From positions 1 through 13,804 of the IMG/VR virus record IMGVR_UViG_2711768056_000004: a stretch of 13,804 nucleotides of DNA. One strand, written 5' to 3'. The translations under genes were made by a program, and so were the position numbers. This DNA is from a virus. Taxonomy: Duplodnaviria > Heunggongvirae > Uroviricota > Caudoviricetes. Positions 1 through 13,804 of the stretch are shown here, piece after piece (positions within the stretch are counted from its first letter, which is position 1; every line of letters begins with the position of its first letter). The notes under the pieces were generated by a model, which was not told where the DNA came from, ran no database searches, and worked only from the letters and a program-made list of their open reading frames with translations.

Positions 1-14
1 TGCAGGGGACACCA
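1..14 (+). tRNA. argW: 3' terminal fragment of a tRNA-Arg gene (argW-like), truncated by the window start; presumed prophage attL core
   Basis: The window opens with TGCAGGGGACACCA, which reads as T-stem 3' half + acceptor 3' strand + discriminator + CCA. It matches my recollection of the 3' end of enterobacterial tRNA-Arg(CCU) argW, and a P4-type integrase follows directly, as in the argW-intS arrangement. Only 14 nt are visible, so the cloverleaf cannot be folded. Confidence 0.5.
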
Positions 15-175
15 TTTATCAGTTCGCTCCCATCCGTACCAGTCCGCAAAATCCCCTGAATATCAAGCCTTCCGTAGATTAACAGTTCGTAATGGTTCGC
101 GTCAGATCGTTGACAGCCGCACTCCATGACGGGTAAAAAGTGGATAAAATAATTTTACCCACCGGATTTTTACCC
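15..175. other. attL arm between the tRNA 3' end and int; candidate integrase arm-binding region
   Basis: Non-coding stretch directly after the tRNA CCA end and before int. Contains a direct repeat TTTTACCCA at 153..161 and 168..176 abutting the int ATG, and CAGTTCG at 22..28 and 93..99. The function of these repeats is inferred, not demonstrated. Confidence 0.35.
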
Positions 176-1333
176 ATGCTCACCGTTAAGCAGATTGAAG
201 CAGCAAGGCCGAAAGAAAAACCATACCGCCTTCTCGATGGTAATGGCCTGTACCTTTATGTCCCTGTATCCGGGAAAAAGGTATGGCAGCTTCGCTACAA
301 GATTGACGGTAAGGAGAAAATCCTGACCGTCGGAAAATATCCGCTTATGACTTTGCAAGAGGCAAGGGATAAAGCATGGACTGCGAGGAAAGACATCTCG
401 GTTGGCATCGATCCGGTAAAGGCGAAAAAGGCTTCGTCTAACAACAATTCCTTTAGTGCGATTTACAAGGAATGGTACGAGCACAAGAAGCAAGTCTGGT
501 CAGTAGGCTATGCAACTGAACTTGCCAAAATGTTTGATGACGACATTTTACCCATCATCGGCGGTCTTGAGATTCAGGATATTGAGCCGATGCAACTGTT
601 GGAAGTAATCCGCAGATTTGAAGATCGCGGTGCAATGGAGCGAGCCAACAAAGCCCGCAGAAGATGCGGCGAGGTTTTCCGTTACGCTATTGTCACTGGT
701 AGGGCTAAATATAACCCGGCACCTGACCTTGCTGACGCCATGAAGGGATACCGCAAGAAGAACTTCCCGTTTCTTCCTGCAGACCAGATCCCTGCATTCA
801 ACAAAGCACTGGCAACATTTTCAGGAAGTATCGTATCGCTCATTGCGACCAAAGTTTTACGCTACACAGCCCTAAGAACGAAAGAGCTTCGTTCCATGCT
901 ATGGAAGAACGTCGATTTTGAAAACAGGATTATCACCATCGACGCCAGTGTGATGAAAGGACGCAAAATTCATGTGGTTCCTATGTCAGACCAGGTGGTT
1001 GAACTTCTCACTACGCTAAGCTCAATCACCAAACCAGTATCAGAGTTTGTTTTTGCCGGGCGCAACGATAAGAAGAAGCCAATCTGCGAGAACGCGGTAC
1101 TGCTTGTGATCAAACAAATCGGCTATGAGGGTCTGGAAAGCGGTCACGGATTCAGGCATGAATTCAGCACGATTATGAACGAGCACGAATGGCCTGCTGA
1201 TGCTATTGAAGTGCAACTGGCACATGCCAACGGCGGATCTGTGCGTGGGATTTACAACCATGCTCAGTATCTCGATAAGCGCAGAGAAATGATGCAGTGG
1301 TGGGCGGACTGGCTTGATGAAAAGGTGGAGTGA
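176..1333 (+). CDS. int: Tyrosine site-specific integrase, P4 / IntS-like family
   Basis: 385-codon ORF from ATG 176; the ORF track's 397-aa version starts at an upstream in-frame GTG at 140. N-terminus MLTVKQIEAARPKEKPYRLLDGNGLYLYV...KKVWQLRYKIDGKEK...GKYP is the P4-integrase-type N-terminal domain. C-terminal part carries tyrosine-recombinase signature segments (ALRTKELR, HGFRHEF, RGIYNHAQY). Sits immediately downstream of a tRNA 3' end. No clear Shine-Dalgarno precedes either candidate start. Confidence 0.9.
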   Translation: MLTVKQIEAARPKEKPYRLLDGNGLYLYVPVSGKKVWQLRYKIDGKEKILTVGKYPLMTLQEARDKAWTARKDISVGIDPVKAKKASSNNNSFSAIYKEWYEHKKQVWSVGYATELAKMFDDDILPIIGGLEIQDIEPMQLLEVIRRFEDRGAMERANKARRRCGEVFRYAIVTGRAKYNPAPDLADAMKGYRKKNFPFLPADQIPAFNKALATFSGSIVSLIATKVLRYTALRTKELRSMLWKNVDFENRIITIDASVMKGRKIHVVPMSDQVVELLTTLSSITKPVSEFVFAGRNDKKKPICENAVLLVIKQIGYEGLESGHGFRHEFSTIMNEHEWPADAIEVQLAHANGGSVRGIYNHAQYLDKRREMMQWWADWLDEKVE

Positions 1334-1466
1334 TCGACCTTAACCACTATCGAATGTCACAAAGCCTTGTGTATCTCAGTTTTGTCTCATCAACCACAGC
1401 AAGTCATCGATCGATTGATGCTTGGATGATAGACTTCATGCCTTTGATTATTAGCTGATAGAAGAA
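1334..1466 (+). promoter_or_regulatory. int-gtrA intergenic region; presumed gtr operon promoter/regulatory region
   Basis: 133-bp non-coding gap upstream of gtrA containing a perfect 10-bp palindrome ATCGATCGAT (1406..1415) with an embedded GATC. No convincing sigma70 -35/-10 pair could be assigned by eye. Confidence 0.3.
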
Positions 1467-1829
1467 ATGTTAAAGCTATTTGCAAAGTACACCTCGATTG
1501 GTGTGCTGAACACACTTATACATTGGGTGGTTTTTGGTGTATGTATCTATGCCGCGCACACCAATCAGGCTCTTGCAAACTTCGCAGGTTTCGTTGTGGC
1601 TGTGAGCTTTAGCTTCTTCGCGAATGCAAAATTCACATTCAAAGCTTCGACTACAACGATGCGCTACATGTTATATGTAGGATTCATGGGAACACTGAGT
1701 GCTACTGTTGGATGGGCTGCCGATAAATGTGCACTTCCTCCAATTGTCACTCTTGTCACCTTCTCCGCCATCAGCCTAGTGTGCGGTTTCGTCTATTCAA
1801 AGTTCATTGTCTTTAGGGATGCGAAATGA
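1467..1829 (+). CDS. gtrA: GtrA-family bactoprenol-linked glucose translocase (flippase), O-antigen glucosylation
   Basis: 120-aa small hydrophobic protein with four predicted TM segments ([73 protein letters not shown]). Size and sequence are typical of GtrA. Stop overlaps the gtrB start (ATGA at 1826..1829). Confidence 0.9.
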
Positions 1830-2755
1830 AGATATCTCTGGTCGTTCCTGTCTTCAACGAAGAGGAAGCGATACCTATTTTTTATAAAACGGTACGTGAA
1901 TTCGAAGAGTTGAAGCCATATGAAGTGGAAATTGTTTTTATAAATGATGGTAGCAAAGACGCTACGGAGTCAATCATTAACGCTCTGTCCGTTTCAGATC
2001 CTCTAGTTGTTCCGCTGTCATTTACACGAAACTTTGGTAAAGAACCAGCCCTGTTTGCAGGGCTTGATAATGCAACCGGGGAAGCGGTCATTCCAATTGA
2101 TGTTGATCTGCAAGACCCTATCAATGTCATCCCTCACCTCATTCAAAAATGGCAGGATGGCGCTGATATGGTTCTGGCTAAGAGAACAGACCGATCTACC
2201 GATGGAAGGCTAAAGCGCAAATCGGCTGAGTGGTTCTATAAGCTACACAACAAGATTAGCAACCCAAAAATCGAAGAGAACGTGGGTGATTTTCGCCTGA
2301 TGTCGCGAGAAGTTGTTGAAAACATTAAATTGCTTCCTGAGCGCAATCTTTTCATGAAAGGCGTCTTGTCATGGGTTGGCGGTAAAATTGATGTTGTTGA
2401 GTATGCAAGAGCTGAACGCGTTGCCGGCAACTCAAAATTCAATGGGTGGAAGCTATGGAATCTGGCACTGGAAGGCATAACAAGCTTCTCAACTTTCCCA
2501 TTGCGCATGTGGACATACATCGGACTTGCTGTCGCCAGCCTGTCATTCATTTATGGCGCGTGGATGATTTTAGATAAGATTCTTTTCGGTAATAGTGTTC
2601 CTGGATACCCGTCACTGTTGGTTTCCATACTTTTCCTTGGCGGCATTCAATTGATTGGGATTGGTGTCCTTGGTGAATACATTGGACGCATATACATAGA
2701 AACCAAAAAAAGACCAAAGTACATACTAAAGAAAGGTGAAAATAGGAATGTTTAA
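1826..2755 (+). CDS. gtrB: GtrB-family bactoprenol (undecaprenyl-phosphate) glucosyltransferase, GT2
   Basis: 309 aa. N-terminal GT-A/GT2 catalytic domain ([23 protein letters not shown]-type motif [10 protein letters not shown]) followed by two C-terminal TM helices ([21 protein letters not shown]; [25 protein letters not shown]). Translationally coupled to gtrA. Confidence 0.92.
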
Positions 2756-4163
2756 TTCTAAATATTTTTACATACCATTATCAATTATATTTATATTTTG
2801 TTACCCAATAGTGTCTGCTGATGTCCTTTATAGGGATGATGTGGCAAGGTCTGTATATTCATTTTCTGCATGGGGAGGGCTTGGTAGGCCACTTTCTGAT
2901 TTTGTAATGCATATTTTTTCTCTTAATTTTGATTTATTACCAAGCGCTGCTCCTCTTCCGTTGTTCTTTGGTATATTCATTGCATCAGCAATAATTTATT
3001 ATATTTGTAATTATCTTGTTGAAAAAGAAGACTCTCTGCAGATATCCATTATGCTCACAATCATTTTTGTGAGTCCATTGTTTATACAAAACGTGTCTTT
3101 TCAATTTGACGCATTAACGATGATTTTAGCAAATTCATTATGTATGCTGTCATTCTTTGTATTTGACATTAGATCATTTCCAAAGTCATTATTATCCATT
3201 GTTTCTTTATTTTCATGCTTAAGCTTATACCAGCCTTGCGCAAACATATTTATATCATTAATTGCATACAATGCTTTATTTGGTAATGGGAAAAACAAAT
3301 CATATCATCTTGCACTGACATTCGTAGTAACATATGCATTATATTATGTCACTATGTTTTATATAATGAAATATGGTGCTGACAATAGATCTATAATGGT
3401 GTCATTCGCAGACATACCATCATCTCTTTATGAATCTATTAATAAGACTTTTAAATATATAGAACCCATTGGGATATCTTTTTTGATTCCTGTTTACATT
3501 GGATTGTTATCCTATTTTGTTTGTTATGTTAAAAAGGTCAAACATCAGTTATCCCTAGGGTTTTTAGAGTGCTCATCCAATTTATTATCACCATTAGCGC
3601 TATTATTAGCATTGCCTGGACCAGCATTTTTATTAAAGGAAGGGATTACAGATATAAGGGTTCTATCAGGCGCGTCAGCATCCATAGCGATAGTTATTTT
3701 TTCCATATATAAATTATTCGGAAAAAAATCTTTTTATTTTATTTCTGTAGTAATGTTGTTTATCACCATAACCACTTCATTCCAATTTTCAAATGCCATA
3801 AAAGAGCAAAGGAAATATGAGGAATTTGTCATGGAGATGGTGGCTAATGATTTGGGAAGGCTTGACTTTAACGGCGAGGTATACACTTATGGAAGGATAT
3901 ACGACTCTCCTATTACTTGGAAAATGATTGAGGCAACACCGTTCCTCAAATTTGTGTATAGCCCTGCTGTACCATGGATTGCTGTATCAATGATGCAGCA
4001 ATTAAGTGTTAAGAATTTGGCACCATGGATAAAAACAGTACAAGTTAACAAGTTAAATGAGGTTTGTGAAAAAAAATCATCACCAATAATAAAAACAAGA
4101 TATTATAATGTATTTAAAATTGGTGAAGATATTATCGTCGTGTATGGCGATAGAGTTTGTTAA
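2748..4163 (+). CDS. gtrC: Serotype-specific O-antigen glucosyltransferase (third gene of gtr operon, GtrC / Gtr-type); polytopic membrane protein, specificity undetermined
   Basis: 471 aa from ATG 2748, with AAGGTGA 8 nt upstream; the ORF track starts at in-frame GTG 2736. Overlaps the gtrB 3' end. Highly hydrophobic multi-pass protein with a less hydrophobic C-terminal ~100 aa. Strongly AT-rich compared with gtrB and the late genes, as is typical for the horizontally exchanged type-specific gtr gene. Confidence 0.8.
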
Positions 4164-4173
4164 AATTAAAAAA

Positions 4174-4198
4174 GGCCCAAAACATCGGGCCATTTTTT
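4174..4198. terminator. Bidirectional rho-independent terminator between the convergent gtr operon and tailspike gene
   Basis: Hairpin GGCCC (4174..4178), 8-nt loop, GGGCC (4187..4191), flanked by an A-run (4168..4173) and a T-run (4193..4198). Lies 11 nt after the gtrC stop and overlaps the tailspike stop codon. Confidence 0.7.
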
Positions 4199-6065
4199 AT
4201 GTGTAGTTAGCAATAAGTCTGCAAAACCATTGAGTGCCGCCGTTTATTGTTGAAAGCCTAAATACCTGCGTTCCTGAAAATGAAAGCGACGGTGTATTTG
4301 ATGCAAGTTTAACGTTAGACCCGAATGTTATTGTTTTTGATGCCGCCGAATAAACAGCTAATGTAACTTCTACATACCCAGTTAACGCATTTGACAATGC
4401 TGCTGGGGTTATTGTTACATCGCCAGTTACCGTTGCTGACACATACGCTGCATTAGAAAAGTCAGGCGCATACGATGCACCGGGGGTGTCAAATTTCGGA
4501 GACGCTACAAGCAGGGGAACACCTACGCTTCTCCTAAAAATTGTGCTATTGCTAAACATATCGTACTCTATCCCAACAAAGTTCTTAGCTGCCAGGATGT
4601 TTGTAAACGACTGGTCTATAGAGTAAATATGGTTTATCAACCTTGCTGTCCATGCTGGTGAGTTTGAGTTTCCACACTCAACAAATGAGCAGTTAACGCT
4701 ACCAACGGCAAACGGCATTAATGATGCAGTGTAAGAAGACAGTCCCGCAGCATTGAATGCATTCATATTCACGAATGTCTGACATTGAGAAAACGTATTA
4801 CCCGATGCTCCCGAATCGACAAAGAAACCAATACCGCCGTTAATATAACCATCTACCGAATCTAAATTAGCCTTCGTGTAGTCCCATTTTGACGGAGAGT
4901 CTGCAAAGCATTGGTTGAATGAGTTGTTTATCGAGTTTTGCACAACAAAGCAACACTTCATTCTTGAGTTTTGGTCAGCTACCGAGTCGTCATACATACC
5001 CCAGTTATGTACTTTATCGATACGATTGTTACCGCCACCCCTCACCCACGTCCCAAATCGGAAATAACGACCTTCACCCATGCTTACCTGATGGTCGCTG
5101 CCTTCAATAATATGGGCTTGACTTAGGGGGTTCGTAGGTTTTAATACACCTACCGCGTAAAACTTCATGAGATGAACACCCATGCCGCCAGCGATATGAA
5201 TGCCATGACCATCAACGTTGGCTACGTAAATACCATCTAACTTGTTGGCATAACCATCAGATATTTTAAATCCATTAACAGTCTTTGCGCGGGCGTCAAT
5301 TAAAAGATTGCTAATGTGCCCAGCGTATTGATTACCTGTTCCTTTATCGCATTTAACAGCATACCCAGAAGAATCCGCTATGAAGTCATCCGTGAGATAT
5401 ACCCCTCCAAATTCTGCATCTATGCTTACATCACCGTAAACATGTAATGTTGTGTTTATGGGGTATTTCTTTCCATTTAATCTGACAACTTTGCATACAG
5501 TATTTGGTTGTATCCAGTCTGGATGACCAGCAGCAGTGCTTGGGGAGTGCTCTAGCCCGGTTAAAGATGCGGCATAATCAATCGCATCCTGTAATGTTGT
5601 ATACATATCAGGATTGACGAATATAACATTTTTTAGCGTACCCCCAACCGTATCATCTGCGTAATCAACTGATTTATCGAATCCAACTAATCCAGCGCCA
5701 TTGCTCCCTTCAAGCTGTTGCCTTAACTGATCTGGGTCGTATTTTGCAATGTCAGGGAAGTAGAACTGCTGCGATCCATAGGCGTCGTAAACAGCCATGC
5801 TGTAATTCTGCACAGTAACGAACTTTGATATCTGCCCGTTGTAAACAGGATACCCACCCGCGTTAATGACTATCGGCTGAGCAGTTGGAATCAGATCTCC
5901 AGTTTCACTTTCAATATAAACAGGGATTTGGTTCGCTGGGATTGTAGGATCGGTATCTGGTAGCCCAAGATAGATTTTACCGTTGGCATTTGCTTTAAAT
6001 GAGCGTGCCAGCGTGAAAAGCTGCGAAGGCATCCCTACCACTAAGTTTGCGGTGATATCTGACAT
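4197..6065 (-). CDS. Tailspike protein (P22 gp9-like N-terminal head-binding domain fused to a divergent receptor-binding/O-antigen-depolymerase domain)
   Basis: 622 aa from the ATG at 6065, which has GGAG 7 nt upstream on the - strand. N-terminus [52 protein letters not shown]...VINAGG..VYNGQ...YDPDQ closely matches the remembered P22 tailspike head-binding domain. The remaining ~500 aa show no resemblance to the P22 catalytic domain. The ORF track's 638-aa version adds 16 codons that I consider non-coding. Confidence 0.88.
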
Positions 6066-6153
6066 TTCATTGCTCCAGACGAATGATATGATGCAACCAT
6101 GATGTGATTGCATACAGAAATGGTACTATTGAGTATTTATCCAGTAGGTTACG
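6066..6153. promoter_or_regulatory. Divergent tailspike / mnt intergenic control region with candidate operator
   Basis: 88-bp gap between divergent starts. Inverted repeat ATGCAA (6091..6096) - N11 - TTGCAT (6108..6113), plus direct repeat TGATnTGAT at 6083..6091 and 6101..6109. Positioned like the P22 immI Pant/Pmnt operator region, but operator identity is inferred. Confidence 0.4.
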
Positions 6154-6453
6154 ATGCCATTCCACCCAACTGGTGAGGCATCAAGGATGTACAGCAAATA
6201 CGACGAGGCGCAGTTTCACTTGAGACTTCCGCATGAACTCCACGAGAAAATTAAACAGCGTGCGAAGATGAATAACAGGTCGCTGAACTCAGAGATAATT
6301 GCAGCGATTGAAGAATCATTGAATAAACAAAGCTCTGCATCAGTTTGCATTGACGATGCAGATCGTATGGCAGAACAACAATCTGATATGGTTAAGAAAA
6401 TGGTTTTTGAAACGCTTAAGACCATGTATAGCAATAATAAAAAGGAAACATAG
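6154..6453 (+). CDS. mnt: Mnt-like ribbon-helix-helix (Arc/MetJ family) transcriptional repressor
   Basis: Translation FHLRLPHELHEKIKQRAKMNNRSLNSEIIAAIEESL...DADRMAEQQSDMVKKMVFETLKTMY aligns along its length with remembered P22 Mnt (FNFRMPMEVREKLKFRAEANGRSMNSELLQIVQDAL...DAERLADEQSELVKKMVFDTLKDLY). Start is ambiguous: ATG 6154 gives 99 aa, ATG 6187 gives 88 aa, closer to the 83-aa Mnt. Confidence 0.8.
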   Translation: MPFHPTGEASRMYSKYDEAQFHLRLPHELHEKIKQRAKMNNRSLNSEIIAAIEESLNKQSSASVCIDDADRMAEQQSDMVKKMVFETLKTMYSNNKKET

Positions 6454-6523
6454 AAATCTAGTTTCCGGCTAAAATGGCATTGCTTTCATGATATCCTGTG
6501 AAAAACTAAGGAGAGTTAACCAT

Positions 6524-7009
6524 ATGAAAAAATCACTGTTAATTATCCCGCTTCTGCTGGTTGGATGCGCAAAAGTAAGTGACTATCAAGCAAGTTGCGA
6601 ACAACGCTATCAAAAGCTTAGCGATATGGCTAATTGCCTTGATGCCAGAGTGAAGAACGACTCACGCATGGCATCAGCACCAACACCTAAGCTATATGTC
6701 CTTGCTGCAAAGATGCTCGGGCAAGGTGTCGATGAAGGCAAGATAAGTGACGCACAGGCAAGACTTGAGCTTCAGAATCTTTATGTTCAATTACAAAGCC
6801 AAGAACAAGCCCAACAAATAGCACAAAGCCAAGCATTCCAGCAGGCTTTATTGAATTATCAGGCTGTAAACACAATGCAAGCGATCGAGCAAAAAGCGCG
6901 CCAGCCTGTTATAACTCAACCTTACCCAACGCGTGTTGACACCTATACAAACTGCAATTCAGGATTTGGAAATACCGTCACATGCAACAGTAGCAGCAAC
7001 ATTAGATAA
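6524..7009 (+). CDS. Predicted lipoprotein with Q-rich coiled-coil-like segment and Cys/Asn/Ser-rich C-terminus; function unknown (moron; candidate superinfection-exclusion factor)
   Basis: 161 aa from ATG 6524, with AAGGAG at 6508..6513. The ORF track's upstream start at 6488 adds 12 residues before the signal peptide. MKKSLLIIPLLLVGC is a signal peptide with a lipobox (LVGC). Followed by a Q/A-rich stretch (LQNLYVQLQSQEQAQQIAQSQAFQQALLNYQ) and tail TYTNCNSGFGNTVTCNSSSNIR. Co-oriented 70 bp downstream of mnt. Confidence 0.6.
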   Translation: MKKSLLIIPLLLVGCAKVSDYQASCEQRYQKLSDMANCLDARVKNDSRMASAPTPKLYVLAAKMLGQGVDEGKISDAQARLELQNLYVQLQSQEQAQQIAQSQAFQQALLNYQAVNTMQAIEQKARQPVITQPYPTRVDTYTNCNSGFGNTVTCNSSSNIR

Positions 7010-7011
7010 AG

Positions 7012-9126
7012 CTATTCATATTCATTCATACCGCTTAACGAGGCGACAATACCAGCTCTCGACAAGCGATTGAATTCATCGCTACCAATAGCATCGCGTA
7101 TTGCTTTTACGGCGGCCTTATTTGCCATAAATCTGCGTTCCGCCGCCGCTAATGCTTCTTTGCTTCCGCCTGCTCTTACTGCTTTGGTGGCTTCCTGAAC
7201 AGCTTTCTCTATCGCATATCGACCACTACGTGTGGTGGCAATTTTAGATACAGCGCCTTTTAACCCAGCGCCAACTAAAGCACCCGCGGCAGCGCCTGCA
7301 ATACCCCCTCCAGCGCCACCAACAATGGCACCTGATGTTGAGTTGGCAATTGCATTTAACACTGTTGATGTGACGTTGGATAAACCAGCATCCAGATCGC
7401 GTAGTACATTGGCAGTTCTCCCTGTTCTTTCAATATACTGCTGAGGTTTCACTGCCGCTCTTGCAAGAGTGCCATATGCATCAGCAATTCTTCCAAGTTC
7501 TGAGGAATATCTGCTAATGGCTTTTACATTTTGTGGGGTAAGTATCCCTGCGATATGGTTAATTCCTGCTGCATCAGATTTGCCACCACGTACACCATGC
7601 GAGATAGCATCCTGCAACATTGATGATATAGCAGGAACACGCTCTGATTCTGGCAGCGCGCGGATCATAGAATGGAATCCAGCAGGACCATTAAGACCTT
7701 TAGCTGACGATGATTGAAGAGATTTTACTCCATTCGTAATCAGTGCATCTGTTGCCAAATCACGCCCAAAAACAGACTCTGCACTCTCTTGTGCGGATAG
7801 CCTCGCTTTAGACAGATCATTAGCTTTTTGCCAGTCATCAAAAAATCCGCCGTTTTCCGCCATTGTGCGCATATCATCAGTAATTGCCCGACGTATTTCC
7901 CCTGCTCTCCTTGCCGCATTTGCCTCTCCACTACGCTTATATTTTTGCTCCGCATCAGCAAATTTCGCTCTCCATGCTTTCATGCCATCAAATGTTACTC
8001 CACCTTGATTGTTTGCCTGAACAAACTGTTTCATTTCAGGAGTAAGCGGTATGCCAGCAGATCGCTCTGCCTGAATAACGGCATTACCATTTAGCATTCT
8101 TGCTTTTTGATTTGGCATTGTTGACCGCACGTCATCCCATGCCGCGCGCTCAGCATCCTTCATCTGATCAAGATTTTGAAGAATCCTTTGTTTTATAGCC
8201 GCACTTTTTTCTGATGCCGTTCCAGATGCGGCCCCAAATTCATCAAGGTTTCGACTTAACTTTGATGATATTTCGTTAAATGCTGCCTGATGGGCATCCT
8301 GAACAATCCCTGGTGTTGATGCCAATGCGCCTTCGGCTTGTGCAATTCCACGACTTCCAGATCGCATTCCTGGTGTTAATGCGTTTATATCAATTCCAGC
8401 AGACTCAGCCGCTTTTGCTACATCTTCGGACACATTAGCGGCCTGACTGGCAATTGACTGACGCCCAGCACCTGACTTTGCCATCCTGGAAACATCATTA
8501 GCAGAATTCAGTGCTGCACCACCAAGAGCCTGTGAAACCCTTGGCGCAATAACGCGCCCGACACCTGAAAGAACGCCTTGAGCACCAATATTGATACCAC
8601 CGTTAATGGCAGCATTTTGTGCAAAATCACCCTCCTGATTTGCAGCATCAGCAAGAGAACCGGCAATCATGTTTCCTGCGGAACCGATGTCTCCTGCGAG
8701 CTTTGCTGGCGCTCCAGCAGCTTTTGCTGCTGTGCCAATTGGCAGGAGATACCCACCAATTGTTTCACCGGCTTGCGCGTAAGGGTCTGTCGGTCGATCG
8801 ACTGGACGATAGACATCATCCAAAACCTTGGGGCCACCAAGCCCATGGCTGATTGCATTAATCAGACTTGCGCCACCCTGCAATACGTCAAATGGTATGT
8901 TTACCAGACCACGGCCAGCCTGTTCTGCAATTTGCCCTGCGCTTTGACCACCAGTGAGCCAGTCAGTGGCTTTTCCTACCAGAGATTGTTCTTCTGGCTG
9001 CGATTGGTTTTGAGTGGATTGATCACCAGAAGACAGCATCTGAGCAATGCGACGTGCTCCCTCAGTATCGCCGGCAGCATCAGCATTTCTTAACGCCGTC
9101 ATCAACTGTTCGCGACTATAGGCCAT
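7012..9126 (-). CDS. Ejection (DNA-transfer / E) protein, P22 gp16-like by position
   Basis: 704-aa ORF, last gene of the late block before the immI-like cassette, in the position of P22 gene 16. Low-complexity Gly/Ala-rich hydrophobic segment near the C-terminus ([27 protein letters not shown]). Start overlaps the upstream gene stop as TAATG. Assignment rests mainly on synteny and size. Confidence 0.65.
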
Positions 9127-10400
9127 TACTGCCCTCCGAGATATTTATTAATCAGGTCATCATCAGAAAGCTGCTGTTGAGACGGTTGTATGTCCTTCCC
9201 GTATTTCTGTTGCATACGTTTCTGAGCCATCTCAGTGGTTTTTATGATTGTTTTGATAGCTGCTCTGGCTGATTTTTCAGACTGATTTGGGGACAAACTA
9301 CCAATAGCATCCATTACCTTTTGCCCCTCGGCATTACTTAAAGCCCCCATCCCTTTCATCTGCTGAATGCCAGATAAGAATCCCTGAGATTTCAGTGTGT
9401 CAACCAGAGTTTCTGTATCAGCAGCCTCTGTTCCTGGAATGAATCTACTCGATAGTGGGTTTAGGTTTGTTCCGAAATATCCCGTGAATCCTGGGCTATT
9501 AAGAACTTTTGTAGCCGTCTCTATCGTTCTGGAAAGATTATCCATTCCAGAGTTGTACGCATCAGCCTTATCTCGCTTTGCCTGCTCCATAGCTTGCTGA
9601 TTCTGCAATCTCTTGTCCTGCAATTCAGCAAGTTTTAAGGCATTAGTTTCATTTGCGATGAGTCTGTCGTATTTCTTGTCCTCTAATTCCATTCGACGAA
9701 GATTGACATTTTGTTGCGCAATATTGTTGCTTGCCCACCCTCTGGCATTTGTCATGTCATTATTGCGGATTGTTTCGTTAATTCTTTGCTGCTCCTGCTG
9801 GCGACCAACCATCTTATCCTGATAATCCAGCATTTTATCCGGACCAACAGCCCCTAGCGTCATAGTAGTCAGCATGTGTGATAGCTGCTCTGGATTCTGG
9901 ATGCCTGTCTGAATCATCCAGTCAGCATTCGCACCCACGCGATTTAACCTGTCCTTGTTGTCAGTAATGAATTTACTGTAGGCTTCCGGTCCCTGAGAAA
10001 GAGCGACGTTAGCCCTCATGGCTAAATCGCCCATATCGTTGCGTTGCTGCTCATTAAGACCGGAAAACGCCTGTTGTGCCTGCGCAACAAACGCTGGATT
10101 TTCCTGGGCAAACTTAAAGAGTCCCGATGGATCACCAGAAGCCCATGCATCAGCGTGAACCTTATTGAACGCACTAATAGCTTTCTGTTGCTGTTCCTGA
10201 TTGTAAATATCAGCAACTCCAGCCAGACCACGTAACGCGGTCAGACCAACGTTATTTGCACCTGAGCGAGCCAGTTCATTGTTTTCGCGGATCAGACCAA
10301 GCGTTGCGTTAATGTCGCTTGCCTTTGGCGCATTCTCATTTTGCGTACCGATGCCAGCCAGAAAACCACCAGAATTAATACCCTGTTGCCACGTAGCCAT
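9126..10400 (-). CDS. Ejection (DNA-transfer / E) protein, P22 gp20-like by position
   Basis: 424-aa Q/N-rich ORF between the gp7-like and gp16-like genes, in the position of P22 gene 20. Assignment by synteny and size. Confidence 0.65.
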
Positions 10401-10410
10401 TGATTACCCC

Positions 10411-11103
10411 TTAAAACAACGAGCCAAGCAGACCAAGACCGCCGCCGATCGCAGCCCCCCACGGAGTTGATGAACCAATTAATTTCGCAAGTCCGGCCCC
10501 AGCAATAGCACCAGACGCACCTCCGCCAATAGCAGATTGCATTGCTGATGGTCTGTTGGCATTTGCCGCTGCAAGAGCCGCACTTTGCTGCGAAATCTGA
10601 CTCATGTTGTTGGCATATGTCTGCCCGGCGTTTGCCTGACCTTGCAGTGCGCCAAGACCAATATTTGCCAGATTCTGGTAGTTGTTCATCTGACCAGATA
10701 GCCATTGCTGACCAAGCGTTGGTGCGATTGTTGCTAACTGATTACTGGTTGCTGTGGAACCTAATCCACCCGTTGCTTCCGCTGCCGCCAGACTCTGATA
10801 GCGAGCCTGACCAGCAAGATCTTTGTACTGCTGAGAGTTGTAATACTGGTTAAGTGCCTGACCTTGCCCTTCCAGAGACGATAAGTTCTCGAGGCTGCCG
10901 ACATACTTATCAGCCAGAGGAGTAAACGGCTTAAGGTTGTTCATGATGGTGTTGAACTGCTGATTTTGCAGGTCTGCGGCATACTTCTGAGCTTCTGCTG
11001 CATACTTTGCGCTTTTATCAGAGCTACCACCTTTCCCGCCTTTTTCAGGGCACCAAGGTTCCTCGCCGCGCAGTTTTCTGCCCAGCTTAAATGCATATAA
11101 CAT
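10411..11103 (-). CDS. Ejection (DNA-transfer / E) protein, P22 gp7-like
   Basis: 230 aa. N-terminus MLYAFKLGRKLRGEEP, then a Q/N-rich body and a Gly-rich hydrophobic C-terminus (AIGGGASGAIAGAGLAKLIGSSTPWGAAIGGGLGLLGSLF). Size and position between gene-14-like and gene-20-like genes match P22 gp7. Confidence 0.72.
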   Translation of the reverse strand: MLYAFKLGRKLRGEEPWCPEKGGKGGSSDKSAKYAAEAQKYAADLQNQQFNTIMNNLKPFTPLADKYVGSLENLSSLEGQGQALNQYYNSQQYKDLAGQARYQSLAAAEATGGLGSTATSNQLATIAPTLGQQWLSGQMNNYQNLANIGLGALQGQANAGQTYANNMSQISQQSAALAAANANRPSAMQSAIGGGASGAIAGAGLAKLIGSSTPWGAAIGGGLGLLGSLF

Positions 11104-11105
11104 GG

Positions 11106-11561
11106 CTATCTCCTGTGATTCAGGAAGTCGATTAGTTCTTCGCGTGTGGCGCTGTAAAACGTCACGTCATCCACGCCTTTGAAGTATTTCTTGATGGTTC
11201 CTACACGCTTAAGGCCAATCATTGCGCAGTACATCTGCCCGTGGCGGAATTTGCGTGCAGCAAATGATGTGACGCACTGAACGGTGGTGTTAGTCAGAAT
11301 GTATCGCCAGAACGCCAGCCCGATTTCCTTGCTGAAGCCGCGAATCTCTGGCAGGTACATGGCGTGGCAATCGAATGTAAGCGGCTGAATCTCCTGATAG
11401 TAAACAATGCCGCCGAACTGCCCGTGCACGTTCACCTCAAAGTAACGGCAATCAGGTTTGTAGTCGTATCCATCACCGTTGTTGCTCCCGGCAATAATGT
11501 CAGGGTGATTTCCGACTGCTTCGATCAGGTCGATGTTTCGCGTTGGTTTGAACTGAATCAT
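11106..11561 (-). CDS. Virion assembly/ejection-associated protein, P22 gp14-like by position
   Basis: 151-aa ORF between the tail-needle and gp7-like genes. Start overlaps the needle gene stop (TAATG). Assignment by synteny only. Confidence 0.6.
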   Translation of the reverse strand: MIQFKPTRNIDLIEAVGNHPDIIAGSNNGDGYDYKPDCRYFEVNVHGQFGGIVYYQEIQPLTFDCHAMYLPEIRGFSKEIGLAFWRYILTNTTVQCVTSFAARKFRHGQMYCAMIGLKRVGTIKKYFKGVDDVTFYSATREELIDFLNHRR

Positions 11562-12409
11562 TACTGCTCCGCGATTATCTTGATGGTTGTGGCAGTAAAC
11601 GCCGCACCATTTGACTGAATGGTTAACGTGCTGCCATTTGTGGCAAGAAAGCCGTCTTTATCCACGCTGAAGAACGTAGCTAACAGGATGTTGTCGGTTG
11701 TTGTCGCCGCATTACGACTGCTTACCAGTGTGTCAGGAACAGAGCCGGAAAATGTTAGTTGCATTGACCTGTTGGCGGTTCCACTGGGCCACGTCCCGAC
11801 GATCGACAGCTTGAAGAACAAGGTTTTGTTCTCGTTGAACACAACCATCTTGTTGTTAGCAGTGTCGAAGAATGGTGCCAACGTCCCGGATGACGGCGTG
11901 AGCGTTTTCAGCAGGCTAACAAGGTTGGTCGGCGCTGTCGGGATGGTTACTGATACGCCAGAGTAAACAACCTCTGACTTCTTGCGCGTAGTGGTATACT
12001 CCAGAGCATCGATGCGCGTTTCATGGTCTGAAAACTGCGACTCCAGCGACTGAACTCTGGTATCAAGCGACGCAATATCGCTTTCATTCTGAGCGATTCG
12101 CGTTTCATGTTCCTGAAGAGTTGATTCTGCCTGGCTGATTCGCTCCTCATGATTAACAAGCGTTGCTTCCGCAGCAGAAATTCGCTGCTCATGGTCAGCG
12201 AGAATCACATCCTGCTCATCGTTCCTGACTTGTGCGTCATAAGCGCCCTGTCCGGCCTCGTTGGCCTTGTTAGCCACATTACCAACATCAGTACCCTGTG
12301 CAATAACGTACAGCAGATATGACTGCGAGAAGATATTGCGTGGAAGGATTGATGTATCGAGCCGCGTCGCCTGAACAATAACAGGTGTATTGAGATTCGA
12401 ATCCGCCAT
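11561..12409 (-). CDS. Tail needle (plug) protein, P22 gp26-like N-terminal domain and coiled coil with an extended C-terminal domain
   Basis: 282 aa. N-terminus [68 protein letters not shown] matches remembered P22 gp26. Followed by heptad-like repeats ([66 protein letters not shown]) and a ~140-aa non-coiled-coil C-terminal domain. Confidence 0.9.
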
Positions 12410-13803
12410 TACTCAATCCTTATCTGGCAGCCAGACAGAGTGACAGGTGACTTCGTGATAACGCGCAATTTGAAGCCGACATTTTTCCTGATTCGCCCGA
12501 CACGCTTCCACAAAACGCGTTTGTCGTAAACGAACGGTTCATTCTGCTCAATCATCTGCTCACGCCCGTAATTGATGCCGTCAGTGGTTGCAGAGAGAAA
12601 AAGGCGGTCAGCATACTGCGCAACGCCAGTTGAAGATTCAACTTCAAGGTCGAAAACTCTGGCGTTATCTGCTTTGAACAACGGAGTAAACAGCAGGTGT
12701 TCCTGCTGCTTGTCGTACTGGCTGCTGATATCGAACTGCAATTTCCCGGTCACGGATTCCAGCTTATCGCCGCACGTTATCTGATTGCCTTCGTAAATGA
12801 AGTCGATAGCGCGGTACACATCGTCATACAAGCCAGTTTTCAGTACGCACCATTGCGGACCATTGGCGCTTGAAGATGCGTCGTAAACGAGAACATGGCG
12901 CGCAAGATGGATAATCAGCAGCTCATGCGCATCAAATCGCAGAGACTCCATCACACCATCAGCCAGTTCATCAGCAGTGTAGGAGCGGAGAATTTTCTCA
13001 ATGCTCGCGCTGGCGATTGGTGACACCTGACCGGAGCCGATGATGTATACAGACGGCGCACCCGTTGCCGGATTGCTGATGAACGCATACGAATCAGCGA
13101 ATGGCGTTTTGCAGTAAGTCCCGGCAATGCCTTTCTGCACCATCAGTGATGGCTGTGCGACATACAAAGCAGCACCAACGGTGGTTGCACCAGTCAGGGA
13201 GAAATATTCAATCGTCGATGAACCAAAGCAGACGATGAAGTCTCGCCATGTACCTATGCCGATGATGCCGTCCGGCTGTGATTCTGCGCGGTATTGTGCG
13301 CTGTAACGGTCAGGATGCGATTCGTCTTCAAGGTCAGTGATAAACCATGAATCCGTGCCGTCTTTTGACCACGCATAACGCCCACGTAAGCGTGTAATGT
13401 CGCGGACTGAACCTAACTCATACTGAGTGAATCCACTGTCTGTAGGCCAGTTTGAGACGGTTTTAACCGTACCATCATAGCGATACTCGACCAGTTGACC
13501 ATTAACGCCTACCGCCTGTGATGTCCGACCATGCGCCATTGATACGCGACCACTTCCGGCAACATCGCCGACTTCACTTTCTCCTTTGTAGAGCTTGCCA
13601 CCACACACGCGATAAACAGCACTCTGCGCCATGTTGTACTCAACTCCGCGCGATACACCGTTCACATCAGAACGTTTGGCAATGCCCGGGAATGAGCGAA
13701 GATATCCGCTGCTGTTCAGGATTTCTTTGGGTGTAGCCAACATATTCGCTGGCAGATAGTCGATATAGTCGGCGTTTCGGAAATCTTTGCCGACACCTTT
13801 CAT
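12409..13803 (-). CDS. Tail accessory / head-completion protein, P22 gp10-like; 5' end at or just beyond the window edge
   Basis: 464 codons read from the ATG at 13801..13803 to the stop at 12409; the reading frame runs to the window edge. Lies immediately upstream of, and translationally coupled to, the needle gene as in P22 (10 then 26). The true start may be a few codons upstream outside the window. Confidence 0.78.
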
Positions 13804-13804
13804 A

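Follow-up and report, generated by a model that had tools for sequence, protein, structure and literature searches.

It is established that every serogroup has its own third gtr gene and that recombination takes place among gtr operons (PMC7685785; PMC3688519), and within one GtrC specificity family the proteins share ~96% or more of their amino acids (PMC3688519). The closest described counterpart of the locus analysed here is that of phage P22, the GtrC of which (485 aa) represents Salmonella GtrC family I and transfers glucose onto the galactose of the O-antigen, yielding factor O:1 (Davies et al. 2013). In Shigella flexneri, SfII encodes GtrII (486 aa), the namesake of the Pfam family PF14264, within an int-gtrA-gtrB-gtr(type) array by a tRNA att site, and in Escherichia coli K-12, the intS-yfdG-yfdH-yfdI genes of CPS-53/KpLE1 occupy the argW site by yfdC, with YfdI (443 aa) as the third product.

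Here we consider a prophage sequence of 13,804 nucleotides (IMG/VR record IMGVR_UViG_2711768056_000004, hereinafter the window) in which a gene of the same kind is found next to a tailspike gene. We are fairly confident that this gene encodes the acceptor-specific GtrC of a prophage gtrABC operon for O-antigen conversion that acts in the manner proposed below. Judging by sequence comparison, its product appears to be a new, functionally uncharacterised member of this well-known system.

Organization of the locus

The operon has the order int-gtrA-gtrB-gtrC, the layout of SfII and of K-12, and is followed by a terminator (Table 1). The integrase, which contains the Pfam Phage_integrase and arm-binding domains, is 99% identical to K-12 IntS over 385 aa and is located 134 nt upstream of gtrA; in strain MLI106K1, the same prophage adjoins tRNA-Arg/yfdC, the site that is occupied in K-12. 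The gtrA and gtrB genes overlap by 4 nt, and gtrA is named GtrA/yfdG in identical loci. The gtrAB DNA is ~82% identical to that of SfII as far as the last gtrB codons and 84% identical to yfdGH of K-12; at the protein level, GtrB is 87-93% identical to its counterparts from epsilon34, SfI, SfII, SfV, SfIV and P22, which have been studied by experiment. The conservation of gtrA and gtrB, stated in the first-pass annotation of this DNA, is borne out.

Table 1. Coordinates of the features discussed, given as positions in the window.
Feature	Position	Strand	Remarks
Integrase, IntS-type, argW site	176..1333	+	True start at residue M13 of ORF 140-1333
Conserved leader/regulatory region upstream of gtrA	1364..1466	+	~82% DNA homology to SfI/SfII/SfV/SfIV gtr loci from 1364
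gtrA, 120 aa, proposed Und-P-glucose flippase	1467..1829	+	PF04138 GtrA_DPMS_TM, E 2e-13
gtrB, 309 aa, bactoprenol (Und-P) glucosyltransferase, GT2	1826..2755	+	Pfam PF00535
Recombination junction, end of inter-operon homology	2745..2775		Homology breakpoints
gtrC / gtr(type)	2748..4163	+	471 aa; predicted ~10-11 TM helices and C-terminal soluble domain ~376-471
Bidirectional intrinsic terminator between convergent gtrC and tailspike	4174..4191		Both strands; GGCCC-loop-GGGCC stem, A-run and T-run flanks
Tailspike, receptor-binding (C-terminal) part	4197..5684	-	Beside gtrC in most loci examined
Tailspike, P22-type head-binding (anchor) domain	5685..6065	-	PF09008, E 3e-56

The DNA homology to P22 begins only at the gtrA ATG, and a simple scan of positions 1364..1466 yielded no consensus sigma-70 match and identified no promoter upstream of gtrA. 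The P22 operon is preceded by a Dam/OxyR phase-variation region with four GATC sites in two pairs, each set against three OxyR half-sites that overlap them, all within ~115 bp before the transcription start (PMC2909390), whereas GATC occurs between int and gtrA of the window only at 1332 and 1409. Phase variation of the P22 type was rejected because the four-GATC signature is absent.

The gtrC frame extends exactly from an ATG at 2748 to a TAA at 4161-4163 and overlaps gtrB by 8 nt (ATGTTTAA). An alternative GTG start at 2736, which would give a 475-aa ORF, was rejected given that the homologues all start with MF/ML/MI-NSK; the RefSeq annotation of identical gtrC copies as 1416 nt speaks against it as well. 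The gene shares with its P22 counterpart its place in the operon of a P22-like prophage, the convergent orientation with respect to the tailspike gene and the terminator at the end, which in the window folds with a free energy of -17.1 kcal/mol (z = -3.4). SfII, in contrast, has a tail of the myovirus type in place of a tailspike.

GtrC is a membrane protein with a GT-C fold

The gtrC product matches the Pfam family Glucos_trans_II (PF14264), to which SfII GtrII and P22 GtrC belong as well, with a score of 77.9 bits (curated gathering cut-off, 30) over model positions 5-313 of 317, and PHROG 4829 ('GtrC-like'), which it shares with P22 GtrC, over its full length (E 4.6e-39, positions 6-478 of 485). 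A word-indexed profile search gained few homologues, so that an exhaustive HMM search was needed; it resulted in 2914 family representatives, mostly of 470-520 aa. The multi-helix membrane core of GtrC superimposes on known GT-C structures, and its assignment as the type-specific third gene product of a gtrABC operon, made at first from the letters of the sequence, is thus backed by both family membership and fold. Sequence searches of the PDB with GtrC returned no match at E up to 1, and no NCBIfam family covers either GtrC or the tailspike. We also considered a GtrC of the acetyltransferase type, which we take to be the nature of the BTP1-type GtrC of Salmonella; this reading was rejected because the Pfam family and the fold are those of GT-C.

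Among 163 diverse family members, 18 residues each show a conservation of 90% or more, and all of them are kept in the window GtrC (D30, D31, R34, W42, G46, R47, P48, P69, P110, N115, D121, M125, Y161, Q162, Y199, R304, Q354 and G382). Eight of these, D30, D31, R34, R47, D121, Y161, Q162 and R304, are 97-100% conserved and, with a topology deduced from the AlphaFold2 helices and the positive-inside rule, would lie in periplasmic loops, where they make up a candidate active site. The first two (99% and 98% conserved) directly follow the first transmembrane helix (residues 5-24). An acidic pair in this very position is shared with GT-C enzymes that use polyprenyl-phosphate sugars, and the Asp-Glu motif of the Pmts is comparable. 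GtrC is only 6-11% identical to Pmt1/2/4, AftA/AftB, STT3/PglB/AglB, ALG3/6/9/12, PimE and ArnT, and at 471 aa is smaller than these enzymes, but like them has a soluble domain at the C-terminus, which is predicted to face away from the cytoplasm. Given the adjacent GtrB and GtrA, which would make and flip Und-P-Glc, GtrC would be expected to use a polyprenyl-phosphate-linked sugar as the donor.

Relationship to characterised type proteins

In the first-pass annotation, the length of GtrC had been seen as a hint of a different or uncharacterised modification, since it fits neither GtrV nor YfdI. The sizes quoted for these two were right (417 and 443 aa, respectively) but the comparison set was incomplete: GtrI has 506 aa and epsilon34 GtrC 551, and the family median is 490 aa (160 representatives). 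A length of 471 aa is typical of the family and hence uninformative on novelty.

The best BLASTP match among characterised Gtr(type) proteins is P22 GtrC, at 25% identity, and nothing significant was found against GtrI, GtrII, GtrIV, GtrV, epsilon34 GtrC or YfdI (GtrX and GtrIc were outside the set). At 25% or less, against the ~96% seen within specificity families, the window GtrC falls outside all the families compared, and the near-identity to a known type protein that would have spoken against novelty is not seen. P22 GtrC nevertheless aligns over residues 11-464 and shares all 20 key positions checked except for Y28F. The P22 host has an unrelated O-antigen, so that the acceptor and the linkage made by the window GtrC must differ from those of P22. 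GtrII is more distant (BLASTP E 7.5, ~14% identity in the family alignment), with several conserved positions differing, and in K-12 the third gene is a different one, similarity between its product YfdI and the window GtrC being undetectable.

Among 5.8 billion proteins, the sole relatives with more than 30% identity are uncharacterised proteins from E. coli F1005 (cluster P0004) and from Proteus and metagenomes (P0002, P0003 and P0005), which are 49-62% identical to the window GtrC, the Proteus mirabilis and metagenomic ones being at 55-62%. The F1005 protein likewise has 471 aa and begins with an identical N-terminus, and its gene also overlaps gtrB by 8 nt. In a collection of phage genomes, no sequenced phage with the window gtrC was found, the best match being Hafnia phage Pocitis76 at 25%.

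The gene is under purifying selection, with pN/pS of ~0.12 when compared with the two most divergent alleles. It could be asked whether gtrC is a decaying or non-functional remnant, either a moron that has escaped selection or a gene mismatched with its gtrA and gtrB after shuffling. Some Salmonella gtr genes indeed carry premature stops and deletions (PMC3688519), and the gtrA alleles found beside the window gtrC go down to 76% identity. Such decay is, however, scarcely credible in the face of this low pN/pS, of an ORF that is intact at every locus examined and encodes an identical protein in 148 blocks of public assemblies, of the retention of all near-invariant family residues, and of the preserved gtrB overlap and terminator.

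Base composition and cassette exchange

The markedly lower GC content of the third gene was readily confirmed. The values are 0.446 for gtrA, 0.429 for gtrB, 0.318 for gtrC, 0.432 for the tailspike, 0.476 for int and 0.482 for the remainder of the window, and third-position GC drops in parallel, from 0.47 (gtrA) and 0.43 (gtrB) to 0.27. In a 300-nt profile, the fall begins at ~2550-2750, the minimum of the entire window (0.29) is reached at 3001-3450, and GC rises again after ~4200. The operon is thus far from uniform in composition, with a clear step at the gtrB/gtrC boundary.

What this step means is a different matter. It was taken initially as a sign of cassette exchange within the operon, and a sharp break of this kind, together with the occurrence of the closer relatives in Proteus mirabilis and metagenomes, might be read as the mark of a fresh, one-off insertion of a gene recently imported from an AT-rich donor. 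We regard such a recent import as quite improbable. All six characterised type genes of Shigella and Salmonella phages have a GC content of 0.318-0.334 beside gtrAB at 0.42-0.45, P22 gtrC (0.319) is as AT-rich as the window gene, F1005 gtrC is at 0.321, and the host wzx, wzy and O-antigen glycosyltransferase genes are at 0.26-0.35. Because these genes are equally AT-rich, low GC is no sign of a recent swap; going by these comparisons, it is evidently an old property of the class of type genes, which carries no time stamp.

Cassette exchange itself is real, and the evidence is in the identity breakpoints rather than in composition. The homology to six characterised operons, of the Sf phages, epsilon34 and P22, ends at 2710-2744, in the last gtrB codons. 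The F1005 DNA is 100% identical to that of the window from ~2267 to ~2775, including the last ~500 nt of gtrB, and then diverges, the gtrC products being only 49% identical at the amino acid level. Across 10 loci, gtrC is 98.4-100% identical, with gtrA at 76-100% and gtrB at 87-100%. Of 5426 E. coli genomes, 689 contain DNA similar to gtrAB and 4 contain the window gtrC.

The adjacent tailspike

The true start of the tailspike is M17 of the 638-aa ORF, in agreement with the matches to the N-termini of the Sf6 and P22 tailspikes in the PDB, which begin at residue 17; by sequence, PDB matches were found in the N-terminal head-binding domain only. A receptor-binding domain with 87% identity is present in TST3, where it is attached to a different N-terminal anchor, and 83% identity is seen with tailspikes of Kuttervirus, phages that have several tailspikes with no assigned receptor. 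The F1005 gtrC is paired with a different tailspike, with 42% identity in the N-terminal part only.

Association with the host O-antigen

All four complete E. coli genomes that carry gtrC also possess an O153-type wzy, which is found in 80 of the 5426 genomes overall (1.5%), although the four carriers may represent two or three lineages, given that the CFSAN pair hardly differ from each other and that the coordinates in MLI106K1 nearly coincide with theirs; conversely, only 3-4 of the 80 genomes with this wzy carry the window gtrC. F1005 likewise has an O153-type wzy. The O153 label is based on 2011C-4315, one of the 80 wzy carriers, which was serotyped O153:H2; the literature on the MLI106 and CFSAN strains gives no serotype. 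Published accounts disagree on whether this cluster corresponds to the 'O153' of Iguchi, which shares 99.9% identity with O178, or to that of DebRoy. Serogroup O101/O162 was rejected since it relies on the ABC-transporter route. O19 is the listed serogroup of SMS-3-5 (O19:H34), a strain with this wzy, but was rejected as well, because O19 contains rhamnose and the cluster has no rml genes. From the co-occurrence with wzy, the acceptor of GtrC is likely to be the O153 O-antigen.

An alternative that has to be weighed is that GtrC is a working GT-C transferase with another acceptor, such as a capsule or K-antigen, ECA, the LPS core or a different O-antigen, the link with wzy being a product of clonal sampling. 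The association does come from four complete genomes only, some of them related, and the wzx of MLI106K1 is annotated as truncated. In TST3, the galF-gnd O-antigen cluster has been replaced by IS1, with a partial wzy kept elsewhere, and gtrABC is nonetheless intact (gtrC 99.3% identical), although the loss may post-date lysogeny. Phage AV101 has a tailspike, TSP3, for which action on O153 has been demonstrated by experiment, and the domain linked to gtrC resembles it only distantly (26% identity over 183 aa). On a more general note, two Salmonella GtrC families cause no detectable O-antigen modification (PMC3688519), and certain tailspike subtypes span several serogroups and may target the capsule, even if the tailspikes of Lederbergvirus mostly follow the O-serogroup of the host (PMC10408124). 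We consider this alternative unlikely; against it stands the presence in four carriers out of four of a wzy that is this rare in the genomes at large. Moreover, the members of PF14264 with assigned functions, SfII GtrII and P22 GtrC, to our knowledge all act on the O-antigen. The O153 O-antigen remains the preferred acceptor.

A proposed mechanism

We propose the following scenario, which adopts the model of Gtr function summarized in PMC7685785. GtrB would make undecaprenyl-phosphate-glucose on the inner membrane, at its cytoplasmic side, and GtrA would flip it to the periplasmic face, where GtrC, using D30/D31 in the first periplasmic loop along with the other conserved residues predicted to face the periplasm, would transfer the glucose to a specific sugar within the repeat unit of the O-antigen, most likely the O153-type O-antigen of the host, before or during the ligation of the chain to lipid A-core. 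The modified O-antigen would then probably escape binding or cleavage by the tailspike encoded next door, and the prophage would benefit through exclusion of superinfecting sister phages and a change in the antigenic type of the cell. On the evolutionary side, gtrC is a self-contained cassette that homologous recombination moves among gtrAB operons which otherwise resemble one another by descent, a single crossover falling within the conserved gtrB 3' end; the receptor-binding domain of the tailspike travels together with gtrC.

Implications

A more far-reaching possibility, which we would sooner bet against than for, is that GtrC and its 49-62% identical relatives form a small clade that adds an undescribed glucose branch to O153-type O-antigens, and that gtrC and the receptor-binding domain are transferred together. 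Should this be the case, there would exist a subtype of O153 that is not seen by serotyping schemes, a module combining a receptor with the means of masking it would have moved between prophages of the podovirus and siphovirus types, and the gtrC/tailspike pairs of the window and of F1005 would be alternative states of an arms race over one O-antigen. The receptor-binding domain is also present in the myophages of the genus Kuttervirus. Otherwise, the locus is a textbook gtr cassette that adds no new principle.

Side-branch glucosylation of the O-antigen affects the serotype, the recognition of the cell by antibodies and its susceptibility to phages. Many of the glucose side branches of E. coli have been ascribed to gtr genes that lie elsewhere than in the O-antigen cluster, and for few of these genes is the corresponding modification known (PMC7685785); the window gtrC is a concrete candidate for a gene that modifies the O153 O-antigen. 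Serogroup O153 occurs in STEC and ESBL E. coli, and AV101 is among the candidate therapeutic phages directed against it. If active, GtrC would account for differences between strains in sensitivity to tailspikes and phages within a single genotype-defined serogroup, and would be relevant to in-silico serotyping, which uses wzx and wzy alone.

GtrC is an intact, uncharacterised type protein

The first-pass annotation, which described an AT-rich type-specific gene in a gtr operon, was correct in its observation and essentially right in its interpretation: the locus is a standard gtrABC conversion cassette, and its third gene, gtrC, is intact, under selection and hitherto uncharacterised, and belongs to the large family of GT-C glucosyltransferases that includes GtrII and P22 GtrC. 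The window corresponds to the end of a P22-like (Lederbergvirus, Sf6/HK620/CUS-3-like) prophage that lies nearest the integrase. The gtrB and gtrC genes overlap by 8 nt (ATGTTTAA), and AAAGGTGA precedes gtrC. A mechanical ORF list places the gtrC start at GTG 2736; this start was rejected given that every homologue begins M-F/L/I-N/K-S-K and that near-identical copies are annotated in RefSeq as 1416 nt. The hairpin downstream of gtrC reads as a terminator usable on both strands.

Features of the window, in the order of their positions
Feature	Position	Strand	Remarks
int	176-1333	+
gtrA	1467-1829	+
gtrB	1826-2755	+
gtrC	2748-4163	+	ATG 2748, TAA 4161-4163; 471 aa
Hairpin	4174-4191		GC-rich, A-run and T-run on flanks; between gtrC and tailspike stop
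Tailspike gene	4197-6065	-	convergent with gtrC
Arc/Mnt-like repressor gene	6154-6453	+	adjoins lipoprotein gene
Predicted lipoprotein gene	6488-7009	+	173 aa; signal peptide with LLVGC lipobox, Gln-rich middle
Ejection-protein, tail-needle and tail-hub genes	beyond lipoprotein gene	-

GtrC belongs to Pfam PF14264 (Glucos_trans_II; 77.9 bits, cut-off 30), which also includes SfII GtrII and P22 GtrC, with GtrV, GtrIV, GtrI and epsilon34 GtrC outside; the match to PHROG 4829 ('GtrC-like O-antigen conversion') is full-length, NCBIfam has no model for the protein, and the PDB no relative by sequence. The expectation that it would not be nearly identical to any characterised type protein is borne out: the sole characterised protein detectably similar by BLASTP is P22 GtrC (25% identity, residues 11-464), and BLASTP against GtrI, GtrII, GtrIV, GtrV, epsilon34 GtrC and K-12 YfdI gave no significant alignment. 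By the yardstick of the Salmonella GtrC families, with >96% identity within and <46% similarity between them (Davies et al., PMC3688519), this is therefore a separate family. Among 5.8 billion proteins, only four clusters of relatives exceed 30% identity (62%, 55%, 50% and 50%); they comprise one metagenome sequence, one cluster from Proteus mirabilis, a second E. coli type and one from a Logan assembly. None of the isolated phages in the collection searched carries this gtrC, and a literature search found no paper characterising it. The length of 471 aa, initially regarded as an oddity, is ordinary, because nearly all of the best 150 family members have 450-530 aa and the median among 160 aligned members is 490 aa (an exhaustive profile search across 1.84 billion representatives yielded 2914 members, 1198 with E of 1e-30 or lower).

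For GtrC, AlphaFold2 with 15 homologues as input gave a confident model (pLDDT 90.4, pTM 0.89), and Foldseek ranks GT-C glycosyltransferases at the top, but not significantly. When the model helices are joined with hydropathy and the positive-inside rule, the protein appears to have about 11 membrane helices, with the N-terminus inside and the C-terminal domain (about 376-471) outside, a topology that would place the conserved polar residues on periplasmic loops. The residues that are 90-100% conserved in a 163-member alignment form a sparse set, all present in GtrC: D30, D31, R34, W42, G46, R47, P48, P69, P110, N115, D121, M125, Y161, Q162, Y199, R304, Q354 and G382. The D30/D31 pair lies immediately after TM1, and the catalytic acidic residues of GT-C enzymes (Pmt, PglB, ArnT) occupy the same position, directly after the first membrane helix; the mechanism of GtrC is one that we infer from homology. 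Given a pN/pS of about 0.12 between alleles 0.7-1.6% apart in DNA, the gene is under purifying selection.

Base composition and exchange of the type gene

The markedly lower GC content of gtrC is readily confirmed: 0.318 versus 0.446 in gtrA, 0.429 in gtrB, 0.432 in the tailspike gene and 0.48 elsewhere, with GC3 falling from 0.43-0.47 in gtrA and gtrB to 0.27 and the minimum of the windowed profile for the whole window, 0.29, inside the gene. The first-pass annotation took this break as a sign of cassette exchange at the gtrB/gtrC junction. The low value is not peculiar to this gene, however: GC is 0.318-0.334 in the type genes of epsilon34, SfI, SfII, SfV, SfIV and P22 against 0.42-0.45 in their gtrAB, 0.321 in a 49%-identical E. 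coli paralogue, and 0.26-0.35 in the host O-antigen glycosyltransferase, wzy and wzx genes. Thus, low GC is a trait of the functional class and no mark of a recent event; the exchange itself is nevertheless supported by sequence comparison.

DNA homology to the SfI, SfII, SfV and SfIV operons (about 82%) extends from 1364 to 2715-2744 and ends at 2710 for epsilon34 and 2731 for P22; every one of these endpoints falls in the final 45 nt of gtrB. Across ten loci with this gtrC, the gene is 98.4-100% identical while gtrA (76-100%) and gtrB (87-100%) vary, and one cassette is therefore joined to varying gtrAB backgrounds. In E. coli F1005, the final ~500 nt of gtrB and the initial ~27 nt of gtrC match the window at 100%; past that point, a gene of equal length encodes a protein with 49% identity, and the break is a clean crossover point. 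Of 5426 complete E. coli genomes, 689 have DNA resembling gtrAB, and four have this gtrC. The K-12 cryptic prophage CPS-53 (intS-yfdG-yfdH-yfdI) is the counterpart of the locus, with a 99% identical integrase, IntS (window 176-1333 versus L022 1191-2348), and argW as the site, but a different third gene, yfdI. In other assemblies, the gtrC prophage occurs at the bioA/ybhB-ybhC site as well as beside other integrases, so the gtr-tailspike end has been combined with different integration modules. Because recombination and shuffling of gtr genes are already documented in Salmonella (PMC3688519), the exchange described here is a confirmation in E. coli and not a new principle.

The P22-type epigenetic switch requires two pairs of GATC sites, four in all, that lie within OxyR half-sites (PMC2909390). 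Since the int-gtrA interval has just two (1332 and 1409, 77 nt apart) and P22 homology begins no earlier than the gtrA start codon, phase variation by the P22 mechanism is unlikely. In its upstream region the operon is more like those of the Shigella phages than that of P22.

Linkage to the tailspike and its neighbours

In most loci examined, one tailspike (622 aa from the true start) follows gtrC across the putative terminator, and its receptor-binding part (window 4197-5684, minus strand) shows 84-100% DNA identity across loci with this gtrC. The anchor in the window is a P22 head-binding domain. In TST3, one of the four gtrC-carrying genomes (L001:13450-15366), the receptor-binding part (87% aa) has a different N-terminal anchor, Pfam Tail_spike_N (TSP1/Gp66-type), and adjoins a siphovirus-type tail (TipJ/tape-measure), and gtrABC has remained attached there too; Kuttervirus myophage tailspikes (H110-H113) have an 83% aa identical domain. 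A single receptor-binding domain is thus found on three different anchors. In both the window and TST3 prophages gtrABC is attached beyond the 3' end of this domain, so the two seem to travel as a single module. The tailspike of F1005, which has the other gtrC, is a different one. This pairing fits the accepted idea, noted as a caveat in PMC10408124, that a prophage modifies the receptor of its own tailspike. Because the domain bears only a distant resemblance to TSP3 of AV101, which is O153-specific, the receptor is not proven.

The lipoprotein and repressor genes are placed between the tailspike and ejection genes, the position of immI/sieA in P22. The lipoprotein has no Pfam match, and PHROG 6067, which it does match, is a family without an assigned function; it is possibly a superinfection-exclusion protein.

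The likely O-antigen acceptor

The same wzy, complete or partial, is present in all four gtrC carriers (TST3, CFSAN061763, CFSAN061768 and MLI106K1), two of which are near-duplicates and a third of which has near-identical coordinates, versus 80 of 5426 genomes, among them 2011C-4315, serotyped O153:H2. The association of gtrC with the O153-type wzy is suggestive but thin. The MLI106K1 cluster consists of gnu upstream of galF, three glycosyltransferases, a 588-aa HAD-like protein, wzy and wzx, without sugar-nucleotide synthesis genes; its wzx is annotated as truncated. In TST3 (L018 19187-20206), the entire galF-gnd cluster has been lost to IS1 (wcaM-IS1-gnd), and a partial wzy lies at a distance of about 650 kb. 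Given this loss and the wzx truncation, some of the strains with the gtr prophage may be rough. IS1 adjoins gnd in both TST3 and MLI106K1 (L017 17144-19533).

The assignment of the O153/O178 cluster is disputed in the literature. SMS-3-5, given there as O19:H34, has a wzy (NC_010498.1, 1046934-1048100) 100% the same as that of 2011C-4315 and a cluster type without rhamnose genes, whereas rhamnose is a constituent of O19; serotype and genotype may therefore disagree in this strain. According to a review, O153 and O178 are each one glycosyltransferase short of expectation, and the origin of their ribofuranose is unknown. The 588-aa protein (L017 12367-14133), labelled 'HAD superfamily hydrolase' or 'glycosyl transferase' depending on the source and lacking a significant Pfam match, is a candidate ribofuranosyl transferase that could account for this sugar. 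F1005 (NZ_OY754353.1, L021 5001-9561) combines the O153-type wzy with the second type of GtrC, also 471 aa (cluster P0004); at least two gtrC/tailspike pairs therefore exist on one O-genotype. In functional terms, the most likely role of the GtrC of the window is to attach a branching glucose to the O153-type O-antigen and mask the receptor of the adjacent tailspike.

Follow-up and report, generated by a model that had tools for sequence, protein, structure and literature searches.

A P22-Type Tailspike of an argW Prophage Carries a Mobile, gtrC-Coupled Receptor-Binding Module Probably Directed at the O153/O178 O Antigen

The protein encoded at positions 4197 to 6065 of the stretch of DNA analyzed here (the window, which corresponds to the reverse orientation of the entire contig CXXY01000031.1, 13,804 bp, from assembly GCA_001268925.1) is very likely the sole tailspike of a P22-like (Lederbergvirus-type) prophage at argW in E. 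coli, in which a P22-type virion anchor is joined to a mobile receptor-binding module that is coupled to gtrC and probably targets the O153/O178 O antigen. We refer to this module, residues ~128 to 622, as RBD-A. The first-pass annotation had given the tailspike these exact coordinates, leaving its strand (minus) unstated, and had read it as a P22-type anchor with an unrelated receptor domain, a core reading that is supported by the analyses described below.

RESULTS

The tailspike gene at the right end of a P22-like prophage

Table 1 lists the features of the window, which covers the right-hand end of the prophage. On its attachment-site side it begins with the 3′ end of a tRNA-Arg gene beside yfdC, which we take to be the argW of E. 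coli K-12, and its integrase is 99.5% identical to the intS found beside the same tRNA-Arg gene in MLI106K1. The gtrABC genes, whose presence had been recognized in the first-pass annotation, follow consecutively between integrase and tailspike, in synteny with the annotated yfdG/yfdH. According to Pfam matches and neighboring genes, the tailspike occupies the position typical of P22-type late regions, after gp10, the needle, and the gp7/gp20/gp16 genes, with arc/mnt alongside.

The reading frame on the minus strand comprises 622 codons plus stop. A longer alternative frame starts at ATG 6113, whereas ATG 6065 is preceded by a Shine-Dalgarno motif, yields an N terminus that agrees with that of Sf6 (MTDIITNVVIGMPSQLF), and gives the 622-aa form adopted by RefSeq and other gene calls for the homologs of this tailspike. 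At least 24 contigs encode the identical 622-aa protein.

TABLE 1 Features of the window
Feature	Coordinates	Strand	Remarks
tRNA-Arg, 3′ end	1-14		Attachment-site side; adjoins yfdC
intS, prophage integrase	176..1333	+	385 aa; Pfam integrase domains
gtrA, putative flippase	1467..1829	+	PF04138, E 2e-13
gtrB, bactoprenol glucosyltransferase (GT2)	1826..2755	+	PF00535, E 1.6e-30
gtrC, serotype-specific glucosyltransferase	2748..4163	+	471 aa; PF14264, E 1e-21
GC-rich hairpin with T-runs on both strands	4174..4191	both	Between convergent gtrC and tailspike; likely a bidirectional terminator
Tailspike CDS	4197..6065	-	622 aa; SD GGAG 7 nt before ATG 6065
C-terminal beta-sandwich, residues ~523-622	4200..4499	-	Predicted; confident in both AF2 runs
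Right-handed parallel beta-helix, residues ~190-495	4581..5498	-	Predicted; contains residues invariant across distant relatives
Junction/linker, residues ~116-127	5684..5720	-	Similarity to other anchors/receptor domains switches
Head-binding (virion anchor) domain, residues 1-115	5721..6065	-	PF09008
Arc/Mnt-type repressor, immI-like region	6154..6453	+	PF03869 and PF11423; divergent from tailspike
Lipoprotein-like ORF	6488-7009	+
gp16-like	7012-9126	-	Pfam
gp20-like	9126-10400	-	Pfam
gp7-like	10411-11103	-	Pfam
DUF2824	11106-11561	-	Pfam
Sf6-type needle knob	11561-12409	-	Pfam
gp10, running off the window end	12409-13803	-	Pfam

One could argue that the tailspike is merely the leftover of a defective prophage in which selection acts only on gtrABC, as a serotype conversion module of the host. 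Several of the contigs with the identical tailspike (L005 to L007) are indeed truncated, so that a gp16 fragment or the needle gene abuts host genes or a second integrase, and the spike of CFSAN061763 is annotated as a pseudogene. We nevertheless consider this unlikely: the window ORF is intact and equipped with Shine-Dalgarno motif and terminator, the genes upstream of it from gp10 to gp16 are intact as well, and two further contigs (L003 and L004) hold full late operons. Defectiveness of the prophage would in any case leave the identity of the tailspike protein unchanged.

An exchanged receptor domain behind a conserved anchor

The first ~110 residues had been assigned to a P22-type head-binding domain, and the Pfam family Head_binding (PF09008) matches residues 1 to 113 over its full model length (1 to 113 of 113; E 3.1e-56; 188.9 bits against a cutoff of 24 bits). 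When the tailspike was compared with all PDB sequences by phmmer, residues 1 to 117 aligned with Sf6 gp14 (E 2.3e-49) and residues 1 to 115 with the P22 tailspike (E 1.3e-38), with ungapped identities of 82/117 (70%) and 70/114 (61%), respectively, while the remaining ~500 residues had no match at an E value of ≤1. The Pfam search returned no family besides Head_binding and, in particular, not the P22 tailspike C-terminal family. Since the alignment to P22 and Sf6 is confined to the N terminus, the tailspike is chimeric relative to P22, and the earlier statement that its remainder is unrelated to the P22 endorhamnosidase domain holds, as does the domain swap that a search of the C-terminal residues against known tailspikes had been meant to probe. 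Two known receptor domains were rejected individually: for the P22 endorhamnosidase, phmmer aligns residues 1 to 115 alone, and for the Sf6-type domain a second aligned stretch beyond residues 1 to 117 scores -3.6 bits.

The exchange can be localized in the DNA. From position 5710 through the gene start and beyond, the anchor DNA is 97.8 to 98.8% identical to that of argW prophages with a different receptor domain. The breakpoints given by blastn lie at 5710 for one such prophage, of a type that we call type B (L010), at 5755 for another (L009), and at 5684 for both the TST3 prophage (L016) and a Kuttervirus (L002); in our alignment of the family, the region common to the relatives begins at residues ~118 to 123. 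Sequence comparison thus places a recombination junction in the linker, residues ~116 to 127. Lederbergvirus tailspikes classically exchange their domains at this YDPDQ boundary.

RBD-A on at least five different anchors

RBD-A is not an orphan, as its close relatives include proteins of lytic phages. A tblastn search of 50,697 phage records found residues ~114 to 621 at 82 to 84% amino acid identity in four large virulent phages, namely, the Kuttervirus vB_SalM-ps4, the Aglimvirinae phage YX22, the Agtrevirus vB_CECAV_050, and BME3, which its own paper assigns to Justusliebigvirus. In the three Ackermannviridae (ps4, CECAV_050, and YX22), RBD-A forms the C-terminal 500 residues of spikes of 992 to 1,003 aa; the 992-aa spike of ps4 is the first in a cluster of four. 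Going by the gene order of CBA120, this largest Ackermannviridae spike presumably occupies the TSP4 slot.

Two further carriers are prophages. The complete E. coli genome TST3 encodes a 638-aa protein directly downstream of TipJ that is 87% identical over residues 114 to 622, in a prophage that also carries a tape-measure gene, and another prophage, in strain 2017.15.01CC, encodes a 720-aa protein beside an acyltransferase gene with 78% identity to RBD-A. By our own reading, the N terminus and context of this 720-aa protein look epsilon15/Uetakevirus-like. Within a collection of 5.8 billion proteins, 27 matched at 58 to 100% identity, most of them with a PF18668 (TSP1/gp66-type) anchor instead of Head_binding. 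Full-length homologs of RBD-A (58 to 90% identity at 96 to 100% coverage) are found on proteins with other anchors. A PDB profile search with the family alignment gave matches to the N-terminal anchors that other members carry, but none to the receptor module. The family is small: an exhaustive HMMER scan of 1.84 billion cluster representatives yielded 34 matches at an E value of ≤1e-3, of which only 4 were close.

Together, these comparisons mark RBD-A as a horizontally mobile cassette that occurs on at least five different anchors: the P22-type anchor, that of the siphovirus-type prophage, the epsilon15/Uetakevirus-like one, the largest Ackermannviridae spike, and the PF18668 type. The window allele is itself a mosaic: in residues 241 to 330 it is identical to the alleles of lytic phages and not to the prophage allele nearest to it, and in residues 511 to 600 it is closest to a third allele.

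Joint inheritance of gtrC and RBD-A

The first-pass annotation had proposed that tailspike and gtr genes form a functional pair, and the comparison of argW prophages supports this idea (Table 2). Prophages with other receptor domains retain int, gtrA, and gtrB at 89% identity or more, but their gtrC is only 28 to 49% identical to that of the window. At the DNA level, similarity is absent between window positions 3267 and 5709 for the type-B prophage and between 2735 and 5754 for a third prophage type. Conversely, on six independent contigs that encode the identical tailspike, gtrC is identical in 470 to 471 of 471 residues.

TABLE 2 Amino acid identity to the window
Prophage	int	gtrA	gtrB	gtrC	Receptor module
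MLI106K1 (L001)	99.5%	95.8%	93.9%	98.5%	89.5%
Ec-U18 (L010, type B)	99.0%	96.7%	93.9%	49.3%	23.1%
FHI_NMBU_03 (L009)	98.7%	98.3%	89.3%	28.3%	18.8%

Window-type gtrC is present in 4 of 5,426 complete E. coli genomes and directly adjoins RBD-A in all four. The prophage of TST3, one of these four genomes, is particularly informative in this respect, as its sole region in common with the window, positions 1407 to 5684 (~4.3 kb), consists of gtrABC and RBD-A and ends at tailspike residue ~127. Because gtrC and receptor module types change jointly, window-type gtrC always adjoins RBD-A, and the only block shared with TST3 consists of gtrABC and RBD-A, the receptor module and the receptor-modifying genes travel together. 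These data show that gtrABC plus RBD-A moves as a single unit between prophages of the podovirus and siphovirus types and that, in temperate phages, RBD-A is physically linked to a gene for O-antigen modification, which in the window is gtrC.

The O153/O178 O antigen as the likely receptor

The O-antigen cluster of MLI106K1 comprises gnu upstream of galF, three glycosyltransferase genes, wzy, and wzx, with no sugar synthesis genes, a layout that fits the O153/O178 clusters, which have been described as having gnu upstream of galF and few glycosyltransferases (PMC7685785). Its wzy allele occurs at 99.8 to 100% identity in 80 of the 5,426 genomes, including CE-O153H30 and Ec-CD45; Ec-CD45 was typed O153:H7, and isolates of the same ST were typed O178:H7 (PMC12521101). 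All or part of this allele is found in at least eight of nine complete genomes with RBD-A (H1 to H9), a set that is partly clonal and contains the near-duplicates CFSAN061763 and CFSAN061768; TST3 keeps just half of the wzy gene. The literature on the host strains CFSAN061763 and MLI106K1 yielded no serotype. In the complete genomes the O-antigen cluster lies ~360 kb away from the prophage, and the window contig measures 13.8 kb.

A second line of evidence comes from the type-B spikes, which sit at the same prophage position. Among the six hosts listed for the type-B argW prophage, at least five also have the MLI106K1-type wzy and thus belong to the same serogroup cluster, and the type-B receptor module (RBD-B) is 72% identical to TSP3 of the Agtrevirus AV101 (WJJ54145.1). 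Purified AV101 TSP3 produced translucent zones on O153 lawns and inhibited infection of an O153 strain (PMC10791037). RBD-A and RBD-B are ~23% identical globally, and no full-length homology links RBD-A to AV101 TSP3 or type B; they share a single local match of 88 aa (34% identity, E 2e-4) with the motifs H-x-W-G, DSP-x-K-x-D, and NGGI, in a region that contains residues invariant across the distant family. In phage EcoIv28_Lewi, an intact type-B spike (L015, positions 5602 to 7452) is directly followed by an ORF (7475 to 8254) that encodes the last 250 residues of RBD-A, equivalent to window residues 373 to 622. This arrangement looks like the scar of a type-B module replacing RBD-A.

From these co-occurrences, we infer that the receptor of RBD-A is most likely an O153/O178-type O antigen. 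Alternatively, RBD-A might target another surface polysaccharide, such as capsule, colanic acid, or enterobacterial common antigen (ECA), with shared host ancestry producing the O153/O178 link. Such a scenario could draw on the many tailspike subtypes whose host serogroups are inconsistent (Pas et al., PMC10408124), on two lysogens that lack a working O-antigen cluster, and on the recorded hosts of the lytic RBD-A phages, which are not O153. In the two lysogens, the cluster has been inactivated by IS1, which means that present-day hosts need not display the receptor. As for the virulent carriers, they were isolated on Salmonella, an O2 avian pathogenic (APEC) strain, or a K-12-type strain, isolation hosts that say nothing about the specificity of the RBD-A spike, and no target of this spike is reported in the literature on BME3 and related phages. 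Mere shared ancestry is at odds with wzy-positive hosts from many sources and countries and with the presence of RBD-A in three prophage types; besides, RBD-A always adjoins an O-antigen modification gene, be it gtrC or the acyltransferase gene, and in Lewi it was apparently the O153-validated type-B domain that directly took its place. We therefore regard a receptor other than the O antigen as very unlikely.

It is tempting to speculate that RBD-A recognizes, in place of the unmodified polymer, a glucosylated or otherwise modified O153/O178 glycoform, for instance, the one made by the other gtrC type, in a cycle of escape and pursuit. Two unrelated-looking pairs of receptor module and gtrC at the same prophage position and in the same serogroup would fit such a cycle, as would the coexistence of an intact type-B spike and a type-A remnant in Lewi. 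Iguchi et al. reportedly placed the clusters of O153 and O178 in one near-identical group. A figure of 99.9% for the identity of these clusters is cited and disputed in PMC4732683. Given that AV101 TSP3 acts on ordinary O153 isolates, recognition of a modified glycoform seems quite unlikely to us.

Predicted fold and conserved residues

A first AlphaFold run with the full-length protein and an alignment of 18 sequences reached a pLDDT of 49 and was set aside. A second run, restricted to residues 110 to 622 and based on 41 sequences including distant relatives, reached a pLDDT of 85 and a pTM of 0.70. In this model, short helices (~111 to 166) precede many short beta-strands (~190 to 495) and a beta-sandwich (~523 to 621), so that RBD-A is predicted to be a right-handed parallel beta-helix with a beta-sandwich, the usual build of tailspike depolymerases; the beta-helix was modeled as a monomer. 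A beta-helix in the C-terminal part had been set beforehand as a test of the chimeric tailspike, and the model agrees with it. Across relatives down to 20% identity, the invariant columns include D324, H353, D389, and N409-G410-G411 (full-length numbering), among which D324, D389, and H353 are candidate catalytic residues.

The best Foldseek matches of the model include Sf6 and HK620, Sf6 with a TM-score of 0.45 to 0.47 at 10 to 12% identity. Together with the similar length of the window and Sf6 proteins (622 versus 623 aa), which had earlier been called reminiscent of Sf6-type tailspikes, and with the Sf6-type needle knob and terminase modules of related prophages, this could hint at an endorhamnosidase of the Sf6 or P22 type that divergence has made unrecognizable. 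However, neither Sf6 nor P22 shows sequence similarity past residue 117 at an E value of ≤1, the Pfam P22 tailspike C-terminal family gives no match, and TM-scores to these proteins are just 0.3 to 0.47 at 10 to 14% identity. Neither do the sugars point toward such an enzyme: the O153 and O178 entries list Ribf, that of O178 also GlcNAc and GalNAc, and neither is among the multi-rhamnose clusters (PMC7685785). Hence, a hidden endorhamnosidase is extremely improbable, the fold likeness to Sf6 is generic rather than a specific tie, and the matching length is a coincidence.

DISCUSSION

P22, Sf6, and HK620 are the established systems on which, by analogy, a mechanism of anchoring, cleavage, and glucosylation can be proposed. 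The head-binding domain (residues 1 to 115) would plug the trimer into the tail hub and fix it there, whereas the beta-helix of RBD-A would bind the O153/O178-type O antigen and probably cleave it as an endoglycosidase, as suggested by the fold, the conserved acidic and histidine residues, and the distant homology to AV101 TSP3. Binding and cleavage would bring the virion down to the outer membrane. Once the phage has integrated, its GtrABC proteins would then glucosylate the same O unit in the periplasm, according to a model summarized in PMC7685785, and the glucosylated O antigen may make readsorption less frequent and limit superinfection by phages that bear the same spike.

A more speculative extension is that RBD-A with its gtrC and RBD-B with its own, 49% identical gtrC are alternative cassettes for recognizing and then modifying one O153/O178 backbone. 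They would be transferred as units among podovirus-type, siphovirus-type, and other phages; their gtrC variants would generate glycoforms that go unrecognized, and each spike would be tuned to the glycoform that the other pair produces or spares. While we consider this unlikely, the gtrC glycoforms might, if it were true, underlie the serological split between O153 and O178 despite the reportedly near-identical clusters.

Compared with P22 gp9, Sf6 gp14, and HK620 gp9, the window spike has the same head-binding domain (PF09008, 61 to 70% identity), the same gene position after the ejection protein genes and beside arc/mnt, and the same overall build, in which the anchor is followed by a linker, a beta-helix, and a beta-sandwich at the C terminus, the latter two being predicted here. 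In contrast, their receptor modules have no detectable sequence similarity to RBD-A beyond the generic fold likeness, and the predicted target differs. The reverse applies to the largest spikes of vB_SalM-ps4, YX22, and vB_CECAV_050 and to the split spike of BME3, in which ~500 residues of receptor module are 82 to 84% identical to RBD-A but the N-terminal anchors are wholly different, with ~480 extra residues in the Ackermannviridae. These carriers are virulent myoviruses (BME3 being phi92-like), each of which has several spikes, and gtr genes do not adjoin the module in them. The gtrABC cassettes of P22, Shigella flexneri, and the E. coli O77 group show the same int-gtrA-gtrB-gtrC order beside the attachment site (PMC7685785), with conserved gtrA and gtrB and a variable gtrC, as in the window; the window cassette differs from them in that gtrC and the receptor module move as one block across prophage types.

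Taken by themselves, P22-type tailspikes with swapped domains and gtr cassettes beside them are textbook matter, and so no concept is changed by our results. Modular Lederbergvirus tailspikes and their exchange of modules with Ackermannviridae and other genera have already been described, as have prophage spikes linked to serogroups and genes behind the spike that modify the O antigen (PMC10408124, PMC10791037, and PMC8432352). What is new is modest: a module that has neither a Pfam family nor a solved structure gains a probable serogroup, and a block of gtrABC plus RBD-A is traced between a P22-type prophage and a prophage with a siphovirus-type tail. Ackermannviridae and phi92-like phages that are under study for phage therapy or biocontrol likewise encode RBD-A, so that the assignment to O153/O178 offers a testable prediction of host range for these phages as well as a candidate reagent for O153/O178 detection. 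Beyond such uses, these data provide a clean natural case in which a receptor-binding module travels jointly with its matching receptor-modifying gene between unrelated prophage types.

Recombination in the gtrC/receptor-module cassette

O153/O178 prophages carry gtrC in two types, which are 76% identical over residues 1-50 and 22-62% identical over the remainder. Their DNA similarity ends at about codon 173, and one recombination boundary of the cassette, which comprises gtrABC and the tailspike's receptor module (RBD-A), therefore lies within gtrC. The receptor module of the window is itself internally mosaic: two patches, at tailspike residues ~240-330 and ~510-600, show only 67-77% identity to MLI106K1, the nearest prophage allele, and match exactly or near-exactly alleles of PF18668-anchored proteins, which, from the sizes of their contigs, probably come from lytic phages. 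In phage EcoIv28_Lewi, a 259-codon ORF that holds only the C-terminal part of RBD-A (~250 residues) lies directly 3' of an intact spike with the alternative type-B (AV101 TSP3-like) module, and appears to be a fossil left when one receptor module replaced another.

On DNA similarity, there is more mosaicism in the late operon, in its ejection-protein genes. The gp16-like gene and the start of the gp20-like gene match other prophages integrated at argW at 95-97% and have no DNA similarity there to the otherwise closest prophage, that of MLI106K1. Between arc/mnt and gp16, the window holds an ORF that is also conserved at this position in several argW P22-like prophages. Its product carries a signal sequence of lipoprotein-like type (MKKSLLIIPLLLVGC), is Gln-rich in its middle part, matches no Pfam family, and could be a prophage-expressed surface or exclusion protein.

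Coordinates of features in the window and in comparison loci
Feature	Sequence	Coordinates	Strand
gtrC, DNA similar between the two types	window	2748-3266	+
gtrC, beyond the end of similarity	window	3267-4163	+
Mosaic receptor module	window	4197-5705	-
Lipoprotein-like ORF, 173 aa (161 aa in other annotations)	window	6488-7009	+
gp16-like gene and start of gp20-like gene	window	7009-8748; 8965-9801	
wzx interrupted by IS1A, MLI106K1	L013	17144-19533	
TST3 O-antigen cluster loss and distant wzy half	L018; NZ_CP154406.1	9273-9970; 1182984-1183594	
C-terminal RBD-A ORF, EcoIv28_Lewi	L015	7475-8254	
Acyltransferase-family gene, 2017.15.01CC	L017	5437-6585	

Host and prophage context of the receptor module

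Among complete genomes, four lysogens carry the gtrC/receptor-module cassette, and in two of these, MLI106K1 and TST3, IS1 has inactivated the O-antigen cluster. IS1A interrupts wzx in MLI106K1, and in TST3 IS1B stands in place of the entire wcaM-gnd cluster, with a wzy half-gene ~650 kb away. Phage pressure may lie behind these losses, or else chance.

The prophage is apparently truncated in several assemblies with an identical tailspike (L005, L006, and L007), where sucrose-utilization genes or a second integrase adjoin a needle or gp16 fragment; these contigs still keep the tailspike, gtrABC, and int, with identical protein sequences. In CFSAN061763, the annotation calls the spike a pseudogene.

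In strain 2017.15.01CC, whose prophage spike looks epsilon15/Uetakevirus-like at its N terminus, the partner of the RBD-A spike is a gene of the acyltransferase family, not gtrABC. Thus, a single receptor module, RBD-A, may also be coupled to another O-antigen modification chemistry.

Follow-up and report, generated by a model that had tools for sequence, protein, structure and literature searches.

A predicted Mnt operator and a candidate tailspike-leader stem-loop in an mnt-only remnant of the P22 immunity-I region

Introduction

The immunity-I (immI) region of phage P22, composed of mnt, arc, sar and ant, lies between gene 16 and the tailspike gene (gene 9). Its Mnt repressor contacts bases through residues 2, 6, 8 and 10 and stimulates the promoter Pmnt. 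Versions of this region that retain mnt only were described in 2008 as 'ant morons' in ST64T, ST104 and Para1 (Villafane et al., 2008; PMC2629481). The same work, on the genome of phage epsilon34, reported that in P22 polymerases from the late promoter continue across the moron and transcribe the tailspike gene, and it raised the speculative possibility that Mnt and Arc influence tailspike expression (PMC2629481). The phage L genome paper posed the question of whether mnt without ant is a decaying remnant or has acquired a new function (PMC8022706). Prophage transcription at this junction is known from the P22-like prophage BTP1, which produces the antisense RNA STnc6030 (Owen et al., 2020; PMC7067206).

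Here we analyzed a window of 13,804 nucleotides, the whole stretch of viral DNA studied, in which an mnt-like gene diverges from a tailspike gene. A previous sequence-only reading had placed a candidate Mnt operator in the gap between the two genes, at an inverted repeat, and suggested that Mnt may repress tailspike expression in the lysogen. This reading is partly supported by our analysis. The locus is an ordinary example of a type already on record, the mnt-only remnant of P22 immunity-I; what is added here is the corrected position of the operator, the way in which operator and recognition strand of Mnt co-vary among mnt-only lineages, alongside the loss of Pant, and a proposed leader stem-loop.

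Results

Genome context and gene starts

The window covers the end of the late operon in a P22-like (Lederbergvirus) prophage, in reverse orientation. Homologues of P22 genes 10, 26, 14, 7, 20 and 16 occupy the minus strand from 13803 down to 7012, and the tailspike gene follows from 6065 down to 4197; according to the ORF map, the plus strand carries an integrase gene, gtrABC, the mnt-like gene and a 173-codon ORF at the sieA position. The ORF map and annotated relatives place the mnt-like gene in a moron flanked by the gene 16 homologue and the tailspike gene, against the direction of the late operon. A near-identical prophage is found at a tRNA-Arg in E. coli Ecol_545. Of 5426 complete E. 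coli genomes, 331 have matches to the segment 5900-6600; phages Sf101 and IME10 share the same gap with about 93% identity.

The tailspike gene (4197-6065, minus strand) encodes a head-binding N-terminus of the P22 gp9 type (Pfam Head_binding, E = 3e-56), which aligns with MTDITANVVV of gp9. Its ATG is preceded, at a distance of 7 nt, by the Shine-Dalgarno (SD) sequence GGAG (6073-6076, minus strand), and the SD segment CTGGAGCAA is kept in P22 and in all the relatives. The longer reading frame, with 16 additional codons up to 6113, contains in-frame stops in Escherichia sp. E1V33, showing that the extension is not conserved. The choice of 6065 over 6113 made in the sequence-only reading is thus upheld.

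The mnt-like gene (6187-6453, plus strand) encodes a protein of 88 residues with a ribbon-helix-helix (RHH) N-domain (Pfam PF03869 Arc, E = 4.9e-16, 58.7 bits) and a C-terminal Mnt tetramerization helix (PF11423 Repressor_Mnt, E = 6.7e-11). Together with the matches to the PDB entries 1MNT (E = 3.4e-18) and 1QEY (E = 2.6e-6), this confirms the earlier assignment and identifies the product as a true Mnt homologue. Its start codon is most likely the one at 6187 rather than the ATG at 6154: the sequence read from 6187, MYSKYDEAQFHLRLP, aligns with P22 Mnt, the RefSeq start is identical and AAGGA precedes it, and in ST64T and Buttiauxella translation from the ATG at 6154 would run into in-frame stops. 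Given this start, the gap between the two genes spans 6066-6186 and measures 121 bp, not the 88 bp initially proposed.

The earlier observation that ant is absent also proved right, and arc is missing too. The 121-bp gap holds only small ORFs that are not RHH-like and the tailspike gene follows directly, so that no complete mnt-arc-sar-ant arrangement is present. Compared with P22, the locus retains a homologous two-domain Mnt and its place between gene 16 and the tailspike gene, and lacks arc, sar, ant, the Arc operator and the ant terminator. The gap is a remnant of the P22 Pant/Pmnt/Omnt control region. In this respect the locus resembles the mnt-only morons of ST64T, ST104, Para1, L, SE1, Gally, Sf101 and IME10, in which mnt likewise diverges from the tailspike gene across a gap of about 120-145 bp, arc and ant are absent and the operator palindrome is kept. 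The Salmonella mnt-only phages have a P22-type tailspike leader and the operator AGACCAC-G-GTGGTCT, whereas the window has a leader of the Sf101/IME10 type, which includes the repeat discussed below, and a lipoprotein gene after mnt.

Two mosaic joints were noticed in the window, at about 5997-6045 and about 6108-6111. Past about 6045 the region coding for the tailspike head-binding domain is highly variable in loci whose gap and mnt hardly vary, and the TTGCAT beside the operator is the point at which the two halves of the gap, left and right, recombine.

The operator homologue

The gap was aligned with the annotated immI region of P22 and with phages whose mnt faces the tailspike gene (ST64T, L, SE1, Gally and VSe13). 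The P22 Omnt palindrome (14828-14844) falls opposite positions 6111-6127 of the window (CATACAGAAATGGTACT), where the operator homologue ATACAGAAATGGTAC occupies 6112-6126. ST64T, L and SE1 (AAGACCACgGTGGTCTT), like Gally, have a perfect palindrome at this point of the alignment. In every aligned case the operator is followed by one base and then by the -35 hexamer of Pmnt (TTGAGA in P22, TTGAGT in the window). A predicted Mnt-type operator directly upstream of the tailspike gene is present, as had been suggested, but the homologous site is not the inverted repeat at 6091-6113, with which it shares only 2 bp.

Across relatives, the operators form an odd-centered palindrome with a CCA-N3-TGG core, and nearly all lineages fit the pattern nnn-CCA-nnn-TGG-nnn, with outer and central triplets that vary along with the N-terminal strand of Mnt. 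The operator of P22 and Pluralibacter, GGT-CCA-CSG-TGG-ACC, occurs with the strand ARDDPHFNFR; Pluralibacter, which has this P22-type strand and retains arc, carries the P22 operator sequence itself. In ST64T, L, SE1 and Gally, AGA-CCA-CKG-TGG-TCT is found with GRDDPQFNLR, and in a K. oxytoca element GAA-CCA-CCG-TGG-TTC is found with SRDDPQFKLR. Buttiauxella, with the strand DEAQFHLR, has the perfect site GTA-CCA-AAA-TGG-TAC, and the majority form in E. coli, with the same strand, is ATA-CCG-AAA-TGG-TAC. EC556, FG31 and JEP4 show a perfect 13-bp palindrome, TACCG-AAA-CGGTA, while the site reads ATACCTAAACGGTAC in Serratia and ATATCAC-C-GTGATAT in Phlomobacter (the Buttiauxella, Serratia, Pluralibacter and Phlomobacter sites were taken from species-representative genomes). 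The family consensus is GTACCA-AAA-TGGTAC, and the site is kept in VSe13, JEP4, LR-50, EC556 and Buttiauxella, which share the Mnt N-terminus.

The operator of the window itself is the weakest copy that we saw. Its right half, TGG-TAC, is ideal and shares the TGG of the P22 core, whereas its left half, ATA-CAG, matches at three of six positions and has CAG in place of the core CCA; the change of C to A at 6116, which goes beyond the usual E. coli form, is common to a minority of loci. Allowing at most one mismatch, the motif has a single match in the window (expected 0.16) and a single match in the whole of the closely related Ecol_545 prophage. The recognition strand reads AQFHLR against PHFNFR in P22, and the complete N-terminal strand, YSKYDEAQFHLR, aligns opposite ARDDPHFNFR, so that the residues aligned with Arg2, His6 and Asn8 differ. 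Since these are base-contacting positions in P22 Mnt, a different operator sequence and a different specificity are expected; the outer and central bases of the site differ from those of P22 as well. The 15-17-bp pseudo-palindrome at 6112-6126 is, we infer, the most likely binding site of the Mnt-like repressor.

A Citrobacter sp. copy (about 2430-2515 of its record) carries a TAG as the fifth codon of mnt, and its right operator half is TAGTAC in place of TGGTAC; here the gene and its site seem to decay jointly.

We also considered whether a window-type operator could stand in front of an arc-ant operon, which would suggest a trans-immunity role. JEP4 and an E. coli phage-plasmid do have arc-ant-kilA across mnt, and the site is not at the promoter of that operon. 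In JEP4 and an E. coli 39.9-kb element, this operon of arc, a P22AR-type antirepressor gene and kilA reads toward mnt and the tailspike gene and is divergent from a C2-like repressor gene. VSe13 has only a 97-codon antirepressor fragment at the corresponding position, and JEP4 keeps a stub of a P22-type tailspike start before a different tailspike.

Promoters in the gap

On the plus strand, a Pmnt homologue was located at 6129-6155, with the -35 hexamer TTGAGT (6129-6134), an unusual 15-nt spacer and the -10 hexamer TACGAT (6150-6155), as compared with TTGAGA-17-TATCAT in P22. These hexamers and the 15-nt spacer, identical in LR-50, score 8.0 bits, which is not above the shuffle background, and the assignment consequently rests on homology; the TTGnnn and TAnnAT elements are retained in nearly all lineages. 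Buttiauxella and Serratia have a better promoter, with the operator inside its spacer.

On the opposite strand, the position of Pant is occupied by a degenerate remnant (6132-6160, minus strand) consisting of ATGGCA (6160..6155), 17 nt and AATACT (6137..6132). It matches the consensus at 8 of 12 positions, keeps A-11 and T-7 and would start transcription near 6125, inside the operator. With a simple position weight matrix (PWM) it scores 6.5 bits, in contrast to 16.3 bits for Pant of P22 (TTGACA-17-TATATT) and 14.4 and 15.0 bits for its equivalents in Pluralibacter and K. oxytoca, all of them at loci that keep arc and ant. The best tailspike-sense scores of the mnt-only loci range from 4.3 to 7.1 bits, against a mean best score of 7.4 ± 2.0 in shuffled sequences, and the homologous -10 hexamers of the mnt-only lineages read TATATC, TGTATC, TGCATC, TAAATA, CAAATC and CGAACC, a pattern that looks like decay rather than conservation. 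A consensus scan of 5800-7200 for minus-strand sigma-70 promoters matching at least 9 of 12 positions returned none.

The proposal that, with ant gone, the Pant equivalent would drive the tailspike gene directly is accordingly not borne out, and its premise, that Pant transcripts of P22 read through ant into gene 9, is shaky, given that the P22 record has a terminator right after ant. Because the tailspike-facing Pant has decayed, the tailspike gene is most likely transcribed by read-through. A corrected form of the same proposal would have Mnt, bound at 6112-6126, repress a weak residual Pant, so that low-level tailspike expression is off in the lysogen and some early synthesis occurs upon infection. 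The remnant stands at the homologous place with a 17-nt spacer, keeps the two most important -10 bases and has its predicted start inside the operator as in P22, and secondary promoters do serve the tailspike gene of BTP1 (PMC7067206). However, its score lies below the shuffled mean, and its hexamers differ in every mnt-only lineage, most of which have no T at -7. We consider this version rather improbable.

A promoter-like match on the plus strand, CTGACA-17-AATGAT (6059-6087, 8.4 bits), overlaps the tailspike start codon and is specific to the leader type of the window. Its predicted start would fall inside the inverted repeat, directed toward mnt, and the match is not above chance.

The inverted repeat at 6091-6113

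The repeat ATGCAA-N11-TTGCAT is present as originally reported (ATGCAA at 6091-6096 and TTGCAT at 6108-6113) and extends to ATGCAACCA / TGATTGCAT, with 9-nt arms complementary at 8 of 9 positions, a 5-nt spacer and one mismatch (6097 C against 6107 A). A repeat at least as good appeared in 559 of 2000 dinucleotide shuffles of the gap (28%), and 61 of the 229 121-bp tiles of the window (27%) equal or better it. By this standard the repeat is unremarkable, and any significance can come only from comparing it across relatives.

The left half of the gap (6066 to about 6110), where the repeat resides, is a mosaic module. VSe13, LR-50, EC556, FG31-1, JEP4, Buttiauxella and Citrobacter combine the same Mnt strand and right half with a left half homologous to the P22 gene 9 leader, which has no such repeat; it is absent from Serratia as well, again with the same recognition strand. 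The repeat is thus missing from loci where the Mnt strand is the same. Per site over 46 haplotypes picked via the Mnt protein, the whole gap is almost invariant and the repeat is no better kept than its flanks, which leaves this comparison no power to set the repeat apart. With respect to P22 its position is not that of Omnt; up to the 2 bp at the operator homologue, it aligns with the SD and start region of arc.

These results bear directly on the original model, in which Mnt bound at 6091-6113 would repress a tailspike-driving promoter of the gap in the lysogen. A real repeat does stand between two divergent genes, variants at its single mismatched position restore pairing, and a double change in E1V33 keeps the palindrome; such changes would preserve a DNA palindrome too. 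Nevertheless, besides its position and its absence from loci with the same Mnt strand, its arms lack the family core CCA-N3-TGG, the symmetry of the DNA is lost and the pairing of one RNA strand kept in each of the 22 cells that have a one-sided change, a tailspike-facing promoter was not found at any quality and the repeat itself is not above chance. Taken together, this makes the original model very improbable.

An operator for another DNA-binding protein of the prophage or the host is a further option, since a near-palindrome of 23 bp is of typical operator size and lies downstream of the weak plus-strand match at 6059-6087. Against it, a search of the closely related 45-kb prophage region of Ecol_545 for a second copy returned none, even with 3 mismatches allowed, the immC operators there are 434-like and unrelated to the repeat, and the substitutions break DNA symmetry. 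We find this option scarcely credible.

A stem-loop in the tailspike leader

We propose, with modest confidence, that the repeat (6091-6113, minus strand) is best read as an RNA stem-loop in the 5' leader of the tailspike mRNA. On the tailspike-sense strand it would form a stem of 9 bp, including one G.U pair, with the loop CAUCA, ending 14 nt before GGAG; this stem appears in both the minimum free energy (MFE) and the centroid fold of the minus strand. The energy of an 86-nt fold is ordinary (z = -0.35), and the thermodynamic z-scores of neither strand are significant. Support comes from the pattern of substitutions in relatives, which were retrieved with a pattern anchored outside the repeat. 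On the tailspike-sense strand 195 of 198 cells are paired, compared with 173 of 198 on the other strand. All the one-sided arm substitutions are transitions; the tailspike-sense strand then retains a G.U wobble where the opposite strand has a C.A mismatch. The standing mismatch of the repeat is likewise a U.G on the tailspike-sense strand, replaced by U-A or C-G in minority variants, and the double change of E1V33 converts G-C to U-A, a single compensatory event. The observed pairing was reached by 5 of 500 shuffles and the covariation by 4 of 500, although closely related sequences, with few independent events such as those used here, can reach such values in the absence of structure.

The stem does not resemble an intrinsic terminator, since it is AU-rich and followed by CAUAUCAUUCGUCU, and the scan of 5800-7200 gave no terminator-like site. 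The best Rfam matches, at 13-18 bits, lie far under the gathering score. Leader stem-loops such as that of ompA are known to stabilize bacterial and phage mRNAs. The stem described here resembles them in being short and upstream of an SD that it does not occlude, but would be internal to a read-through transcript unless the RNA is processed.

The P22-type tailspike leader, which is not homologous to that of the window, has a stem of its own, with 6 bp (CCGUAG-loop-CUGCGG, P22 16160-16176), ending 15 nt before the SD of gene 9. It is also present in ST64T, L, SE1, Gally, CUS-3 and VSe13, and the P22 record has no annotation of it. Pairing holds in 52 of 54 cells on the tailspike-sense strand as compared with 41 of 54, with G.U tolerated only on the tailspike-sense strand; a CUUCGG variant loses one pair in six sequences.

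The main competitor of the leader stem-loop is that the repeat has no function and was left behind when a segment of about 16 nt was duplicated in tandem and degenerated (ATGCAATCACATCATGG / TTGCA-TCATATCATTC, minus strand); the self-complementary TGCA core of the units would produce an inverted repeat automatically. In a hand alignment the units agree at about 12 of 17 positions, and TGATNTGAT occurs twice in the gap (6084-6092 and 6100-6108), 16 bp apart, with one further copy in the 13.8-kb window; the chance tests, the conservation relative to the flanks and the unexceptional fold energy all favor this view. Against it stand the strand-specific wobble pattern, the compensatory change and the analogous stem that the non-homologous P22-type leader places about equally far from its SD, and Tandem Repeats Finder (TRF) reports no tandem repeat. 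A functionless repeat seems to us a serious contender, if on the unlikely side.

The mnt leader and the downstream gene

A second inverted repeat, GATGCC-N18-GGCATC (6153-6182, plus strand), is located just before the mnt SD and is conserved in 10 lineages. Six pairs are maintained across them; the three one-sided changes are all wobbles in the mnt sense and one pair is broken. It is possibly a hairpin of the mnt leader. The repeat shares positions with the predicted Pmnt -10 as well as with the first part of the mnt leader, and lies partly upstream of the predicted transcription start (about 6162), so if it acts as a leader hairpin the real mnt promoter would be further upstream, which would fit the Buttiauxella and Serratia promoter with the operator in its spacer. 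Whichever mnt promoter is the real one, Mnt would act on its own promoter.

The gene downstream of mnt (6524-7009, plus strand; MKKSLLIIPLLLVGC...) encodes, as judged from its translation, a lipoprotein with a Gln-rich middle, which matches phrog_6067 (1e-109) from residue 13 and shows neither a Pfam match nor similarity to P22 SieA. It begins 70 nt behind mnt, and no terminator was found between the two genes in the scan of 5800-7200, for which reason we consider that the gene is probably co-transcribed with mnt as cargo of the moron. Some relatives carry the gene; Sf101 and IME10 do not.

Discussion

The account that we favor, and hold to be probable, is as follows. A P22-type immunity-I control region would have lost arc, sar and ant, leaving an mnt-only ant moron with a 121-bp gap. 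The Mnt-like repressor, bound at 6112-6126 and one base from its own -35, would autoregulate mnt and probably the lipoprotein gene too. With Pant decayed, the tailspike gene would most likely be expressed by late-operon read-through across the antisense-oriented moron, and not from a Mnt-gated promoter, as judged from the sequence. The inverted repeat would be an element of its own, confined to one variant of the tailspike-proximal half, and would most likely act as an RNA stem-loop 14 nt upstream of the SD; a duplication of about 16 nt around the TGCA core may be its origin. A role in mRNA stability or processing is our guess.

Several mnt-only lineages, from several enterobacterial genera, share the behavior on which this account depends, namely a palindrome at the Omnt position that tracks the Mnt strand while Pant decays. 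That the palindrome is kept, and changes with the strand, argues that the repressor-operator pair is still under selection, and bears on the question raised for phage L. Such a pair is most simply understood as an autoregulated cassette able to carry cargo, for example the lipoprotein gene. The predicted specificity class, which joins the strand AQFHLR to the site GTACCA-AAA-TGGTAC, is directly testable. Two start-codon calls are corrected and the predicted operator is moved by about 20 bp. The stem-loop proposed for the tailspike leader is a minor observation, new and unproven.

A bolder hypothesis would join these elements. In ant-less P22-like phages, the Mnt-operator pair might have been kept for the control of convergent transcription at the gene 16/tailspike junction instead of an antirepressor, giving rise in the lysogen to antisense RNA of the STnc6030 kind that here includes the lipoprotein gene, with the stem-loop 14-15 nt before the SD, in its two non-homologous versions, marking the processed, stable start of the tailspike mRNA and a weak, Mnt-sensitive Pant perhaps adding to it. 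BTP1 is comparable in that prophage transcription there also runs antisense to the late message at this junction, in the same orientation as mnt and the lipoprotein gene of the window. STnc6030 differs in being non-coding, in starting inside the tailspike gene and in having an immunity phenotype; moreover, BTP1 lacks mnt. We regard the combined hypothesis as a long shot.

One minor observation concerns CUS-3. This phage was described as apparently lacking arc (PMC2629481), and on its minus strand, at 1968-2105, there is an unannotated ORF of 46 codons (MKVKTLRMPEKLEKILEEKAKEECRSFSAEVIKRV...) that matches Pfam Arc above the cut-off (E = 3e-8). It is located in the 'boundary sequence bsq2', between ant and mnt.

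Follow-up and report, generated by a model that had tools for sequence, protein, structure and literature searches.

Why mnt should persist in P22-like phages that carry no antirepressor gene is a question left by the phage L paper, and the locus described here raises it again. The window, by which we mean the whole analyzed stretch of 13,804 nucleotides, is the right end of a P22-like (Lederbergvirus) prophage in which an mnt gene and a lipoprotein gene, both on the + strand, fill the interval between gene 16 and the tailspike gene. The reading that we favor, at roughly even odds (a probability of about 0.5), is that these are two independent morons: Mnt would regulate its own synthesis and gate transcription toward the tailspike gene, and the lipoprotein would serve as an envelope factor of the lysogen, possibly in superinfection exclusion. 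Within this reading, DNA binding by Mnt, promoter usage, and the function of the lipoprotein are matters that we infer.

Organization of the gene 16–tailspike interval

The genes of the interval and its two neighbors are as follows.

4197..6065, - strand: tailspike gene, 622 aa (Pfam Head_binding, 3.3e-56), bordering the interval
6187..6453, + strand: mnt, 88 aa, with an N-terminal ribbon-helix-helix (RHH) domain and a C-terminal Mnt tetramerization helix
6524..7009, + strand: lipoprotein gene, 161 aa, with signal peptide MKKSLLIIPLLLVGC, lipobox LVGC, and Ala at +2
7012..9126, - strand: gene for a gene 16-type DNA ejection protein (Pfam Phage_P22_gp16 in homologous loci), bordering the interval

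The maximal open reading frames on the + strand span 6154-6453 and 6488-7009; homology and PGAP calls in relatives indicate that mnt in fact begins at 6187 and the lipoprotein gene at 6524. The tailspike protein, whose N-terminal domain is of the P22 head-binding type, starts at 6065 rather than 6113, with MSDITANL matching the PGAP calls in a relative and the translation. As a preliminary description of this DNA had stated, the mnt-lipoprotein pair is oriented against the late operon, with gene 16 and the tailspike gene on the - strand; the lipoprotein gene and gene 16 converge, with their stop codons 2 bp apart. The reported absence of arc and ant likewise stands: tblastn searches of the window with P22 and other Arc, Ant, Bro-N, and SieA queries found no arc, ant, or sieA, the sole match being the RHH domain of mnt. 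No Rfam family was detected anywhere in the window.

In position, orientation, and variable slot content the interval corresponds to an 'ant moron', the name given to a variable set of genes between the homologs of gene 16 and tailspike that morphogenesis does not require and that is for the most part transcribed apart from the late operon (PMC2629481). It would comprise two independent prophage-type morons in that slot. The slot had been called a known hotspot for morons and defense genes, a characterization borne out by the 'ant moron' itself (PMC2629481), SieA (PMC10883804), and STnc6030 (PMC7067206). Mnt-only 'ant morons' have already been described in phages L, ST64T, and ST104 (PMC2629481, PMC8022706), and the present arrangement is a common, well-populated variant of a described region.

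The Mnt homolog

The product of mnt had been taken for an unmistakable Mnt homolog, and the searches agree. Its RHH domain matches Pfam Arc (6.6e-16) and PDB 1MNT (3.4e-18 across residues 6-78), its tetramerization domain matches Pfam Repressor_Mnt (6.6e-11, residues 68-92 of the 99-aa ORF) and the PDB tetramerization peptide 1QEY (2.6e-6), and P22 Mnt aligns with it at 46% identity over 76 aa (E 3e-27). Judged from sequence, its assignment as a true Mnt homolog is solid, the two proteins sharing the RHH domain and the C-terminal tetramerization helix. The DNA-reading strand is QFHLRLP, as against HFNFRMP in P22 Mnt, and these residues diverge from those of P22 in step with the operator described below. 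The gene is intact in 80 of 80 loci and is under purifying selection (median dN/dS 0.11). We rejected a type II toxin-antitoxin reading of the RHH protein: no toxin partner accompanies it, the adjoining gene encodes a secreted lipoprotein with no match to a toxin family, and weak HicB, FitA, and RelB-like matches span only the generic RHH domain.

The control region between tailspike and mnt

The following elements were located in and around the sequence separating the two divergent genes.

6066..6186, no strand assigned: divergent control region of 121 bp between tailspike and mnt, homologous to the P22 Pmnt/Pant/O_mnt region
6084..6092, + strand: alternative extended -10 element TGaTATGAT, conserved in the 121-bp variants
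6091..6113, - strand: tailspike mRNA leader hairpin, 9-bp stem and 5-nt loop, ending 25 nt before the start codon
6112..6126, no strand assigned: candidate Mnt operator ATACAGAAATGGTAC, aligning with P22 O_mnt GGTCC-N5-GGACC
6129..6155, + strand: putative positional homolog of P22 Pmnt, TTGAGT-15-TACGAT
6132..6160, - strand: Pant-type promoter relic into the tailspike gene, ATGGCA-17-AATACT, weak by consensus

Homology of this region was established by alignment with P22, Gally, VSe13, and Sf101. Its length is 121 bp in 72 of 80 loci, and it is about 12-fold less variable than the third codon positions of mnt (minor-allele fraction 0.007, against 0.091 at those positions and 0.159 at third positions of the tailspike gene).

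A candidate dyad lies at the position of P22 O_mnt, between putative divergent promoter elements, and its form differs: (A/G)TACC-N5-GGTAC (consensus ATACC-GAAAT-GGTAC) replaces the GGTCC-N5-GGACC of P22. Of 154 loci, 153 contain the motif, each a single time and 74-77 nt 5' of the mnt ATG; the strict form accounts for 145 of the 154 and has 2 matches elsewhere in 1.38 Mb. It is retained over at least five different flanking contexts, including swapped tailspike leaders. The 5-N5-5 symmetry is imperfect (4/5) and weaker still in the window copy, a minority variant with a C-to-A change at 6116 in one half-site that occurs in 6 of 154 loci. Clean palindromes occupy the operator position in phage L, where the equivalent site is the perfect palindrome AAGACCACGGTGGTCTT, in Gally, and in locus L012.

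The candidate operator occurs once in the window. Across the 154 loci it was never found upstream of arc, ant, Bro-N, or the lipoprotein gene, even where an antirepressor gene is present in the same locus, and no second operator or ant-like target was found in the window, in sister loci, or in 49.6 kb plus 15.6 kb of a related prophage. The rest of the related prophage, where an arc or ant target of this Mnt was also sought, contains no arc, ant, or Bro-N gene, and its KilA-N gene has no operator close by. That Mnt must control something other than ant, as had been proposed, agrees with the lack of ant and with an operator confined to the tailspike side.

The 23-bp palindrome at 6091-6113, which on the + strand reads as the imperfect palindrome ATGCAACCAtgatgTGATTGCAT, was rejected as the Mnt operator. 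It is missing from loci that have other tailspike leaders yet the same Mnt, and its variation fits an RNA hairpin on the minus strand, with U.G changing to C-G or U-A and a C-G to U.G, and 99.4% of cells pairing. The hairpin is unique in the window and in the related prophage.

Promoters were assigned by homology and our own scoring, the promoter and terminator scan having performed at chance level; the Pant-like and Pmnt-like hexamers are both weak, and the scan listed neither. The Pant-type relic was identified by its score and its positional homology to P22 Pant (TTGACA-17-TATATT), from which we infer that it may be active. Unlike its P22 counterpart, this promoter, which faces away from mnt, reads directly into the tailspike gene and scores as weak against the consensus. 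In the Pmnt homolog the spacer falls 2 bp short of its length in VSe13, Gally, and P22. A further alternative upstream element for mnt, CTGACA-17-AATGAT, lies at 6059-6087, and one may speculate that it or the element at 6084-6092 drives mnt from further upstream.

Taken together in our preferred reading, mnt would encode a tetrameric RHH repressor of a distinct tailspike-proximal lineage that most likely binds the single dyad at 6112-6126, between its own promoter and the tailspike leader. Bound there, it would silence the weak Pant-type promoter and set the level of its own transcription, as P22 Mnt does at Pant/Pmnt. The tailspike gene is the probable downstream target of the control region. 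Published work on P22 holds that its 'ant moron', possibly with Mnt and Arc, affects the amount of late-promoter transcription that reaches the tailspike gene (PMC2629481).

The spacer between mnt and the lipoprotein gene

The 70-bp spacer and the end of mnt contain three elements.

6433..6466, - strand: hairpin resembling a terminator, GGAAAC...GTTTCC with a U-run after it, on the late-operon strand and overlapping the mnt stop codon
6489..6497, + strand: candidate extended -10 promoter TGaTATCCT of the lipoprotein gene
6508-6513, + strand: lipoprotein ribosome-binding site AAGGAG

The hairpin emerged from RNA folding and direct reading and was not listed by the stricter terminator scan, which listed no terminator in the window; it is no terminator in the mnt direction. 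Because none was found in that direction, mnt transcripts probably read through into the lipoprotein gene, for which a separate extended -10 promoter also seems to exist. The spacer is conserved, and its commonest variant alters only the 'n' of TGnTATCCT. Mosaic breakpoints were placed in the final codons of mnt and 17 nt ahead of the ATG of the lipoprotein gene.

Distribution and modularity

Positions 6000-7100 of the window are covered to at least 80% in 106 of 5426 complete E. coli genomes, which is a lower bound for the pair in such genomes; 351 show a partial match. E. coli O26:H11 11368 and MLI106K1 are among the lysogens with this arrangement. The preliminary description had treated mnt and the lipoprotein gene as one cassette, and their distribution does not support this. 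The lipoprotein gene occupies the sieA slot of prophages in many Enterobacterales, with or without mnt: it occurs alone in Yersinia ruckeri, with other genes in Xenorhabdus and Serratia, and beside a complete mnt-arc-ant in one locus, L012. The same Mnt lacks the lipoprotein in about 37 of 80 loci, and the pair is together in about 43 of 80. Since each occurs without the other, mnt and the lipoprotein gene are independent mosaic modules.

Each module nonetheless has a fixed position. Across genera the lipoprotein gene always adjoins gene 16 in convergent orientation, and among loci that carry either gene it is never found together with sieA. This Mnt type is always tailspike-proximal and divergent from the tailspike gene, which adjoins mnt in nearly all of 157 loci. 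Beyond Mnt, toward gene 16, an arc-like/Bro-N antirepressor unit is present in 51 of 77 sister-type loci, and these 51 often carry a second RHH repressor gene too. The proposal that the pair replaces immI is therefore not sustained: with the operator only on the tailspike side despite the arc-like/Bro-N units, this Mnt is a tailspike-side paralog and not the mere remainder of an arc-ant deletion.

The lipoprotein and its expression

From its lipobox, which fits the pattern L-[ASV]-[GA]-C, the protein is predicted to be lipidated through an Lgt/LspA/Lol-type signal, and Ala at +2 leads us to expect sorting to the outer membrane. Among 36 homologs the lipobox Cys is invariant and the preceding Gly is conserved in at least 90%. 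Two Cys pairs are also conserved. The N-terminal domain is helical, a Gln-rich helix is present, and the C-terminal part is a beta-hairpin; the structure model is of low confidence (pLDDT 63.6) and contains no transmembrane segment beyond the signal peptide. The protein matches PHROG 6067, a family of unknown function, at 4.6e-108, and is under strong purifying selection (median dN/dS 0.046). No significant match was found in Pfam, PADLOC, a PDB sequence search, or Foldseek against PDB and viral structures, and the only NCBIfam match, to GspK, was rejected as spurious (18.8 bits against a cutoff of 130).

Expression can be followed in the Gally prophage, whose orthologous lipoprotein is 97% identical to that of the window. 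In the E. coli LF82 lysogen this ortholog is transcribed at about 4.5 times the prophage median, and in macrophages the mnt, tailspike, and lipoprotein RNAs of Gally rise 6- to 40-fold as gene 16 stays flat (PMC9928086). The region is therefore transcribed independently of the late operon, an observation that applies to the Gally orthologs only. The joint rise of mnt and tailspike RNAs is not expected from simple repression, and deletion of mnt in Gally leaves macrophage survival unchanged (PMC9928086). The suggestion that the lipoprotein is expressed in the lysogen thus holds for the Gally ortholog; homology with the window begins 17 nt before the ATG, and because the region upstream differs, Gally lipoprotein expression is not safely transferable to the window.

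In our preferred reading the exported, lipidated, outer membrane-sorted protein most likely acts on the envelope of the lysogen, with superinfection exclusion as the leading guess and host fitness or stress as the main alternative. The latter, a possible though somewhat unlikely explanation, casts the lipoprotein as a host-fitness factor for serum, macrophage, or envelope-stress resistance, akin to lambda Bor, and leaves Mnt as we have described it. Expression of the Gally ortholog rises about 6-fold in macrophages, and under culture-medium conditions it exceeds the LB level (PMC9928086); the protein has no match to known defense proteins; and the wider family, 239 representatives in a profile search, includes one distant member in a non-phage context with ordinary chromosomal neighbors. 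A general fitness role is harder to reconcile with a gene that, in every Enterobacterales context examined, lies strictly in the sieA slot beside the ejection-protein genes, with its exclusivity with SieA, and with the other products of known function from this slot, which target superinfecting phage (PMC10883804, PMC7067206).

Comparison with known systems

In P22 as in the window, mnt opposes the late operon from a position between gene 16 and the tailspike gene. P22 immI further contains arc, ant, and the sar RNA, all three of which are lacking here, and P22 Mnt controls the adjoining arc-ant operon, so maintaining lysogeny against the antirepressor, whereas window Mnt is without such a target. 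Phages L, ST64T, ST104, Sf101, IME10, and Gally share the order tailspike, leader, operator, divergent mnt, small gene, gene 16. The Mnt specificity type of the window differs from theirs, as does the cargo 3' of mnt: orf62 in L, a hydrophobic ORF of 25 codons in Sf101-like loci, and the 161-aa lipoprotein here.

T5 Llp, phi80/N15 Cor, TP-J34 Ltp, and lambda Bor are small phage-encoded lipoproteins that act at the envelope. The window protein resembles them by kind only, with no sequence, family, or fold similarity detected. P22 SieA, a superinfection exclusion protein that stops P22-like phages from injecting their DNA (PMC10883804), is expressed from the prophage, and its gene, too, directly follows gene 16 in convergent orientation. 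Whereas SieA carries the motif FxRYPxEAxxFNK and is a multi-pass inner-membrane protein, the lipobox lipoprotein of the window shows no sequence similarity to it.

A bolder version of our reading, which we consider unlikely, would have this Mnt lineage govern a second tailspike route independent of the late operon, made up of the Pant-derived promoter, the operator, and the leader hairpin; the lipoprotein would be a new exclusion factor of the outer membrane or periplasm that replaces SieA non-homologously, blocking the ejection-protein conduit or a secondary receptor of P22-like phages.

It is distinctly unlikely that RNA is the main product of the region, a transcript of mnt and the lipoprotein gene, antisense to the late operon, that would extend into gene 16 at its 3' end and block a sequence-matched superinfecting phage in the manner of STnc6030. 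That antisense RNA, which is expressed in the lysogen of a P22-like prophage, lies at the same gene 16/tailspike junction and confers complete immunity to BTP1; the tailspike gene there is transcribed from secondary promoters as well (PMC7067206). In the window, no terminator was found between the lipoprotein and gene 16 stops. STnc6030 is, however, non-coding, whereas the window region encodes two conserved proteins: purifying selection acts at the protein level on both ORFs, and lipobox, Cys pairs, and Mnt domains have all been kept between genera despite divergence of the DNA, so that an RNA role could only be additional.

The targets of Mnt bear on two further explanations, both very unlikely. 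Incoming P22-like phages with the same operator could have their antirepressor promoter shut off by the orphan Mnt, which would spare the resident prophage from induction. In P22, Mnt made by the prophage does work in trans on the genome of a superinfecting phage (PMC2629481), and antirepressor genes are common in sister loci. In the 154 loci the operator nevertheless lies only beside mnt and the tailspike gene, never 5' of arc, ant, or Bro-N, and the related prophage offers no other copy. No better placed is direct repression of the lipoprotein gene by Mnt in a tight operon serving as a regulated exclusion module, which the preliminary description had entertained. The two genes share a strand and are often found together, 70 bp apart with no terminator between them in that direction, so that co-transcription from the mnt promoter is possible; direct control is opposed by the absence of an operator-like site from 6454-6523 and the rest of the window, by the occurrence of each gene without the other, and by the two mosaic breakpoints. 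Least probable of all is a decaying remnant, with mnt a functionless leftover of a deleted immI and the lipoprotein an unrelated passenger, a possibility that the phage L paper raised for L's own mnt-like gene and that the missing arc and ant and the weak promoter hexamers would suit, but which is at odds with an intact mnt under purifying selection, a control region more conserved than coding sequence, and the persistence of the same Mnt type beside the tailspike gene in loci with an arc-like/Bro-N unit.

Implications for P22-like prophages

The gene 16–tailspike slot is a proven source of anti-phage functions, among them SieA, immI, and the antisense RNA STnc6030. Should the lipoprotein prove to exclude phages at the outer membrane, prophage defense would gain a new protein family, a point of relevance to the host range of Lederbergviruses in therapeutic use. 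The survival of mnt without an antirepressor in L, ST64T, Sf101, and Gally would be explained if a separate tailspike promoter is gated by this Mnt lineage.

Locus organization

Two plus-strand genes lie between those for the tailspike and gene 16 in a P22-like (Lederbergvirus) prophage, whose right end forms the window. Their starts follow homology and PGAP calls in relatives, rather than the maximal ORFs from which the coordinates of the preliminary description were taken.

Genes in the window
140-1333, + strand, integrase
1467-4163, + strand, gtrA, gtrB and GtrII-type gtrC
4197-6065, - strand, tailspike
6187-6453, + strand, mnt (88 aa)
6524-7009, + strand, lipoprotein gene (161 aa)
7012-9126, - strand, gene 16, then 20, 7, 14, needle and gene 10, all - strand

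In E. coli MLI106K1, a related prophage with the same mnt-lipoprotein pair is adjacent to a tRNA-Arg gene and to intS. Of 5426 complete E. coli genomes, 106 match at least 80% of window positions 6000-7100, and 351 show a partial match. The variable region between gene 16 and the tailspike was called the "ant moron" by Villafane et al., who reported that ST64T, ST104 and Para1 retain only mnt and one unknown gene (PMC2629481). This kind of arrangement was thus already described, the pair is one common occupant of a variable region already known, and the view of the slot as a hotspot holds. Over the whole window, the best complete E. coli genome matches just 77% at 94% identity. Both the GtrII-family gtrC-like gene (2736-4163) and the tailspike's receptor-binding portion (4197-5700) are unlike their counterparts in the closest complete genomes, which suggests an O-antigen specificity module absent from that E. 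coli genome collection.

A tailspike-side lineage of Mnt

Assignment of the 6187-6453 product to Mnt is secure from sequence comparison: it matches 1MNT and 1QEY, the two Mnt fragments of solved structure, is 46% identical to P22 Mnt, and scores 6.6e-16 against the Pfam family Arc and 6.6e-11 against Repressor_Mnt. Searches of the window by tblastn with several queries returned no Arc, Ant, Bro-N or SieA, in agreement with the original reading of a Mnt homologue lacking arc and ant. Among 80 IMG/VR loci with the same Mnt (85-97% identity), the gene is intact in all 80, with a median dN/dS of 0.11, and P22-type Arc, Ant and SieA occur in none.

A second search, with the Mnt of VSe13 as query, yielded 77 new loci. 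The VSe13 protein shares the N-terminus MYSKYDEAQFHLRL with the window Mnt and has a different C-terminus; in the 77 loci this type is again directly divergent from the tailspike. Between it and gene 16, 51 of the 77 carry an antirepressor-type gene, usually a Bro-N antirepressor and often joined by an arc-like gene plus another gene for an RHH repressor; 14 loci have SieA as well. The tailspike-side Mnt lineage is therefore a separate tailspike-proximal paralogue and not simply a remnant of arc-ant deletion. In one compared locus, L109 (4635-6557; likewise L101, L104 and L107), a late-strand unit that separates the tailspike-side mnt from gene 16 comprises an arc-like gene and genes for a Bro-N protein of 236 aa and two further proteins of 269 and 73 aa, with a second, longer RHH repressor gene (106 aa) running divergently from it. 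This unit is immI-like, with a non-P22 antirepressor.

A candidate operator in a conserved control region

The region upstream of mnt aligns with Pmnt/Pant/O_mnt of P22. Clean palindromes occupy the O_mnt position in phage Gally (AGACCACTGTGGTCT), in locus L012 (GAACCACCGTGGTTC) and in phage L (AAGACCACGGTGGTCTT), and in the tailspike-side Mnt lineage the same position holds a candidate operator, (A/G)TACC-N5-GGTAC. In 153 of 154 loci it is 74-77 nt upstream of the mnt start codon (strict form in 145). It occurs once per locus and is kept where the tailspike leader to one side has been exchanged; only two strict matches fall elsewhere in 1.38 Mb. It was never found near ant genes in the loci examined and is absent from the rest of the related prophage. 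The proposal that Mnt has a different target here holds. The candidate operator is also missing upstream of the window lipoprotein gene, leaving no sign of the direct control of that gene by Mnt that had been considered. The DNA-reading strand, QFHLRLP in the window Mnt versus HFNFRMP in P22, fits an altered specificity. In the window itself, the left half-site carries a minority C-to-A variant at 6116, seen in 6 of 154 loci; this A weakens the dyad of the presumed operator and could alter Mnt control in this sublineage.

The 121-bp intergenic region (6066-6186) has a minor-allele fraction of 0.007, versus 0.091 at third codon positions of mnt and 0.159 at those of the tailspike gene; it is densely functional.

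Predicted promoters
Pant homologue, toward the tailspike, ATGGCA-17-AATACT, weak
Pmnt homologue, 15-bp spacer
6084-6092, extended -10 TGaTATGAT, alternative for mnt
6489-6497, extended -10 TGaTATCCT, candidate for the lipoprotein gene; its only common variant alters the free position

A 23-bp palindrome at 6091-6113 was rejected as operator; because loci with other tailspike leaders lack it, it belongs to the tailspike leader module, being specific to the leader type of the window. The three stem positions that vary retain pairing only in minus-strand RNA (U.G to C-G or U-A; C-G to U.G), where 99.4% of cells are paired. There is too little variation to support an RNA element statistically, which leaves it as a lead only; the conserved minus-strand stem-loop may stabilise the mRNA or mark a site of processing. 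A second minus-strand hairpin (6433-6466, GGAAAC...GTTTCC plus a U-run) overlaps the mnt stop and is terminator-like only for transcripts in the late-operon direction, so mnt transcripts can run on into the lipoprotein gene. It could restrict how much non-antiterminated transcription reaches the tailspike gene; at the corresponding position, a bidirectional terminator is annotated in phage L.

The lipoprotein gene as a separate module

The pair had been taken for one cassette replacing immI (mnt-arc-ant). The lipoprotein gene is present in about 43 of the 80 loci with the same Mnt and missing from about 37; Sf101 and IME10 have the same mnt without it, and VSe13 and Gally have it together with a mnt that is different or diverged, the two being separated by an additional gene. 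It stands alone in the slot in Yersinia ruckeri, among five genes in Xenorhabdus, with a Bro-N gene in Serratia, and in L012 beside a complete mnt-arc-ant, exactly at the P22 sieA position. It adjoins gene 16, convergently, in every context examined, and never co-occurs with SieA in the loci surveyed. Thus mnt and the lipoprotein gene are two modules rather than one cassette, and the antirepressor-type genes of the VSe13-query loci speak against a simple replacement of immI.

Other small genes were observed in the slot. In mnt-only loci (L059 at ~4277-4355, Sf101 and ~35 others), mnt is followed within 10-20 nt by a hydrophobic ORF of 25 codons (MQRDMLNIAFYIFGFCTFLVFAKLF) that lacks annotation, has a GGAGG ribosome-binding site and ends just before gene 16, so a small cargo gene of membrane type is part of these arrangements too. 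Gally gene 14 (2464-2883 of its locus), on the late-operon strand between the lipoprotein gene and mnt, itself encodes a lipoprotein (MKRIIGVVAGAILLSGC...) and, in LF82, is transcribed more highly than any other gene of the region. Envelope-targeted genes accumulate in the slot.

Expression and possible function of the lipoprotein

The lipoprotein has the lipobox LVGC, Ala at +2 and two conserved Cys pairs, and its gene has a median dN/dS of 0.046. In its structural model (mean pLDDT 63.6), a helical N-terminal domain of moderate confidence is accompanied by a Gln-rich helix and a C-terminal hairpin; searches for a fold, family or defence-system match found none. In a set of 5.8 billion proteins the family has 94 clusters, none of them named save for two generic or spurious labels, and a profile search recovers 239 representatives of a wider lipoprotein family, likewise unnamed, one of which has a non-phage chromosomal setting.

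In the E. coli LF82 lysogen, transcription of the Gally orthologue (97% amino-acid identity) reaches ~4.5x the prophage median. Inside macrophages, expression of mnt, the tailspike gene and the lipoprotein gene increases 6- to 40-fold while that of gene 16 does not change, and deletion of mnt leaves macrophage survival unchanged (PMC9928086). The region including the tailspike can therefore be transcribed independently of the late operon in Gally, whose Mnt is of another specificity type and whose sequence upstream of the lipoprotein gene differs from that of the window. The BTP1 tailspike likewise has secondary promoters, and an antisense RNA of the same junction, STnc6030, provides immunity to BTP1 (PMC7067206). 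In the window, the convergent stops of the lipoprotein gene and gene 16 (7009-7012) are 2 bp apart with no terminator found between them, so each transcript must enter the other gene antisense, as with the BTP1 RNA.

Position, orthologue expression and the precedent of phage lipoproteins and SieA make an exclusion factor our leading guess for the lipoprotein; a role in host fitness instead is a serious rival. Within this known variable region, the new points are a tailspike-side Mnt lineage with its own candidate operator, a 121-bp control region that is extremely conserved, and the recognition of the lipoprotein as an alternative occupant of the sieA slot.
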